Part shown: piece after piece, positions 1 to 60,218 of the stretch
Layout: every line of letters starts with the position of its first letter
How positions within the stretch are numbered: position 1 is the stretch's first letter
Source of the DNA: Acidobacteriota bacterium
Lineage (GTDB): Bacteria; Acidobacteriota; Vicinamibacteria; Vicinamibacterales; SCN-69-37
Length of the DNA: 60,218 nt
Direction: 5' to 3'
Assembly (NCBI GenBank): GCA_050264575.1
Contig: JBLNGH010000279.1
Location: forward strand, 1-60,218
Notes under the pieces: model-generated
Seen by the model: the letters and a program-made list of their open reading frames with translations, nothing else
Databases searched by the model: none
What the model was told of the DNA's origin: nothing
Made by a program: the position numbers and the translations under genes

Positions 1-1620
1 CAGCCGGATGATCTTCATCTGGTAGTTCTCGCCCGCGCGCAGCTCGAGCTTCTCGGCGCCTTGCGACGAGTCGAACTCGGACACGTGGATGAGCCCCTCG
101 ATGCCGTCGGCGAGCTCGACGAACGCGCCGAAGTTCGTCAGACGGACGACCTTGCCCTCGACGACGTCGCCGACGCGATGCTGGTCGAAGAACTGCTTCC
201 AGATGCCGGTCTGCAGCTGCTTCAACCCGAGCGACAGCCGCTGGTTGTCGGCGTCGATGCTGAGCACCTGCGCTTCGACCGTGTCACCCTTCTTCAGCAC
301 CTCGGACGGATGCTTGATCTTGCTCCACGACATGTCCGAGATGTGAATGAGCCCGTCGATTCCCTCCTCGACCTCGACGAAGGCGCCGAACTCGGTGAGG
401 TTACGGACCTTGCCGGTGATCGTCGACCCGACCGGATACTTGCCCGCCAGCTCCTGCCACGGATTCGTCTCGACCTGCTTCAGCCCGAGCGAAATCCGGC
501 GCGCGCCGGGATCCACGCCGAGCACCATCGCGTCGACCGAATCGCCGACGTTCAGGATCTTCGACGGATGCTTGACGCGTTTGCTCCACGACATTTCGGA
601 CACGTGGATGAGCCCCTCGACGCCCGGCTCGAGCTCGATGAACGCGCCGTAATCGGTGAGGCTGACGACCTTCCCGGTCACGCGCGCCCCGACCGGATAC
701 CGTTCGATCACGTTGCTCCAGGGATCCGGCACGAGCTGTTTGTGCCCCAGCGAGACGCGCTCCGTCCCCGCGTCGTACTTGAGGACGATGACGTCGATCT
801 CGTCGCCGACACGGACGACCTCTGACGGATGCGTCACCCGTCCCCACGACATGTCGGTGATGTGCAGGAGGCCGTCGATGCCGCCGAGGTCGATGAACGC
901 GCCGTAATCGGTGAGGTTCTTCACCGTGCCGCGCAGCACCTTGCCGTCGGCCAGCGTGTCGAGCGTGGTCTTCTTCTTCTCGGCGTTCTCCTCCTCGAGG
1001 AGCACTTTGCGCGAGAGGACAATGTTGCCGCGCTTCTTGTTGACCTTGATGACGCGCATCCGGAGCTCCTGGCCCCGCAGCGCGTCGAGATTGCGCACCG
1101 GACGCACGTCGATCTGCGATCCGGGAAGGAACGCGCGCACGCCGATGTCGACGGCGAGACCGCCCTTGATCCGCTCGATGACGCGGCCGATGACGACCTT
1201 CCGCTCCTGGAACGCCTTCTCGACCTCGTCCCAGATCTTCATCTTCTCGGCCTTCTCGCGCGACAACACGACGTAGCCGTCGCGATCTTCGGTGCGCTCG
1301 AGCAGCACGTCGACAATGTCGCCCGGCTGCGCCGTCACCTGGCCGCTTTCGTCGATGAACTCTTCGATGGAGATGATGCCTTCAGACTTGAAGCCGACGT
1401 CGACGATGACTTCCGTCGGCGTGACCTTGACGACCGTGCCTTTGACGACCTCACCTTCCGCGATATTTCGGAAGCTGGTATCGTAAAACTCCAATAACTT
1501 TGCGTAATCCTCCGGATCGGCTTCGCCGCCGTCCGGGCGTGAGGAGAATGTGGAGAAGCCAGAGTAGTTCTTCGCACCTCCTTGCAGAATTTGCGTTTTC
1601 CTCGTGACGTCATTACCCAT
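1..1620 (-). CDS. rpsA: 30S ribosomal protein S1 (N-terminal 540 codons; the C-terminus runs off the left edge)
   Basis: Minus-strand translation from the ATG at 1620 reads MGNDVTRKTQIL... It has repeated S1 motifs (LTDYGAFIDLGGIDGLLHITDMSW, LTDYGAFIELEPGVEGLIHVSEMSW, LTEFGAFVEVEEGIDGLIHISDMSW, LTNFGAFVELADGIEGLIHVSEF). An AAGGAGG RBS lies upstream. It is absent from the ORF track because no stop falls in the window. Confidence 0.95.
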   Translation of the reverse strand, partial: MGNDVTRKTQILQGGAKNYSGFSTFSSRPDGGEADPEDYAKLLEFYDTSFRNIAEGEVVKGTVVKVTPTEVIVDVGFKSEGIISIEEFIDESGQVTAQPGDIVDVLLERTEDRDGYVVLSREKAEKMKIWDEVEKAFQERKVVIGRVIERIKGGLAVDIGVRAFLPGSQIDVRPVRNLDALRGQELRMRVIKVNKKRGNIVLSRKVLLEEENAEKKKTTLDTLADGKVLRGTVKNLTDYGAFIDLGGIDGLLHITDMSWGRVTHPSEVVRVGDEIDVIVLKYDAGTERVSLGHKQLVPDPWSNVIERYPVGARVTGKVVSLTDYGAFIELEPGVEGLIHVSEMSWSKRVKHPSKILNVGDSVDAMVLGVDPGARRISLGLKQVETNPWQELAGKYPVGSTITGKVRNLTEFGAFVEVEEGIDGLIHISDMSWSKIKHPSEVLKKGDTVEAQVLSIDADNQRLSLGLKQLQTGIWKQFFDQHRVGDVVEGKVVRLTNFGAFVELADGIEGLIHVSEFDSSQGAEKLELRAGENYQMKIIRL

Positions 1621-1775
1621 TGCGGCCCGGGTCCTCCTTAAAGTCCAGTTGCGGACATTCTGTGCCGGATTGCAGCTCCGGCAGGCTGTAGGATTGCTTC
1701 GCAGAGAATGCGATAAGCATTGAATTATCCGGTACTTAAGGAACCGAGGTCAACCGCCGGAAGGGAGTCCTCACC

Positions 1776-2510
1776 ATGGCAGCCAGGAAACGAGCAACGC
1801 GGCGGCAGAGTACGGCGCGCCGGCGCGCCCGCGGACGGTCGAGCGCGACCCGACGAACAGCCAAACGGGCGAAGGGTTCGCGCCGCCGCTCGGCGTCCCG
1901 CAAGGCGGCTGCCGCGAGAAAGACACGAAAACGCGCGGTGAGCCGCCCCGCGGCCCGGCGGCCCCGGAAGACGGCGTCCAGGGCCCCCCGAAAGACGACA
2001 CCGAAAGCCCCCGGACAGCCGACACCGAGAGCCCCCGGACAGCCGACACCGCGGGCCGCCACAGAGACCGCCGCTCAGCGGTCTCGCAGGCCACTGAGCC
2101 CCGTCCTGCTCGACCGGGAGCGCCGGCGGCTGCCCGAATCGGAGCGGGTCGACACGCCGCAGGCCCCTCCGGAAGAACGTCAGATCGCGGCAGCGCGGAC
2201 GGGCCACGACGAGCTGCAGCGCTCGCTGCTCGAGCACACCGAGACGAGCCCGCGGCTCACGGCCGGCGACCTCGACGCGAAGTGGACCGACGCGTATGCC
2301 GTCGGCGATGAAGCGCCCGGCGGCGACAATCCCACGCCCGACCAGGATCGTGTGGACGACATCGGCCGCGCGTTGGGCGTCCAGTATCAGGACGACGAAG
2401 AGCTGAATCCCGACGAAAAGATTCGCGAGCGTGACCGTCATCGCTGGGAGCTCGATCCGGCATCGTCCGAGGACTGGCCGCACAAAGAAGACAAAGAAGA
2501 CAAGAAGTGA
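1776..2510 (+). CDS. Hypothetical protein with an Arg/Lys/Ala-rich histone-tail-like N-terminus and a conserved acidic C-terminal domain (DUF6335-like, from memory)
   Basis: The frame has G/C-rich third positions. The N-terminus reads KRATRRQSTARRRARGRS...KAAAARKTRKRA. The C-terminus reads LTAGDLDAKW..GDEAPGG..PTPDQDRVDDIG...RWELDPASSEDW. A GGGAG RBS is present, and the stop overlaps the next start (GTGA). Confidence 0.7.
   Translation: MAARKRATRRQSTARRRARGRSSATRRTAKRAKGSRRRSASRKAAAARKTRKRAVSRPAARRPRKTASRAPRKTTPKAPGQPTPRAPGQPTPRAATETAAQRSRRPLSPVLLDRERRRLPESERVDTPQAPPEERQIAAARTGHDELQRSLLEHTETSPRLTAGDLDAKWTDAYAVGDEAPGGDNPTPDQDRVDDIGRALGVQYQDDEELNPDEKIRERDRHRWELDPASSEDWPHKEDKEDKK
2007..2054 (+). 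repeat. Tandem 24-nt coding repeat x2 (APGQPTPR APGQPTPR)
   Basis: gcccccggacagccgacaccgaga followed by gcccccggacagccgacaccgcgg, read directly from the sequence. Confidence 0.9.
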
Positions 2511-3124
2511 AGCGCGCGCCGCGCGGCTCCGGCGATCTGGACGCGCTCCGGCGTCAAGCGAAGAGCTGCCGGGCCTGCCCGCTGTGGGAGCGCGCGACGC
2601 AAACGGTGTTCGGCGCGGGTCCGTCTGCAGCCGAACTCGTTCTAGTCGGCGAACAACCGGGCGACCAGGAAGATCGGCAGGGCGAACCCTTTGTCGGTCC
2701 CGCGGGCGGTCTGCTTCGCGAGGCGCTCGGCCAGGCCGGCATCGACGAATCGAAGGTGTATTTCACGAACGCCGTCAAGCACTTCAAGTGGAAGCCCCAG
2801 GGCAAACGGCGGATCCACGAGCGTCCGAACCGCGAAGAGATTCTCGCCTGCCGGATGTGGCTCGAGGGGGAGCTGGCGGCCATCAAACCGCGGGTGGTCG
2901 TAGCGCTCGGCGCAACGGCCGCGACGACGCTCTTGGGGTCGTCGGTGCGGGTCACGAAGGATCGCGGCCGGATGCTTTCGTCGGCGCTGGCCGAATTCGT
3001 CACGGTCACCGTCCACCCGTCGTCGATCCTCCGCGCGCCGGATGCGGACGCTCGACGTGAGGCGATGCGTCAGTTCGTCGAGGATCTCAAGAAGATCGCC
3101 AGCACCCTCAAGCGGTCCTCTTGA
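2507..3124 (+). CDS. udgX: Family-4-type uracil-DNA glycosylase, UdgX-like (KRRIH loop)
   Basis: Motif A is GEQPGDQED, followed by PFVGPAG. The loop reads FKWKPQGKRRIHERP and motif B is HPSSILR. An N-terminal CRACPLW Cys pair is present. The GTG start overlaps the upstream stop. Confidence 0.75.
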   Translation: MKRAPRGSGDLDALRRQAKSCRACPLWERATQTVFGAGPSAAELVLVGEQPGDQEDRQGEPFVGPAGGLLREALGQAGIDESKVYFTNAVKHFKWKPQGKRRIHERPNREEILACRMWLEGELAAIKPRVVVALGATAATTLLGSSVRVTKDRGRMLSSALAEFVTVTVHPSSILRAPDADARREAMRQFVEDLKKIASTLKRSS

Positions 3125-3386
3125 TCAACCGGTTGAACGTGCTCGGCTGCCGATGCGCGTTCTCGATGAGCAGCGCGAGATCGTGCTCATCGAATTGCCG
3201 AAACCACTCGTGCCACGTGATCCGCTCGACGGCGTCGGCCGGCGACGCGCCGGGAATCTCGAGACAGATCGGATCGTCCGTGTAGCTCAGCGTCGCTTCG
3301 CGGCCTGGTTTCACTCTGGCGGGTCTCGCACCCCTGGCTTCCGCCCAACGCCGGATCGTCTCGTGGTCGGTCAACACGTGTGGCAT
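3108..3386 (-). CDS. Conserved hypothetical protein (MPHVLTDHETIRRWAEARGARPA... family)
   Basis: I chose the internal ATG at 3386. The N-terminus TDHExIRxWAExRGxxPA and the segment ITWxEWFxxFDExxLAL resemble a widespread uncharacterised family. Codon bias is consistent with coding. Confidence 0.55.
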   Translation of the reverse strand: MPHVLTDHETIRRWAEARGARPARVKPGREATLSYTDDPICLEIPGASPADAVERITWHEWFRQFDEHDLALLIENAHRQPSTFNRLIKRTA

Positions 3387-3492
3387 TGCACTCTCCTCAT
3401 CGTCGATCACCACTCGCGTTTTTTCGACGAGCAAGAGGGGTACCGGAACGCCGGTTGCATCGCCTGAGAGAAAAGCCGCAAGGAGGCGTCGC

Positions 3493-3786
3493 ATGGCACA
3501 CGGGCATACTCCGACGTGGGAAATGGAAGACGAGTATTGGCGAGGCGCGTTCCGCTCTCGCCCGTACTGCGCAAGCGATACGAGCTATGACGACTGGCGA
3601 CCCGCGTACCGGTACGGGTACGAGTCGGCGGTCCGGCATGAGGGACGCGCCTGGGACGACCGGCTCGAGGACGAACTGCGGACGGGATGGGATCGGTATC
3701 CCGAGCGCACGAGTCGGGACTGGAGCTGGCAACACGTCAAGGACGCGGTCCGCGACGCGTGGAACCGCCTGAGAGTGACGAAGTAA
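3493..3786 (+). CDS. Hypothetical Trp/Tyr-rich small protein
   Basis: 97-aa ORF with G/C third positions (YWRGAFRSRPY...PAYRYGYE...WQHVKDAVRDAWNRL). Confidence 0.5.
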   Translation: MAHGHTPTWEMEDEYWRGAFRSRPYCASDTSYDDWRPAYRYGYESAVRHEGRAWDDRLEDELRTGWDRYPERTSRDWSWQHVKDAVRDAWNRLRVTK

Positions 3787-3812
3787 GAACGAACCACAAA
3801 AAAACGAACCAC

Positions 3813-3841
3813 AAAAAAAGGAGCCGGGTTCCCCCGGCTCC
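3813..3841 (-). terminator. Intrinsic terminator between convergent genes (9-bp GC stem, 4-nt loop, T-run on the minus strand)
   Basis: ggagccggg-ttcc-cccggctcc at 3820-3841. On the minus strand it is followed by TTTTTTT (plus-strand A-run 3813-3819). The word acgaaccacaaaaaa occurs twice just upstream on the plus strand (3789-3819). Confidence 0.7.
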
Positions 3842-3892
3842 TTTCACCTCCGCACTTGCTCCAGCGATCCGGGCCGTAGCCTCGGCGAAGGG

Positions 3893-4333
3893 TTACTTGG
3901 CGAATCTCCGAATCTCGACGACTTCCGCGGCGGCGGGGTTGAGTTTCGGGCGCGGCATCTCGAGCCCGGCGCGCTTCAACGCAAGCGCCCGCTGGCGGCG
4001 TGCGAGATCATCGGCTCGCTTCGCGGCGTTCACGGCCTTCGTCGGATCGTAGCCGTGAAACCGCAGCACCGGAGGATGACCGTGCTCGAACGACGCGGGC
4101 CACGTCTTGCCGCACGCGTCGCAGAACCACCGCGCGGACACCGTCGAGCCGTCCGCCTGCGTCGTCGGCGGCAACAAGCCGAGCGGGCCCTGGTGGTGGC
4201 ACCTTCCGAATTGCCAGAATCCGACGCCGGCGACGATCGCGGCCAGCATGTAACCCCACATGCCCGTTACGGCCGCCGCGACGATGGCGGCGCCGGCCGC
4301 CAGGAAGACGAGGGACATCCACAGTCGCCGCAT
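3893..4333 (-). CDS. Hypothetical membrane protein (two N-terminal TM helices, Cys/His-containing soluble tail)
   Basis: MRRLWMSLVFLAAGAAIVAAAVTGMWGYMLAAIVAGVGFW...; coding-like codon bias. Confidence 0.55.
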   Translation of the reverse strand: MRRLWMSLVFLAAGAAIVAAAVTGMWGYMLAAIVAGVGFWQFGRCHHQGPLGLLPPTTQADGSTVSARWFCDACGKTWPASFEHGHPPVLRFHGYDPTKAVNAAKRADDLARRQRALALKRAGLEMPRPKLNPAAAEVVEIRRFAK

Positions 4334-4381
4334 AGTGTTCTCCTCGCGACCCGCCTGGGAACGGGGCGGTGCGCACGACTA

Positions 4382-4433
4382 GGACCTCGGCTCTCTTCTT
4401 GCGCCAGCTCGAGCAAGAAGAAACCCGAGGTCC
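4382..4433 (-). terminator. Long hairpin downstream of the ytxH-like gene (terminator-like, no U-tract)
   Basis: ggacctcgg..tcttcttgc...gcaagaaga..ccgaggtcc inverted repeat between the ytxH stop (4445) and the next gene start (4333). Confidence 0.4.
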
Positions 4434-4444
4434 CCCGGAGCTGT

Positions 4445-4759
4445 TCAGTACCCTGTCGACGCGGTCTCGTTCGCCAGCGACGATGCCACGTCTTCAGCCT
4501 TTTGCCGTCCGCGCCGCACGGCGGTGCGGCCTTTGTCGACGAGATCTTCGACCGTATCCGACGCCTGGTTGTACGCCTCTCCCGCCTTGCGGCGGAGGCG
4601 CTCGGTCGAGTCGTAGAGCTGGTTGCGCAGTTCCGATCCGGGCTTCGGTGCGAACAGAAGACCGATGGCTGCGCCGAGGGCGGCGCCGCACAGCAGACCC
4701 ATGACAAATCCGTTGCTCTGGGCAGCGGCGTCTCCGTAATAGCTGTCAACCTCGTGCAT
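4445..4759 (-). CDS. YtxH domain-containing (general stress) protein
   Basis: GLLCGAALGAAIGLLFAPKPGSELRNQL followed by a coiled, charged tail, which is the typical YtxH signature. Confidence 0.8.
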   Translation of the reverse strand: MHEVDSYYGDAAAQSNGFVMGLLCGAALGAAIGLLFAPKPGSELRNQLYDSTERLRRKAGEAYNQASDTVEDLVDKGRTAVRRGRQKAEDVASSLANETASTGY

Positions 4760-5252
4760 GACTCATGCCTCCTTCATAGGCAAAGCGTTGTTCGGCCTCG
4801 AGATCCGAGGCGTCCTTGGGAGCCAGTCGTGCGGGCGCGAACTTGGTGATCTTCCCGCTTCGGCGCGGGGCACGATCACCGGGTGCGCGCTTGAGACTGG
4901 CCAGTCCGGCCTTCAGTCCCTTGAGCACTCCCACGACGGGCCAGAACCGGCTGCGCATGACGGACGTGGCAACGCTCACGCCAACGCCGACCCGCGACAG
5001 CGTGCGGCGCATGCCGTCATCGAACGACTGGACACGCGCCATCACGTCTTCCATCTCGTCGATCACTTTGTTCGCGCGCGCCGAAATGGGAGCGATGTGC
5101 TGCTCGGTGATCCGATCGATGGTCGCTTCGATGCGACGGAAGAAGCGAGCGGCCCCGACGAGCAGCCCGACGATCAGCAGCAACTGCAGCACGCTCGCGA
5201 TGGCAATGACCGCGAGCCACACGTTGGTGGTGCTGAGATCGGCCGGTGACAT
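4746..5252 (-). CDS. DUF948-like membrane protein (partner of YtxH)
   Basis: The ATG at 5252 gives MSPADLSTTNVWLAVIAIASVLQLLLIVGLLVGAARFF plus a helical region. It overlaps the ytxH start by 14 nt. The track start at 5303 is a GTG alternative. Confidence 0.6.
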   Translation of the reverse strand: MSPADLSTTNVWLAVIAIASVLQLLLIVGLLVGAARFFRRIEATIDRITEQHIAPISARANKVIDEMEDVMARVQSFDDGMRRTLSRVGVGVSVATSVMRSRFWPVVGVLKGLKAGLASLKRAPGDRAPRRSGKITKFAPARLAPKDASDLEAEQRFAYEGGMSHARG

Positions 5253-5491
5253 GCCGCGTGCAGATACAAGGCACGTACCAATGCGCGCACGGAAAGACCT
5301 CACAAATCACGTTGCGTCGCGTTCCGGCTCCGCGCGCAGGTGCAACGTGCTGCACACATTCGGCAATCATGCGACACACGGATGATGGGAGGATGCCGAT
5401 CGACGGCGAGAACACCCTGTTCCGCCTCACGACATGACTGGCCTTCGTTTTGCTCTGATCAAATGTCCGCAGCGCACCCGGACTCTGCCTG

Positions 5492-6016
5492 ATGAATCTC
5501 GATTTCGATTTCTTGCGCGTCGGGCCGGCAACGGCGGTGCTCGTGGCTGCCGCGGTGGGCGCAGCCCTGGGGTGGGTCGGCCCGATCCGCCGCCGGACGG
5601 TCGGACTGGCCGCGCACAGCCTCCTCGCCGCAGTGGCGTCCCTCTACGCGCAGCAGGCAGGATCGACGTACGCGGCGTCGCTGCCGCCGGTTGAGCCGAA
5701 TCATGTGATGGGGATCGTGATCGCGGCGGTGTGCCTGCTCGGCGCCGCGACGACCTTCCGCTTCCGCGGCGGCCTCGCACGTAGTCTGGCGTCGAGCGCG
5801 TCGCTGCTGTTCACGGCGCTGATCGGTCTGCTCGCCGGGAGCGGTGAATTGCCGCTCGCGCTTGGCGCCGCGGCCGTAGCGCTGACCGCGCTCGCCGCGC
5901 CGGAGCCGCAGCCGCCGGCGCTGCCGGTCGAGCGTGTTCGCCGCCGGATCCGGCGTGACGCGCCCGTCAACGTGACGGCGCCGAACAGTTCGCTGCGACT
6001 TCCTTCACGTCCCTGA
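5492..6016 (+). CDS. Hypothetical polytopic membrane protein
   Basis: Strong G/C third-position bias and four hydrophobic segments. The 3' end overlaps a convergent ORF by 50 nt, so the C-terminus is uncertain. Confidence 0.5.
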   Translation: MNLDFDFLRVGPATAVLVAAAVGAALGWVGPIRRRTVGLAAHSLLAAVASLYAQQAGSTYAASLPPVEPNHVMGIVIAAVCLLGAATTFRFRGGLARSLASSASLLFTALIGLLAGSGELPLALGAAAVALTALAAPEPQPPALPVERVRRRIRRDAPVNVTAPNSSLRLPSRP

Positions 6017-6353
6017 CGCTCAGTTTCTTCAGCGCTTTTTCTGCCGCATTCGCCGCGGGCGGCGGTGCCGGCGGCGCGCCTGCTTCGCTCACCGTACCCG
6101 TCACGGCGATGCGGTGATTGACTTTTTCGCCGAGCGACGACGGGACCGACACCAGCAGATAATCTTCGGCGGCACGCGGGCCCGACGGCGCTGCGTCGGC
6201 ACTGGCGCCGCGCAGCAGAAAGACGGTTGGCGCGCTGCCGTTCCGGAGGCAGCCCGTCAGCGTCTGCTCCTGCGGCGGGTCCTGCGACGGCGTCGACACG
6301 AGAGCGATGAGCGCGGCGACGAACATCAGCACGATCTGCATGTGATCTCCCAT
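5967..6353 (-). CDS. Hypothetical exported small protein
   Basis: Signal-like MQIVLMFVAALIALVSTPSQ and a Pro/Ala-rich tail. The start (6353 or 6341) is uncertain. Confidence 0.45.
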   Translation of the reverse strand: MGDHMQIVLMFVAALIALVSTPSQDPPQEQTLTGCLRNGSAPTVFLLRGASADAAPSGPRAAEDYLLVSVPSSLGEKVNHRIAVTGTVSEAGAPPAPPPAANAAEKALKKLSVRDVKEVAANCSAPSR

Positions 6354-6376
6354 CAGCGTCCGGGGCTTGGCCCGGT

Positions 6377-9300
6377 CTACCGTCGAATGACGAAGATAAA
6401 ATCCAGTCCTGCGCGATCGATCGGCGGCGTCCGGCGCGTCTGCTCGGTGCCCTGCGCGAACGACGTCACCAGCCGGAGAAACTCGGTGAGCCGGAATTCG
6501 AACGACACCTGGCTCGCGTCCTCCGATCCGAATTCCTGGCGGAAGCCGACGAACAGGTTCTCGTTGACCTGCCGGCCGACGGTGAGCGTCGCTCCAGTGC
6601 CGGTATCGTCCGCCGGCTGAATTTCGAACAGATCGAAATCGAGGGCCCGCGCGACCGAATCGGCGATCGGCGTCGCGAACGCGCGCGCGGCCAGCACCCC
6701 GGCGCGTGAGGCCAGCGACACGCGTTCGCTGGTCTGCAGCTGGTTCATCGTCTGATTGAAGGCGATGAGCGACAAAATGTCGCCTTCGTCGAGCGGCGGG
6801 TTGCTGGACAGGGCGATTTCCGGCTCTCGCATGGTTCCAGTCACGTGCACGCGCGCCGTCACTCCCGAAATCTGCCGCTCGCCGGTGACGTCGACGACGG
6901 GGTTCAACAACTCGTTGCCCTCGAATCGGAGCTCGCTGTCGCGCAGGATCGTGAACGGCCGTCCCTGAAAGCTGTACTGCCCCCGGACCACGGCGAGCCG
7001 GCCGAGCAGCGTCGTCGGACCGCTCGTGTCTTTGGCGATGGTGAGCGCGCCGCCCAGCGTCACATTGACGTCTCCGAGGCCGATCGATCCGCGCGTCGCG
7101 CGCAGATCGCGGCCGCGCAACACGATGTTCTCCGGCAGATCCAGCGTTACTGAGTACGACGCCCCGGTCGTCGGCGCGGCCGTGTCGATTTCTTTTTCGA
7201 CCTGCCGGCCGACATCGGTCTCGACGCGCGTGTAGCCGGTTGCCGAAAAGCGATCGAGCAGATCGCCGAGTTCGACGCGGCCTCGATCGACTTTCACCGT
7301 GCCGGTGACGAGCGGCGACGACAGATCGCCCATGACGCGGAGGTCGGGACTGAGGCTGATCTCGCCGAACCGGTTGTGGAGCACGTGAATCTCGTGCGCC
7401 TGGACCGACAGATTGAAATCGCTGGGCCGGCCGAGCGCCGCCACTTTCAGGCTTCCCGTCACCGATCCGGTGTGTCCGTCGTCATCCTGAACGCGAAACT
7501 GCTGAACGATCACGCGCTCGCCTTCGAGAGCCATCGCGGCCTCGACGCCGCTGTAGATCACGCCCGTCGGCGCCACGCGGAACGATCCCTGCTGGACGCC
7601 GACCAGCCCTTCGAGCCGCGGCGCGCCGGCGGCGCCGAACACCTGGAGATCGAACCGGCCGACGCCGGTGATCATGTCGATGTGCGACGAGAGCGGCTGG
7701 AACAGCGCGAGATTGATCGCGGCGCTTTGCACGCGCAGGTTGAACGGCGGCAACTCGGCTCCCGCTGGCGCGCGCCAGGGAACGGGCATCGTTCCGGTGG
7801 CCGTCAGCCGGCCGGCGGTGCCGGCTTCGAGCGCGGCGTCGAGCGTGAGCTGACCCTTGCCGAGCGACACCTGCCCGGCGAGTGAGTCGAACGCGACATC
7901 CTGGATCTGCCCGGTGGTCACCGATATCCTGGCTTCGACGGCGGGATCCGACAGCGAGCCGGAGATCCGCGCGGTGCCATTCGCGATCCCGGAGAACCGC
8001 TGCGTGCCGAGCAGCAACGTGTTCACGTCGGCAATCTGCAGGTGCTCGACGGTCACGACCAGCGCCTGATTGGCCGCGTTCGCCGACGCCGTGCCTTCGA
8101 TTCGAATGCGCGAGTCTCCGCGCGCCAGTTGAAAATTCTCGATCTCGAGCCGATCCGCCGCATACCGCGCGACGGCCTCCTGTCCCTGCGGCATCTGCCA
8201 CTCGACGTCATTGGCGATCATCGACAGGCTGCGCACGTGAATCTCGCGATGATCGGGATGCGGGACGAGCGATCCGGTGAATTGCAGCCGCCGCTGACGT
8301 TCGGAGACTTTCGCGTCCACGTCGAGCCGCGATCCGTCGTACGCCAGTGTCCCGGCCACCTCGTCGATGCGCGTGCCGCGCACCTCGATGTAGGTCCCGG
8401 TGAGATCGAGACGTCCGGTCGTCAACCTGACGTTGTTCTCCGGCACAGCCAGGTTGTAGGCGCTCTTCACCGACAGGGCATCGACCGGCCCCACCACCAG
8501 ATGGCTGCCTGAGATCGTGCCTGTCGTCGTTGTCGCCCCCTGCGGTCCCGAGATGCGCCCCTCGATGTGCGCCGAGCCGCCGAGCGGCTGGCGCGAGAAC
8601 GATTGCAGGCTCTTGAGATCGGGCACGTCCGCGACGTACGAGAGATCGGACTGTCCGTCGCCGGCGAGGACGACGGTGCCTTTCGCGGAAACCTTTCCGG
8701 ACGGTCCGCTCACGTCGAACGTGGTCACGCGGGCGATCCCCTCGACGAGCGCGAGATCGAACGACGCCTGGTCGATGGTCTGGCCGTACAGCGAGACATT
8801 GGCCAGCGTCGCGGTCGCGAATCCCTCGACGTTGTCTGCGGACAGCGGCGCGAGCACGTCGCCGATCTCCACGTGCGCGTTCACGCGGCCGTCGCCTGCG
8901 GCATGACTCGAATGTTCGACCCCGAACGCAGCCCCGCTCACAGCCTGCGCGTCACCCTGCACGTCAGCGACGAGCCGACGGCGATCGAGCGCCAGCGCGG
9001 CATCGAGACTGTTGATGCGCGTGCCGCCGGACGCCTCGTCCGCGCCGCAGCCGGCAGGGGCCGCGCAGACGACGGAATCCGCGAGCACGAGACGCAGCTT
9101 GCCGCTCGCCTCGGCCACTTCGAGGCCGCGTGCGTCGAGATCGATGGTCCCGTTGAACCGGCCGTGGAGTTTCGCCAGGCGATCCGGCAATGACGTCAGG
9201 AACGGTTTGAATCGATCCGGATCGACCCGGGACATCGACCCGTGAAAGGCGTACGCCATCCCCGGCACTTCCGTATCGACGTGCGCTGTCGCGCCGTCGG

Positions 9301-10696
9301 CAATCTCGGCGCCCTCCAGGACCGACGGCTCGAAGACGGTGTCCGCCCGCCACGTCTTGCGCCCCACCACGACGTCGTAGCGCCCCGCCAGCGTGCTGGC
9401 CATCGCCGGTATGTCGAAGCGGCGCGGCAGCCGCCGGAGATCGAGGTGCGCGAAGTGCCCTCGTGCCGCCACCTCGCCGGTCGTTCGCTCCCAGTGCGCG
9501 GAGGTCGTGACCGCGGTGCCGTACGCGGTCCCTGATCCGTCCACATCGACTTTGCCCGACAGGTACGACCCCTTGGCACGCACGCCGCTTGCCGCATATC
9601 CGGCAATGACGAATTGCGCCAGCGTGGCGTCGAAGGTCACATCGGCGGTCTCGAAGCCGGTCTCCGGAAGGGTCAGGTCGAAGCTCGACTGGCCGGTGAT
9701 CCGGCTTTGCAGATCGCGCCGCAGAAACCATGGCTCGAGATCCAGATCGGTCGCGTACAGCTGACCCGCAAAGCGGCCGATATCGTGCTGAAACCCGCCG
9801 GTCATGCGACCCGACACGTTGCCGGCCGGCGATTGCATCGACAAATCGACCGCCATCTTGTGGAGAGGCCCGCGCGCGCGAATTTTCAGCGTCGGCGCGA
9901 GGTCGATGTGGGCGAATTGCGGGACGTAGTAGCCCGCCTCGGAGAGCGCCAGCGGCTGCGCATCGAGGGCGATGTCGACGTCCGACTGCTCGTCCGAAGT
10001 AATCACGCGGATTCTGCCGGCTATCGTGCTCGCGCCCGCCGACATCTCGATGTTCTCGAACGCGAGCAGGCCATCGCCGACGGTCGTGGTCATGCTCAGC
10101 CGGTTGAGGGCCAGATTCGTTCGCAGATCTCGCGCGGTTCCGCGACTGATGCCGGCCCGCAACTGACGCTGCGCGTACGACACGTCGGCCTCGACGTCGA
10201 CCGCGCCAAATTCCCGCGCCGGCGCGTGCAGCGGGTTCAGGGTCACGGATCCGCCGCGAACGTGAAGTTGCGCGATTCTGAACGACGTGCCTGACGAATC
10301 CCGTTTGCGCGCCTTCAACAATTTGGTCACGTTCCAGCCGTCGCTGTGCTGGACGAGGTGAATGGCGGGCTGCACCAGCGTCACCTCGTCGAGGATCAAT
10401 CCATGCCGCAACAACTGCCAGGTGTTGTAGCGCACCGAGACCGACTGCGACGCGAGAACCGGCTCGCCATTCTGTGTGACCCGCAGATCCGTCAGATCAA
10501 CGCGCCCGGACGGCAACCACCGAACCGATCCGAGTCTGACTTCGCCGTTCAGGATGGTGCTCGCGCGCGACTCGATCGCGAGCCGCGCACGATTCCTGGC
10601 CCAGGACGTCTGCGCGATGACGAGGGCGAGCAACACCACGACCACGAGCCCGACGATTACGAGCGCCGCGAATCGCGTGAGTCGAGCCAACCGCAT
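6377..10696 (-). CDS. tamB: Translocation and assembly module protein TamB-like (1439 aa)
   Basis: The Met at 10696 gives a TM anchor MRLARLTRFAALVIVGLVVVVLLALVIAQ. The protein is long and beta-rich. The C-terminal GRQVNENLFVGFRQEFGSEDASQVSFEFRLTEFLRLVTSF resembles the DUF490 end. The gene starts 8 nt after the Omp85 gene. Confidence 0.85.
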   Translation of the reverse strand: MRLARLTRFAALVIVGLVVVVLLALVIAQTSWARNRARLAIESRASTILNGEVRLGSVRWLPSGRVDLTDLRVTQNGEPVLASQSVSVRYNTWQLLRHGLILDEVTLVQPAIHLVQHSDGWNVTKLLKARKRDSSGTSFRIAQLHVRGGSVTLNPLHAPAREFGAVDVEADVSYAQRQLRAGISRGTARDLRTNLALNRLSMTTTVGDGLLAFENIEMSAGASTIAGRIRVITSDEQSDVDIALDAQPLALSEAGYYVPQFAHIDLAPTLKIRARGPLHKMAVDLSMQSPAGNVSGRMTGGFQHDIGRFAGQLYATDLDLEPWFLRRDLQSRITGQSSFDLTLPETGFETADVTFDATLAQFVIAGYAASGVRAKGSYLSGKVDVDGSGTAYGTAVTTSAHWERTTGEVAARGHFAHLDLRRLPRRFDIPAMASTLAGRYDVVVGRKTWRADTVFEPSVLEGAEIADGATAHVDTEVPGMAYAFHGSMSRVDPDRFKPFLTSLPDRLAKLHGRFNGTIDLDARGLEVAEASGKLRLVLADSVVCAAPAGCGADEASGGTRINSLDAALALDRRRLVADVQGDAQAVSGAAFGVEHSSHAAGDGRVNAHVEIGDVLAPLSADNVEGFATATLANVSLYGQTIDQASFDLALVEGIARVTTFDVSGPSGKVSAKGTVVLAGDGQSDLSYVADVPDLKSLQSFSRQPLGGSAHIEGRISGPQGATTTTGTISGSHLVVGPVDALSVKSAYNLAVPENNVRLTTGRLDLTGTYIEVRGTRIDEVAGTLAYDGSRLDVDAKVSERQRRLQFTGSLVPHPDHREIHVRSLSMIANDVEWQMPQGQEAVARYAADRLEIENFQLARGDSRIRIEGTASANAANQALVVTVEHLQIADVNTLLLGTQRFSGIANGTARISGSLSDPAVEARISVTTGQIQDVAFDSLAGQVSLGKGQLTLDAALEAGTAGRLTATGTMPVPWRAPAGAELPPFNLRVQSAAINLALFQPLSSHIDMITGVGRFDLQVFGAAGAPRLEGLVGVQQGSFRVAPTGVIYSGVEAAMALEGERVIVQQFRVQDDDGHTGSVTGSLKVAALGRPSDFNLSVQAHEIHVLHNRFGEISLSPDLRVMGDLSSPLVTGTVKVDRGRVELGDLLDRFSATGYTRVETDVGRQVEKEIDTAAPTTGASYSVTLDLPENIVLRGRDLRATRGSIGLGDVNVTLGGALTIAKDTSGPTTLLGRLAVVRGQYSFQGRPFTILRDSELRFEGNELLNPVVDVTGERQISGVTARVHVTGTMREPEIALSSNPPLDEGDILSLIAFNQTMNQLQTSERVSLASRAGVLAARAFATPIADSVARALDFDLFEIQPADDTGTGATLTVGRQVNENLFVGFRQEFGSEDASQVSFEFRLTEFLRLVTSFAQGTEQTRRTPPIDRAGLDFIFVIRR

Positions 10697-10704
10697 GCCG
10701 GGCC

Positions 10705-12636
10705 TCAGAAGGGATGCCCGATGCTGAAGTGGATTCGCCAGTGCCGCGTTTCGGGGGCACCGTTCACTTGAAGGCCGTCGATCGGCGTGAGCTGGATGCC
10801 GAGATCGGCGCGCACGATGCCGACCGGTGACATCCACCGGATGCCTGGACCGGCATCGACGCGGATGCGGCCGGCGCCCAGCCCCTCCGGCGCGGCCCAG
10901 ACATTGCCGGCGTCGACGAAGAGTGCGGCGCCCAGTGAGCCGCGAATCGTCATCCGCCATTCGCTCGACGCTTCGAGCATGGCGCGGCCTCCCACGGGCA
11001 GCCCGTCGGTCGTGAGCGGCGCGACCTGGTAGCGACCCCACCCGCGGAGGCTCGTCGAACCTCCCAGGAAGTACCGTTCGGACACCGGCACCGGTGCCAG
11101 TGCATTGGCGAAGATCACGCCCGTGGCGACGCGCGTGGCCCACACCTGTCCGCGGCCGAGCGGCACATACAACCGCCCCTCGGTGCGGAACTCGTCGTAG
11201 CGATACGTCCCGCCGAGCCAAGGCGCCGCATGTTTGAGATAGATCTCGACCGAGGTACCGCGATGGGGATCCGACGCTCTGTCCACGGCGATGCGCTCGA
11301 GATTGAGGTCGATGCCGGCGAGACGGCCCTCGCCCTTGCCTGTCAGCGGATCCAGCCCGAGCGCGATCAGTTGCTCGAACTTGGTGAGATCTTCGAGCGT
11401 GGCCGGATCGACCTCGTATTTCAGGTACTCGTTCAGGTAGCTCACCCGCACGTTGTAATCGATGGGCTCGAAATCGACGCCTCGCTCGGATGCGCGTTTG
11501 TAGGTGATTCCCCACCGGCCGCCGTACCGCTGCGCCGTGTACGTCGGTTCGTCGGTCAGCCACCCGCCGGCTCGCGCCGTGAGTGAAACGGTCGGCCTCA
11601 GGAAGTACGGCTCGACGAATTCGATGCCGGCGCCGCGCAGGCGCGACGAGTACTTCGCTTCAGCGGCGAATCGCCGCGCATCCCCGAGAAAATTGAAGTG
11701 ATCCCAACGGACGGATCCACGCGGACCGTCCTCAGTCCCATACCCGGCGCCGAACTGGAACCGCGTCGGCTGACTTTCGGCCATCGTCACCACCATTGGC
11801 ACCGTCGTAGCGGTGAGACTCGCCTCGGCGGCGGGATCGGCGCGCACGTGCGCGAACTGGAAGATGCCGAGCCGGCTCAGCCGGCGCTGGCTCTCGAGCA
11901 CCTGGCTTTCGCGGTACTGATCGCCCGGCGCGAATGCAAGCGTGCGCTTGACCAGCGTCTCGTGGACCGACACGAGCCCGACGACGGAGATGTCGCCGAA
12001 GGTCGCCGTTTCACCCGGCGTCGCGGCCATCGTCACGACGACGCGCTTCGGCTGCAGTCCGGGTGTCTCGTGGCTTTCGACGTGGGCATGCGGGTAGCCA
12101 CGATCGCGGAGGACGAACGTCACGCGCTCGCGGGTCGCCGCGACAAGTTGCCGATCCCGCGGCGCACCCGCTTTCTGCGGAAGATTGGTCAGCGCCGCCG
12201 TGACTTCCGGCGGCACACCCTCGAGTCCGGTGAACGCGAGACGCTCGACGACGAGCGGCGCGCCTTCGTTCAGATGAATGCGGAGACTGACCGCGTCGTG
12301 CTTGGCGTTGAAGGTGACGTCGGCGGCGGTGACTTGCGCGTCCGGGTACCCGCGATCGTCATAGAAGGCTTTCAGACGCTGCAGGTCGGTATCGAACACC
12401 TTGCGGCTGAAGAAGCGCGGGCGCGCCCACGGCAGCCAGCCCGTGGCCCGCGTCGCGACGACGTCCCTGAGCTGTTTGCCGCTGAAGACGTGATTGCCTT
12501 CGAAGTCGAGGCTCGACACACGGGCATCGCCCTCTTCGTGACAGGCGGAGCCGACGACCGCCGTCGTCAGGACGACAGCCGCCAGCCAGCCACGGGCCAG
12601 ACCGCCGGGTCGGTGGGTCATCGATAGCGCCGGCAA
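10705..12636 (-). CDS. tamA: Omp85/BamA-family outer membrane protein, TamA-like
   Basis: POTRA-type segments (LDFEGNHVFSGKQLRDVV, LQRLKAFYDDRGYPDAQV). The barrel ends ...RIHFSIGHPF with a terminal aromatic residue. It is paired with tamB. The start is either the TTG at 12636 or the ATG at 12621. Confidence 0.85.
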   Translation of the reverse strand: MPALSMTHRPGGLARGWLAAVVLTTAVVGSACHEEGDARVSSLDFEGNHVFSGKQLRDVVATRATGWLPWARPRFFSRKVFDTDLQRLKAFYDDRGYPDAQVTAADVTFNAKHDAVSLRIHLNEGAPLVVERLAFTGLEGVPPEVTAALTNLPQKAGAPRDRQLVAATRERVTFVLRDRGYPHAHVESHETPGLQPKRVVVTMAATPGETATFGDISVVGLVSVHETLVKRTLAFAPGDQYRESQVLESQRRLSRLGIFQFAHVRADPAAEASLTATTVPMVVTMAESQPTRFQFGAGYGTEDGPRGSVRWDHFNFLGDARRFAAEAKYSSRLRGAGIEFVEPYFLRPTVSLTARAGGWLTDEPTYTAQRYGGRWGITYKRASERGVDFEPIDYNVRVSYLNEYLKYEVDPATLEDLTKFEQLIALGLDPLTGKGEGRLAGIDLNLERIAVDRASDPHRGTSVEIYLKHAAPWLGGTYRYDEFRTEGRLYVPLGRGQVWATRVATGVIFANALAPVPVSERYFLGGSTSLRGWGRYQVAPLTTDGLPVGGRAMLEASSEWRMTIRGSLGAALFVDAGNVWAAPEGLGAGRIRVDAGPGIRWMSPVGIVRADLGIQLTPIDGLQVNGAPETRHWRIHFSIGHPF

Positions 12637-12672
12637 CTCCTCTATAGAGGGGAGGCGGGCCGTGCATGCGCG

Positions 12673-12822
12673 TCAAACAGGCTGCCTGCCGGAAATGAGA
12701 CGGATGATGAGAATGGCAACCGCGAGCACGAGCAGCAGGTGAATGAACCCGCCGAGCGTGTACGAACTCACCATCCCGACCAACCACAGGATCACGAGCA
12801 CCGCAAGAATGGTCATCAACAT
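12673..12822 (-). CDS. lmo0937-family small membrane protein (49 aa; not in the ORF track)
   Basis: Minus-strand translation reads MLMTILAVLVILWLVGMVSSYTLGGFIHLLLVLAVAILIIRLISGRQPV*. A GGGAGGAG RBS lies a few nt upstream. It matches the remembered consensus ...LLGLVSSYTLGGFIHILLVIA.... Confidence 0.8.
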   Translation of the reverse strand: MLMTILAVLVILWLVGMVSSYTLGGFIHLLLVLAVAILIIRLISGRQPV

Positions 12823-12984
12823 GAGTGGCTCCTCCCGAGTCAACGGTCAGGCTGGCCAGCCATCTCGAGACAATTCAAGACGCGTTCCATCCTCGCGGAT
12901 GCCCGCAATGGCAATCCGGGGGTGCGGGTAGGCAGCGCGGGGACTGGAAGCAGGAAGAAAGTTCCAGCGGATTGGCCGGTTTGC

Positions 12985-13701
12985 CTAGTGGCTCGACTCC
13001 GGACTCGTCGGCCGCGTCCCAACGCCTGTCCGCGACAGCGCACGTTCGACGATCGCCACGACGAGCCGTGAGACCTCGTCGATCGGGACGCCGGTCGTGT
13101 CGATGTATTCCGCGTCTGGCGCCATGGTCAGCGGCGAGGCCGCGCGCGTCCGGTCCGAGCGATCGCGGGCCTCGAGCGCGCGCGCGACGTCGCCGACCGC
13201 CGTTGGCTGCCGGCCGAGCGCGTGGGCCGGATCAGTCCTGCGCCGCCGGGCGCGCTCCTCGGGCGACGCATCGAGATACACCTTGACGTCGGCGGAGGGA
13301 AACACGACGGTGCCGATATCCCGGCCTTCCATGACGATGCCGCCGTCTTCGCCGTACTCCTGCTGACGGGCGACGAGCACGTGCCGGACGGGCGGATGGC
13401 GCGCGACGATTGCGGCGGCCTCGTCAATCTCCGGCGTGCGGATCGCCTCGCTCACGTCGTGCCCGTCGATGAGCGTGCGGCCCTCGAGCGAAAACATCGC
13501 CTCGCGCGCCACCTGCGCCACGGCGGCGGCGTCGTTCAGATCGCGCCCTTCCCGCAGCGCCTTCCAGGCGACCGCCCGGTACATCGCGCCGGTGTCGATG
13601 TGGCGGTAGCCGAGCTTGCGAGCGAGCAAACGGGCAATCGTCCCCTTGCCGGCTCCGGAGGGGCCGTCGATCGCGATGATCAGTGGTTTGGGTACCGGCA
13701 T
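12985..13701 (-). CDS. cmk: Cytidylate kinase
   Basis: MPVPKPLIIAIDGPSGAGKGTIARLLARKLGYRHIDTGAMYRA... The ATG is at 13701; the track extension to 13998 was rejected. Confidence 0.9.
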   Translation of the reverse strand: MPVPKPLIIAIDGPSGAGKGTIARLLARKLGYRHIDTGAMYRAVAWKALREGRDLNDAAAVAQVAREAMFSLEGRTLIDGHDVSEAIRTPEIDEAAAIVARHPPVRHVLVARQQEYGEDGGIVMEGRDIGTVVFPSADVKVYLDASPEERARRRRTDPAHALGRQPTAVGDVARALEARDRSDRTRAASPLTMAPDAEYIDTTGVPIDEVSRLVVAIVERALSRTGVGTRPTSPESSH

Positions 13702-13725
13702 TCGCGGTCTTCTATTATTGGCGGA

Positions 13726-14886
13726 ATGCCGGCGCGCCGCGGCTTGCGGGCGATCGCGACGGTCGTCATCTTGGCGGCCGTGCTGGCGATTGTCGTCGCG
13801 CCGTACGCGCGCAGCGCCGCGTTCATCGCCGATCTCGCGGGCGTCAGCGGCTGGTGGCGGCCGCTGCTGCTTGCCCGGACGCATGCCGTCGTCACGCAGG
13901 ATCTCTCGATTCCCACGCGGCATGGCCAGGTCAATGCGCGTCTGTACGAGCCGGACGCCGCGCCGCTGGGGAGCCTGATCGTGTTTCCTGGCGTGCACGC
14001 CGGCGGCGTCGACGAGCCACGGCTCGTGATGTTCGCGAGACGGCTCGCCGCGAGCGGCGCGCGCGTCGTGACCGTCCCCTTGCCGGATCTTCGCGTGTAT
14101 CGCATCACGACGGCGTCGACGGACGTGATCGAAGACAGCGTGCAGTGGATGACCGGCGAGCCCCGGCTGGCGCCCGAGCGGCGTGTCGGCGTCGTCGGCG
14201 TCAGCTTCGCCGGAGGTCTCGCGCTCGTGGCTGCCGGACGGCCCAGCCTGCGAGACAAGGTCACCCTTGTGGTCTCACTTGGGGGACACGCGGATCTGCC
14301 GCGGGTGATGACCTACCTGTGCACGGGCCGGCTTCCCGACGGCACGCTCCGGCCGCCTCACGATTACGGCGTCGTCGTGGTGTTGCTCGCGTCGTTGTCG
14401 AAACTCGCGCCGCCCGACCAGGTGCGCGACCTCGAACGCGCGATCCTCACGTTTCTCGACGCCTCGAGCTACGCCGAAATGGATCCCGAACGCGCGGCGC
14501 AACTCCTGGCGGAAACGCGCCGTCAATCGGACGCGCTGTCGGAGCCGTCTCGAACGATCATGGCCGAGGTGATGGCGCGCGACGCGCGCGCCGTCGGCAC
14601 GCGCATTCTGCCGTTCATCGAAGAGCTCGGCGGCGCGGCGGCGCTGTCGCCAACGCGTTCACCGCCGACACTCGCGCCGGTGTTCCTGTTGCACGGCGTC
14701 GACGACAACGTGATTCCGTCGTTCGAGACGCCACTTGCCGCCAGGTATCTCGAGTCGCACGGCAACCTGCGCGTGCGCTGGCTGCTGACGCCGCTGGTCT
14801 CTCACGCGAATCTCTCGGCGTCATCATCGGTGGGCGACACCTGGCGGCTGGTGCAGTTCTGGACGGCGATGCTGCGGACGAATTGA
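13726..14886 (+). CDS. Alpha/beta-hydrolase-fold protein with an N-terminal TM anchor
   Basis: The ATG at 13726 gives MPARRGLRAIATVVILAAVLAIVVAPY. It has a GVSFAGG nucleophile-elbow-like motif and a late LLHGVDDNVIP segment. The upstream part of track ORF 13222.. is antisense to cmk. Confidence 0.7.
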   Translation: MPARRGLRAIATVVILAAVLAIVVAPYARSAAFIADLAGVSGWWRPLLLARTHAVVTQDLSIPTRHGQVNARLYEPDAAPLGSLIVFPGVHAGGVDEPRLVMFARRLAASGARVVTVPLPDLRVYRITTASTDVIEDSVQWMTGEPRLAPERRVGVVGVSFAGGLALVAAGRPSLRDKVTLVVSLGGHADLPRVMTYLCTGRLPDGTLRPPHDYGVVVVLLASLSKLAPPDQVRDLERAILTFLDASSYAEMDPERAAQLLAETRRQSDALSEPSRTIMAEVMARDARAVGTRILPFIEELGGAAALSPTRSPPTLAPVFLLHGVDDNVIPSFETPLAARYLESHGNLRVRWLLTPLVSHANLSASSSVGDTWRLVQFWTAMLRTN

Positions 14887-14896
14887 CGGCTCCGCC

Positions 14897-14934
14897 GAAC
14901 TTCAGACTTCGAACTTCAGACTTCGAACTTCGAA
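14897..14934. repeat. Tandem 14-mer gaacttcagacttc x2 plus gaacttcgaa (TTCGAA word family)
   Basis: Read directly from the sequence. It fills the convergent gap between the hydrolase stop (14886) and rluB, and it encodes the last codons of rluB (..SKFEV*). Confidence 0.9.
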
Positions 14935-15686
14935 TCCGGCTTCGCCTTTTGCTGCGGCGACCCCATGAGCGACCGAAGTTCCGCCGGCGTCAAGTCGCGC
15001 AGCTCGCCGGGCCCCAGCCCCTGCGACGTGACCGATCCAATGCGCGTGCGGCGCAGCCGCTCGACCGGATGCGCGATCGCGTCGCACATGCGCCGGACCT
15101 GACGATGGCGGCCTTCGCGGATGGCGATCTCGACGAGCGCCTGGTCTCCGCCTCGCGCCCGCATCACTCGGACGACTCGAACCTTGGCCGGCAGCGTGCG
15201 GCGGCCGTCGATTTCCACGCCGCGGCGCAGCCGTTCCAAATCCCGCTCGTCCGGAACGCCTTCGACGAGCGCTTCGTACGTGCGGTCGAGCTCGTATCGT
15301 GGATGCGTCACCCGCTCGGCGAACTCGCCGTCGTTCGTCAGAATGATCAGGCCTTCGGAATCGACGTCGAGCCGGCCGACCGGATAGAAGTAGCCGCCGA
15401 TTCCCGCGCGCGTGACCAGATCGACGACCGTCGTGCGCCGCTGCGGATCGGAGCGCGTGCTGACGACGCCGCGCGGCTTGTTGAGCAACAGATACCGTCG
15501 AGCGGGAACGGCCTTCAATCGTCGGCCGTCGACTCTGATCTCGTCCTGGGCGGGATCCGCCCTGGTCCCGAGCGCCGACACGACCTGGCGGTTGACCTCG
15601 ACGCGCCCCTGCCGGATGAGCTCGTCAGCCGCCCGCCGCGACGCGACGCCTGACTGCGAGAGAAGTTTGTTCAGGCGCACCTGCAT
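14916..15686 (-). CDS. rluB: Pseudouridine synthase, RluB/RsuA family
   Basis: S4 domain MQVRLNKLLSQSGVASRRAADELIRQGRV and catalytic PVGRLDVDSEGLIILTNDG. Confidence 0.85.
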   Translation of the reverse strand: MQVRLNKLLSQSGVASRRAADELIRQGRVEVNRQVVSALGTRADPAQDEIRVDGRRLKAVPARRYLLLNKPRGVVSTRSDPQRRTTVVDLVTRAGIGGYFYPVGRLDVDSEGLIILTNDGEFAERVTHPRYELDRTYEALVEGVPDERDLERLRRGVEIDGRRTLPAKVRVVRVMRARGGDQALVEIAIREGRHRQVRRMCDAIAHPVERLRRTRIGSVTSQGLGPGELRDLTPAELRSLMGSPQQKAKPDSKFEV

Positions 15687-15698
15687 GGTGAACTCCGG

Positions 15699-15729
15699 TC
15701 ACCACATCACCACATCACGACGTCACAAC
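15699..15729. repeat. Low-complexity word repeat tcaccacatcaccacatcacgacgtcacaac (CACCACAT family)
   Basis: It fills the 42-nt rluB/scpB spacer. Its reverse complement shares the 15-mer gtgatgtggtgatgt with 25652-25666. Confidence 0.9.
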
Positions 15730-16343
15730 TAGTGAACGGTCTTCTTCTCCTCGGTGGGATTCTCGGGCTCGAAGGGCAACGGCGACTGCGGCGCCGTCTC
15801 GGCAACCGACGCCGGCAGATCGAATCCCAGCAGGTCCGACATGTCTTCGACTTTGGGCAGGTCGGAAAGATCGTTCAGACCGAATCGTTCGAGAAATTCC
15901 CGTGTCGTGCCGTAGAGGAACGGGCGTCCGACGACCTGCTTGCGGCCGACGATCTTGATCAGCTTGCGCTCGAGCAGCGTGCCGAGCACGCCGGCGGTGT
16001 TGACGCCGCGAATGTCGGCGATCTCCGGGCCGGTGACCGGCTGCTTGTAGGCCACGACCGCCAGTGTCTCGAGCGCCGCTACCGACAGCTTCTGCGTCGT
16101 CCGCTCATGAAACAGGCGCCGCACCCATTCGTGAAGCTCGGGCCGCGTGACGATCTGATAACCGCCGGCGACCTCGACCATCTGCAGCCCGCCCGGCCGG
16201 TCGTAATCGCGCTTCAGCTCCTCGACGGCCGCGATGATTTCTTCCTTCGGCTCGTTGTCGAGGAGCTTGATCAGCGTCTTCATCGTCACCGGCTCCGGCG
16301 AGGCAAAGATCAGCGCTTCGACGATCGCTTTCAGTTCAGACAT
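15729..16343 (-). CDS. scpB: Segregation and condensation protein B
   Basis: ALIFASPEPVT...LSVAALETLAVVAYKQPVTGPEIADIRGV...VGRPFLYGTT. Confidence 0.9.
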   Translation of the reverse strand: MSELKAIVEALIFASPEPVTMKTLIKLLDNEPKEEIIAAVEELKRDYDRPGGLQMVEVAGGYQIVTRPELHEWVRRLFHERTTQKLSVAALETLAVVAYKQPVTGPEIADIRGVNTAGVLGTLLERKLIKIVGRKQVVGRPFLYGTTREFLERFGLNDLSDLPKVEDMSDLLGFDLPASVAETAPQSPLPFEPENPTEEKKTVH

Positions 16344-16345
16344 CG

Positions 16346-17137
16346 CTACTCACTGAATGTCGGGGCATCGGCCGGCCGCGCGCGGCGGTAGACGCGAATC
16401 GGACCGAAGTTGCCCTGCTGGAACACGCGCACGAGTTTGAGTCGAATCATCTCCAGAAGCGCCAGAAAGGTCACGATCATTCCGGCGCGGGTCTGGACGT
16501 CGGCAAACAGCTCCTCGAAGCCGCACGCCTCGGTTTCGGACAATCGCGCCAGAAGCTGCTCGATGCGCCGCTCGAGCGGGATCTGCTCGGCCGGCAACGG
16601 CACGACCGGCCGCTGGCGCATGCGATCCATCACCTGACGGAAGGCGGCCATCAGGCTGAACAGATCGACTTCGATCTCGGGCTCGGGCGGATCGCCGACG
16701 AGCTCGGCGACGCGGCCGTCCGGGCGGCCCCACTGGGCGCTTCGCTGGATCTCTTTCTCGTGGAGCAGCTCGGCCGCGGCCTTGAACCGCTGGTGCTCGA
16801 GCAGCCGCCGGACCAGCGCCTCGCGCGGGTCCTCTTCCGGATCTTCCTGCGTCGGGTCGGGCCGCGGGAGGAGCATCCGCGACTTGATGTGGATGAGCGT
16901 CGCCGCCATCACCAGGAACTCGCCGGCGACGTCCAGATTCAGGTCCTGCATCAGCTCGAGGTACTCGAGGTACTGCTGCGTGACCAGCGCGATCGGAATG
17001 TCGTAGATGTTGACCTCGTTCTTCTTGATGAGGTGCAACAACAGGTCGAGCGGCCCCTCGAAGTTCTGAAGGCGGACCGGATATTCCTCGAGCAGCGACT
17101 CGAATTCGGATTCCTGCGGCGGTTCGGTCATCGTCAA
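16346..17137 (-). CDS. scpA: Segregation and condensation protein A
   Basis: NFEGPLDLLLHLIKKNEVNIYDIPIALVTQQYLEYL...AGEFLVMAATLIHIKSRMLLP. Confidence 0.9.
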   Translation of the reverse strand: MTMTEPPQESEFESLLEEYPVRLQNFEGPLDLLLHLIKKNEVNIYDIPIALVTQQYLEYLELMQDLNLDVAGEFLVMAATLIHIKSRMLLPRPDPTQEDPEEDPREALVRRLLEHQRFKAAAELLHEKEIQRSAQWGRPDGRVAELVGDPPEPEIEVDLFSLMAAFRQVMDRMRQRPVVPLPAEQIPLERRIEQLLARLSETEACGFEELFADVQTRAGMIVTFLALLEMIRLKLVRVFQQGNFGPIRVYRRARPADAPTFSE

Positions 17138-18132
17138 TATCGCAAGTGGACGGCGGTCCGGACGCGGTCCATTGTCTCCCCGGCGACGGTGCGCGCGCGG
17201 CGCGATCCGTCGATCAGCACGTCACGAAGGTAGCCGGGCCGGGCCAGCGCCGCCCGCCGGCGCTCGCGCATCGGTTCGAGCACGGCGTTGATGGCCGCGG
17301 CGAGCTTGGTTTTGACTTCCACGTCGCCCACTTTCCCGTTCCGATAGCGCGCCTTGAGGTCGTCCACCTCGGCGCGGTTGCCGTTGAACGCATCATGGTA
17401 AACAAAGACGGGGTTGCCTTCGATGGTTCCGGGGATGTCGGCCCGCACGCGCTTGGGGTCGGTGTACATCTGCCGGACTTTCCGGGTCACCGTCTCGGCA
17501 TCGTCCGACAGATCGATCGTGTTGCCGTAGCTCTTGCTCATTTTGCGGTTGTCGAGGCCCGGCAGCCGCGGCGTCGGCGTGAGCAGCGGCTGCGGCTCGA
17601 CGAAGATCTCGCCATAGAAATTGTGAAACCGGCGCACCACTTCGCGGGACAGCTCGAGGTGCGCGACCTGATCTTCCCCGACCGGGACGAAGTGCGCGTT
17701 GTAGATGACCACGTCGGCGGTCTGCAGCAGGGGGTAGCCCAGAAAGCCGAGATTCGACAGATCTTTTTCGGCCAGCTGCTCGATCTGCTCCTTATAGGTG
17801 GGCACGCGCTCCAGCCAGGGAATGGGCGTGACCATCTGGAGCAGCAAATACAGCTCCGCATGCTCCGGGATGAGCGACTGGACGAACAGCGTGCTCTTCT
17901 CCGGATCGATGCCTGCGGCAATCCAGTCCGCGACGTTGTCGAGCGCATTCTCGACGATGCCCTCGGTGGCGGCGTATTCACTCGTCAAGGCATGCCAGTC
18001 GGCGACGAAGTAGAAGCAGTCGTACTCGCGCTGGAGGTCGACCCAGTTCTGCAGCGCGCCGACGAGATGGCCGAGGTGGAGGCGCCCCGTGGGACGCATC
18101 CCGGACACCACGCGCTTGCGCGTTACGCCCAC
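17134..18132 (-). CDS. trpS: Tryptophan--tRNA ligase
   Basis: HIGH-type motif GRLHLGH and KMSKS motif. I chose the GTG at 18132 (MGVTRKRVVSGMRPTG). It overlaps the upstream stop and gives a typical length of about 332 aa. The track start at 18222 would overlap the protease gene by 100 nt. Confidence 0.88.
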   Translation of the reverse strand: MGVTRKRVVSGMRPTGRLHLGHLVGALQNWVDLQREYDCFYFVADWHALTSEYAATEGIVENALDNVADWIAAGIDPEKSTLFVQSLIPEHAELYLLLQMVTPIPWLERVPTYKEQIEQLAEKDLSNLGFLGYPLLQTADVVIYNAHFVPVGEDQVAHLELSREVVRRFHNFYGEIFVEPQPLLTPTPRLPGLDNRKMSKSYGNTIDLSDDAETVTRKVRQMYTDPKRVRADIPGTIEGNPVFVYHDAFNGNRAEVDDLKARYRNGKVGDVEVKTKLAAAINAVLEPMRERRRAALARPGYLRDVLIDGSRRARTVAGETMDRVRTAVHLRY

Positions 18133-18770
18133 AGGAGCGCGTCCACGAACGCGTACACCGGCCGAATAATCAGGCTCAGCACGCCGGTGAAGAGCAGGAG
18201 ATACAGCAGCAAAAAGCCCCACGGCCGTAGCTGAACGAGCCGCGCCGCCAGCGGGGTCGGCAAGACGCCGATCGCCACGTTGCCGCCATCGAGGGGCGGA
18301 ATCGGAATCATGTTGAACACGGCGAGCAGGACGTTCGTCACGATGGCGGTCTCGAGGATGTTGCCGACGCGTCCGATCGTGAACGGCGTCGCGCCGCCCG
18401 GATAGATCAGGAAAAAAACGATCGAGAAGCCGGTCGCGAGCACGAGATTGCTGATCGGGCCGGCCGCCGCGACGATGGCGAAGTCGCGCCGGGGCGCGCG
18501 CAGATTCCGCATGTCCACCGGCACCGGCTTCGCCCAGCCGATGAGCGGCGCGCCGGTGGTCATCGCAATCAGCGGGAACAGGACAGTGCCGATCCAGTCG
18601 ATATGCGCCAGTGGATTGAGCGTCAAGCGACCTTGGTTGCGCGCCGTGGGATCGCCGAGACGATAGGCGGACCAGGCGTGCGCCGCCTCATGAAAGGACA
18701 GCGACAAGATCAGGATGACGAGCAGCGGAATCAGGACGTCGAGCGGCGGCAAGCGGTCAAACTGTACCAT
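18123..18770 (-). CDS. Site-2 protease family (M50) membrane metalloprotease
   Basis: HExxH motif (SFHEAAHAW), a polytopic profile, and NMIPIPPLDGG. Confidence 0.85.
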   Translation of the reverse strand: MVQFDRLPPLDVLIPLLVILILSLSFHEAAHAWSAYRLGDPTARNQGRLTLNPLAHIDWIGTVLFPLIAMTTGAPLIGWAKPVPVDMRNLRAPRRDFAIVAAAGPISNLVLATGFSIVFFLIYPGGATPFTIGRVGNILETAIVTNVLLAVFNMIPIPPLDGGNVAIGVLPTPLAARLVQLRPWGFLLLYLLLFTGVLSLIIRPVYAFVDALLWA

Positions 18771-18776
18771 CTAAAC

Positions 18777-18838
18777 TGGAATCTGAAATCTGGAATCTGC
18801 AATCTGATCGGGGAATCGGGCAATCGGGGAATCTGGAA
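18777..18838. repeat. Direct low-complexity repeat of AATC(T/G)G(G) words, about 8 units
   Basis: tggaatctgaaatctggaatctgcaatctgatcggggaatcgggcaatcggggaatctggaa fills the uvrC/protease spacer. Confidence 0.9.
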
Positions 18839-18842
18839 ACCC

Positions 18843-20774
18843 TTACGCGCCGCCGAAATGTTTGATGACGGCGTCCGCCGTTTTCGCCCCGACCGCGGCT
18901 TCGAGCTCCTGACGGCTCGCGCGCCGGACGCCGGCCACTGATCCGAACGTGGTCAGGAGCTGCTTGCGTCGCCGCGCGCCGATGCCGGGGACATCGTCGA
19001 GCGCCGACCGGAGATCGCGCCTGGTGCGGGAGCGGCGGTGGAACGTGATGGCGAACCGGTGCGCCTCGTCGCGAATCCGCTGGATCAATCGAAGCGCGCT
19101 CGACGCCCGCGGCAGCGCCAACCCCTCGACGCGATCGCGTGTGAAGAGCAGTTCTTCCTGTTTCGCGATGCCGACAGCCACGAGCCGATCGAGACCGACT
19201 TCACGCAGCGCCGCGTAAGCCGCCGTCAGCTGTCCCTTCCCGCCGTCGATCAGAATCAGGTCGGGGAAGGGGCCGCCGTGCTCGAGCAGCCGGCGGTATC
19301 GGCGAAAGACGACTTCATGAATGGCCGCGAAGTCGTCGGGAATCGATCTATCGATCGATCGCTCTATCGATCTATTTAAGGGCATCGTGTCAGCGTTCGG
19401 GAGCCGGACCTGCTTTTCGACAGGATGATCTTCACCAGATCGATAGATCGATGGATCGATAGATCGATTCAATCCTCTGATCTTGAATTTCCGATACTCG
19501 CCTTTCTTCATCCGGCCTTCGACGGCGACGACCATCGACCCGACCGTCTCGCTGCCCTGAAGGGTCGAGATGTCAAAGCATTCGATGCGCCTCGGGAGCG
19601 AGGGCAGCGCCAGCACCTCGCGGAGCTGATCGAGCGCTTCGAACGCGGTGCCCTCGCCTTCCGCGAAGTGCGACTGGTAAGCCAGCGACGCGTTTCTCGA
19701 CGCGAGCGACAGCAGACCCCGCTTGTCGCCGCGGCGCGGGACCTGGATCCGCACGCGCCGGCGCGCGCGCGCGCTGAGCCAGCTCTCGATCGCGTCCCGG
19801 TCCTCCGGCGGCAGCTCGGACGGCAGATGCACTTCGGGGGGAGGCTCGCGGTCCGCGTAGAACTGCTGTACCGCCGCCGTCAGCACATCGGTCTCCGAGG
19901 AGGCGGTGTCGCGGTCGGTCAGGAGCTCGCACCGGTCTACCACCCGGCCCCGACGGACCTGAAAAATCGTCGCGATGGCCCCTGCCGAGCCGACCTTGAC
20001 GCCAAAAGCGTCGCGATCGCCCATCGCCGGCGTCTCGACGGTGTTCCGGCGGTCGCGGACGGTCTCGATCGTGCGGATGGCGTCACGGAGATGGGCGGCG
20101 CGCTCGAAGTGCTCCTCGCCGGCGGCCGCCGTCATCTCGCGCTGGAGGTTGCGGATGAGCTCGTCCTGGCGGCCCTCGATGAGCAGCCGCGCCTGCTCGA
20201 CCGCGTGGCCGTACCGCTCGATGCTGCAGATCGTCTCCACGCAGGGCGCCAGGCAGCGGTGGATGTCGTACTCGAGGCACGGACGATCGCGCCGGCCGTC
20301 GATGATCTCGTTGCACGACCGGATGCCGAAGAACCGGTGAGCCAGGCTCATCGTCCGGCGCGCGACCGCGGCCGGCATGAAGGGGCCCGCATAGACGTTC
20401 CCGTCCTTCTCGACCCGCCGGGCGACGAGCAGGCGCGGCGCCCGCTCCGTGGTCGTGAGCTGGAGATACGGATACGTCTTATCGTCGCGGAGCAGGACGT
20501 TGAAGCGCGGATTGCGCTGCTTGATCAGCCGGTTCTCGAGGGCGAGCGCCTCGACGACGGAGTCGGTGACGACGTACTCCAGCGACGCGGCGTCGCGCAG
20601 GAGCGCGTCGTGACGCGGGCTGATCCCCTTCGCGCCGAGGTACGACCGCACGCGATCGCGAAGCACGCGGGCCTTGCCGACGTACAAGGTCTCGCCGGTG
20701 TCGTTCAGGAAGAGATACACGCCCGGTTGCTGCGGCAATCGCGCGATGCGGGCCTTGAGATCGTCAATCGCCAT
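18843..20774 (-). CDS. uvrC: Excinuclease ABC subunit C
   Basis: GIY-YIG motif (PGVYLFLNDTGETLYVGKA), UVR domain, ECFDIS...LILIDGGKGQL, and a C-terminal (HhH)2. It carries a 43-aa in-frame insertion (next feature). Confidence 0.95.
   Translation of the reverse strand: MAIDDLKARIARLPQQPGVYLFLNDTGETLYVGKARVLRDRVRSYLGAKGISPRHDALLRDAASLEYVVTDSVVEALALENRLIKQRNPRFNVLLRDDKTYPYLQLTTTERAPRLLVARRVEKDGNVYAGPFMPAAVARRTMSLAHRFFGIRSCNEIIDGRRDRPCLEYDIHRCLAPCVETICSIERYGHAVEQARLLIEGRQDELIRNLQREMTAAAGEEHFERAAHLRDAIRTIETVRDRRNTVETPAMGDRDAFGVKVGSAGAIATIFQVRRGRVVDRCELLTDRDTASSETDVLTAAVQQFYADREPPPEVHLPSELPPEDRDAIESWLSARARRRVRIQVPRRGDKRGLLSLASRNASLAYQSHFAEGEGTAFEALDQLREVLALPSLPRRIECFDISTLQGSETVGSMVVAVEGRMKKGEYRKFKIRGLNRSIDPSIYRSGEDHPVEKQVRLPNADTMPLNRSIERSIDRSIPDDFAAIHEVVFRRYRRLLEHGGPFPDLILIDGGKGQLTAAYAALREVGLDRLVAVGIAKQEELLFTRDRVEGLALPRASSALRLIQRIRDEAHRFAITFHRRSRTRRDLRSALDDVPGIGARRRKQLLTTFGSVAGVRRASRQELEAAVGAKTADAVIKHFGGA
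19341..19469. repeat. 129-nt palindromic low-complexity (ATCGAT-word) element inserted in frame in uvrC
   Basis: The arms at 19341-19373 and 19437-19469 are 31/33 complementary (aatcgatctatcgatcGatcgCtctatcgatct). A 63-nt spacer separates them. The element encodes NRSIDPSIYRSGEDHPVEKQVRLPNADTMPLNRSIERSIDRSI, which lies between KIRGL and PDDFAAIHEV. Confidence 0.85.
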
Positions 20775-21603
20775 GGGCTACGATCCGGCCGGGTTTCCGG
20801 TTGGCCTTCCTCGGACTCCGACCCTCGTGACATTTACCGGCGCTGTCGGGAAAGCGTTCAATTTCCCGCTGCGACTGATCATCGCCGCGTGCGTCCGGCT
20901 CCGGATCCATCCAAATATTCTGACCTTCACCGGGGTCCTCATCAACATCTGGGCCGGCTGGCATCTGGCGCACGGCGAGTTCCACATCGCGTTCTGGATC
21001 ATGCTCGGCGCCAACGTCTTCGACTTCATCGACGGCAAGGTCGCGATGGAAACCGGCAAGATGTCGAAGTTCGGCGGTTTCTGGGATTCGGTGATCGATC
21101 GATTCTCCGACCTGGCGCTCTCGGTCGGACTCATCTGCCTCTACTCGTCGCTCGGGCGCACCGACTACGTGCTCATCACGTCGATCGCGATGGTCTTCGC
21201 GACGATGACGAGCTACACGCGCGCGCGGGCCGAATCGCTCATCCCGAAATGCAAGGTCGGCTTCATGGAGCGGCCGGAGCGCATCGTGCTCTTCATGATT
21301 GGCGCGGTCACCAACCGCATGGCCGCGGTCATGTGGGTCATCGGCGTCCTGTCGATCGTGACGGTGATCAACCGCATTCAGTACACGTATCTCGAGCTCA
21401 ACAACCGGCCGCAGCCGCGGCGGTCGGGGGTCATCGGCTTTTTCGTCCGCGCGTTCTACTGGACCGACGAACGCGCCACGCTGCCGTACGACCTCTGGGT
21501 CATCGCCATTCTCGCGTTCGTCTGGCTCACACCGCCCGACTGGCTCGGCGATCCCATGGCCGTCGGCCAACTCGGACTTTTCCAGTACCTGGCAGGGCGA
21601 TGA
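20773..21603 (+). CDS. CDP-alcohol phosphatidyltransferase family protein
   Basis: DFIDGKVAMETGKMSKFGGFWDSVIDRFSD (DG..A..8..G...D...D-type motif) and multiple TM segments. The ATG at 20773 overlaps the uvrC start; a downstream GTG (about 20827) is possible. Confidence 0.78.
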   Translation: MGYDPAGFPVGLPRTPTLVTFTGAVGKAFNFPLRLIIAACVRLRIHPNILTFTGVLINIWAGWHLAHGEFHIAFWIMLGANVFDFIDGKVAMETGKMSKFGGFWDSVIDRFSDLALSVGLICLYSSLGRTDYVLITSIAMVFATMTSYTRARAESLIPKCKVGFMERPERIVLFMIGAVTNRMAAVMWVIGVLSIVTVINRIQYTYLELNNRPQPRRSGVIGFFVRAFYWTDERATLPYDLWVIAILAFVWLTPPDWLGDPMAVGQLGLFQYLAGR

Positions 21604-22739
21604 CGACGCTGGCCGGTTCGCGGATCGGCCGGCGCCAGTGGCTCGCCGCCGCGACGCTGCCGGCCGCGAGCGCGATCCTGAGCGGGTGCGCCAGCCGCGC
21701 CGCGGGGGCGCGGCCGGCTGCCACCGCCGGGTGGCTGCCGGATCACAGACGATTCGCCCGCGTCCGGGTCAGCCCCGACCGGGTCATTCGGACCGTCGTC
21801 GGGCTGCGGCCGTTCCGGCGTGCCGGATTCCGGGTCGCCGTCGACAAGATCGACGACAAGGTCGTCGTCCACAACTACGGGCACGGCGGAGGCGGAGTGA
21901 CCCTCTCGTGGGGCACCGCCGATCTGGCAGCCGAACTGGCGCTTCAATCGGGCCTGCGCCGCTTCGCGGTCATCGGGTGCGGCGCCGTCGGGCTCGCAAC
22001 GGCGCGGCTTCTGCAGCAGCGCGGCTGCCGCGTCACGATCTACGCGAAAGACCTGCCTCCGAACACGACGTCGAACGTCTCCGGCGCCCAGTGGGGGCCG
22101 TTTTCCGTCGTCGACCGCGACCGTCGCACGCCGGAGTTCATGACCCAGTTCGTGCGCGCGAGCCGGTTTTCCTATCGCTACTTCCAGAATCTCGTCGGCG
22201 AGCGGTACGGCGTCAAGTGGATCGAGAACTACGTCCTCTCTGACGAGCCGTCCGCGCCGGCGCCGCAACCCGAAGTGGAAGGCCTGCTGCCGGAGTCACG
22301 CGAACTGCGCCCAGGCGAGCATCCGTTTCCAGCGCGGTACGTGCGAATGTTTGCTTCGATGTTCGTCGAGCCGCCCGTCTATCTCCCGGCGCTCGAGGAA
22401 GACGTCCGGCACGCCGGCGCCGGGATCGACGTCCGTGAAATCCGCGATCGCACCGAGCTGGCCAGCCTGGCGGAACCGGGCGTCATCAATTGCACGGGCC
22501 TCGGCGCGCGAGCGCTCTTCAACGACGAGGAGATGCTGCCGATCAAAGGGCAGCTGCACGTGCTGTTGCCGCAGTCCGAAGTGGATTACCTGGTCCTGGC
22601 GCCCGACCTCTACATGTTTCCGCGGCGCGACGGCATCCTCCTCGGCGGGACGTTCGAGCGCGGCGAGTGGTCACTCGAGCCCAACCACGACGCCGAGAAG
22701 CGCATTCTCGAGGGGCACAGCCGGATCTTTGCTTCTTAA
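21600..22739 (+). CDS. D-amino-acid-oxidase-like FAD oxidoreductase with a Tat signal, a lipobox and apparently permuted segment order
   Basis: RIGRRQWL twin-Arg motif and LSGC lipobox. VVHNYGHGGGGVTLSWGTA precedes the Rossmann motif FAVIGCGAVGLATARLL. An ATGA overlap links it to the upstream gene. Confidence 0.8.
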   Translation: MTTLAGSRIGRRQWLAAATLPAASAILSGCASRAAGARPAATAGWLPDHRRFARVRVSPDRVIRTVVGLRPFRRAGFRVAVDKIDDKVVVHNYGHGGGGVTLSWGTADLAAELALQSGLRRFAVIGCGAVGLATARLLQQRGCRVTIYAKDLPPNTTSNVSGAQWGPFSVVDRDRRTPEFMTQFVRASRFSYRYFQNLVGERYGVKWIENYVLSDEPSAPAPQPEVEGLLPESRELRPGEHPFPARYVRMFASMFVEPPVYLPALEEDVRHAGAGIDVREIRDRTELASLAEPGVINCTGLGARALFNDEEMLPIKGQLHVLLPQSEVDYLVLAPDLYMFPRRDGILLGGTFERGEWSLEPNHDAEKRILEGHSRIFAS

Positions 22740-22757
22740 GTTCGAAGTTCGAACTTA
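22737..22757. terminator. 21-nt near-perfect palindrome taagttcgaaGttcgaactta between convergent genes (TTCGAA word family)
   Basis: It equals its own reverse complement except at the central base. It starts at the oxidase stop codon and ends 8 nt before the tdk stop. Confidence 0.6.
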
Positions 22758-22764
22758 GGCTGTC

Positions 22765-23331
22765 TTACCCCTGACCGAGGCTTGGATCGAAACAGTGCCG
22801 GCAGCGCGCTTCGTACGTGCCGGACGCGCCGACGAGTACGCGCTCTTTCGAGGCCACGAGGCGCTGGGTATGGTTGGCCGGACCGCCGCAGACCATGCAG
22901 ATCGCGAGCGTCTTCGTGATGTACTCGGCCGTCGCCAGCAGCTGGGGCATCGGCTCGAACGGCTTGCCGAGGTAGTCCTGATCGAGTCCGGCCACGATGA
23001 CGCGCTTGCCCTGTCGCGCCAGTTCGGCGCACACGGCCGGGAGCTCGGCATCGAAGAATTGCCCCTCGTCGATCCCGACCACTTCGGTGTCCGCGCGGAC
23101 GCGTTCCGCCAGCTGCCGTGAATTGCCGACGCTCTCCGACGGAATCTTCATCTCGCTGTGCGAGACGATTTCGGCGCTGCTGTAGCGATCGTCGATCGCC
23201 GGCTTGAAGATCTGCACCCGCTGCCGCGCAATCTGCGCGCGCCGCAGCCGGCGGATGAGCTCTTCGCTCTTGCCGCTGAACATGCTCCCGGTGATGACTT
23301 CGATCCAGCCGGATTTGGGGGACTGTTCCAT
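22765..23331 (-). CDS. tdk: Thymidine kinase
   Basis: P-loop [11 protein letters not shown] and a C-terminal zinc ribbon (CMVCG...CRHC). Confidence 0.95.
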
Positions 23332-23333
23332 AG

Positions 23334-23440
23334 CAAACTTAGAACTCAGAACTTAGAACTCAGAACTTGAACTTCGAACCCGACAGGTGAACATCGTCGG
23401 GTTATTAGTTCTGAGTTCAGAGTTCTGAGTTCTAAGTTTG
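23334..23440. repeat. Compound inverted repeat: 34-36-nt AACT(C/T)AGA-word arms around an inner GC hairpin
   Basis: The left arm caaacttagaactcagaacttagaactcagaact pairs with the reverse complement of the right arm (32/34 match). The inner stem is acccgac/gtcgggt (23378-23402). The element lies between the efp stop and the tdk start. Confidence 0.85.
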
Positions 23441-23452
23441 TTCCCGTACTCA

Positions 23453-24016
23453 CTAGACACGTGACAGGTACTCGCCGGTTTCCGTGTTGATGCGGATGAC
23501 GTCGCCGGTGCTGATGAACGCCGGCACGCTGACGACCAGCCCCGTCTCGAGCGTCGCGGGCTTGACCTGCGCCGAGGCGGTGGCGCCTTTGATCCCCGGT
23601 ACCGTGTCGGTCACCTTCAGATCCACCGTTTGCGACAGGTGAATGCCGACCGGCTCCGATTCGTAGAACTCGATGTTGATGAGCGTTTCGGGCAGCAAGT
23701 ACAGCGCGCTCTCGCCGAGGATTTCGCGGTTGAGATGGACCTGCTCGTACGATGACGTGTCCATGAAGTGAAACAGATCGCCGTCGCGATACAGGAACTG
23801 CATCTCCCGCTCGTCCAGCGTCGCCCGTTCGACATCGTCTTCCGACCGGAACTTGTGATCGATCAGACGGCCCGAGCGGATGTCTCTCAGCCGGCTCTGG
23901 ACGTGGCCGCGCTTGTTGCCCGGCGTGATGTGGTACAGGTCGAGGACGCGATAGAGATTCGCGTCAAGCTTGATCAGCATGCCCTTGCGAAGTCTGGTGG
24001 CCTGAATGGAGCTCAT
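23453..24016 (-). CDS. efp: Elongation factor P family protein (atypical tip loop)
   Basis: LRKGMLIKLDANLYRVLDLYHITPGNKRGHVQSRLRDIRSG...GIKGATASAQVKPATLETG...GEYLSRV. Confidence 0.88.
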   Translation of the reverse strand: MSSIQATRLRKGMLIKLDANLYRVLDLYHITPGNKRGHVQSRLRDIRSGRLIDHKFRSEDDVERATLDEREMQFLYRDGDLFHFMDTSSYEQVHLNREILGESALYLLPETLINIEFYESEPVGIHLSQTVDLKVTDTVPGIKGATASAQVKPATLETGLVVSVPAFISTGDVIRINTETGEYLSRV

Positions 24017-24077
24017 AAGACGTGTTTTTCACGGTACTCCGAACTTCCCATCGTAACACGACCAATTTGCCGCTTTC

Positions 24078-24497
24078 ATGCGGAACCGCGGTAGTATCGT
24101 TCTTATGCCTTGGGATCCGATGCGCGACCTGCTCACCATGCAGGAGCGCCTCGAGAGCCTGTTCGGCCGGACGATGCCCGGTTGGGTGCCCCCGGTCGAC
24201 TTGTCCGAACTGACGGATCGATACCTGCTCACGGTCGAGCTGCCCGGCCTCAGCCGGGAGGACGTCCACATCGACTTTCTCGACGGCACGCTGACGATCC
24301 GCGGGCAGCGTCCGGGTCAGAGCTGCTGCCCCGAGCGGTATCAACAACTCGAACGCGGCCAGGGGCAGTTCTCACGATCGTTCCGGTTCGCGACGGCGGT
24401 GGACTCGGAGTCAATTTCGGCGGACCTGGCCGAAGGCGTGCTGACCGTCCAAGTACCGAAAGCCACAATTCCCGATCGCCGGATCGAGATCGCGTAG
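24078..24497 (+). CDS. Hsp20/alpha-crystallin small heat-shock protein
   Basis: Alpha-crystallin core PPVDLSELTDRYLLTVELPGLSREDVHIDFLDGTLTIRG...GVLTVQVPK. An alternative ATG at 24105 (MPWDPMRDLL) is at least as plausible. Confidence 0.85.
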   Translation: MRNRGSIVLMPWDPMRDLLTMQERLESLFGRTMPGWVPPVDLSELTDRYLLTVELPGLSREDVHIDFLDGTLTIRGQRPGQSCCPERYQQLERGQGQFSRSFRFATAVDSESISADLAEGVLTVQVPKATIPDRRIEIA

Positions 24498-24506
24498 GCC
24501 CAAGCC

Positions 24507-25640
24507 ATGGGAATCAAAACCGCTGCCGCCGCGCTCATTCTGGGCGGCTTCGTCGCCGGCATGGTCGTGACCGGCCGCTTCCACGTCACGGCCCCGAGCG
24601 TCGCGGCGCCCACACTCACAGATCAGGCGCGGCCCGCTTCAGTTCCGGCGTCCCTGCCGGCACCCGGTACGCTGCCCGACCTCTCGAGCGTCGCCGAACG
24701 CGCCCTCAAAGTCTCCGCGAACATTTCGTCGACGACGATCAGGCAGTTGCCGAACGATCCGTTCTTCCGGTTCTTGTACGGTGACCAGGCCCAGCAGTCG
24801 CAAAGCGTCGGGTCTGGCGTCGTCGTCTCGCCAGACGGATACGTGCTGACCAACACGCACGTGATCGGCTACGCCGGCGCCGACATACGCGTGACGCTGC
24901 CGGACGGCAAGGAACTGCCGGGCAAGCTCATCGGGATCGACGACATCAGCGATCTGGCCGTCGTGAAGGTGAACGCACAAAACCTGGATACGCTGCCGTG
25001 GGGCGACTCGAGCAAGCTTCGCGTGGCTGAGTGGGTCCTGGCGGTTGGAAATCCGTTTCAGTTGAGCGGCACCGTCACCCTCGGGATCGTGTCGACCGTC
25101 AATCGATCCGCCACGCAGGTCGGCGGCTTCACCGACTTCATTCAGACCGACGCCGCGATCAACCCGGGTAATTCGGGCGGCGCGCTCATCAACAGCCGCG
25201 GCGAGCTCGTCGGCATCAACACGATGATCTATACGGAGACGGGCGGCTACCAGGGAATCGGCTTCGCGATCCCGTCGAACATGGCCCGGCGGATCATGGA
25301 CGAGCTCAAGACCAACGGCCGGGTGCCATGGGGCTCGATTGGCAACATCCAGTGGATCCCGGTTGACCGGGCGACCGCGCGCGCGAACGGATTTGGCGAC
25401 GTGACCGGCGCGTATGTGCGAAGCCTCTACCGCAATTCGTCGGCCTATCAGGCGGGCCTCCAGCCCCGGGATCTCGTCGTGGCCGTGAACGGAGACCCGG
25501 TCACGGATCCCTCGCAGATTAACCGGGTCGTCACCGCTTCCAAAGTCGGCTCATCGGTGAAGCTGGAAGTCATCCGCGACGGGAAGCGCCAGACGCTCAC
25601 CGTGCCCGTCGTCAGCCGTCAGCAGCAGCGAATCAGGTGA
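24507..25640 (+). CDS. HtrA/DegP-family serine protease with a PDZ domain
   Basis: Catalytic triad contexts TNTHVI, DLAVVKV and GNSGGALIN. N-terminal TM anchor and C-terminal PDZ-like segment. Confidence 0.9.
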   Translation: MGIKTAAAALILGGFVAGMVVTGRFHVTAPSVAAPTLTDQARPASVPASLPAPGTLPDLSSVAERALKVSANISSTTIRQLPNDPFFRFLYGDQAQQSQSVGSGVVVSPDGYVLTNTHVIGYAGADIRVTLPDGKELPGKLIGIDDISDLAVVKVNAQNLDTLPWGDSSKLRVAEWVLAVGNPFQLSGTVTLGIVSTVNRSATQVGGFTDFIQTDAAINPGNSGGALINSRGELVGINTMIYTETGGYQGIGFAIPSNMARRIMDELKTNGRVPWGSIGNIQWIPVDRATARANGFGDVTGAYVRSLYRNSSAYQAGLQPRDLVVAVNGDPVTDPSQINRVVTASKVGSSVKLEVIRDGKRQTLTVPVVSRQQQRIR

Positions 25641-25643
25641 GAT

Positions 25644-25754
25644 GTGAAATTGTGATGTGGTGATGTCGTGATGTGTGATTTGAGACCATCATGGCCCGTC
25701 CGAGGACAAGCGTTTTGAAATCACCAATCACCAATCACCAGATCACAAATTCAC
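25644..25754. repeat. Long imperfect inverted repeat of GTGATG-type words (40-nt arms, 31-nt spacer)
   Basis: The left arm is gtgaaattgtgatgtggtgatgtcgtgatgtgtgatttga. The reverse complement of the right arm is gtgaatttgtgatctggtgattggtgattggtgatttcaa. The element fills the convergent htrA/mpg gap and overlaps the last mpg codons. Confidence 0.85.
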
Positions 25755-26348
25755 AGTCTTTGACACACAGTCGTTACTCGTCCAGTAGCAGCGCCACTGG
25801 CGATCGGTGCCCACTCTGATGCCGATCCGGGGTGACCATGTCAGACCGTCCGGCTTGACGCCCTGATCCTCGATTCGCAGGTTGCTCGTCACGAGGTCCG
25901 CGGTGTTCTGCCGCAGCGAGATGCCGAGCGCGACCGTGAGATTCCCCGGTCCCCTGCAGAGATCCGCCACCGCCGGCGCGCCGTTCCGCCGCGTTCGGCG
26001 TCGCCGCATGAGATCGATACCTTCGACGGGCTTCAGCGCGCGAATCAGAATCGCCGCCGGCGATCCCGCATTCTCGGTCACGGCGTTCACGAGATAGTGG
26101 ATGCCGTAGTTGAGATAGACGTACGCGTGTCCGGGCGGACCGTACAGCGGCGCGTTTCGTTTGGTCGGGCCGGGCGCGGCGTGGCAGGCCGGATCGGTCT
26201 CGCCGATGTACGCCTCGGCCTCGACGATGATGCCGGCCGTGCGCCGGCCGCGCAGCTCGTGGACGAGTACCTTGCCGATCAAATCCTCGAGGACGTCGAG
26301 TGTGGGCCGCGCGTAAAAAGTAGACGGGAGGCCGGTGCTGTCGCTCAT
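25743..26348 (-). CDS. mpg: DNA-3-methyladenine glycosylase (Mpg/AAG family)
   Basis: FYARPTLDVLEDLIGKVL...EAEAYIGETDPACHA...GHAYVYLNYGIHYLVN. The ATG at 26348 overlaps the upstream stop (ATGA). Confidence 0.9.
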   Translation of the reverse strand: MSDSTGLPSTFYARPTLDVLEDLIGKVLVHELRGRRTAGIIVEAEAYIGETDPACHAAPGPTKRNAPLYGPPGHAYVYLNYGIHYLVNAVTENAGSPAAILIRALKPVEGIDLMRRRRTRRNGAPAVADLCRGPGNLTVALGISLRQNTADLVTSNLRIEDQGVKPDGLTWSPRIGIRVGTDRQWRCYWTSNDCVSKTVNL

Positions 26349-27547
26349 CGTTTCAAACGCGCAATCGCATCCGCGGCCGCGCGTCTGACACGTTCGTCCC
26401 GATCGCTCACGAAGGTCTCGACCCAGCCGATCTCGTCGCGCGTCCCGATAAACCCTATCAGATGGACGAGGTCGGCGCGATGACGATGGTCTTTCGCGAC
26501 GTCGAGCGTCGCGCGAACGCCGGCGAGCGCCGGCCGGCCGATTTCCAGCAGGTAGTCGCACGACTGGACCGCGACGTCCTTCAGGATCATGTGCGCGGCG
26601 AGCACGTGCGCCTGGGAATCGCCGAGCCGATCGACGGCAAACGCCGCGGCCAGGCGCACGTCCTCGGCGCGATCGGACTCTTCGATCCCTCGCAGCGCGT
26701 CCAGCGACTCGCGATCCTGCAGCCGGCCGAGTCCTTCCGCGGCCGCGCGGCGCATCGCCGGATCGCGATCGGTCAGCCGCCTGCGGAACTCGTCACGCGA
26801 TGGGGCGTGCCCCATCCGCGCCAGCGCAAGAAGCGCTTGCGACGCAGCCGGCGCGCGGCCGCGCGACACGAGATCGAGCAGCGGTGGAGCCGCCTTGTTT
26901 TCGCGAATCGTCCCCAACGCTTCCACGGCGAACTGCCGGACGATGGCATTTGAATCGGCCAGCGTCGCGAGCAGCCGATCTGCCCCCTCCGCTGCCCGCA
27001 ACCGGCCGAGCACGCGCGCGGTCGCCGCGCGGATGATCGGATCGTAATGATCGAGTTCTTCGGCGAGCGCCTTCACCTGCGTCGGCGTCAAAGGCGCCTC
27101 GGCGATGGCGCCGAGCGCGTGCACGGCGTCGAATCGAATGCGCGGATTCTCGTCGCGCATGGCTGCGATCAACCGATCGATGACGGCGGCGGGCGCGGGC
27201 GCCGCCGCCCTGACGAGCGGCCCGGCCTCGAAGGCTTCCTGCGCCGTGCTCTTCGATCCCCCGAAACCCATGATGCGGACGCCGCCGATGCGATCGATCA
27301 GGAAGAACCCGAGCTCGGCCTCGATCGCCGCCGCCTGGACGCGATCGTCCGGATCCTGCAGCAGCGGCGCGACGGGCTCGGCCGCCTCGACGTAGCCCGA
27401 GCCGCCGAGCTGTTGCGTGGACTTCAGCCGGATCTGCGGATCGGGATGGCGAAGGTTGCGGACGACGTCCTGCCAGTTCGCCTGGGCGGACAGCAGCACG
27501 CCTCCGGTGGCGATGGTGACGGCGACGAAAGTCAATCGATGGAGCAT
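26345..27547 (-). CDS. HEAT-repeat protein with an N-terminal signal/anchor
   Basis: MLHRLTFVAVTIATGGVLLSAQA followed by repeated DPxxRxxAAxALGxL units (PBS-lyase-type HEAT). The ATG is at 27547. Confidence 0.72.
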   Translation of the reverse strand: MLHRLTFVAVTIATGGVLLSAQANWQDVVRNLRHPDPQIRLKSTQQLGGSGYVEAAEPVAPLLQDPDDRVQAAAIEAELGFFLIDRIGGVRIMGFGGSKSTAQEAFEAGPLVRAAAPAPAAVIDRLIAAMRDENPRIRFDAVHALGAIAEAPLTPTQVKALAEELDHYDPIIRAATARVLGRLRAAEGADRLLATLADSNAIVRQFAVEALGTIRENKAAPPLLDLVSRGRAPAASQALLALARMGHAPSRDEFRRRLTDRDPAMRRAAAEGLGRLQDRESLDALRGIEESDRAEDVRLAAAFAVDRLGDSQAHVLAAHMILKDVAVQSCDYLLEIGRPALAGVRATLDVAKDHRHRADLVHLIGFIGTRDEIGWVETFVSDRDERVRRAAADAIARLKR

Positions 27548-27599
27548 CCCGCCCTTGTTTCGGCTGCGCGGGCGGAGTGCTTCACCCCGCGAAAGTCCT

Positions 27600-30533
27600 T
27601 CACGCGGGGTCGGCGTACGCGTGCTCCCGGCCCGCCGCAAGGACGCGGCGAAGATGATGGCCGGTGTAGGAGTCATCGACGGTCGCGACCTGTTCGGGTG
27701 TCCCCACGGCCACGACTGAGCCGCCGGCTTCGCCGCCTTCCGGCCCGAGATCGATGATCCAGTCGGCGGTTTTCAGGACGTCCAGGTTGTGTTCGATGAC
27801 GAGCAGGCTGTGCCCGGCGTGGAGCAGCTTCCGGAACGCGGCGAGGAGCTTGACGATGTCGTCGAAGTGCAGCCCGGTCGTCGGCTCGTCGAGCACGTAG
27901 AGCGTCCGCTCGCCGCTCTGCGAGCTGAGATGCGACGCGATCTTGATCCGCTGCGCTTCCCCGCCGGAGAGCGTCGTCGCCGGCTGACCCAGACGCAGAT
28001 ACCCCAGCCCGATCTCGTCCAGCACCTGCAGACGGCGGACGACTTTCGGCGCGCTGCCGAAGAACGTCAGCGCCTCGCGGACCGTCAGATCCAGCACCTG
28101 ATCGACGTTGCGGCCCTTGTAGCGAACCTCGAGCACCTGCGGGCGGAATCGCTTCCCGTCGCACTGCTCACAAGGCACGAAGACGTCGGCGAGGAACTGC
28201 ATCTCGACGCGGACGACCCCTTCACCTTCGCAGGCTTCACACCGCCCGCCGGGGACGTTGAACGAAAAATGGCTCGCCGACAGGCCGCGGGCCCGCGCGT
28301 CCTTGGTCGCCGCCAGGAGCTCGCGAATCGGATCGAAGGCCTTGAGGTACGTCACCGGGTTCGATCGCGGCGTCCGTCCAATCGGCTGCTGATCGACGAG
28401 CACGGCGTCGCTGATGAACTCGGCGCCTTCGAGCTTGCGATGACTGCCGACGCGCCGATCCCAGTCGCCCTTGACCCGTTTGACTGCGGCATAGATGACG
28501 TCATGGACCAGCGTCGACTTGCCGGAGCCGCTGACGCCCGTCACGCCCGTGAACAGACCGAGCGGGATCTCGACGTCGATGTTCTTGAGGTTGTGTTCGG
28601 ACGCGCCGGTAATCCGCAGCCGCTGGATGCTCGCCTTCCGCCTCGTCTGTGGCACGGGGATCGCCAGCTCGTCGCGGAGGTACTTCGCCGTCAGCGATCG
28701 TGTGTCCTCGAGGAGCCCCTGCACCGAGCCGGCGTAGATCACGCGGCCGCCCTGCTCTCCGGCCCCGAGCCCGAGATCGACCACTTCGTCGGCGACGCGA
28801 ATCATGTCGGCGTCGTGCTCGACGACCAGCACGGTGTTGCCCTGATCGCGAAGCTGCTGAAGGATCGTAATCAGCCGCTCGTTGTCGCGCGGATGGAGGC
28901 CGATCGACGGCTCGTCCAGAACGTACAGCGTGTCCACGAGCGCAGAGCCCAGCGACGTTGCCAGGTTGATCCGCTGCGACTCGCCGCCCGAGAGCGTCGA
29001 CGAGAGGCGATCGAGCGTCAGGTAGTCCAGCCCGACGTCAGTGAGAAACCCGAGCCTCCGCCGGATCTCGCGCAGGATCTTCTCCGCGACCGTCGCGTCT
29101 TTTTCCGAGAGCTCGAGCGTTTCGAAGAACCGGCTCGCGTCCTTTACCGTGAGCGCGCAGACCGCGTCGATCGTCTGGCCGCCCACACGAACGTCGCGAG
29201 CTTCGCGCCGCAGCCGGGTCCCGCCGCAATCGTGACACGTCAGGTACCCCCGGTATCGGCTGAGGAATACGCGGACGTGGACCTTGTACTTCTTGCGGTC
29301 GAGCCGACGGAAGAACCCCTTGATTCCTTCGTAGTCGCCGTCGCCGTCGATCACGAACCGGAGCTCCTCGGGCGTCAGGGTCCGCCACGGCACGTCGAGC
29401 CGCACGTGTCCGGCTTTCGCCGAGCGCTTGAGCTGGACGAGACAGCTCCGGTAGTGCGGCTTCGTCCACGGCTCGATGGCGCCCGCATTGATCGTCCGTC
29501 CCGAATCGGGCACGACGAGGCCCATGTCGAGCTCGATGATGTTGCCGAATCCGTGGCACGTCGGGCAGGCGCCGAACGGATTGTTGAACGAGAACAGGCG
29601 CGGCTGCGGCACTTCGTACGAGATGCCGCACGTCCGGCACTCGAACCGCTCACTGAACCGGTGCGTGGTGTGGAGGCCGCCGGCCTGGTCCACTTCGATC
29701 GCGAAGGCCGCACCGTCGCCCTCATGAAACGCCGTTTCGATGGAGTCGGTGAGCCGCGAACGCACGTCGGGACCCACCCGCAGTCGATCGACGATGACGG
29801 AGAGCGATGTCGCGTCGCGCAGACGCTCCGTGTCCGACCCCACTTCGTCGAACGTCAGCGTTCGTCCGTCCACGAGCAGCCGGCCGAATCCCCGCCGGCG
29901 CAGGACGTCGATCGCCGCCGTCACCGGATCTTCCGTGAACGGCAGCGTGTTGCCGTTGGGCGGATTGCCGTCGTCGTCGTTTTCCTGATCGCGGTGCTCG
30001 GCCGCATCGGCCGGCAGCCGCACGGTGACGATCGGATAGTCGAAGCCGACGAGCAGACGCGTCCCCGCCGGCAGCTTCAACAGCTCGCCGGCGACGACGT
30101 CGGGGGACTCGCGCTCGACCTCGCGGCCGCACTGCCGGCAGATGGTCCGGCCGACGCGGGCCCAGAGGAGCCGCAGATAGTCGTGGATCTCGGTGGTCGT
30201 CCCCACGGTGGATCGCGGGTTGCGGACGCTGTTCTTCTGGCGAATGGCGATCGCCGGCGCGATGCCGTCGATGCCGTCCACGTCCGGCTTCTCCATCCGT
30301 TCGAGGAACTGCCGCGCGTAGGCGGACAGCGACTCCACGTACCGCCGCTGACCCTCGGCGTAGATCGTGTCGAAGGCCAGCGACGACTTCCCCGATCCGC
30401 TCACACCGGTGACGACGATGAGCTGCCGATGGGACAGCGAGAGATCGACACCCTTGAGATTGTGGGTTCGAGCCCCGCGAACGACGAGCACGCCGGACGG
30501 GCGTTCGTCTCCGGCGGGCATCAGGTTCGACAT
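27600..30533 (-). CDS. uvrA: Excinuclease ABC subunit A
   Basis: [58 protein letters not shown], two ABC modules and zinc-finger Cys clusters. Confidence 0.97.
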
Positions 30534-30600
30534 GATGGTTACTGCTGCGTTACCTGGCGATAGTCCAAGAGACCCATGTTACTACTATCCGGCCTTTACT

Positions 30601-30629
30601 TTGCCCTTTGGGCAGGCTCGTGCTATCCT
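30601..30629 (+). promoter_or_regulatory. Candidate sigma-70-type promoter (TTGCCC-17 nt-TATCCT) with a 5' UTR of about 140 nt for the RRM gene
   Basis: Hexamers read directly in the AT-richer 242-nt intergenic region. There is no experimental support. Confidence 0.3.
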
Positions 30630-30775
30630 CCGGGAGTCCACCACCTCCAATATCCGTAGCGGCGCATAGATCCCCCCTGTGTCTTCATTCAGTGCATGAG
30701 CCCGATCATTTTGCGGCAGCGCCAGCTTTCAACCCTCAATGTGATCTAGGTCCCGATTTCCAACGAGGATAGTCA

Positions 30776-31417
30776 GTGGCTGTACGGTTGTTCGTAGGCA
30801 ACATGCCCTATGGGGCGACGGAAGCGGATTTGCGGGCGCATTTCTCCCAGGTCGGCGAGCCTTCCCAGATCGTGATTCCCGTCGATCGTGAGACCGGCCG
30901 TCCGCGCGGGTTCGCGTTCGTCGAGTTCCTGGATCGCAGCGTCGCCGAAGAGGCGATCACGCGGTTCAATCAGCAGCCCTTCATGGGCCGCACGCTTTCG
31001 GTGAGCGAAGCGAGACCTCGCGAAGCCGGCGGCGGGGGCGGAGGGTTTCGATCGTCCGGGGGTCCGGGCGGCTTCGGCAGCCGTCCTCCGGGCGGCGGCG
31101 GTTTTGGCGGCGGGCGTCCGCCCGGCGGCGGCTTCGGCGGTCCGCGGCCGATGGGAGCACCCGGCGGATTCCGCCCAGGCGGGCCGCCTCGTCCGGATGC
31201 GCCGGGCGGGAACCGCAATTTCGGTCCGCCCAAGAAAAAGAGCGCATCCAGTGAAAAGCGCTGGGAGAGCAAGGAGCGCGGACCCAAGGGTCCGATCAAA
31301 GAGCGCTACACGGGCCGTCTCGGCGGACTCTACGACGATCCGGATGACGTGAGCACGCCGCTCACCGACTTCGACGATCCGGCTTCGACCGCACCAAAAG
31401 AAGACGACGACAAATAA
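30776..31417 (+). CDS. RRM-type RNA-binding protein with a long Gly/Arg-rich and acidic C-terminal extension
   Basis: RNP2 LFVGNM and RNP1 RGFAFVEF, followed by GGGGGGFRSSGGPGGFGSRPPGGGGFGGGRPPGGGFGG and a ..DDPASTAPKEDDDK tail. GTG start with a GAGGA RBS. Confidence 0.85.
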   Translation: MAVRLFVGNMPYGATEADLRAHFSQVGEPSQIVIPVDRETGRPRGFAFVEFLDRSVAEEAITRFNQQPFMGRTLSVSEARPREAGGGGGGFRSSGGPGGFGSRPPGGGGFGGGRPPGGGFGGPRPMGAPGGFRPGGPPRPDAPGGNRNFGPPKKKSASSEKRWESKERGPKGPIKERYTGRLGGLYDDPDDVSTPLTDFDDPASTAPKEDDDK

Positions 31418-31432
31418 CCCCGGCAGGAGTTT

Positions 31433-31807
31433 GTGGCGACGCACCTGAAGGTCACCGCGATCCTCTTCTTCATCGTCGGCGCGTTTCTCATTTGTGCCGC
31501 GCTGTTCATGTCGCTGCTCTTCGGGATTCTGGGCGGCGTCATCGGCGCGCAAGGGGGGCACGATGCCGCGATCGGCGTCGCCGTGCTGGGCCTCACGGGC
31601 GCCACGCTGACCATCGTCCTGCTGATTCTTGGAATTCCTTACGTCATCTGCGGCTGGGGATTGTGGAAGCGCCGGCGCTGGGCCCGCATCATGGGCATCA
31701 TTCTGGCGGCGCTCGCGCTCCCGAAGATTCCGTTCGGGACCATCTTCGGGATCTACGCGTTGATCATCCTCTTCCAGAAAGAGACTGAAGCGCTGCTGGT
31801 CGCGTGA
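31433..31807 (+). CDS. Hypothetical membrane protein (4 TM)
   Basis: Hydrophobic 124-aa ORF 15 nt downstream of the RRM gene; GTG start. Confidence 0.55.
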   Translation: MATHLKVTAILFFIVGAFLICAALFMSLLFGILGGVIGAQGGHDAAIGVAVLGLTGATLTIVLLILGIPYVICGWGLWKRRRWARIMGIILAALALPKIPFGTIFGIYALIILFQKETEALLVA

Positions 31808-31816
31808 TCTTCACGA

Positions 31817-32848
31817 TCAGCGAAGCTGCCCGATCCGCCCCTGCGATCCCGCCCCCCAGCCCATCGATCCTCCGCGCGCGAAGCTGAACGTGTCGAAGCC
31901 GGGTCCCTCGATTCGTGACCACGTTCGTCCATCGTCGGTCGTCAAGTCAGCGCCGAGCGGACCGACGGCGATGAAAGTTGAAACCGTACCAGGCCGGTAG
32001 GCAACGACGGATCGAAAGCCGGTCAACGCACGTTCCCGTACCAGCGTCCAGGTCGCGCCGCCGTCGGTCGTCACGGCGACGTTGTCGATCGCGTCGGACT
32101 CCTTGGCGAAATCGCCGCCGACGATGATGCCGTGGTTCGCGTCGCGAAAGGCGACCGAGTAGATACCGGCGCTCTGACCCGCCGGCAGAGGTGTGTCGGT
32201 GATTTGCCACGTGCGCCCGCGATCGCTCGATCGCAGCACCCGCGCTTTCGACGCGGCTCCAGTACCGAACCAGACATGGTCGCGGCCGAAGACCGTGACG
32301 TTCGTGCCGCTCGCGGCAAAGGCGCCCTCGTTCGGCAGCGCGGGCGGCAGGCGACCGGCCGGAACCGGAGTCCAGGTCCTGCCCCCATTCTCAGTGGTGA
32401 TGATGACGAACCGTCCGCCGACCGAATCGCTCACAGCGATCCCGTGCTCGGCGTCCCAGAATGCCATCGCATCGAAGAACGCGTCCTGATCCGGATTGGT
32501 GAACTGCAACTCCCAGGTGGCGCCCGCGTCAGCCGTCTTGTAAATGCGCGATGCTGCGCCGGGGCCAATGCTCAAGACGTAGGCCGTGCGATCGTCGATT
32601 GCGTCGATATCGCGGAAGTCGAGCTTGTCGGTCGCCGGACCCGGCAGGCGGGTCCACGTCGCCCCGCCGTCGCTCGTCCGCAGAATCGTGTTCGCCGCGC
32701 CACTCGCCCACGCGACCGTGTCGCTGACGGCGCTGATGCCGCGCAGACGCGCGGTGACCCCTGAGGTCTGGAGAGTCCAGGTCGATTGCGAGGACAAGAA
32801 CATGAAGAGCATGAAGGACGCGAACGGCAGCATGAAGGTCTGGTTCAT
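31817..32848 (-). CDS. Exported BNR/Asp-box beta-propeller protein (Ycf48-like)
   Basis: Signal peptide plus repeated S-x-D-x-G-x-T-W motifs ([54 protein letters not shown]). Confidence 0.75.
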
Positions 32849-34146
32849 TTTCTAACGACCGTGCCGCCCTTCATCACGAGCTTCACCTTCCGTAATGCGG
32901 AGATGTCCTTGGTCGGATCGCCGTCGACGGCGACGAGATCGGCGAGCAGTCCCTGCGCGACATGGCCGACCTGGGTTTCCATGTGCAGCACCTTCGCATC
33001 GATGGAGGTCGCCGATTTCAGCGCGTCGACCGGCGTCATGCCGTACGACACCAGCAGCTCGATCTCGCGGGCGTTGTCGCCATGTGGAAAGACGCCGACG
33101 TCTGAGCCGCTGGCAATCGTCACGCCGGCGTCGAGGGCTATCTTCAGACTCTGCCGCTTCCGTTGGACGCCGGCCGGTTCGGGCGTCTGGCCGGGCTTCC
33201 AGCCGGCGTACTGACTCGTCGCGTGCCCCGCCGCGACCGTCGGGCAGAGCGCCACGCCGCGCTCGGCCATCAATTTGAAAACTTCAGGCGTGCCGCCGTC
33301 GCCGTGCTCGATGGTCTCGGCGCCGGCGAGCACCGCGCGCCGCATCCCTTCGGGCGTCGACGCGTGCACGACGACCGGCCGGTTCAGGCTGCGCGCCGTG
33401 TCGACGATGAGCTTCATCTCGTCGAGAGAGAACGTCGGCGTCGTTTCGCCGCGCGGCCCGGCCCGGTAATCGCCGTACACCTTGATCCAGTCCGCGCCCT
33501 TGCCCGCCTGCTCGCGGACGACGCGGATCAGATCGTTGCCGTCGGCTTCCTGCGCGCCCTGAGGGATTTCCCAGACCGGAGAGAATCCTTTTGGCGCGTA
33601 GGTGCCGGTCGCGACGATTGCGCGCGTCGCGACCAATAAACGGGGACCGGGAATGATGCCCTGATTGACCGCCTGCTTGAGCCCGACGTCGGCGTATCCG
33701 GCGCCTTCCGTGCCGAGATCCCTCAGCGTCGTGAACCCGGCGTCGAGCGTCGCCTTCAGATGCGTCACCGCGCGCGCCACTCGCAGTGACTCCGCCTCGA
33801 GCAGGACCTGATCGTTCCACGACGTCTCGTTGTACGCGTGGAGCAGGATGTGCGAATGCGCGTCGATGAGACCGGGCAGGATGGTTGCGCCGGGCAGATC
33901 GATCGTTTCCGCCCCCGCCGGCGCCGTAATGCCGGCCGCTGCGCCCGCCGCTTCGATCCGCTGCCCGCGCACGAGCACGGCCCAGCCCTCGTGACTCGTC
34001 TCGCCGTCGAAGACGCGGGCCGGCCGCAGCAGATACGTGGTCGCCGGCGCGCCGGATTCACGCCCGCGTTGCGCGGCAGGCGCGCCGACCAGAGTCACGA
34101 AGCAAACCATGACCGGCAGCCAGACTTTGAGTGCTACGTGCCGCAT
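32845..34146 (-). CDS. Exported amidohydrolase-family metallohydrolase
   Basis: [10 protein letters not shown] metal motif, VVVHAST, and C-terminal GSDVG..H. Signal [26 protein letters not shown]. An alternative ATG at 34173 overlaps the upstream stop. Confidence 0.85.
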
Positions 34147-34169
34147 ATCGATCACCTCGACACCAATCG

Positions 34170-37100
34170 TCATTGCACGGAAATCGGCGGCAGGCCCGCC
34201 GCCTTCAACTTGAGATTGAGCGCCGGCAGGTCGACAGACTTGATCGTCTTCCACTGCGCGATCACGCGATCGGCGCTGGCCTGCGCGGCGGTAATGGCCG
34301 TGAGCTGCGAAGCGGTCGGCGCGACGTCGGCGCCCTGCAGCGAATTCATCACGCCAGTGAGCGCGGCCGTGGCCGTCGAGAAGCTGTCGGCTTGCGCCGA
34401 TCCACCGCCCCCGCCACGCCCGCCGCGCCCGCCTCCACGCCCCGCCGGTGGCGCGACTTCGGAAGGCGCGGGCGCGAAGGTCGTCTGAAGCTTCTTGTCG
34501 AACGCCGCGAGCGCCGTCGCGATCGGCCCTTGCGCCTGCGATTGGAGCTTCGCGATCTGCTCGCGCGTGCGCGAAAACTCGCGACCGGCCCCCTGAGCGT
34601 CGACCGCGCCAAAGTACGTGGCCTTCGTGGACGCGTACACCTGCTGCATCGCGAGCGGCGGCGTCTTGACGCGTGGATCCTGCTTGACCGTGATCGGCTG
34701 CGAAAAGCTCTTGCCGTCGACCGTGAGCTTGACGGTGTACGTTCCCGGATTCACCCAGGGCGTCCCGGGTCCGGGCGCAGTGTTTCCGGGGATCGCCTGA
34801 ATCCCCAATCCGCCTCCGCGGCCGCCGCCGCCACCGCCGAGCGGCTGATAGTGCACGTCCCACTGAAATCGGTGCATGCCGGCTGCGCTCGAAAGCGCCT
34901 GCGGCGGCCGGTACCAATAAAGCGGCACGGGCGACGTGGCCGCATCCGGAATGGGCGCGACGGGATCCGCACTCGAATAGCGCCGGACCAGCCGGCCGTC
35001 GGCCTGGAGGATCTCGAGAGTTACCGGACCCGCCGCCGCGGTCTTCAGGTAGTAACTAATGATGGCGCCTTCGGGAGGGTTGGGGCTGGTCGGCTCTTCC
35101 TTCGGCCACGGCATGTCCGTGCTCGTGTTCCAGCGGACACGCCACGCCGTCCCCGGCTTGAACAGCACGACGTTCTGATTCGTGGTGGCGGCGTCAATCT
35201 GCCGCAGCGGCGTGATGTCGTCGAGGATCCAGAAGCCGCGTCCGTGCGTCGCCACCGCGATGTCGTCGTCTTTCACGATCAGGTCGCGGACCGAGGTGGC
35301 CGGCAAATTCAATCTGAGCGACTGCCAGCGGGCGCCGTCGTCGAACGACACGTACACCCCGCGCTCGGTGCTCGCATAGAGCACTCCCTTTTTCACAGGA
35401 TCTTCGCGAACGGCGTTCGCAGGTCCGGCGTCGTCCATTCCGTTCACGATTTCGGTCCAGGTCTTGCCGCCGTCGTGCGTGCGGAAAATGTGCGGTCTCA
35501 TGTCGTCGATCCGGAGGGTGTTCACGGCCGCGTAGGCCGTGAGCGCGCTGAAGCGCCCGGGATCGATCATGAAGACCTTCCAGTAGGGACCCATCGCGGG
35601 CGGGGTGACATCCGTCCAGTGCAGACCGCCGTCGGCCGTCGTGTGAATCAGCCCATCGTCGGTTCCGACCCAGATTCGGTTGATGTCGAGATACGACGGG
35701 CCGATCGTGTAGATCACCCGCGCGCCTCCCGGGGTGTTGTGCGCACTCGGTTGATCGCGGTACTTGCCGATGCTCGGCGGCATCTCGTGCTTCTCGCGCG
35801 TCAGGTCGGGACTGACGCGCTGCCAGGTGCTGCCGCCGTCAATGGTCTTCCAGAGATAGTTGTTGCCGAAGAACAGCGCGCGCTTGTCCGCCTCGGAAAA
35901 GACGACGGGCTGCGTGCGCACCTGCCGGAAGGTCAAGCCTTGGTCCGGCGCCCCGCCGCCGCGCCCGCCTGCCGGTCCCACGGTCGAGACCTGCCCCGTC
36001 CGCCGATCGAATCGCGTGACGCTCCGGCCGCCGTACACGAGATCGGGATTGAGGGGATCGGGAGCGACGTAGCCGTACTCGTCAACGCCGACCGGACTCC
36101 AATCGCGGAGCGAGATGGCGCCGAAGTTCCCGCGACTCGCGACGCACGCCGATCCGCTTTCCTGTTGTCCGCTGCACACGCGATACGGAAAGGCGTTGTC
36201 GGCCGACACATGGTAGAACTGCGCGGTCGGCTGGTTGTACCACGAGCTCCACGTCTCGCCGCCGTTCAGCGTGACGACGCCGCCTTGATCGGAAACGAGG
36301 AGGATGATGTTCGGATCGTTCGGATTGATCCACGCCGACTGGTAGTCTTCTCCGCCCGGCGCGCCCTTGAATGGCACCCACGTCTTCCCGCCATCGGTCG
36401 ATTTGAACGTGACGATGTTCGTCACGAGAACGGAGTCCGGATCCTGCGGGTACACCATCGGCGTTGCTTCGTCGATGCGCTGTGTCGTCCGCGCGTCGGC
36501 AGGCAGCCGCGTCCAGGTGGCGCCCGAATCGTCTGACCGATAGATGCCCGTGTTGGCGCCCGCGTTGACGGTGGCGTACAGGCGCGACGTCCGGCTCGGC
36601 GCGATCGCCAGCTCCGCGTTCAGCAGACCCTCCGGCAATCCCGACGACAGCTGCGTCCACGTCGATCCGCCGTCGGTGGACTTGAAGATGCCGCCGGTCG
36701 TTCCACCCCACGCGGCGTTTTCCCACGGTCCCTGACGGGCTTCCCAGAGCGTCGCGTACACGATGTTCGGATTCGCGGGATCGATGTCGACGTCCTTGCC
36801 GCCGGTGTCGTCGCCTTTGAACAGCACTTTCTCGAAGGTCCGGCCGCCGTCGGCGGAGCGAAAAATGCCGCGTTCCGGATTCGGTCCGTACGGGTGCCCC
36901 AGGGCAGCGACGAATATCCGGTCCGGGTTCTTCGGATCGATGGCGATCTTCGGGATTTGCTGCGCGTCGCGCAGGCCGAGGTGCGTCCAGGTCCGGCCGC
37001 CGTCAGTGGATTTGTAGATTCCGTCTCCTACCGACAGGTCGGGCCGCTGCAAACCCTCGCCGCTGCCGACGTAGATGACGTCCGGATTGGAAGGTGCGAT

Positions 37101-37397
37101 CGCCACGGCGCCAATCGACTGCGTCGGCTGGTCGTCGAAGATCGGAACCCAGGTCCGCCCGGCGTCGGTGGTCTTCCAGACTCCGCCGTTACACACGCCA
37201 ATGAAGAAGGTGTACGGATGGCTCGGATGTCCGGCGGCCGAGCGGGTGCGGCCGCCACGGTGCGGGCCAATCGAGCGCCAACGCATCTCGGAAAACAGCG
37301 GCGCGGTGCCCGAGCGATCTTGTTCAGCCGGCAGCGGCCATGCAGACGCCAGCGCCAGGGACACGCTCACGAGCAGTTGCAGCACGCGGGGAGACAT
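34170..37397 (-). CDS. Exported sortilin/VPS10-like BNR-repeat protein (1075 aa)
   Basis: Many Asp-box motifs ([78 protein letters not shown]) and Gly/Arg-rich inserts. Confidence 0.8.
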
Positions 37398-37635
37398 GCG
37401 GCCTCCGTTCGGCCTTGGTCACAGGCCGCTGAAAAAGCGGCTGAGATGCCGGCGTCGGCCGGAGTATAGCGCGGGCTCTCCGAGGCTGGCCGTAACGAAA
37501 CGCCGCTTGATCCTTCATCACTGGACAGGTTCGATGCTTGGTTCAGCGCCGGCCTCCGAAACCGAACTCCGCGCGCCACAGGCGCGATAGGGGGGCCGGC
37601 GGGGCGAAGCCCCCCGGCCTCGGAGAGGAGGGCTC

Positions 37636-38274
37636 ATGTCAGCATTGCGCACGCTTGTCAGATCCGCCCTGCTCCTTTTCCCGGCCGCCGTCCTGACGCA
37701 GGGATGCGCCCCGTTGTTCTCCGACGCGCGGCTGGTGGGTCGCGGTCAGACGGAAATCACGGCGAGCCTGACCCCGACGGGCGCCGCCGACATGGGCGAG
37801 AGCCGGTACTTCCTGAACGACGTCCGGATTCAGGCGATGCACGGCACGACGGATCGCCTCGATCTTGGCGTCGGCTACTCACGGCTCCAAATGAAGGACG
37901 GCGGCACGGGTGCTCACGCCATCGGCTTCGGGCCGAAGGTGAGCATCGTCTCCGATCGGTTCGCGATCGCGACGCGCGTCGGGTTCCTCTTTGGTGACGA
38001 AGTGCCGGTGTCCGAAAGCTGGCACGTGGATCCGACGTTGCTGTTCACGCTCCCGATGACCAACCGGATCGATTTCAATCCGTCGGTGCGGTTCCTGATT
38101 CCGTTCTGCGACGGCTGCGAAACGCTCGTGGGCGTGAACGCCGGGTTCGGCATCAGCGCGGGCAACCGGCGGTTGATTCTCAGGCCCGAGGTCGGCGTGC
38201 TGTTCACGCCTCGGGAGAGCGGCATCGTGTGGACGGTCGGCCTCGGCGTGTCCGTCCGGCCGGTCGGTTGGTAA
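37636..38274 (+). CDS. Hypothetical lipoprotein, beta-rich
   Basis: Lipobox LTQGC after a signal peptide, alternating beta-strand-like pattern, C-terminal aromatic W. GGAGAGGAGG RBS. Confidence 0.6.
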   Translation: MSALRTLVRSALLLFPAAVLTQGCAPLFSDARLVGRGQTEITASLTPTGAADMGESRYFLNDVRIQAMHGTTDRLDLGVGYSRLQMKDGGTGAHAIGFGPKVSIVSDRFAIATRVGFLFGDEVPVSESWHVDPTLLFTLPMTNRIDFNPSVRFLIPFCDGCETLVGVNAGFGISAGNRRLILRPEVGVLFTPRESGIVWTVGLGVSVRPVGW

Positions 38275-38282
38275 GCGAAGCG

Positions 38283-38460
38283 TCGAACGCACGCGAGTTG
38301 ACGGAGCGCCGGCTGCACGGCGTCTCCGACCTCGGCGTGTTGGGGAACTCGCCGAGCCGCTGCGAACTCTTCGAGCACCGCGCTCCTCCTCGCGGGGTGT
38401 TCGTCCGGGCCGTTCGCGGCAACCCGGGTCGGCCGCGCCCGTCAACTCGCGTGCGTTCGA
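38283..38460. repeat. Perfect 22-bp inverted repeat (tcgaacgcacgcgagttgacgg / ccgtcaactcgcgtgcgttcga) bracketing 134 nt
   Basis: The arms at 38283-38304 and 38439-38460 are exact reverse complements. The right arm encodes the last codons of the nucleoside permease. Confidence 0.9.
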
Positions 38461-39650
38461 GCTGCCACCTGCCGCTGCGGGCGGAACAGGACCGCGAACA
38501 GCGCGAGAATAATCGCCGCGAGACCCGCGGGCACCATCCAGATCTCCGGCCAATTGTGGCCATTCGGCGTGACGTACGCATCGACGACGCGGCCCGAGAC
38601 GAACGCGCCGATGAAGTAGCCGACGCCGTTCGTCACGAAGTTCAGGAACCCCTGGGCGGCGGCCCGGATTTTTTCGCCGGCGCGCTGGTCCGTGTAAATC
38701 TGGCCGGCCACGAAGAAGAAGTCGTAGCAGATGCCGTGCAGCAGGATGCCGATGTAGATCAGCCACATGCCGCTGCCGGCGTTGCCATAGCCGAATGCGA
38801 GATACCGCGCGGCCCAGGCGGTCATGCCGATGAGCATGATCCACTTGATCCCGAGCCGTCCGAGGAAGAGCGGCAGCAGCAGCATGAAGAAGATCTCGCT
38901 CATCTGGCCGAACGTCTGGATGAACGCCGGCTCCGGCGCGCCGATCTCGTTCAGAAACGCGTTGGTGAACGCGTAGTAGAACTGCAGCGGCACGCAGAGC
39001 AGAAACGAGCCGATCACGAAGACCGCGAAGGTGCGATCGCGCAGCAGGTGGAGCGCGTCGAGCCCGAGCGCGTCGCGGACCGAGAACGGCGCGCCGGCGG
39101 CCTTCGGCGGCGTGTGCGGCAGAGCCAGCGCGAAGATTCCCATCAGCGCCGACGCGCCGGCCGCCAGCTGCATCGGGGTGTTCAGCGCGTCGGCGCGAAG
39201 GACCTTGCCGACGATGATGCCGGCGACGATCCACCCGATCGTCCCGAGCACGCGAATCATCGGGAAATCGCGCGAGGGATTCTGCACGTGGTGGAAGGCC
39301 ACGGAGTTCGTCAGCGAGAGCGTCGGCATGTAGCACAGCGCGTAGGCGATGAGCAGCGGATAGAACGCGCTCCACTGGGTTTGCATCGAGACGAGCCACA
39401 TCAGGACCGCGCCGCCGAGGTGCAGGAGCGCCAGGAGCTTCTCGGAGGCGAAGAACCGGTCGGCGAAGATCCCCATGAAGAAGGGCGACACGAGCGCGGC
39501 GATGGCCATCGCGCCATACGCCAGGCCGATCTGCGCGCCGGAGAAGTGGAGCGTCTGACCGAGGTACGTCCCCATCGTGACGAACCACACGCCCCAGATG
39601 AAATACTCGAGGAACATCATCAGCGACAGCTTCACGCGCACGCCGGTCAT
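38442..39650 (-). CDS. Nucleoside:H+ symporter (NupG/XapB-like MFS)
   Basis: [25 protein letters not shown]...FADRFF...[15 protein letters not shown] is collinear with remembered E. coli NupG. 12 TM segments. Confidence 0.82.
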
Positions 39651-39675
39651 GGGAACGCCCTCATCGCCTCATCGC

Positions 39676-40557
39676 CTACTCGCGCTCGATCGGACGCGTC
39701 AGACAGGTTGGACCGCCGCCGCCCTTGACGCTGATTTCGCGCCCTTCGTACTCGAGGACCTCCGCGCCCGCCTGCTCGAGCTGCGCGCGGGTGCGCGGAT
39801 TCCCCGCCACCATGACGCACCGGCGCGGCGACAGCGCCAGCACGTTGGCGCCCATCGTGTCGAACTCCTCGTCGGGCACCTCGACGAGTGTGATGCCGCG
39901 ATCGATCAGCAGGTCGCGAAACGGGACCGGCAGAAGCGGCGAATACACCACAGCCAGGTCGCGATCGACCGGGCTGACGATGGACATCAGGTGGAACACG
40001 TCGCCGGCGCCGCGCCAGTGCGGAAGCGGCGTCACGATGACGTCGACGGCGTCGCCGACGAGCGTGCGCAGCTGCCGGATCCCCTCATCGTTCGTCCGAT
40101 AGCCGCGGCCGACGGCGACCGTCCGGGCGTCGAGCCACACGACGTCGCCGCCTTCGAGGAGACCCGGCGGCTGTATGGCGCCGTGTTCGCGGAGACCCCA
40201 CTCGTGGAACGCCCTCGCCTGCGCGACCGGCTCGGGTTCGCGCTGCATCTTCCCCATGGAGCAGAGGATCAAGCCGGACCGCGAGACAATCGAGGCGTCG
40301 CGCACGTAGATCGAGTCGAGCCCCGTGCCCGGCGCCGCGGGCAGCCAGTCGATGCGCGCCCCGGTCGAGACGATCAACTCGACGAACGCGTCATATTCGC
40401 CGATGGCCCGCGCGAAGTCGGGCGGCGCGGTGAAGTTCAGCGCCCGCCACTCCGCGGCGATCGCGTCCGGACCGGCGAACGACTCGCGCGCGTGCTTCAG
40501 GACCACACGTTTGAGGCGGCCGACTTCGGAGAGCGAGGGCGGCACCCGGTCAGGCAC
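39676..40557 (-). CDS. Amidinotransferase-fold enzyme (dimethylarginine dimethylaminohydrolase / arginine deiminase-like)
   Basis: C-terminal catalytic Cys context KGGGGPTCLTRPI, internal HLMS and GANVL segments. It overlaps the permease stop by 8 nt. Confidence 0.75.
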   Translation of the reverse strand: MPDRVPPSLSEVGRLKRVVLKHARESFAGPDAIAAEWRALNFTAPPDFARAIGEYDAFVELIVSTGARIDWLPAAPGTGLDSIYVRDASIVSRSGLILCSMGKMQREPEPVAQARAFHEWGLREHGAIQPPGLLEGGDVVWLDARTVAVGRGYRTNDEGIRQLRTLVGDAVDVIVTPLPHWRGAGDVFHLMSIVSPVDRDLAVVYSPLLPVPFRDLLIDRGITLVEVPDEEFDTMGANVLALSPRRCVMVAGNPRTRAQLEQAGAEVLEYEGREISVKGGGGPTCLTRPIERE

Positions 40558-41899
40558 GTCGCATCCAGAGATAGACGGGCAGCCCGGCGGCGAGCAGCAC
40601 CGCGCCCCAGGAGATCACCTCCCGGCCGGCGCCGATGATCGCGACGAACGAATAGCAGACCGCGGCGGCGGCGACGGCCGCGCCGCCGGTCGAGACGGCG
40701 TGCCGGACACGAAGCCGGCCGAGCGAAATCAGCAGTGCCGCCAGCGAACACATCAAGTACGGCACCAGCGTGCTGAGCGTCGCCAGGAGGATGGTGAAGG
40801 TGAAGAGCGCCACCAGACCACGCGAGTAGTTCATCGCGATCAGTACGGTGCTGAGGATGCCGGACAGGATCATGCCGGCCGCCGGCGTCCCACGTTGCGT
40901 GAGCCGCGCGAAGAGCGGTGGAAACAATCCGTCGCGCGCGACCGCGAGCGGCAGCTGCCCGACGATCAGCACCCACCCGTTGAGCGCACCGAAGCAGGAA
41001 ATGGCCGCACCGATCGCCACGAGCGCGGCGGCCCGATCGCCGCCGATCGTGCGGGCGGCATCGGCAAACGGCGCCGTCGTCGAGGCGAGCGCCGCGGGCG
41101 CGATGAGGCTCATGATGCCGATCGTGCTCAGGATGTAAATCCCGGCGGCGACCATGGTTCCGGTGACGGTGGCCCGCGGGATCGTCCGATCGGGATCGCG
41201 GACCGAGCCGGCAGGAATGGTCGCGCATTCCAGTCCGAGAAATGCCCAGAGCGTCAGCGTCACGACGCTCATCAGATCGACGGTAAGAGTTCTGGTGCTG
41301 GATTCATGAATGGCGAAGCTCGCCGGCGTGAAGCGGATGAGCCCGGCAATCGCGATGACGACGAGCGGCACGATTTTCAGCGCGGTCGTGACAACCTGCA
41401 ATCTGCCGGCGGCGCGGATTCCGGAAATGTTGACCGCGGTCAGGAACCACAACGTGGCGATCGCGAGCAGCGCCGACGCGGCGGGCGCGCGCACGATTGA
41501 CGGGATGAAAGGATCGAGATACCCGACGAAGGCAACGGCCAGCGCCGCATTCGCGCTCCAGACCGAAATCCAGTATCCCCACGCGACGAGAAAGCCCGGA
41601 AGGCTGCCGAACGCCCGCCGGGTGTACGCATACGGCCCGCCCGACGCCGGATCGAGACGTGCGAGCCGCGCAAACACGACGGCGAGGAGAAGACTTCCGG
41701 TGGCGGAGACGAGCCAGCCGACCAGACTGAGGCCGCCGTAGGCAGCCAGCGACGCGGGCAGGAGAAACACGCCCGAGCCAATCATGTTGCCGACGACCAG
41801 CGCGACCGCCGTCCAGAATCCCAGCTCCCGCGGCGGAGTTGCCGACGCCGGCGCCGCGCCCGCGACGCCGGCGGTCACTGGCGCAGTCGGTCGGTCCAC
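40550..41899 (-). CDS. APC-superfamily amino acid/polyamine permease (APA-antiporter-like)
   Basis: VVGNMIGSGVFLLPASLA signature; about 12 TM segments. Confidence 0.85.
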   Translation of the reverse strand: MDRPTAPVTAGVAGAAPASATPPRELGFWTAVALVVGNMIGSGVFLLPASLAAYGGLSLVGWLVSATGSLLLAVVFARLARLDPASGGPYAYTRRAFGSLPGFLVAWGYWISVWSANAALAVAFVGYLDPFIPSIVRAPAASALLAIATLWFLTAVNISGIRAAGRLQVVTTALKIVPLVVIAIAGLIRFTPASFAIHESSTRTLTVDLMSVVTLTLWAFLGLECATIPAGSVRDPDRTIPRATVTGTMVAAGIYILSTIGIMSLIAPAALASTTAPFADAARTIGGDRAAALVAIGAAISCFGALNGWVLIVGQLPLAVARDGLFPPLFARLTQRGTPAAGMILSGILSTVLIAMNYSRGLVALFTFTILLATLSTLVPYLMCSLAALLISLGRLRVRHAVSTGGAAVAAAAVCYSFVAIIGAGREVISWGAVLLAAGLPVYLWMRRA

Positions 41900-41973
41900 T
41901 GGAGCGAGGCGAGCGGGAGGAGGAACGCGATCGTCAGACCGGCGGGCACGGCGTCATTGTAGTCGGGCGCCGG

Positions 41974-42783
41974 TCACCACCGATCATCGCCGAGAAACTT
42001 CGCCGCGAGCTCTTTCACGAACTTCGCCGCGACCGGCGCCGTCAGGCCGAGCGGATCCTGCCGCGGGTTCAGCTCGACGATGTCGGCGCCCACGAGCTGG
42101 CCGGTCAGACCGTCGATCATCGTCAGGACATCCCGGACGCTGAGTCCGCCGGGCTCGCGGTGTGACACACCGGGCGCAAAGGCGGGGTCGAGGCCGTCGA
42201 GATCGATGGAGACGTAGACGTTGCCCTCGACACCGGGCCTGGCGCCGTCGTACCAGGCCCGCATGTCGATCTGTTCGACGCCGAATCGCGCCGCCTGATC
42301 GCGACCGTGGCCGGTCATCGCGCGGATTCCGACCTGGACGAGGCGGGCGGCGAGACCTTCTTCGAGAATCCGCGCGAACGGGCAGGCATGCGAATACCGG
42401 TCGCCCTCGAAGTCGTCGTACAAATCCGGATGCGCGTCGATCTGGAGAATCGTCAGCGGATCGACCCGACCCGCCATCGCGCGAATGATCGGATAGGTGA
42501 TCGAATGGTCGCCGCCGAGCGCGATGAAGCGGCGGCCCTGCGCCACGAGATCGCGAATCGCGTCTTCGATCACGCGCCTGGCGTCGGCGGTCGCCGGCAC
42601 GTCGAGGTCGCCGAGATCTTCGAGGACGCTCGCCGTCACGGATTCGACGATGCGTTCGGACCACGGATTGCTCGCGGTGGTCCGCAGCGCTTCGCGAATC
42701 TGCCGCGGCGCGTCGGCGGCGCCGCGCAGGAACGACGAGCTCGCATCGTACGGAAGTCCGATCAGGACAGGTCGGTCTGACAT
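41974..42783 (-). CDS. Ureohydrolase family (agmatinase/arginase/guanidino-acid hydrolase)
   Basis: Mn-binding motifs GGDHSITYP, QIDAHPDLYD and SIDLDGLDP. The ATG at 42783 gives MSDRPVLIGLPYD. Confidence 0.85.
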   Translation of the reverse strand: MSDRPVLIGLPYDASSSFLRGAADAPRQIREALRTTASNPWSERIVESVTASVLEDLGDLDVPATADARRVIEDAIRDLVAQGRRFIALGGDHSITYPIIRAMAGRVDPLTILQIDAHPDLYDDFEGDRYSHACPFARILEEGLAARLVQVGIRAMTGHGRDQAARFGVEQIDMRAWYDGARPGVEGNVYVSIDLDGLDPAFAPGVSHREPGGLSVRDVLTMIDGLTGQLVGADIVELNPRQDPLGLTAPVAAKFVKELAAKFLGDDRW

Positions 42784-42788
42784 TCGGC

Positions 42789-43832
42789 TCAGGGTTTCAC
42801 GCGGAACGGGACAACGTAGGCGCGGTCGTCCCACGTCAACGTCAGCACGCCGCCATCCGCCTTCGGGTCGATCGCGAACGTCAGCTGCTCGGCTGGCGCC
42901 GCCGGCGCCGTGCGTTGCATGTCGATATGCGCGACGTCCCGATCCGGATGATAGGTCGTGTGGAACTGTCCCGTCTCGCCGTTCACGATCAGGCTGAACG
43001 TCGTCTCGCCGGGCTGGGTGTAGAGCGTGTAGTCGCCGGCGGGGATCGTGACGCTGCCGAACACGAGTGCGGCGCTGGTCGTGAACGACGTCGCTTCGTC
43101 CGCGCCCGGCATCCACCAGCGCGTGTACGGCACCAGGGAGCCCCAAATCACCCGCCCTCGCTTCGCTGGCCGGCCGTACTCGATGGACACTCGGGCGCCG
43201 CCGATGTCCGCGATGACGACGTCGCGCGGGCTGCGACGCTCGCCTTCCGGATGACGCGGGATGGGAATCGTGCGGATGAATTTCGTGATCGAGGGATACT
43301 CTTCCGGCTGGGTCAATAGCAGGTCGAGTGTTCCCGGCTGCGCCACCTCACTCACGACGGCGCGATTGGCCTCGGGCGATCCCAGCACGACGATGCCATC
43401 GGCTCGCGCCGCCCGGCCCGCGCGAGCGGCGACGACCAGTTCCTTGTCCCAGCCGATCACCAGGATCCGCTCGAAACGAGAATCGTTCCGGAGTCGGGTG
43501 ATCCACCCCGCCGCGTCCCGCACGGCTGAATCCGGCGACGCGGGACCCTCCGGCCGCAGCGAGGCAATCCCGTCTGAAGCGAGCTTCTGCGCAAATGACC
43601 CACGCGGATCGTCACCGGGTCCTGGAGCGGCAAGCAGCACCGCCACCGGCATTCTCGCGGTCGTCGCCGGCAACGTCAGGGTCGCCGTCAGAGTCCCCCG
43701 CGATGTCGTCAGGTCGAGCCGTTGTGGCGGTGCTGAGCCTTGAGAGACAACGCGGGCGCCGGAAGCCAGGCAACTGACAATCGCCACTGTGAGCGCAGCC
43801 CTGAATCGCACGGTCCCTCCCTGTCGCCACAT
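42789..43832 (-). CDS. Exported protein with a C-terminal DUF2911-like domain
   Basis: The ATG at 43832 gives MWRQGGTVRFRAALTVAIVSCLASG. The C-terminus (IEYGRPAKRGRVIWGSLVPYTRWWMPGADEAT...IPAGDYTLYT...LTLTWDDRAYVVPFRV) matches the remembered DUF2911 pattern. Confidence 0.65.
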   Translation of the reverse strand: MWRQGGTVRFRAALTVAIVSCLASGARVVSQGSAPPQRLDLTTSRGTLTATLTLPATTARMPVAVLLAAPGPGDDPRGSFAQKLASDGIASLRPEGPASPDSAVRDAAGWITRLRNDSRFERILVIGWDKELVVAARAGRAARADGIVVLGSPEANRAVVSEVAQPGTLDLLLTQPEEYPSITKFIRTIPIPRHPEGERRSPRDVVIADIGGARVSIEYGRPAKRGRVIWGSLVPYTRWWMPGADEATSFTTSAALVFGSVTIPAGDYTLYTQPGETTFSLIVNGETGQFHTTYHPDRDVAHIDMQRTAPAAPAEQLTFAIDPKADGGVLTLTWDDRAYVVPFRVKP

Positions 43833-43833
43833 C

Positions 43834-44793
43834 TTAATTTCTGGAGCGCTTGATGGCCTCGAGATTCGAATCGAACTCTTGAAGCACACGCAGCGCGGTT
43901 TCGACGGCTCTCACGTAGAAATCGTGGGACATCGTCTCGTAATCGTCCGTGGCCTTGTGATGCTGGCCGAAGTCCTCGACCCCGAGGTAGACGAACGGGA
44001 TCTTCGCCTGGTGGAACGCGAAGTGATCGGAATCCTTCGTCCAATCCTCGACGCCGCGCTGCTGCGGATCGTCGTGCCCGAAGAGCAGCTTCACGGGTGC
44101 GGTCGCGGCGACCCGCTCGAGATACGGCTTCAGGAAGGGATAGGCATGCGTCCCGACGGCGTAGAGCTTGTCGTCGGGATCGCGGCCAATCATGTCGAGG
44201 TTGACATTCACGGCAATGGACGACAGATCGACCGGCGGTGTCCTGACGAATGCCAACGAGCCGCGTGTGCCGCTCTCCTCCCCATCGAACGCCGCCACGA
44301 TGATCGTGTGTGCCGGCCGGTGCGCGCTGAAGTACTTGCCGAGCGCAAACAGCGCCGCGGTGCCGGAGGCGTTGTCGTCGGCGCCGTTGAACACCTGCCC
44401 GCTCCTGACGCCGATGTGATCGTAGTGCGCCGACAGCACGATGGACGGCGTCGATCCTTGTGTGCCGTCGATGCGCCCGATCACGTTCACGCCTGTGCGA
44501 TCGCTCCCGGTCCCGCCTCGTCCGGCGGTGAAGGAGAACGGCTGCTCGAACGATTCACCGAACGGCACGATCCCCGATTCCTTGAAGCGCTGCATGACGT
44601 ACGTGCGGGCTTTTTCCCCGCCTGGCGTGCCGACCTGACGTCCCTGCATGTCGTCAGCCGAGAGCGTCTGCAGGTCTTTCAGAAGCTGCGAACTGTCGAT
44701 GAGATCGCTGCGGCGCGGCGCCTGCGTGAGCGCCAGTGACGCGGACAATGCGAGCGCGATGATGACGGCGGGCAGGCGGCGGAAGCGGTCCAT
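43834..44793 (-). CDS. M28-family aminopeptidase (exported)
   Basis: SAHYDH, GADDNASGTAALFAL, FDGEESG and DMIG motifs; signal peptide. Confidence 0.85.
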   Translation of the reverse strand: MDRFRRLPAVIIALALSASLALTQAPRRSDLIDSSQLLKDLQTLSADDMQGRQVGTPGGEKARTYVMQRFKESGIVPFGESFEQPFSFTAGRGGTGSDRTGVNVIGRIDGTQGSTPSIVLSAHYDHIGVRSGQVFNGADDNASGTAALFALGKYFSAHRPAHTIIVAAFDGEESGTRGSLAFVRTPPVDLSSIAVNVNLDMIGRDPDDKLYAVGTHAYPFLKPYLERVAATAPVKLLFGHDDPQQRGVEDWTKDSDHFAFHQAKIPFVYLGVEDFGQHHKATDDYETMSHDFYVRAVETALRVLQEFDSNLEAIKRSRN

Positions 44794-44808
44794 GCCATCA
44801 GTGTAGGG

Positions 44809-46344
44809 TCAATCAGATACCGGCGTCAGACCGCGGTTTGCCGGTCCGTTGATCACGTCGCCAAGCTTGTCGAATCGCGATCCATGACAGGGACAGTCCC
44901 ACGTCTTCTCGGCGTCATTCCATCGAACGATGCAACCCAGGTGTGTGCACACCGCCGAGCGTTCGTGCAGGACACCGGTCTCGTCGCGGTACACGGCGAC
45001 CTTGGTCATGCCCCGGCGCACAACGGCGCCGGAATCCCGCGCAATCTGATCCTCGGAAGCGACGTCGCCGCCAGTCACCCACGCGGTGTACTGCGCGGCC
45101 ACGTTCGCGGCTTCTTTGAGGTATTCGCCCGGCGCGCGAAGCGGTTTTCGCGCCGGGTCGTACAGATCCGCCCAATCGTTCGTCCGCCCGAGGATCAAGT
45201 CCGTGAGCAGCATGCCGGCGATCGTGCCGTGCGTCAGCCCCATGCCGGCATCACCCGTCGCTACGTACACATTGTTCGCGTCGAGCGGGTTGCGCCCGAT
45301 GAACGCGACGCCGTCAACGGGTTCCATGACCTGGCCGCCCCAGACGAAGTCCACGCCGTCGATCTGCGGAAACCGCTGCCGGGCCCAGTTCTCCAGCCGG
45401 CCATGGCGATCGGCCGTGTCGTCCGCCTGCCCGCTCTTGTGATCCTCGCCGCCCACGATCAGGAGATCGGACGTGCTCGTGCCGCCTGGCGAATACACGC
45501 GAATGTAGTGATAGGGATCTTCGGTGTCCCAGTACAGGGCTTGCGACACCGATCCGCGAGGCACGCGCAGTCCGACCACGTACGTCATGTAGGGCGCCTG
45601 TTTCGTGTGGATGGCGACGAGATCGTTCACGGGCGCATTCGTGGCAATCACCACCGCGCCCGCGCCGATCGAGTGGTTGCCCGACGTCACCTGCGCCGAC
45701 GACCCGCCCTGAATCGCGTCCGCGTGCGTGTGCGTGTAAACGCGCCCACCCGCCTTCGTAATCGCACGCACCAGACCCGCCAGATACTTGAGCGGATGAA
45801 ACTGCGCCTGCCCCGGAAACTCCAGACACGGACCCGTGTCGAAACCGTCGAGCGGCGCCCGCGTCACCATGCTCACGCCTGTCAGGCCGGCGCGATGGAC
45901 CGCGTTGAGCTCCGCCTCGAGATCTTTATCGCTGTCCCCGCGATAGAGGTACCCGTCAACGCGCGAGAAGTCACACGCAATCCGGTGATCGTGAACGATG
46001 GCTTCAATCCGGTCGATCGCCGCGCTATGACTGGCGGCGACGATCTGTGCGCCGCGCTCTCCGTGCATCTGCTCGATCTCGGTGTACCCAGCATCGATGG
46101 CGTTCGACAGATGCGCGCTCGTCGCGGCCGTCATCCCTCGCCCCACCTGGCCGTCGTCGACAACCACCACCGATTGGCCCGCCTCGGCCAGGAGAAGCGC
46201 CGTGGTCAATCCGGCGATGCCCGCTCCGACGATGCAGACATCGGCCGTCTCGTTCGCGGTCAACGTCGCTGTTCTGGGACGGGCAATTCGCTTGGTCCAG
46301 GGTGACGAAGGGGCCGCCGCTGCGACGCGGGTCCGCTTGGGCAT
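44809..46344 (-). CDS. FAD-dependent oxidoreductase fused to a C-terminal Rieske [2Fe-2S] domain
   Basis: [15 protein letters not shown] Rossmann motif and the Rieske motifs CTHLGC...CPCHGS. Confidence 0.85.
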
Positions 46345-46495
46345 GACGAGCCTCCTGTTCGAGGAGCACTGATGGAGTCGTCATGAAAATTTTGCAAGCC
46401 TTGTGCCGCGACCCATGTCCCAGACGTGATGGAGGAGGGCGACTCAACTAATCGCCCGCGAATCCCGTCCAATGCGGCAACGGTCAACGACTGCC

Positions 46496-48994
46496 ATGAA
46501 GAACCTTCGATTTGCCCTGCGTGCGCTGTTCCATGCGCCGTTCGTGACGATCATCGCGATCCTGTCGCTGGCGCTCGGGATTGGCGCCAACACGGCCATC
46601 TTCTCGCTCTTCAACCAGCTCCTGCTGCAGCCCCTTCCGGTGCAGGAACCGTCCCGGCTGGTGAACCTCGGCGCGCCCGGCCCGAAGGACGGATCGACGT
46701 CCTGCAATCAGGCTGGCAACTGCGATGTCGTCTTCAGCTACCTGATGTTCCGCGACCTCGAGCGCGAGCAGAAAGTCTTCACGGGCATCGCCGCGCATCG
46801 CATCTTCGGCGTGAACATCGGCTTCGAGGGGCACACCCTCACGGGCGAGGGGATGCTCGTCTCAGGCAGCTACTTCTCAGTGCTCGGGCTGACGCCGGCC
46901 CGCGGCCGGCTGATCGACACCAACGACGATCGCACGGCGGGCCAATCGCCCGTCGCGGTCCTGGGGTATGACTACTGGCGCACGCGCTTCGCCGAGAGCC
47001 CGGCGATCGTCGGCAGCACGCTCGTCGTGAACGGCCAGCCGATGACGGTCGTGGGCGTCGCACCGCGCGGATTTCGTGGAACGACGAAAGGCAGCCGTCC
47101 GCAGATTTTCGTTCCGATCACCATGCGCGGCGCGATGGAGCCGCCGTTCGCGGCGTTCGAGAATCGCCGAAGTTACTGGGCCTATCTTTTTGCCCGGTTG
47201 AAGCCCGGCGTCTCGATCGACGAAGCGCGCCGCGGCATCAATCAGCCCTACCAGGCGATCATCAACAGCGTCGAAGCGCCGCTGCAGAGCGGCGTGAGCG
47301 AGCAGACGATGGCGCGCTTCAAGGCCAAGCAGGTCACGGTCGATCCCGGCACGCGCGGACAGAGCGACATTTTCGAGGAAGCCAGCGCGCCGTTGACGCT
47401 CCTGCTTGCGGTGACGACGGTCGTGCTCCTGATCGCGTGCGCCAACATCGCGAATCTCCTGCTCGCGCGGTCGGCCGCGCGCGCGAGCGAGATGGCGGTG
47501 CGGTTGTCGATCGGCGCGAGCCGGGGGCAGCTCGTGCGGCAGCTCCTGCTCGAGTCGTGTCTGCTCGCGCTGTTCGGCGGCGCCGCCGGTCTTCTCGTCG
47601 CGCGGTGGACGATGGCGCTGATCATGTCGCTGCTGCCGGCCGACGCGGCAAACGTGATTCAGTTCGAGCTCGACGTCCCCATCATGCTGTTTGCGGCCGC
47701 GCTCTCGGTAGGAACCGGTCTGCTCTTCGGCCTGTTCCCGGCTCTGCACAGCACCCGCCCGGATCTGGCGGCCACGCTGAAGAATCAGGCCGGCCAGCCG
47801 TCGGGCGCGCGATCGGCCGCGCGCTTCCGCCGGTGGCTCGTGGTCGGACAAATCATGCTCTCGATGGGGCTGCTCGGCGCCGCCGGGCTTTTCACCCGCA
47901 GCCTCATGAACGTCAGCAAGGTCGATCTCGGCATCGACGCGGACCGCGTGGTCACGTTCATGGTCGGGCCGCGCCGGAATGGGTACACGTTCGACCGGTC
48001 GCGCGTGTTCTTCGAGCGGCTCGAGGACGAGCTGGCGGGGATGCCCGGCGTGGTCACCGCCGCCGCCGCGCGCGTGCCGCTGCTCGCCGGCAGCAATTCC
48101 AACAATGGGGTTTCCGTACAGGGCTTCGAGGCCGGACCGGACACGAATACCAGCGCCAGCTACAACGAGATCAGCCCGGGATATTTCCGGACGATCGGCG
48201 TGCCGCTGCTGGCCGGCCGCGACTTCACGCGCGCCGACAGCCTGAAGACGGCCAAGGTCGCGATCGTCAACGAAGCGTTCGTCCGCAAGTTCAAGATGGG
48301 CCGCGACGTCGTGGGCAAACGGATGAGCCGATCCAAGGGCAACGGACCGCTGGACATCGAGATCGTCGGCCTGGTGAAAGACGCCAACTACAGCGAGGTC
48401 AAGGCCGTCGTGCCGCCGGTGTTCTTCGTGCCGTACCGGCAGAACGAGCAGATCGGCGGACTGGCGTTCTACGCGCGGACGCAGGGCAACGCCGAGGAGC
48501 TCGCGCGCAGCATTCCACCGGCCGTGGCGCGGCTCGATCCGAATCTTCCGGTGACCGAGCTCCGGACGATCCCGCAACAGATTCAGGAGAACGTGTTCCT
48601 CGATCGATTCATCAGCGTAATGTCGGCGTCGTTTGCCGCGCTGGCGACGCTGCTCGCGGCGATCGGCTTGTATGGCGTCCTGGCCTACACGGTGGCGCAG
48701 CGGACGCGCGAGTTCGGCCTGCGGATGGCGCTCGGCGCCGCGCCCACGCGTCTGGGCGGGCTCGTCATGAAGCAGGTCGTTTGGATGACGGCGATCGGCG
48801 GCGCGTGCGGACTTGCCCTGGCGATCGGGGCCGGGTTCGCGGCCCGGTCTCAGCTCTTCGGCATGGTCGCGTACGATCCGCTCGTCCTCGGGTTGGCGGC
48901 GATCGTCCTGGTGCTCGTCGCGCTCAGCGCGGGACTGGCGCCGGCGATCCGCGCGTCGCGGATCGATCCGATGCGCGCGCTCAGATATGAATAG
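46496..48994 (+). CDS. ADOP-type duplicated FtsX/MacB-like ABC transporter permease
   Basis: The ATG at 46496 gives MKNLRFALRALFHAPFVTIIAILSLALGIGANTAIFS. Two MacB-periplasmic/FtsX modules; the protein ends RIDPMRALRYE. Confidence 0.85.
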   Translation: MKNLRFALRALFHAPFVTIIAILSLALGIGANTAIFSLFNQLLLQPLPVQEPSRLVNLGAPGPKDGSTSCNQAGNCDVVFSYLMFRDLEREQKVFTGIAAHRIFGVNIGFEGHTLTGEGMLVSGSYFSVLGLTPARGRLIDTNDDRTAGQSPVAVLGYDYWRTRFAESPAIVGSTLVVNGQPMTVVGVAPRGFRGTTKGSRPQIFVPITMRGAMEPPFAAFENRRSYWAYLFARLKPGVSIDEARRGINQPYQAIINSVEAPLQSGVSEQTMARFKAKQVTVDPGTRGQSDIFEEASAPLTLLLAVTTVVLLIACANIANLLLARSAARASEMAVRLSIGASRGQLVRQLLLESCLLALFGGAAGLLVARWTMALIMSLLPADAANVIQFELDVPIMLFAAALSVGTGLLFGLFPALHSTRPDLAATLKNQAGQPSGARSAARFRRWLVVGQIMLSMGLLGAAGLFTRSLMNVSKVDLGIDADRVVTFMVGPRRNGYTFDRSRVFFERLEDELAGMPGVVTAAAARVPLLAGSNSNNGVSVQGFEAGPDTNTSASYNEISPGYFRTIGVPLLAGRDFTRADSLKTAKVAIVNEAFVRKFKMGRDVVGKRMSRSKGNGPLDIEIVGLVKDANYSEVKAVVPPVFFVPYRQNEQIGGLAFYARTQGNAEELARSIPPAVARLDPNLPVTELRTIPQQIQENVFLDRFISVMSASFAALATLLAAIGLYGVLAYTVAQRTREFGLRMALGAAPTRLGGLVMKQVVWMTAIGGACGLALAIGAGFAARSQLFGMVAYDPLVLGLAAIVLVLVALSAGLAPAIRASRIDPMRALRYE

Positions 48995-49004
48995 GAACCT
49001 GTCA

Positions 49005-49141
49005 GGGCAAAGGGCAGAGCGTAAAGGGCAAAGGGAGGGTAAGAGGGTAGAGGTAACGAGGAGAGTTTCTGCGATCGACACAGGACCTCTGCCCTTTCAC
49101 CTTTGACCTCTCCTCTGCCCTTTGCCCTCTGCCCTTTGCCC
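49005..49141. repeat. Long imperfect inverted repeat of GGGCAAAGGGCAGAG-type words (50-57-nt arms, 30-nt spacer)
   Basis: The left arm is gggcaaagggcagagcgtaaagggcaaaggg.... The reverse complement of the right arm is gggcaaagggcagagggcaaagggcagagg.... The element fills the whole convergent gap between the permease and the M14 gene. Confidence 0.85.
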
Positions 49142-52100
49142 TTACTTCGCGTCCAGCTTCCTCCCCGCGTTCAGATTGTCGAAGTTCAGCACCGTGTTGA
49201 ACACGAGGAAATAGCTGCCGATCGTCTCGCCGCGCCAGATGGGATTGTTCGCGAAGAGCACGACGTGCCCCTTCTCCACCGGGACGTCGACCGCGACGGG
49301 ACGCTGCGCGATATCGCCGCCGCCCTGCAGCAGCCCGGACACCAGCAGCTCGTTCTGGTCCGCGAAGCGCAGCGCGACGCGAGGCCGGAACTCGGGCGGG
49401 ATGATGTTGAGCGGATTTCGCAATTGCTCCTCATTCGGAAGCGTGTACTGCCACGGCCGCGCCGCCGGCGGACGCGTGGTCAGCTCGTTGCGCGGATCGA
49501 GCACCGGTCGTCCCTGAACGACGTCGGGATCATCCGGCGTGCCGCGGCCGGTCGCGCGGCTGGCGGCGCCGCCGCCCCGGCCTCCCCCGCCACCGCCGCC
49601 GCCCCCGCCACCGCCACCGCCACCGCCACCGGCGCCGATGTTCACGCTGAAGCTCGACCCGTTGTCGCTGTACATCGCGAGGCTGTCGCCGATGCCGTAG
49701 ACGATCGGACTCGCATCGTCGACGAGCTTCGTGCGCAGGAGCGAGCCAACCACGCGCGAGCCCGTCCCCGCATTGTTCGTCGTCACGCCGTGGGTCAGCC
49801 CGTATTGCACCGCGAAATTCGCGCTGCTGCCGGCGCCGATGAACACGCCGCCCTGCCTGACGAAGTCATCGAGATGCTTGAGACCGTCCCAGCCGAGCCC
49901 CGGCCGGATGTCATCGGTCTGCGCCCAGTCGCCGATGTTGGGCGTGTCGGGTGAGTTCTTCCAGGGCATCGGATTGCGGAACATCGGCATCCCCTCGATC
50001 ACCTGGAGCCCTCCGCCGCCGCCCGGCGCGAAGATGATCACGTCGTACTTCGCGCGCAGATTCGGCTCGCGCGCCACATCCTGCGTGCTGATGTACGAGA
50101 ACGGCATGCGCAGGGTGTCAAAGGCATAGCGCCACCAGCCTTCGGTCTGCGTTCCCTGCCACGTGTGCATGAGCGCGACGCGCGCGGCGCGCGCCGGATG
50201 CGTCTTCACGGACGGCGCCGCAGACAGCGCATAGGCCTTGAGACCGATTTCCGTCGTGGCTTTGTTCAAGTCGGCGGCGCTGACCTTGCTGATCAGGAAC
50301 GACCCACGGTTGAACTTCGTGCCCTGCGCCTCGAACGGCTCCTCGGCGACCTGAAAATCCGCATCCTTCAATTGATACCGCAGCGTCACCAGCGCGTTGT
50401 CCGCATTGTGATTCACGGCGAACAGCGTTGCGCCGCCGCCATTCACGGCGTTCGCCGGCATCACACCGCCCGGCGCGGCGACGGGACCCTTCACGGCTTC
50501 CATCGCAACGTCGAGCACTTTCGGATCGAGAACGCGGTATGCCTGGACCTGGAACCCCTCGGGGACCGTCCAGCCGGTATCGTCGTACGGGTTCTGCTGC
50601 GGATCGTTCGGCGCCCAGTACTGATAGTCGAGCAGCGCATCGGCGATGCGCGAGTACGGCTGATCCATGCGGACAATGTAGGTGCCGGCGGGAAACTGCC
50701 GGGTCTCGAAGGGCGGTGCGGCCGGCGGCGCGTCTTCCGCCCCGGCGCCGGCTCCGGCGCCGCCTGCGCCCTGTGCCGCGCCACCACCTGCCGCGCCACC
50801 ACCACTTGCCGCGCCACCACCACCTGGCGCGCCTCCTCCGGCGGCGCCCCCGCCTCGACCACCGCGGCCGGCGCCGGCCGCCCGGCGAACGGGAACCTGT
50901 GCGGAGAACTCAGCCGTCGCGCGCGAGATCTCGACGCGCTGTTTCTGCAGCACGCGCAAGAGCTCCGCTTGCGCGCCCAACCGGGGATCGTTGGCCGGCA
51001 GGATGTAGGCGGACGGGCCTTCGGTCTTCGCCTTCAGAATCGATCGCTTGCTCTTCTCGTAGAAATTCCGCAGGAACAGCAGACGGTTGTTGGCAAAGTG
51101 ATTCAGCGAGATCAGGAGTCCCGTCTGCTCGTAATTGTTGTTGTTGCGCAGCGACCACATGACGCGCGGCAGCGGCGGATTCTGACGGTACCAGGTGCGC
51201 GATGTCTGGTTCGGCTGGAGCGTTCGCTCCTGCGTGTCGGCGCTGCCGCTGTTGCCGAACGTCTCGTACAGCCGGCTGATGCCGTTGTGCGTCGCCGCGA
51301 CGAACATCAGGTAGCCCGGCGACCAGGTGTCGAACGTTCCGAACGCGAAGACCCCCGGCATCCCCATTCGCGTCATCTCGTTGACGTTGTTCCAGCCGAT
51401 GAGGTGCCACTCGTTCGTGAGGATCGGATCGAGCCAGGCGTTGTACGGTCCGTCGCCGATCGTGTTGTCGTACAGGTACGGCACCGATTCGTGCAGATCG
51501 TGGAGCACCTGCGCCTTCCAGTCGACGAACGCGTTCATGACGTTCTCGGTGAGCTTCAACGTCACGCCCATCGCGTCGCGGTTGTTGTCGTGCGCGACGT
51601 ACTTGCCCCAGTAGATCGGACCCGGCACGGTGCGGTCGGGGTACTTCTTGCGGTAGTTGTAGAGATCGACGACGCGATCGCGTCCGTCCGTCTCGACGAT
51701 GGGCGTGATCAGCGTGATGAGGTTCTCGCGGATGTTCCGCACGTACGGACTGTCGTCGACGGCCAGCCGGTACGCGAGCTCCATGAGCGCCGTCGGCGCG
51801 CCGGCTTCGGGCGCGTGAATCGTCCCGGTGATGTAGTACACGGGCGCGGCGCGCTTCGCGATCTCGTCCGCCAGCGCATCGTTCATGCTCATCGTCCGCG
51901 GGTCGGCCAGCTTCGCGAGATCGGCTTTGTTCTGATCGAGCCTGGCCATCAGGGCTTCGGACGCGACCGCGACCGCGATCATCTCGCGCCCTTCTTCCGA
52001 TTTCCCGATCGAGTAGACCTTGACGCGCGGCGTGGATTTCGCCAGCAGCCGCATGTACTCGTTCACCTCTTTGGTGTACGGCAGCTTGCCGGGCGCCCCG

Positions 52101-52387
52101 GCGATGTCACCGAGGACGGCCTTCGGCGTCGGCACGGTCTTCGACGCGGGCAGGTAGTCGACGAGCGGCGACAGGAAGAACGTCTCGGTCGTGTACTCCT
52201 TTATCTTCTTGGTGTACTCCTCGTCGATGGGTTGATTGGGATCGCGTCCGGCCCGCGCCGTGGCCAGATCGACGGCCGACGAGGACTTGGCCGGAGGCCG
52301 GGATTGATCGGCCAGCAGAATGACGGGCGCCACCGCACATGCGGCGCAGAGACCGAGAAGAAGACGACGGACCACGGAAAGGCTCAT
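49142..52387 (-). CDS. Exported M14-family (carboxypeptidase-like) protein, 1081 aa, with Gly-rich inserts
   Basis: The ATG at 52387 gives the signal MSLSVVRRLLLGLCAACAVAPVILLA. The M14-like segment is YYITGTIHAPEAGAPTALMELAY...ITPIVETDGRD. It has a run of 17 consecutive Gly residues ([23 protein letters not shown]) and a GA-rich insert. Confidence 0.8.
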   Translation of the reverse strand: MSLSVVRRLLLGLCAACAVAPVILLADQSRPPAKSSSAVDLATARAGRDPNQPIDEEYTKKIKEYTTETFFLSPLVDYLPASKTVPTPKAVLGDIAGAPGKLPYTKEVNEYMRLLAKSTPRVKVYSIGKSEEGREMIAVAVASEALMARLDQNKADLAKLADPRTMSMNDALADEIAKRAAPVYYITGTIHAPEAGAPTALMELAYRLAVDDSPYVRNIRENLITLITPIVETDGRDRVVDLYNYRKKYPDRTVPGPIYWGKYVAHDNNRDAMGVTLKLTENVMNAFVDWKAQVLHDLHESVPYLYDNTIGDGPYNAWLDPILTNEWHLIGWNNVNEMTRMGMPGVFAFGTFDTWSPGYLMFVAATHNGISRLYETFGNSGSADTQERTLQPNQTSRTWYRQNPPLPRVMWSLRNNNNYEQTGLLISLNHFANNRLLFLRNFYEKSKRSILKAKTEGPSAYILPANDPRLGAQAELLRVLQKQRVEISRATAEFSAQVPVRRAAGAGRGGRGGGAAGGGAPGGGGAASGGGAAGGGAAQGAGGAGAGAGAEDAPPAAPPFETRQFPAGTYIVRMDQPYSRIADALLDYQYWAPNDPQQNPYDDTGWTVPEGFQVQAYRVLDPKVLDVAMEAVKGPVAAPGGVMPANAVNGGGATLFAVNHNADNALVTLRYQLKDADFQVAEEPFEAQGTKFNRGSFLISKVSAADLNKATTEIGLKAYALSAAPSVKTHPARAARVALMHTWQGTQTEGWWRYAFDTLRMPFSYISTQDVAREPNLRAKYDVIIFAPGGGGGLQVIEGMPMFRNPMPWKNSPDTPNIGDWAQTDDIRPGLGWDGLKHLDDFVRQGGVFIGAGSSANFAVQYGLTHGVTTNNAGTGSRVVGSLLRTKLVDDASPIVYGIGDSLAMYSDNGSSFSVNIGAGGGGGGGGGGGGGGGGGRGGGAASRATGRGTPDDPDVVQGRPVLDPRNELTTRPPAARPWQYTLPNEEQLRNPLNIIPPEFRPRVALRFADQNELLVSGLLQGGGDIAQRPVAVDVPVEKGHVVLFANNPIWRGETIGSYFLVFNTVLNFDNLNAGRKLDAK

Positions 52388-52427
52388 TGAGCGACCTCGC
52401 ACCGCGCAATTGTAAGCAATAAGCGAG

Positions 52428-52533
52428 ACAAGAGCCGAGAAGTACGCTGGGCAAGGGCCGGGAAGTACGCTGGACAAGAGCGGAGAAGTACTGGAACTCG
52501 CGCGTGGAGTACGCCGTCAAAAACCGCGAGTAC
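52428..52533. promoter_or_regulatory. Three 23-nt tandem repeats plus two further half-sites: five (A/G)AGTAC motifs phased at 23, 23, 21 and 21 nt in a divergent promoter region
   Basis: The repeats are acaagagccgagaagtacgctgg, gcaagggccgggaagtacgctgg and acaagagcggagaagtactgga. AGTAC occurs at 52441, 52464, 52487, 52508 and 52529. Confidence 0.5.
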
Positions 52534-52556
52534 AGGCCCATACTCTAGAGTTGCCG

Positions 52557-54389
52557 ATGACCTTCATCCTTTTCATGACCCTGACGTTGGCGCCGCAGGC
52601 ACAAGGCGGGCGCGGACGCGAGGGCGGCGGACCGGTGCCCGCGACCGGCACCGGCGTGATCATCGGACGCGTCGTCGAGGGCAACACGACGAGCGCCGTG
52701 GCCGGAACCGTCGTCACGATCACCGGCGCCGGCGGCGGGGTCAATCAACGGGTGCGCGTGGACGCGTCCGGCCGCTTCCTGTTTCGCGACCTCCCCGTCG
52801 GCGAGTTCAGCGTCGTCGCGACCAGGTCCGGGTACGTCGGCGGCGCGGCGGGACAACGATCGCCGAATGGACCGCCGCGTCCCTTGGAGCTGGCGGCCGG
52901 CGAGCGGGTCAGCGATCTCACGCTTCGGCTGTGGCAAGCCGGCGCCATCGCCGGAACAATCGTCGACGAGGCGGGGGACCCGGTCGTCGGGATCAAGGTG
53001 GCGCTCGCGGAGCGGCGCTTGATCAACGGCCGGCGGCGTCTGGCGCCGGGACAGAACTTCGCGGCGACCACCGACGACCGCGGAACGTACCGATTCGGGT
53101 CCGTGCCACCCGGCGACTACTACGTCGTCGCGCGCACTTCCGAGGAGGAAGTTGCGCGGGGATTGATGTCGCTCGTCGCCGGCGATCCCGGCGTCATTTT
53201 TTCGCTTGCCTCAAAAGCGATGGGCGGCCGGCCGCAGGATTTGCTCGGCTTCGAGGCGGCGCTGAGCGTTTACCCCCCGATTTTCCATCCGTCTGCGGCG
53301 CTCCCATCGCAAGCGACGGTGGTCACGATCACGTCAGGCGAGGTCCGGGAAGGTGTGGACATTCGAATGAAGGTCGTCCCGCTCGCACGGCTCGCGGGCA
53401 CGTTCGCGGGCCTCGGCAGCGAGACGCCCGGGGCCGTTCAGGTGCGACTCGTGCTGCCGGACGCCGACGGATCCGAATTCGAAGTCGCGAGGGCGATTGA
53501 CACGAGCAACGGTAAGTTCGATTTCCTCGCCGTGCCGTCCGGCCGCTTCACGCTGCGCGCCTACCAGGCGGCGGCAATGGCTCGGCCGGCGCCGGGGGCA
53601 CAGGGAGGAGTCGTCGACGCCGGGCGAGGCGGACGAGGATCGGGGCCGCCGCCGGTGTCCGCCGATCCCGCGTACTGGGCGTCGATGCCGATCGAGCTCA
53701 ACGGCCTCGAATCTCAGAACGTTTCGCTGATGATGCAGCGCGGCGTCGCGATCAGAGGGAGGATCGAGTTCGACGGCACCGCCCCGCGCCCCGAAGCCGA
53801 CCAGCTCGAACGCATGGTTGTGACGCTTGCCGCCGAGGATCTGCTGACGGTCGGCATGAACCTGCGCGCCAAAGTCGAGTCAGACGGAACGTTCAGGACG
53901 GGCAGCGTCCCGCCGGGCAAGTACCGACTGCGAGTCTCGCCGATCGGCGTGTGGTTTCCGAAATCGGCGATGGTCGAAGGCCGCGATGTCATCGACGAAG
54001 CGCTCGAGGTCGAGACCGCCGACGTCTCGAACATCGTCATCACGTCGAGCGATCGGCCGCTCGGAAGCGTGAGCGGCACCGTGCGGACGGCGCGCGGCGA
54101 TCCGGATCCCGACGCGCTCGTCGCGATTTTCCCGGCCGACCCGCGGCTTCGCACCGATCTCAGCGGCACGGGCCGGCGGCTGCGCCTCGCGCGGACGACC
54201 AAAAACGGCCTGTACCGCATTCCCGGATTGCCGGCCGGCGAGTACCTCATCGTCGCCGGCGGCGACGAGCTGTTCGATAACTGGCTCGAAGCGAGCGCGC
54301 TCCAGACGCTCTCGCAGCGGGCGACGCCGATCGAGATTGGGGACGGCACCGCGAAAAACCAGGAACTGAAGCGCGGGAGCGTGCGATGA
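52557..54389 (+). CDS. Exported CarboxypepD_reg-like (Ig/transthyretin-fold) repeat protein
   Basis: Signal MTFILFMTLTLAPQAQG. Repeated units of the type G.V.D..G.P..GV.V......TDD.G.YRF..LPPG.Y. Confidence 0.72.
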   Translation: MTFILFMTLTLAPQAQGGRGREGGGPVPATGTGVIIGRVVEGNTTSAVAGTVVTITGAGGGVNQRVRVDASGRFLFRDLPVGEFSVVATRSGYVGGAAGQRSPNGPPRPLELAAGERVSDLTLRLWQAGAIAGTIVDEAGDPVVGIKVALAERRLINGRRRLAPGQNFAATTDDRGTYRFGSVPPGDYYVVARTSEEEVARGLMSLVAGDPGVIFSLASKAMGGRPQDLLGFEAALSVYPPIFHPSAALPSQATVVTITSGEVREGVDIRMKVVPLARLAGTFAGLGSETPGAVQVRLVLPDADGSEFEVARAIDTSNGKFDFLAVPSGRFTLRAYQAAAMARPAPGAQGGVVDAGRGGRGSGPPPVSADPAYWASMPIELNGLESQNVSLMMQRGVAIRGRIEFDGTAPRPEADQLERMVVTLAAEDLLTVGMNLRAKVESDGTFRTGSVPPGKYRLRVSPIGVWFPKSAMVEGRDVIDEALEVETADVSNIVITSSDRPLGSVSGTVRTARGDPDPDALVAIFPADPRLRTDLSGTGRRLRLARTTKNGLYRIPGLPAGEYLIVAGGDELFDNWLEASALQTLSQRATPIEIGDGTAKNQELKRGSVR

Positions 54390-56374
54390 CGATTCGCTGG
54401 ACGAGATGCCTCGCCGCGATCATCGCTCTGCTGGTGGGAATCGCTCCCGCGACGCTGCTGGCGCAGCAGCAGCCGCCGCCGCAACAGCCGCGGGACGTGC
54501 GGCCCGGTGTCAAGCTTGGCTCGGCTGTGCTCGGCGGCGTGGTGGTGACGGACGAAACGCCCAGCCGGCCCCTGCGCCGCGTGAACATCGGCGTCCTCGG
54601 CACCGATGAAGCGCAGGTCCGATTGACGATGACGGATGACAATGGCCGGTTCGTGATGCCGGTGCTGCCGGCCGGACGCTATCTCGTGACCGCGTCGAAA
54701 CCGCCGTACGTCGATACGGTGTTCGGTGCGCGGCTGCCGGGGCGGCCCGGCACCGCCATCATGTTGAAGGACGGTGAGCGCCGCACGGATTTGACAATCA
54801 GGATGCTCCCCGGCGGCGCCATCACAGGCGTGATCACGGATGAGTACGGCAAGCCGGCCGCCGGCGTCGGGGTCGATCTCCTTCGGCCGGAGCGGCGAGG
54901 CGGCATCCCGATGCTCTCGAGCGCGATGTCGATGCTGTCGGCGCTGCTGCTGCCGCGGCAGATCACCGACGATCGCGGCGTCTATCGTTTCTCCGGAATC
55001 CCGCCCGGCGAGTACGTGGTCTCGGCCGTGCCGATCGATCCGGCTGGCGGCAGCGTGCTGCAGACGGAGCAGGACGTTGAAGCCGCCATCCGGCAGCTCG
55101 GTGAACCTGGCCTGTCAGCAAGCGCGTCGTCGCGGACCCCGACGTCGACGGTCATTGGTCCGTCCGATCGGCCGTCGCGCCCGGTGACCATGGGCGGCGG
55201 GCCCTTCATGAGCTTTCCGCAGCCGCCGAATCTGCAGGTTCCGCCGGGATCGCCCAATGGACCAACAGTCGGATACGCACCTGTCTTCTACCCCGGCACC
55301 ACGAGTGCCGCGGAGGCATTGACGATCACGATTGGCCCAGGCGAGGAGCGGCGCGAGATCAACATCGTCGCGCGACCGGTGCCAACGACCCGGGTTGAAG
55401 GCCGCGTCTTCCGCCCCGACGGCGATCCGGCGCCGAACGTCTCGATTCAGGTCCGGGGTGAGGATCCGATCAACACGCCGGCCGCCTTGTTTGCATCGTT
55501 GACGACGTCTTCGACGTCACGCTCCGACGGCTCATTCGTGATCGGTGGAATCGCGCCGGGACGCTACACGCTGTATGCGCGAAGAGTCTCGGGTCCGAAT
55601 CGGATCCCCGGCGTCAGCCAAGCGCCGGCGGCCTCCGATCCTCCGCTGTGGGCCGCGGCCGAAATCGTTGCGGATGGCCGGACAATCACCGGGCTCGACC
55701 TCATGCTTCAAACCGGCATGACGATTTCCGGACGCGTCATGTTCGATGGCACGGGGCCACCACCCAAAGACTTCCAGGGCGTGAACATCATCGCTCGTCC
55801 AGTCCGCATCGTTGATTTAGTGCAGATGGTCAACGGCGCCGGTCGCGTCGCGCCGGACGGAGCGTTCACGATCTCCGGTCTCACGCCCGGCTGGTATCGT
55901 CTCACCGGCGTCGCGGGCGGCGAGAACCTGCCGATCCTGTGGAGCGAAGCCTCCGTCGTGATCAACGGCCGTGACGTCACGGACCTGCCGTTCGAGGTCC
56001 GGCCCGGCGAGGACAGCGCCAACATCGTCATGACGTTGACCGATCGTCAGCAGGAACTGACCGGCACGCTGCAGGATGCCTCGGGCCGTCCGGCGACCGA
56101 GTACACGATGATCCTCTTCCCTGCGGACAAGAAGTTCCGTCTTCCCGATTCACGGCGGATTCAAATCGCACGCCCGTCGAGCGATGGACGATTCTCGTTC
56201 GGCGGACCGCTGGGTCCGCCGCCGGGTGAGTACCTCCTGGCCGCTGTCACCGACTTGCGAGCGGAGGAGCAATTCGAGCCGAGCTTCCTGGAGGCGCTCG
56301 CGAACGCAGCCATCAAGGTGACGCTCGGGCCGGGTGAGAAGCGAACACAGGACGTGCGGCTCGTCGGCCGGTGA
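54386..56374 (+). CDS. Exported CarboxypepD_reg-like repeat protein (paralog of the upstream gene)
   Basis: The start overlaps the upstream stop (ATGA). Signal CLAAIIALLVGIAPATLLAQ. The repeat logic matches the upstream gene (TDDNGRFVMPVLPAGRYLV, TDDRGVYRFSGIPPGEYVV). Confidence 0.72.
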   Translation: MTIRWTRCLAAIIALLVGIAPATLLAQQQPPPQQPRDVRPGVKLGSAVLGGVVVTDETPSRPLRRVNIGVLGTDEAQVRLTMTDDNGRFVMPVLPAGRYLVTASKPPYVDTVFGARLPGRPGTAIMLKDGERRTDLTIRMLPGGAITGVITDEYGKPAAGVGVDLLRPERRGGIPMLSSAMSMLSALLLPRQITDDRGVYRFSGIPPGEYVVSAVPIDPAGGSVLQTEQDVEAAIRQLGEPGLSASASSRTPTSTVIGPSDRPSRPVTMGGGPFMSFPQPPNLQVPPGSPNGPTVGYAPVFYPGTTSAAEALTITIGPGEERREINIVARPVPTTRVEGRVFRPDGDPAPNVSIQVRGEDPINTPAALFASLTTSSTSRSDGSFVIGGIAPGRYTLYARRVSGPNRIPGVSQAPAASDPPLWAAAEIVADGRTITGLDLMLQTGMTISGRVMFDGTGPPPKDFQGVNIIARPVRIVDLVQMVNGAGRVAPDGAFTISGLTPGWYRLTGVAGGENLPILWSEASVVINGRDVTDLPFEVRPGEDSANIVMTLTDRQQELTGTLQDASGRPATEYTMILFPADKKFRLPDSRRIQIARPSSDGRFSFGGPLGPPPGEYLLAAVTDLRAEEQFEPSFLEALANAAIKVTLGPGEKRTQDVRLVGR

Positions 56375-56393
56375 CTTTTCTGTCGAGGCTCTC

Positions 56394-57848
56394 GTGACTC
56401 CGGATGAATTCCGCGCGCGCGGACATCAGTTGATCGACTGGATTGCCGATTACCGCGAGCGCGTCGCGTCGCTGCCGGTCATGGCACGAACCGCGCCCGG
56501 TGAAGTGAAGAGGCAGCTTCCCTCGTCGCCGCCCTGCGATCCCGAGCGCTTCGAGGACATCCTTCGCGACGTCGAAACAATCGTCGTGCCGGGACTCTCG
56601 CATTGGTCGCATCCCAACTTCTTCGGATACTTCCCCTGCAACGGCGAGCTCTCGAGCGTGCTCGGCGATTACTTGAGCACAGGGCTCGGCGTGCTCGGTC
56701 TCGCATGGCAATCGAGTCCGGCGCTCACCGAAGTGGAAGAGGTCGCCACCGACTGGCTGCGGCAGATGGTCGGCTTATCGGCGGCCTGGAGCGGCGTGAT
56801 TCAGGACACGGCCTCGACCAGCACGCTGGTCGCGCTGCTCTGCGCCCGTGAGCGCGCCACCAACTACAGCCTGGCGCGCGGAGGGCTGCAATCGGAATCG
56901 CGGCCGCTCGTGGTCTACGCATCGTCACACAGTCACAGCTCGGTTGAGAAGGCGGCATTGCTGGCCGGTTTCGGCCGCGAGAACCTGCGATTGATCGCGC
57001 ACGACGAGGCGTACGCGCTGCGGCCCAACGCATTGGAAGACGCGATCGCGCAGGACGTTTCAGACGGTCGGCTGCCCTGCGCCGTGGTCGGCACGACGGG
57101 TACGACCACGACGACGGCCGTCGATCCGATCGATCGGCTGTCGGAAATCGCGGCGCGCCATCGCATGTGGCTGCACGTCGACGCCGCGATGGCAGGATCG
57201 GCCATGGTGCTCCCCGAATGCCGGTGGATGTGGAACGGCATCGAAGGCGCAGATTCCATCGTGATCAATCCGCATAAGTGGCTCGGCGCCGCCTTCGACT
57301 GCTCCCTGTACTACGTTCGCGATCCCGAGGCATTGATCCGCGTGATGTCGACGCACCCGAGCTACCTGCAGACGGCGGCCGATCGCGTCGTGAAAAATCT
57401 GCGCGACTGGGGGCTGCCGCTCGGCCGCCGGTTCCGCGCGCTCAAACTCTGGTTCCTCATCCGCGAACAGGGCGTCTCGCAATTGCAGGCGCGGCTGAGA
57501 CGGGATCTCGCGAACGCTCAGTGGCTCGCGGACACCGTCCGGGCGGCGCCTGGCTGGCGAGTCCTCAATCCGGTGACGCTGCAGACCGTGTGCGTCCGTC
57601 ATCAACCTCCCGGTCTGCCCAATGAAGCGAATGACGCGCTCGACCGGCACACGCTCGGATGGGTGGAGCGCGTCAACCATTCCGGCGCGGCGTATCTCAC
57701 GCCGGCGCTTCTGGACGGTCGCTGGATGGCGCGCGTCTCGATTGGCTCCATTCAGACCGAACGTCAGCATGTCGAACAGGTCTGGGAGGCGATGAAGAAG
57801 GAAGCGGGTCGAGTGGCCGACCTCCACAGAATCGGACACAATCATTAG
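56394..57848 (+). CDS. Pyridoxal-dependent aromatic-L-amino-acid/tyrosine decarboxylase (group II)
   Basis: PGLSHWSHPNFFGYFP, HVDAAMAGS and the PLP-lysine context SIVINPHKWL. I chose the GTG at 56394 (MTPDEFRARGHQLIDWIADY); the track start at 56334 overlaps the upstream gene. Confidence 0.85.
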   Translation: MTPDEFRARGHQLIDWIADYRERVASLPVMARTAPGEVKRQLPSSPPCDPERFEDILRDVETIVVPGLSHWSHPNFFGYFPCNGELSSVLGDYLSTGLGVLGLAWQSSPALTEVEEVATDWLRQMVGLSAAWSGVIQDTASTSTLVALLCARERATNYSLARGGLQSESRPLVVYASSHSHSSVEKAALLAGFGRENLRLIAHDEAYALRPNALEDAIAQDVSDGRLPCAVVGTTGTTTTTAVDPIDRLSEIAARHRMWLHVDAAMAGSAMVLPECRWMWNGIEGADSIVINPHKWLGAAFDCSLYYVRDPEALIRVMSTHPSYLQTAADRVVKNLRDWGLPLGRRFRALKLWFLIREQGVSQLQARLRRDLANAQWLADTVRAAPGWRVLNPVTLQTVCVRHQPPGLPNEANDALDRHTLGWVERVNHSGAAYLTPALLDGRWMARVSIGSIQTERQHVEQVWEAMKKEAGRVADLHRIGHNH

Positions 57849-57864
57849 AAACCTCAGAGATCTG

Positions 57865-59256
57865 ATGGCCTCCCCCCGGCCGATCGCCGTCGACACGGAC
57901 GATCGCATTCTGCTCGTCGAGGACGACGCGGCGCAGCGCGTCGGTCTGCAGCAACTGTTGACCAGCTGGGGTTACGCGGTGGACGTGGCCGCCAACGGCC
58001 AGGAAGCCCTCACGAAGGTCGGCGACGCGAGGCCGACCATCGTCCTGAGCGATCTCATCATGCCGGGAATGGGCGGGCTCGATCTGCTTCGCGCCCTCAA
58101 GCAGCAGGACGACATGGATCTGACCGTTGTCCTGATGACCGCCCAGGGCACGGTCGAGTCCGCGGTCGAAGCCATCAAGCACGGCGCGTACGACTACCTC
58201 ACGAAACCGGTCGATCCGCAGCGGATGAAGATCCTGCTCGATCAGATCATCCAGCGCCACGACACGCTGCGCGAGATGCGCGTCCTGCGGCGGCAGCTGC
58301 AGGAGCGCGGCACGTTCGGCAAGATGATCGGCGCCAGCATGGAGATGCGGAAGATCTACCAGGTCATCGAACAGGCTGCGCCCACGGCGGCGTCGGTACT
58401 GGTGAGCGGCGAATCTGGTACCGGAAAAGAGCTGGTTGCGCAGACCATCCATCAGATCAGCCCGCGCGCGTCGCAGCCGTTCGTGCCGCTCAACTGCGCG
58501 GCGATTCCCGACACGCTCCTCGAATCCGAGCTTTTCGGGCACGAGAAAGGCGCGTTCACCGGCGCGATTGCGCGACGGCAGGGGTGCTTCGAGCTGGCGA
58601 ATCGCGGCACGTTGTTCCTGGACGAGATCGCGGAGATGACGCCCATCACCCAGGCCAAGCTCCTGCGCGTGCTGCAGGAACGATCGTTCCGGCCGCTCGG
58701 CGGGCAGCGCGAGCAGTCCGTGGACATCCGGGTCGTCGCCGCGACGAACGCCGACCCTCCGGAGGCGGTGCGGCAGGCCAAGCTGCGCGAAGATCTCTAC
58801 TACCGCTTGAACGTGTTCGCGATTGGACTCCCGCCGCTTCGCGACCGAAAAGACGATCTGCCGATGCTTATCCAGGCGTTCATCAAGGAATTCAACGCGC
58901 GAAACGGACGCTCCGTGGCCGGCGTGTCCGATCGCGCGATGCAGATGCTCGAGCGCTACAACTGGCCGGGCAACGTCCGGGAATTGCGCAACGTCATGGA
59001 ACGCGCGACCATCGTCGCCAAAGGACCCGTGATTGAAGTCGCCGACCTGCCGGCGCTGAACAGTCCCACCCCGGCCGCGCCCAACGCCAGCCTCGGTCTG
59101 GCGCCCGGCACGACGGTCGACCAGGCGGAGCAGCAGCTGATCGAAGTGACGCTGCAGCACACGGGCGGCAACAAGACGCGCGCCGCGGAAATGCTCGGCA
59201 TCAGCCTGAAGACGCTGCACAACAAGCTGAACCGCATGAAGGAACGGCCCGAATAA
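57865..59256 (+). CDS. Sigma-54-dependent response regulator (NtrC family)
   Basis: Receiver domain (LLVEDD...VLSDLIMPGMGG), AAA+ Walker A GESGTGKE, the GAFTGA loop (ESELFGHEKGAFTGA), and a Fis-type HTH (NKTRAAEMLGISLKTLHNKL). Confidence 0.92.
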   Translation: MASPRPIAVDTDDRILLVEDDAAQRVGLQQLLTSWGYAVDVAANGQEALTKVGDARPTIVLSDLIMPGMGGLDLLRALKQQDDMDLTVVLMTAQGTVESAVEAIKHGAYDYLTKPVDPQRMKILLDQIIQRHDTLREMRVLRRQLQERGTFGKMIGASMEMRKIYQVIEQAAPTAASVLVSGESGTGKELVAQTIHQISPRASQPFVPLNCAAIPDTLLESELFGHEKGAFTGAIARRQGCFELANRGTLFLDEIAEMTPITQAKLLRVLQERSFRPLGGQREQSVDIRVVAATNADPPEAVRQAKLREDLYYRLNVFAIGLPPLRDRKDDLPMLIQAFIKEFNARNGRSVAGVSDRAMQMLERYNWPGNVRELRNVMERATIVAKGPVIEVADLPALNSPTPAAPNASLGLAPGTTVDQAEQQLIEVTLQHTGGNKTRAAEMLGISLKTLHNKLNRMKERPE

Positions 59257-59259
59257 GGC

Positions 59260-60218
59260 ATGCCCCTGAGTCTGAAGACCAAGCAGGTTGCGGGCGTCAC
59301 CCTGATTGTCGGGCTAGCCGTCGTCGCGCTCGGCGGCTGGTACTTGTCGTCGCTCGCGCGAGTGCTGCTCCAGGAGACCCGCGCCCGCGCCGAGCTGCTC
59401 ACGAAGCTCATCTACGAGCGCGCGCGCGAGGACGTCGCGCTCGGTGTCGATCCGGACAATCCCTACGCGCGGCTCAAATCGGATCCCGGTCTCGATTCCA
59501 TCCTGAAGTCCAGCGTCTACTCGAAGGGCGTCTCCTACGCGGCGATCACCGACGTCGACAACCGGATCATCGGACACTTGGACGACGCGATGGTCGGCGA
59601 GTTGTGGACGCCGACAGGCGATCTGGACGAGCTCCTGGCGCAGGGACCGCTCGCCCAGACTCGAGCCATCCTGGCCGAGGGGCGCATGCTCGAAGCCCGC
59701 CAGCAACTGCTGCTCGACCATCCCGACGGCCCGAGGCCGTTCGCCACGATTCACATCGGGTTCTCCACGCTGCTCATCCGCGATCAGTTCGAGCCCATCC
59801 TGCGGGCCGCGGTGATCGCCACCGTCGTCGCGCTCGTCGCGACGGTCATCGTCGCGATGCTCCTGGCACAGCTCGTCATCCGGCCGATTCACGTGATTCG
59901 GAGCGGACTGGCGCGGCTCGGCCGAGGCGAACTGGACGTGAAGGTCGATCTGCCCCGCGAAGCCGAGCTCGCCGGGCTCGGCGACTCGTTCAACGCCGTG
60001 ACCGCGCGGCTGGCCGCCGACCGATCGGAACTGGCCGATCAAAAGGCCACGCTCGAGTCGGTCGTGCAACATCTGGAAGACGCCGTCGCGCTCTTCGCCC
60101 CCGACGGCACGCTGCTCTTCGCGAATCCGGCGATGCGCACGGCGCTCACGGCGGAGACCGGGTCCGTCGATCAGGTCCTGCCCGAAGGGCATCCGTACCG
60201 GGCCGCGCTTGCGGCGTC
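59260..60218 (+). CDS. Sensor histidine kinase, N-terminal part (TM-sensor-TM-HAMP-PAS start); truncated by the right edge
   Basis: The ATG at 59260 gives MPLSLKTKQVAGVTLIVGLAVVALGGWYL. The second TM is AAVIATVVALVATVIVAMLLA. The HAMP-like segment is IRPIHVIRSGLARLGRGELDVKVD...LGDSFNAVTARL. No stop falls in the window. Confidence 0.8.
   Translation, partial: MPLSLKTKQVAGVTLIVGLAVVALGGWYLSSLARVLLQETRARAELLTKLIYERAREDVALGVDPDNPYARLKSDPGLDSILKSSVYSKGVSYAAITDVDNRIIGHLDDAMVGELWTPTGDLDELLAQGPLAQTRAILAEGRMLEARQQLLLDHPDGPRPFATIHIGFSTLLIRDQFEPILRAAVIATVVALVATVIVAMLLAQLVIRPIHVIRSGLARLGRGELDVKVDLPREAELAGLGDSFNAVTARLAADRSELADQKATLESVVQHLEDAVALFAPDGTLLFANPAMRTALTAETGSVDQVLPEGHPYRAALAA

Follow-up and report, generated by a model that had tools for sequence, protein, structure and literature searches.

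An in-frame palindromic tandem repeat in uvrC of a soil acidobacterium and the repeat hotspot that it occupies in Vicinamibacterales

Inverted pairs of repeats of the REP/REPIN/BIME type form long hairpins between cistrons and act in mRNA stabilisation and the differential expression of operons; the REPs themselves are conserved sequences of 20-35 nt that occur in hundreds of extragenic copies and are tied to RAYT transposases. The FB foldback transposons of Drosophila have long inverted arms built of short tandem repeats, are of kilobase scale and in some copies carry transposase genes. The Ripley model and studies in E. coli describe two mutational mechanisms, the correction of quasipalindromes through template switching and the mispairing of slipped strands.

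Rickettsia palindromic elements (RPEs), ∼100-150 bp in length, lie in frame in housekeeping genes and form dispersed families in which both the consensus and the peptide are conserved (Ogata et al. 2000, summarised in PMC10969869). Heptameric simple sequence repeats (SSRs), such as GGGAATC in Xanthomonas and GGGGA(C/T)T (STRR) in Nostoc, are mostly intergenic and close to gene ends, with 7-11% overlapping ORFs, and at conserved positions they differ in length and sequence from one close relative to another (Rehm et al. 2015, PMC4692102). In Xanthomonas 70-75 convergent array pairs form inverted repeats, and the heptamer-bearing genomes of Xanthomonas and Nostoc are each dominated by one G-rich, quadruplex-prone word (PMC4692102). 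Here we describe an insert in the uvrC gene of a 60,218-nt stretch of DNA (the window) that shares features with both types of repeat.

The uvrC insert and its counterparts in the window

The window derives from a soil Acidobacterium of the Vicinamibacterales, and uvrC is a conserved gene, with genes for an M50-like peptidase and tryptophanyl-tRNA synthetase as well as scpA and scpB downstream of it. Homologs of its product are named UvrC and contain the Pfam domains GIY-YIG, UVR, UvrC_RNaseH and HHH_5, while the C-terminal halves of the UvrC structures 2nrt and 3c65 in the PDB are also matched. The protein is otherwise collinear with UvrC but contains 43 extra residues, NRSIDPSIYRSGEDHPVEKQVRLPNADTMPLNRSIERSIDRSI, between YRKFKIRGL and PDDFAAIHEV. 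These occupy a loop at the surface of the RNase H-like 5'-incision domain that connects the YRKFKI strand to the DDF helix; the DD motif, IDGG Asp and His of the 5'-incision site all follow it in the chain. Residues Y427, R428, K429 and F430 on one side of the loop and D480 and D481, the DD motif, on the other are invariant among the UvrC orthologs compared. We take the DD-motif position to be the equivalent of D438 in E. coli UvrC, a residue reportedly required for 5' incision. AlphaFold gives a pLDDT of <50 across residues 436-478, between well-predicted elements, and the T. maritima and Bacillus UvrC structures display no counterpart of the insert. The insert is likewise missing from ∼70 outgroup genomes, mostly from distant phyla and found by a broad-pattern scan, in which the loop consists of 3-5 residues. 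This bears out the sequence-only reading, an earlier annotation made from the bare sequence, which put about four residues at this position in the canonical protein and proposed ortholog alignment as a check.

At the DNA level the insert is a low-complexity palindrome, as the sequence-only reading had described it. The two 33-nt arms are complementary at 31 of 33 positions, and pairing with mismatches reaches 52 nt per arm (19340-19391 and 19419-19470, 85% complementary), with 27 nt between. Each arm comprises about four units of an 8-nt word, ATCGATCT or AGATCGAT, with variant units and a 4-nt sub-period. Since the repeat word is close to self-complementary, one and the same peptide word is specified by the two arms. 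The folding proposed earlier as a check returned a stable hairpin, with an energy of -67.4 kcal/mol for RNA (z -7.2) and -39.8 kcal/mol for DNA (z -6.7), which was matched by none of 200 dinucleotide shuffles. The GC content of the insert is 0.46-0.52 compared with ∼0.70 in the remainder of uvrC. Only the uvrC frame is open across the insert, as stops interrupt the other two sense frames (2 and 4) and the three antisense frames (1, 2 and 1); shuffled inserts stay open in ∼10% of trials, and all eight clade members read at the DNA level keep the frame. An intron, an intein or a known structured RNA was considered and rejected, as the frame is open in all orthologs and no Rfam family was identified, the search returning nothing beyond plant miRNA hairpins matched at chance level (27 bits, with the threshold at 150). 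Neither an intrinsic terminator nor a promoter was detected above chance within the insert, and inspection of the junctions by eye (GGATTG/AATCGAT at one end and ATCGATT/CCCGAC at the other) revealed no target-site duplication or direct repeat at the ends.

Table 1. Coordinates of uvrC, the parts of its insert and the other repeat arrays of the window
Feature	Coordinates	Strand	Basis or description
Direct intergenic array, CGAACTT/CAGACTT; same class, not inverted	14896..14934		Repeat scan
Direct intergenic array, word TCACCACA	15699..15726		Repeat scan
Intergenic arrays, CTGGAAT/CTGAAAT 7-mers and GGGGAATC 8-mers, from the uvrC stop to the next gene	18776..18833		3' hairpin half
uvrC (excinuclease ABC subunit C), 643 aa, host gene	18843..20774	minus	ORF, named homologs, Pfam and PDB match
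PDDFAAIHEV codons; start of the helix with the invariant DD motif	19311..19340	minus	Helix 481-499 (AlphaFold)
In-frame insert, 129 nt, 43 codons, residues N436-I478	19341..19469	minus	Alignment, AlphaFold, solved structures
3' arm (uvrC sense), AGATCGAT AGAGCGAT CGATCGAT AGATCGATT, encoding NRSIERSIDRSI	19341..19373	minus	8-nt period
Non-repetitive core, 63 nt; outer parts pair, leaving a 27-nt loop (19392-19418)	19374..19436	minus	Repeat and fold analysis
5' arm (uvrC sense), AATCGATCT ATCGATCC ATCGATCT ATCGATCT, encoding NRSIDPSIYRS	19437..19469	minus	8-nt period
YRKFKIRGL codons; beta-strand of the RNase H-like domain bordering the loop	19470..19496	minus	Strand 428-433, pLDDT ∼86-92
Foldback element, word AACTTAG/AACTCAG, intergenic	23334..23440		Arms 34 nt, 94% complementary; -62.6 kcal/mol, z -9.2
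Foldback element, word GTGATGT/AATCACC, between convergent genes	25644..25754		-48.5 kcal/mol, z -5.8
Foldback element, word AGGGCAA/CCTTTGC, between convergent genes	49001..49145		-87.6 kcal/mol, z -8.1

The window contains about nine repeat arrays (Table 1), of which about eight are intergenic and one, the uvrC insert, is intragenic. The view that three intergenic elements share the architecture of the insert was borne out, as all three consist of inverted arrays of a 7-nt word around a unique core. The four hairpins of the window nevertheless have no sequence in common, and no second copy of the element was found in the 60 kb or in ∼250 kb of related DNA. All 13 matches to the ATCGAT-type word in the window lie within 19342-19468 (0.5 expected), and among 102 loci the word was absent outside uvrC inserts. 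The RPE analogy drawn previously therefore stands with respect to architecture but not with respect to a dispersed sequence family. The arrays immediately downstream of uvrC represent the 3' half alone of a hairpin that is complete in L009, a related locus, and the element at 23334-23440 is 95% identical to its L009 counterpart while 4-fold sites differ by 25%. Words with G-tracts are confined in the window to 49001-49053 and 18807-18833.

Constraint on the arms and turnover in the loop

The divergence of the insert was compared with that of its host gene. Between the window and a second related locus, L096, 6 of 76 arm positions differ (8%), two at each codon position, compared with 39% of third positions and 47% of 4-fold sites gene-wide (binomial P ∼8e-10). 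In this comparison within the ATCGAT clade the arms thus evolve at about one-fifth of the rate of synonymous sites, although AT-rich arms may have a lower mutation rate than GC-rich 4-fold sites. The idea that a recombination tract underlies the conservation was rejected because third positions in the flanks diverge at the gene-wide rate (13/34 and 19/40 in the 40 codons on each side). The 5' arm of L009 is identical to that of the window. The arm comparisons with L009 and L096 are gap-free; for more distant members the low-complexity arms can be aligned in several registers, which may inflate identity. The core differs by 13% from that of L009 and by 43-62% from those of more distant clade members, and is thus near-neutral.

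Pairing is retained while the sequence changes. Across eight clade members the consensus stem contains 32 pairs with 88% of cells paired, a score that exceeds all slid controls, and six stem pairs have changed on both sides, compared with 2.1 ± 1.1 in shuffles, none of 500 of which reached six. The clade, at 83-98% identity, retains palindromic DNA, and the peptide is not conserved in distant orthologs. The observation that would have refuted the sequence-only reading, a peptide conserved in distant orthologs in the absence of a palindrome, was therefore not made. G-U and A-C cells are equally frequent (∼10 versus 9), and therefore nothing singles out the sense RNA over the DNA as the selected molecule. 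When arms were swapped between species the native pairs were not consistently better (-67 versus -60 kcal/mol on average), a test that is uninformative because the word is common to all arms and the energy depends mainly on how long they are.

The loop is a lineage-wide hotspot for repeats in the Vicinamibacterales, which is a new finding. Its length across 120 orthologs varies from 5 to 59 residues (median 32), reaching at least 10 residues in 114 of them, and 107 distinct peptides are represented. The loop houses a hairpin of GGCACTC in L010 (z -3.9) and of GGCCCAA in L101 (z -4.4), whereas direct arrays that form no hairpin, of CCCGAGT and GGGACATC, are found in L014 and L100, respectively; the inserts of L010, L014 and L101 are built of 7-nt units. 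In L004 and L099 the hairpin has decayed (z -0.3 and -1.6), and the loop is empty in the lineages L102, L007, L005, L006 and L003. Similar differences separate close relatives. The orthologs P0036 and P0040/P0041 are 96% identical outside the loop but contain unrelated words; P0070/P0095, in which the loop is empty, are 96-97% identical to P0050/P0081, which have ∼26-35 extra residues; and P0024/P0031, which retain remnants, are 97-98% identical to P0023/P0025, which have full inserts. Around a quarter of the ATCGAT-clade proteins contain a remnant that lacks the left arm, unit number differs between more distant orthologs, and many inserts of other clades are A/P/G-rich coil. A single landing event, one of the two origins that the sequence-only reading had offered, is not consistent with a loop that across the lineage holds unrelated words, direct arrays, decayed remnants or nothing. 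As the same loop holds different repeats in relatives, it would be the DNA or RNA hairpin, rather than the extra peptide, that is kept. A palindrome test that used only the peptide was passed by 14 of 79 inserts and failed by that of the window; it detects near-perfect palindromes only and thus cannot classify the other clades. A protein search with an idealised heptamer peptide, (GTRHSAL)n, returned three tiny hypothetical proteins.

Sequences downstream of uvrC provide insights into the source of the repeats. In L010 and L014 the word found in the loop also makes an array directly after the uvrC stop, and in L010 this array begins at the gene's own C-terminal codons, ATT CGG CAC T, in which the word CGGCACT can be read; L101, which is 96% identical to L010, lacks this array. 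The insert probably arose and is repeatedly renewed locally. In the DNA compared it does not belong to a dispersed sequence family, and in that sense it resembles neither an RPE nor a MITE. Short seeds may have been expanded into arrays by slipped-strand mispairing, and template switching would then have made the inverted copy or copied a nearby array. Within a gene, only stop-free versions with a length that is a multiple of three would be expected to survive.

Competing explanations

We favour, with a probability of around one half, the view that the insert is a translated foldback tandem repeat of local origin, whose arms would be kept as nucleic acid and whose peptide would be a passenger. 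Elements of this lineage-specific class have a short unique core flanked by two arrays of a 7-8-nt word in inverted orientation, and in this genome they otherwise fill intergenic spacers. The 43 extra residues would thus be disordered, of low complexity and constrained only to stay open and in frame, while the feature retained would be the nucleic-acid hairpin, consistent with arms that are complementary, codon positions that are hit equally, changes that are in part compensatory and a core that drifts. The uvrC transcript would carry a stem of 35-50 bp, or the DNA a cruciform-prone palindrome, as predicted for the intergenic copies; our best guess is that the stem may affect mRNA processing, stability or translation. 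As a counterpoint, the hairpin is dispensable, given the remnants and empty loops described above. A further-reaching proposal, which is tentative and on balance doubtful, is that the Vicinamibacterales hairpins constitute an undescribed class, selected for structure and free in sequence, that acts on DNA or on the processing, stability or translation of RNA and for which the uvrC loop is a conserved docking site. If correct, a stem of interchangeable tandem words would be kept in coding sequence across a large Vicinamibacterales subclade, and a regulatory nucleic-acid element would be embedded in, and co-evolve with, an enzyme surface loop where the protein tolerates whatever peptide is encoded.

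The insert could instead be neutral junk, derived from a microsatellite and simply tolerated by a permissive loop. The hairpin would then have no function, and its apparent maintenance would reflect mutational self-templating, low mutability and alignment bias. The hypervariability of the loop, the presence or absence of inserts among 96-98% identical orthologs, the direct arrays and decayed hairpins at the same site, the disordered peptide, the A/P/G-rich coil of many other clades and the negative chimeric-arm test are all consistent with this explanation. We consider it unlikely, however, as the 5-fold lower divergence of the arms relative to synonymous sites is not accompanied by a low-divergence tract nearby, lineages do not diverge more slowly under unbiased concerted evolution, compensatory pairs are in excess, and the intergenic sibling is 95% conserved when 4-fold sites are 75% conserved. 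Transposition into uvrC, in frame, of an RPE- or MITE-like mobile element would account for the presence, absence and wholesale replacement of inserts among close relatives, and the insert is palindromic with terminal inverted arms, in frame and predicted to be translated, in the manner of RPEs (PMC10969869). This is improbable in view of the lack of a sequence family, the word being found in uvrC inserts alone in the window and among the 102 loci, and of the absence of common sequence among the hairpins and, by eye, of a target-site duplication. In addition, the arms are tandem low-complexity arrays rather than unique terminal repeats, and many unrelated words are located in exactly the same loop, so that a shared site specificity would be required of numerous unrelated elements.

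The remaining explanations are far weaker. Unit sizes of 8, 7 and 4 nt are not multiples of three, and the insert precedes the DD motif, the IDGG Asp and the 5'-incision His, such that a change in unit number, which does vary between more distant orthologs, could throw the catalytic residues out of frame and switch nucleotide excision repair off in a reversible manner. Such a phase-variation switch is very improbable, as the arrays are short and imperfect (about four units with variants), insert length is the same in 11 of 11 proteins of 95-100% identity despite a difference of ∼25% at 4-fold sites, and a frameshifted allele was not seen, in searches that would under-sample such alleles. It is equally hard to credit that the extra peptide modulates the activity or partners of UvrC. 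Although the loop adjoins the invariant DD motif and is expanded in nearly all orthologs, its many different peptides are disordered and have no conserved motif, arm substitutions show no codon-position bias, the core changes freely and close relatives have empty loops. Palindromes and low-complexity repeats are prone to misassembly, but the probability of an assembly or binning artefact is negligible: the same 43-residue insert is present in 10 further proteins that are 95-98% identical and come from assemblies made independently at JGI and ENA, and homologous inserts at eight loci read as DNA all keep the frame.

The favoured reading, a translated repeat kept as nucleic acid, would provide a natural case of a coding segment constrained as nucleic acid and not as protein, as indicated by the lack of codon periodicity and by the compensatory changes. 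The data extend in-frame palindromic repeats beyond Rickettsia, and heptamer-type repeat hairpins beyond Xanthomonas and cyanobacteria to dominant, poorly studied soil bacteria. The ability of a loop in the UvrC incision domain to accept from 0 to ∼55 arbitrary residues is useful for engineering and structural work. The birth of such repeats, by slippage and template switching or by transposition, can be studied from the turnover of words, from hairpins present as a half or in full and from the array that begins in native codons. In MAGs of Acidobacteriota, inserts of this kind inflate the variation in protein length, and they may be misleading in gene calling, in alignment and in the detection of CRISPRs or repeats.

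Comparison with described repeat systems

Similar to an RPE, the uvrC insert is palindromic, 129 nt in length, in frame and open, lies where the fold tolerates it and, as judged from its reading frame, is predicted to be translated. It differs in that the foldback copies have no common sequence, the arms are tandem 7-8-nt words, and one loop of one gene holds unrelated words in different lineages; unlike in a MITE, no target-site duplication was seen by eye at its ends. The hairpins also lack the conserved sequence of REPs and REPINs, and the uvrC copy, in contrast to these repeats, is intragenic. The likeness to Drosophila FB elements is one of arm structure, with no evidence of relatedness to the insert, and the locus differs from phase-variable loci in lacking a long perfect tract, each arm having about four imperfect units with length constant in the 11 proteins at 95-100% identity.

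The resemblance to heptameric SSRs is seen in close convergent arrays that form an inverted repeat, in a mostly intergenic location in a GC-rich genome, in variation of length and sequence among close relatives at a fixed site, in the 7-nt units of the window siblings and of the L010, L014 and L101 inserts, and in the GGGGAATC word at 18807-18833. In contrast, the uvrC copy has an 8-nt, near-self-complementary unit, ATCGATCT, without G-tracts, many unrelated words coexist, and the copy lies wholly inside an enzyme domain, where its hairpin is conserved; Rehm et al. (PMC4692102) do not report a conserved protein with an in-frame hotspot. Quasipalindrome correction together with slippage, a matter of mutational mechanism rather than an element family, would explain inverted copying, correction of one arm by the other and changes in unit number without the need for a transposase.

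Anatomy of the uvrC insert and its site in the protein

The uvrC gene (ORF 18843-20774, minus strand) encodes a 643-aa UvrC. Its homologs are annotated as excinuclease ABC subunit C with the usual UvrC domains, and the named hits come from MAGs of Vicinamibacterales and other Acidobacteriota. The sequence-only reading had described a 129-nt palindromic element inserted in frame in this gene, and the coordinates, arms, fold and open frame all agree with that description. The insert (19341-19469; 43 codons) encodes NRSIDPSIYRSGEDHPVEKQVRLPNADTMPLNRSIERSIDRSI between YRKFKIRGL and PDDFAAIHEV. The 33-nt arms, each built of roughly four units of 8 nt (ATCGATCT and its complement), are complementary at 31/33 positions; with mismatches allowed, each arm pairs over 52 nt (85%), leaving a loop of 27 nt. 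Predicted folding energies are -67.4 kcal/mol (z -7.2) for RNA and -39.8 kcal/mol (z -6.7) for DNA, with 0/200 shuffles as good in either case. GC content drops from ~0.70 around the insert to 0.46-0.52 within it. The uvrC frame alone is open, the other five containing 1-4 stops each, and the chance of an open frame in a shuffled insert is ~10%. Ten more proteins with 95-98% identity, encoded in separate assemblies from JGI and ENA, have the identical 43 residues, ruling out an assembly artefact. A 1104-aa antisense ORF (19425-22739, plus strand), which starts at an ATG within the insert and spans uvrC and further, is in all likelihood spurious, a shadow ORF of GC-rich sequence.

The 43 residues, which the sequence-only reading took to be extra, are indeed absent from outgroups: in ~70 genomes of diverse phyla, 3-5 residues separate the strand YR(K/R)F.I from (D/N)DF, as in TVEGVDDF. 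In a search of solved structures the match breaks in two around the insert, and no counterpart was found in the UvrC structures of T. maritima (2nrt) or Bacillus (3c65). The AlphaFold model assigns pLDDT <50 to the insert (residues 436-478), between a strand (428-433) and a helix (481-499) that are both confident, and it is on this basis that the insert is predicted to be a disordered excursion from a surface loop of the RNase H-like domain. D480 and D481 are invariant; the E. coli equivalent, D438, is needed for 5' incision. Loops of 11-28 residues that lack low-complexity words are also present in some Terriglobia-type Acidobacteriota (L026, L030, L033 and L043), with a hairpin signal that is weak in L030 (z -2.6) and not significant in the other three. 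The loop may be generally permissive.

Turnover of repeat words in the loop and nearby spacers

Loop length ranges from 5 to 59 residues (median 32) across 120 UvrC orthologs (68-100% identity), in which 107 distinct loop peptides occur. At the DNA level 20 Vicinamibacterales-like loci were compared. The clade built on ATCGAT words (the window, L009 and L094-L099; 83-98% identity overall, 90-97% without the insert) has kept hairpins of -60 to -77 kcal/mol, and the remaining loop types are listed in the table. On a neighbour-joining tree insert types are mostly clade-specific, with abrupt exceptions. Thus, P0036 (GGCACTC) is 96% identical outside the loop to P0040/P0041 (GGCCCAA); P0070/P0095, with an empty loop, share 96-97% identity with P0050/P0081, which have ~26-35 extra residues; and P0024/P0031, with remnants, are 97-98% identical to P0023/P0025, with full inserts. 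Inserts thus change in unit number, are deleted almost completely or are replaced outright.

Repeat elements in the window and in related loci
Feature	Position	Word	Form	z
Sibling hairpin, window	23334-23440	AACTTAG	inverted 7-nt arrays, unique core	-9.2
Sibling hairpin, window	25644-25754	GTGATGT	inverted 7-nt arrays, unique core	-5.8
Sibling hairpin, window	49001-49145	AGGGCAA	inverted 7-nt arrays, unique core	-8.1
Intergenic array, window	14896-14934		direct
Intergenic array, window	15699-15726		direct
Intergenic array, window	18776-18833		direct
Intergenic array, window	22738-22753		direct
Upstream spacer, L004	9032-9168		foldback or tandem
Upstream spacer, L010	9044-9188		foldback or tandem
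Upstream spacer, L006	9053-9185		foldback or tandem
uvrC loop, L010		GGCACTC	hairpin	-3.9
uvrC loop, L101		GGCCCAA	hairpin	-4.4
uvrC loop, L004		GATTGAC	decayed hairpin	-0.3
uvrC loop, L014		CCCGAGT	direct array, no hairpin
uvrC loop, L100		GGGACATC	direct array, no hairpin
uvrC loop, L001, L002			remnant kept
uvrC loop, L003, L005, L006, L007, L102			short
Perfect 22-nt inverted repeat, window	38283-38304 / 38439-38460	TCGAACGCACGCGAGTTGACGG	134 nt between; brackets spacer of two convergent genes
23-nt unit x 2.8, window	52427-52491	GACAAGAGCCGAGAAGTACGCTG	near 5' end of minus-strand ORF 49142-52516
Near-perfect palindrome, L007	750-838		44-nt arms, 93%, 1-nt spacer, non-repetitive sequence

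The likeness between the insert and three intergenic hairpins, proposed from the sequence alone, extends to architecture (inverted arrays, unique cores) but not to sequence. The uvrC word has 13 matches in the window, every one inside 19342-19468 (0.5 expected), and none was found outside uvrC inserts among the 102 fetched loci. Within the 60-kb window the uvrC insert is the only intragenic array, all others being intergenic; the intergenic hairpins could not survive within a gene, as nearly all of their frames contain stops. One 107-nt hairpin (23329-23452 region) starts 12 nt past the upstream gene's stop and reaches to within 2 nt of the apparent ATG (23329-23331, minus) of the downstream minus-strand gene, whose translation start region it would bury in a -62 kcal/mol stem. 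The 22-nt inverted repeat is a different kind of element, as it is GC-rich and not low-complexity.

Several patterns point to local origin. The loop word also builds an intergenic array right after the uvrC stop, ~0.5 kb downstream, in L010 and L014. In L010 the native codons at the C-terminal end of uvrC, ATT CGG CAC T, include the word CGGCACT and mark the start of a ~100-nt GGCACTC array (11950-12060), whose first unit contains the uvrC stop codon; no array follows uvrC in the 96% identical L101 (2060-2200). The L010 array appears to have grown out of a coding-sequence seed. The spacer after uvrC is a turnover site, with five different words or none across loci. L009, which is 96% identical, has a complete 230-nt hairpin (11930-12160; -86 kcal/mol, z -5.2) of which the window array at 18776-18833 is the 3' half alone; an arm has been gained or lost between two very closely related genomes. 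In a syntenic spacer ~900 nt upstream of uvrC, three genomes have elements built on similar yet distinct 8-nt words (AATGACAC, AATGAGGC or CATTGCCT); here, too, the word changes while the position does not. The mechanism we infer, in which arrays would grow from local seeds via slippage and then be copied short distances, direct or inverted, fits these patterns.

Constraint on the arms and competing explanations

Outside the insert the window differs from L096 at 6.7%, 4.5% and 38.9% of codon positions 1, 2 and 3 (47% at 4-fold sites), and from L009 at 2.3%, 1.5% and 20% (25% at 4-fold sites). The arms, which align gap-free, differ at only 6/76 and 5/76 positions, respectively, evenly over the three codon positions (2, 2, 2 and 1, 2, 2), while core differences reach 47% and 13%. 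The probability of ≤6 differences in 76 at p = 0.39 is ~8e-10. In the 40 codons flanking the insert on either side, third positions diverge at the gene-wide rate, which excludes a recombination tract as the cause of arm conservation. RNAalifold analysis of the eight clade members returned a 32-pair consensus stem with 88% of cells paired, in which 6 pairs changed on both sides, compared with 2.1 ± 1.1 in shuffles (0/500 reach 6); slid controls all score lower. In L099, for example, ATCGATC/GATCGAT has become ATCGGGC/GCCCGAT. Arm conservation without codon-position bias, together with the stem, indicates that the nucleotides and their pairing, rather than the peptide, are under constraint. The stem contains G-U and A-C cells at equal frequency, making RNA and DNA indistinguishable as the selected molecule. 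Between the window and L009 the intergenic hairpin at 23334-23440 is conserved at 95% identity.

We favour, at a probability of about 0.5, the view that the insert is a translated foldback tandem repeat of the lineage's spacer-filling class, housed in a permissive loop, in which the peptide would be a passenger, the hairpin maintained and the origin local rather than transpositional; any function of the hairpin is a guess. The main rival, that the element is purely tolerated junk, fits the hypervariability, losses and direct arrays, but we consider it unlikely as it leaves the five-fold slower evolution of the arms and the compensatory excess unexplained. Transposition into uvrC, in the manner of Rickettsia palindromic elements (RPEs) or MITEs, is less probable still: the window and the 102 loci contain no dispersed family of the element, no target-site duplication was seen at its junctions, and many unrelated elements would have to strike one loop. 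A phase-variation switch is contradicted by an insert length that is identical in 11 close relatives, and a functional peptide by 107 unrelated sequences and arm substitutions lacking codon bias; both are very improbable.

Probable operon context and comparison with known repeats

Gene order is conserved between window 16346-20774 and loci L094-L102, comprising a divergent CDP-alcohol phosphatidyltransferase, uvrC, an M50-like peptidase, a class Ib tRNA synthetase (Pfam tRNA-synt_1b, taken to be TrpS), ScpA and ScpB. The five genes from uvrC to ScpB are co-directional with very short gaps, and the uvrC hairpin is therefore within a probable operon transcript.

The sequence-only reading was reminded of RPEs. 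In-frame palindromic insertion is indeed common to both, but RPEs are sequence families (PMC10969869), whereas the word of the uvrC insert is confined to uvrC inserts in the window and the 102 loci. A literature search found no report of heptanucleotide repeats in Acidobacteria. Among described classes, the heptameric repeats of Xanthomonas and Nostoc come closest; they are intergenic, near gene ends, include 70-75 convergent pairs that form inverted repeats, overlap ORFs in 7-11% of cases and differ among close relatives (PMC4692102). The window's G-tract words, AGGGCAA (49001-49053) and GGGGAATC (18807-18833), resemble the quadruplex-prone GGGAATC repeats of Xanthomonas (PMC4692102). In contrast to the Xanthomonas and Nostoc repeats, many unrelated words are used here, the uvrC copy has an 8-nt, non-G-rich word and lies wholly within an enzyme domain, its loop is a lineage-wide hotspot, and constraint at the nucleotide level is measurable.

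Follow-up and report, generated by a model that had tools for sequence, protein, structure and literature searches.

A word-armed hairpin between efp and tdk in an acidobacterial genome is probably a gene-less member of an IVS-like cassette family

In the genome of a soil acidobacterium of the order Vicinamibacterales (Acidobacteriota), a hairpin built from AACTNAG heptamers (23334-23440) occupies 107 nt of the 121-nt spacer between efp and tdk (23332-23452). This hairpin is probably a gene-less member of a cassette family that resembles the intervening sequences (IVSs) of 23S rRNA, that is, a fast-evolving, selfish or neutral element and a plausible target of RNase III rather than a classical terminator. 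In the best explanation of the sequences, the full-length form of the family would be an element of ~540 bp, in which the same two inverted ~33-nt arms enclose a single PF05635/TIGR02436 (S23p/Avd-like) gene. Since the arms match those of one such cassette on another contig of the same genome (C430), and inverted arrays of short words flank four-helix-bundle genes, the hairpin is best read as a gene-less derivative. The source genome (G000) is a 6.05-Mb MAG of 682 contigs with 65.6% GC, and the window, i.e. the whole stretch of DNA that was analysed (60,218 nt), is its contig C279.

Both efp and tdk lie on the minus strand, so that the order in a transcript is efp, 12 nt, the hairpin, 2 nt and the ATG of tdk (Table 1). 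Relatives of this EF-P, with up to 79% identity, are found across Vicinamibacterales. The two arms of 34 nt each are complementary at 32 of 34 positions (94%) and stand 39 nt apart; the original prediction had given this degree of pairing correctly, but had set the start of the partner arm at 23405, 2 nt away from its true start at 23407. On the plus strand arm A reads CAAACTTAGAACTCAGAACTTAGAACTCAGAACT, and arm B includes the rare variant word CAGAGTT. Tandem Repeats Finder (TRF) reports period-7 arrays in both arms (6.4 copies at 23336-23379 and 4.6 copies at 23407-23438), in agreement with the tandem-word arms that had been described, and the inner GC hairpin was likewise found as described, with ACCCGAC (23378-23384) and GTCGGGT (23396-23402) on either side of an 11-nt loop. 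The interior of this copy (39 nt) holds no ORF. With up to 2 mismatches, AGAACTYAGAACT occurs 9 times in the window versus 0.58 expected, a number reached in none of 100 shuffles. The transcribed (minus) strand of the hairpin folds at -62.6 kcal/mol, against a shuffle mean of -29.3 (z = -9.23). Further, the AT shift noted earlier is evident from the GC content of 0.475 in the 200-nt bin 23300-23499 versus roughly 0.56-0.71 elsewhere in the profile of 22000-25000, and the spurious ORF tails attributed to the words are seen in listed ORFs ending in KFEVRT, KFELRT and NLELRT. A comparison of the hairpin with Rfam returned only generic long-hairpin (miRNA precursor) models, all below the gathering threshold.

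Table 1. Features of the efp-tdk spacer and other word arrays of the window (coordinates in nt on the plus strand)
Feature	Position	Strand	Remarks
efp, elongation factor P, 187 aa	23453..24016	-	From the ORF list; TAG stop at 23453-23455; upstream gene of the pair
Linker, 12 nt, efp stop codon to stem base	23441..23452	-	From sequence and fold
Arm B	23407..23440		3' arm on the plus strand, 5' arm in the efp-tdk transcript; reverse complement read from the outer end: CAAACTTAG AACTCAG AACTCTG AACTCAG AACT
Interior ('loop')	23368..23406		Degenerate words TGAACTTCGA and inner GC hairpin
Arm A	23334..23367		5' arm on the plus strand: CAAACTTAG AACTCAG AACTTAG AACTCAG AACT
tdk, thymidine kinase, 188 aa	22765..23331	-	ATG at 23329-23331, separated from the stem by 2 nt
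Mini-palindrome of AAGTTCG words (AAGTTCGAAGTTCGAACTTAG)	22738..22757		A related word; single array at 22738-22753
Hairpin of same architecture in uvrC	19340..19470		8-nt word family ATCGATCT; in frame inside the gene
Hairpin of same architecture	25651..25750		Word family GTGATGTG / CACCAATCAC; absent from the orthologous spacer in G001 and G002
Hairpin of same architecture	49001..49145		ARAGGGC word family
Single array	14896-14934		
Single array	18776-18833		

The architecture is not confined to this spacer. At least three further loci of the same kind had been claimed for the window, and three hairpins of the same architecture, each with words of its own, were indeed found (Table 1). The mini-palindrome downstream of tdk lies between the converging stops of tdk and of the gene at 21600-22739.

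Across the genome, elements of this class have sharp, family-specific ends and a fixed polarity, lie right after stop codons, carry no target-site duplication and turn over quickly. A survey of all word-armed hairpins in G000, along the lines proposed with the original prediction, recovered ~267 of them, which bears out its view that the structure belongs to a genome-wide class and is not an isolated terminator. Counted by TRF at 3.5 copies or more, the arrays of G000 are overwhelmingly of period 7 (553) and period 8 (506), versus 23 of period 5 and 7 of period 10. An inverted partner (ungapped, with at least 75% complementarity and within 150 nt) is present for 173 of 613 period-7 arrays and 196 of 558 period-8 arrays, and for a single one of 203 period-6 arrays. 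The merged set of ~267 hairpins comprises more than 30 families of 7- or 8-nt words and has a median length of 104 nt, a median loop of 34 nt and a median folding energy of -58 kcal/mol; the AACTNAG family contributes ~36 paired elements. The polarity of the arms is completely fixed within a family (AAAGGGC 26:0, ATCGATCT 25:0, GGTGATGT 21:0, AACTYAG 26:0, and also 14:0). A single phase of the word marks the outer end of 37 of 52 AACTNAG arms and of 44 of 50 ATCGATCT arms, and two or three conserved bases are carried outside the words, as in GC|AACTTAG...CTAAGTT|GC. Median arm length is ~33 nt (32-34) for 7-nt and 8-nt words alike, which corresponds to 4.3-4.6 units.

Gene context was taken from a home-made codon-usage gene caller (5288 genes, 90% coverage). 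Word arrays are present in ~22% of the intergenic gaps of at least 30 nt in G000. The 215 intergenic hairpins are distributed over 136 same-direction, 57 convergent and 22 divergent gaps, against a baseline of 3151, 716 and 739, respectively; they are thus enriched in convergent gaps and depleted in divergent ones, the latter making up 16% of gaps and 30% of intergenic length. Their median position is 5 nt past a stop codon and 20 nt ahead of the next start. Direct matches between the two flanks, searched as target-site duplications with k = 1-4 in six families, occur at chance level.

The elements differ greatly between related genomes. Two congeneric genomes, G001 and G002, are syntenic with G000 across the whole window, at ~70-90% nucleotide identity in genes. 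At the sites of G000 hairpins, one or other congener often has an empty short spacer, a hairpin of other words or a single array. The spacer orthologous to 49001-49145, for instance, is empty and 30 nt long in G001, and in G002 is taken up by a hairpin region that exceeds 300 nt and consists of other words. When the efp-tdk spacer was compared among relatives, as had also been proposed, the words were found to vary, to decay or to be absent. In G002 it has AACTNAG arms around an unrelated loop, and in G001 it measures 126 nt and contains no words. AAGGCCC arms occupy it in a further relative (G015) and AACTGAA arms in another (G030). In many relatives without the element it is only 11-47 nt long. 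Overall, a word array follows efp in ~12 of 43 relatives of the order, with different words each time. A closer relative, whose EF-P is 95% identical over the part present on its contig, has word remnants that align with the G000 arm; this remnant is decayed and forms no strong hairpin (-30.7 kcal/mol, z = -0.9). The efp-tdk spacer thus shows no conservation of the hairpin. Similarly, the density of arrays per Mb is ~175-195 in G000 and G002, 100 in G001, 40 in another genus of the family and 15-20 in two other families, and AACTNAG arrays are patchy, being found in 18 of 151 genomes of the order.

The stability and position of the hairpin would suit a functional terminator or attenuator that ends the efp transcript, perhaps of a hairpin-only ('I-shaped') type in this high-GC lineage and possibly bidirectional. 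The hairpin is very stable, the class begins shortly after stop codons and prefers convergent to divergent gaps, and the palindrome is alike on both strands. However, several observations speak against it. There is no T-tract, with a mean of 2.8 T in the 10 nt past the stem on the sense and antisense sides alike, and after the efp-tdk stem the sense strand runs GCUAUGG with no U-tract. A consensus scan gave one weak terminator-like match, inside an arm, versus 1.6 expected. The ATG of tdk follows 2 nt past the stem, and no sigma-70-like promoter site was found upstream of it by consensus scan. A copy also lies inside uvrC, and close relatives have either no hairpin or a decayed one in the efp-tdk spacer. 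The folding energies of sense and antisense RNAs are alike (76 versus 58, p = 0.51), which speaks against a terminator and also against strand selection at the RNA level. We therefore consider a terminator function improbable.

The origin of the hairpin is better approached through its relatives within the genome. A search of G000 with PF05635 (23S_rRNA_IVP) gave 15 matches, of which 11 exceed the Pfam cut-off. Six of the 15 have inverted arrays of standard polarity on both sides, several others lie at contig ends, and two four-helix-bundle paralogues are without arrays. Each of the six cassettes uses a different word family, and each of these families is also known as gene-less hairpins in G000. 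In the cassette at C430:15589-16130, AACTNAG arms enclose a gene for a 119-aa protein whose matches to TIGR02436 ('four helix bundle protein') and to PDB 2RLD have a score of 87 bits and E = 5e-22, respectively. Arm A of the efp-tdk hairpin agrees with the left arm of this cassette at 32 of 34 positions and is identical over the 32 nt of words; arm B agrees with the right arm at 30 of 34 positions, the rare CAGAGTT word being located identically in the two. When the outermost 32 nt per arm are compared, the best partners of the efp-tdk copy are the elements on contigs C604, C430, C529 and C406, which agree with it at 63, 62, 62 and 61 of 64 positions, respectively, against a mean of 51.7 +/- 6.2 over all 630 pairs of the AACTNAG family. 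Seven dispersed copies agree at 60-63 of 64 arm positions, including the asymmetric haplotype and the rare variant word. The efp-tdk copy thus belongs to a young subfamily, defined by this level of arm identity, that includes the gene-bearing C430 cassette.

The arm haplotypes themselves are informative. They are asymmetric (A = TA CA TA CA, B = TA YA CT YA), and copies occur in both orientations, which points to copying from a common source and not to growth in place. According to the latter alternative, slippage expands a local 7-nt seed and quasi-palindrome correction mirrors it, with no copying between loci and no kinship to the cassettes. In its favour, many bacteria have an excess of heptamer simple-sequence repeats, for which slippage was put forward as an explanation (PMC4692102). 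In addition, the number of units differs between copies, the efp-tdk spacer has been remodelled among close relatives, and the uvrC site of G002 holds the short palindrome AATCGATCGATT alone versus the full hairpin in G000. Growth in place nevertheless appears unlikely, as hundreds of loci are built from the same ~30 words, with ends that are sharp and fixed and a single polarity in each family, seven dispersed copies share their asymmetric haplotype and rare word, and the same arms flank both the C430 gene and, in another genus, its closest homologue. Addition of words at a broken palindrome centre by a telomerase-like, reverse-transcriptase-templated activity was also considered, because polarity is fixed and centres are variable. 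It was rejected, as no RVT_1 match for a reverse transcriptase was found anywhere in G000; moreover, that copies share asymmetric arm haplotypes speaks for arm pairs being copied as a whole.

The association of word arrays with four-helix-bundle genes extends well beyond G000. In a set of seven genomes, namely G000 and six relatives, such genes occupy 15 distinct loci, of which 12 are bordered by arrays on either side. AACTTAG arms surround the gene for the closest homologue of the C430 protein (66% identity), found in another genus. Of 30 four-helix-bundle genes sampled across the phylum, 27 adjoin 7-9-nt arrays on one side or both, and a clear inverted partner is seen for 18, each locus using its own word. 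PF05635 is present in all 18 genomes of the order that have AACTNAG arrays versus 106 of 151 overall, in counts not corrected for phylogeny. The PF05635 proteins stand alone here; the gene for Avd, in its DGR context, would adjoin a reverse transcriptase and template/variable repeats, whereas G000 has no RVT_1 match at all. Among the papers of the library searched, none was found that links PF05635/TIGR02436 genes with heptamer-repeat arms.

Such a protein might act on the words directly. Avd is a nucleic-acid-binding pentamer. PF05635 proteins are homologous both to Avd, the accessory protein of DGRs, and to Xcc0516 of Xanthomonas (PMC10053308), and Xcc0516 is a pentamer according to the title of a paper cited there. 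The ~five cores per arm could be binding sites, in DNA or RNA, for a pentameric four-helix-bundle protein or some other protein, with a host role in marking gene boundaries, organizing the nucleoid or deciding the fate of mRNA. The word is conserved within a family with one position free, there is little co-variation between arms at the variable position (37 of 69 matches versus 29 expected), and arm length is constant near 33 nt. Further, the words of five reciprocal-nearest protein pairs agree at 6/7 or 7/8 positions, and related AATCTGG-type arrays accompany a sixth pair. On the other hand, protein and word similarity were not significantly correlated over 40 cassettes (Mantel r = 0.05; 572 of 5000 permutations reached r, p ~0.11), so the evidence does not establish specific word recognition by the protein. 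The occupancy of spacers is not conserved between congeners, and a statement in PMC4990558 suggests that the S23p of Coxiella is not made in vivo. Binding sites with a host role of this kind are, in our judgement, unlikely.

The preferred reading, a gene-less member of the cassette family, also has to account for the interiors. The interior of the efp-tdk copy has no significant similarity to that of C430. More generally, a comparison of gene-less loops with the interiors of extant cassettes gave no significant matches, and only the short junction motif TTCGAACCCGRC is shared. A junction motif of the efp-tdk interior, TTCGAACCCGAC, is common to C473, C406, C586, C604 and L157 (family members and a G001 cassette). 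That interiors and loops have no matching cassette sequence gives no support to a simple internal deletion of an extant cassette as the origin. Near-identical arms with unrelated centres suggest that remodelling of the centres far outpaces mutation of the arms. We infer that the element would be copied as a pair of arms, that its centre may be remodelled quickly by palindrome-centre breakage or internal deletion, and that word units may be gained and lost by slippage; the known instability of palindrome centres could account for the speed of this remodelling. Long-range inverted pairs of arrays were evaluated as composite elements and rejected, as they mostly enclose housekeeping genes (aldolase, microcompartment shell proteins, tRNA synthetase, MFS transporter), and many of them are two neighbouring hairpins. 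No four-helix-bundle remnant was found in gene-less long array pairs. A copying enzyme was found neither in these pairs nor in the searches of G000 for a reverse transcriptase and for Y1 genes beside the hairpins.

At the efp-tdk locus the element is probably selfish or neutral. It may be tolerated there because it folds itself out of the message. With 107 nt looped out of the transcript, the efp stop and the tdk start would be only 12 + 2 nt apart across the base of the helix, and this distance of 14 nt lies within the range of the 11-47 nt spacers of relatives without the element. The two genes would be co-transcribed across the hairpin. By analogy with IVSs, RNase III is likely to act on the long and nearly perfect stem, and cleavage would part the efp and tdk messages.

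The closest known parallel is offered by the IVSs of 23S rRNA. The IVS of Coxiella burnetii is 428 nt long and has a 28-bp terminal stem around an S23p ORF, and RNase III cuts within this stem; ORF-bearing IVSs are found in C. burnetii (S23p) and Leptospira, and ORF-less ones in Salmonella, Yersinia and Campylobacter (PMC4990558). IVSs and the present elements are alike in their terminal inverted repeats with a stem of ~28-34 bp, in the enclosure of a single PF05635 four-helix-bundle ORF and the existence of ORF-less hairpin versions, and in a sporadic distribution, a GC content below that of the host and a selfish character as commonly regarded; the cutting of the IVS stem by RNase III is predicted here by analogy. 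They differ in several respects. IVSs lie in helix 9, 25 or 45 of 23S rRNA, whereas the elements described here lie in mRNA spacers and occasionally inside genes. Their arms are tandem 7/8-nt words, present in hundreds of copies per genome and in many word families. The efp-tdk copy encloses no PF05635 ORF, although its relative with near-identical arms on C430 does. A check of the lineage's own 23S rRNA covered the two congeners, the G000 assembly being without a 23S gene; no IVS was found in either, and genes of 2991-2993 nt leave no room for a large insertion relative to a 2925-position model. The link to IVSs is thus one of design only.

Heptamer arrays as such have been described before. 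Mrazek et al. (2007; cited in PMC4692102) drew attention to an excess of intergenic heptamer simple-sequence repeats. Rehm et al. (2015; PMC4692102) reported convergent GGGAATC heptamer arrays in Xanthomonas campestris and X. axonopodis and GGGGA(C/T)T arrays in Nostoc. These consist of tandem 7-nt units, mostly ~four per array; those of the Xanthomonas type form 70-75 convergent (inverted) pairs per genome capable of stem-loop formation, are ~90% intergenic and much nearer to the end of the upstream gene, and are rare between divergent genes. Their length and sequence differ between close species, and their function is given as unknown (Rehm et al., 2015). The hairpins of G000 are similar in unit size (here also 8 nt), in having ~4 units, and in inverted pairing, fixed polarity, position at gene ends and turnover. 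However, the Xanthomonas arrays use one G-rich word, which was read as forming G-quadruplexes, whereas more than 30 families occur here, many of them without G-tracts. AACTNAG has no G-tract and cannot form a G-quadruplex, and only some of the present families are G-rich, e.g. GGGGATCT. Further, no link to a four-helix-bundle gene was reported by Rehm et al. (2015).

Abundant small palindromes at gene ends also recall REP/BIME/REPIN sequences and the palindromic elements of Rickettsia, the latter of which insert in frame into genes as does the uvrC copy; here, in contrast to REP/BIME/REPIN, no RAYT gene is associated with the hairpins, the arms consist of tandem words and many unrelated word families coexist in one genome. 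A REP/REPIN-type element moved by a RAYT (Y1) transposase, or a conventional MITE, would agree with a dispersed multi-copy intergenic palindrome with defined ends and with the six Y1_Tnp genes of G000, but is highly improbable, since none of the six adjoins a word hairpin, the arms are not REP units, target-site duplications are absent, interiors are not conserved and the only gene found between such arms does not encode a transposase. A MITE would share its terminal inverted repeats with an autonomous, transposase-encoding element; the arms here are shared with the gene-bearing C430 cassette, the four-helix-bundle protein of which is without known transposase activity. In their design, the word-armed hairpins are also like the foldback (FB) transposons of eukaryotes, which have long inverted arms of short tandem repeats, variable in length, around a variable or absent middle. 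FB transposons have much longer arms than the efp-tdk element, and some of them carry a transposase; no sequence relation between the two is expected.

A broader proposal can be put forward tentatively. The heptamer repeats of Xanthomonas, cyanobacteria and Acidobacteriota, their hairpins and the IVSs of 23S rRNA might all be one class of element, the sole gene of which is Avd-like. Arms of ~33 nt with five word cores at 7-nt spacing might then be cis sites for a pentameric protein, and this protein, together with host repair or RNase III, might copy or maintain the element without a transposase or reverse transcriptase; most gene-less hairpins would be its non-autonomous offspring. We regard this wider scheme as a possibility, clearly less probable than the placement of the efp-tdk hairpin in the cassette family.

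Two old puzzles may share one answer. Reports of heptamer repeats go back to 1990 and 2007 but gave neither an origin nor a function for them, and IVSs with their S23p ORF are equally unexplained. A concrete tie between them is provided by the efp-tdk arms, which are 62/64 identical to those of a cassette with an S23p/Avd-like gene, and by the design of arrays around such a gene across Acidobacteriota. In practical terms, the arrays create spurious ORF tails and can mislead predictions of terminators and small RNAs. The question is now testable through the binding of words by the protein, the cutting of stems by RNase III and the movement of the cassette.

Word arrays, which are tandem runs of 7- or 8-nt units, lie 60 nt or less from 25 of the 1364 contig ends of the genome that holds the window (G000). 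The short-read assembly is thus broken by these repeats, and copy numbers are underestimated. Several matches to the four-helix-bundle gene (PF05635/TIGR02436) are likewise located at contig ends (C341, C42, C322, C57 and C501). AACTTCG, with 71 arrays the commonest 'unpaired' word genome-wide, has the palindrome TTCGAA within it. This makes its array 6/7 self-complementary and able to fold with no second arm as partner, so that the count of unpaired arrays overstates the number of true single arrays. Arrays of this type also bracket a tRNA gene on contig C150 with a polarity opposite to the usual one, and are probably halves of two adjacent elements.

Features discussed, with their positions and surroundings
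Feature	Position	Context
Compound hairpin regions, >300 nt	G002 contig C22, loci L107-L109	Orthologues of window 22740-22765 and 48990-49142
D-amino-acid-oxidase-like gene	window 21600-22739	Between upstream + strand gene and tdk
Six Y1_Tnp (IS200/RAYT-like) genes	G000 contigs C151, C319, C113, C269, C61, C192	
tRNA gene, CAT anticodon (by eye)	G000 contig C150:2135-2400	Bracketed by AACTTCG-type arrays
ATCGATCT hairpin	window 19340-19470	In-frame, within uvrC

Two four-helix-bundle paralogues in G000, C609:10554-10838 and C497:3381-3644, have flanking word arrays on neither side, except that at C609 a weak array (2.3 copies) lies 23 nt off one side. Since the two are mutual nearest relatives (48% identity) and distant from the array-flanked paralogues, they may represent a separate sub-family of these proteins. 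None of the six Y1 transposase (Y1_Tnp) genes in G000, several of which display YHV..RGN / HYHL motifs, adjoins a word hairpin.

In the congener G002, the compound hairpins are nested, with inner GGGGAATC arrays inside outer AATCTGR arrays. In G000, the four-helix-bundle gene of contig C251 is flanked by arrays nested in the same way. In another Vicinamibacterales MAG (DATBJJ010000024.1, locus L008), at least ten unbroken GGGTTCAN octamers directly follow efp and extend to the contig end.

The D-amino-acid-oxidase-like gene is missing from the orthologous position in both congeners, where G001 has an 80-nt gap and G002 a 330-nt region composed wholly of AATCTGG / GGGAATC-type words. At the uvrC hairpin, the matching site in G002 holds merely a 12-nt palindrome, AATCGATCGATT, which is identical to what results when the two outer ends of the hairpin in G000 are joined. 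The G002 site looks like an empty site or the product of a precise excision.
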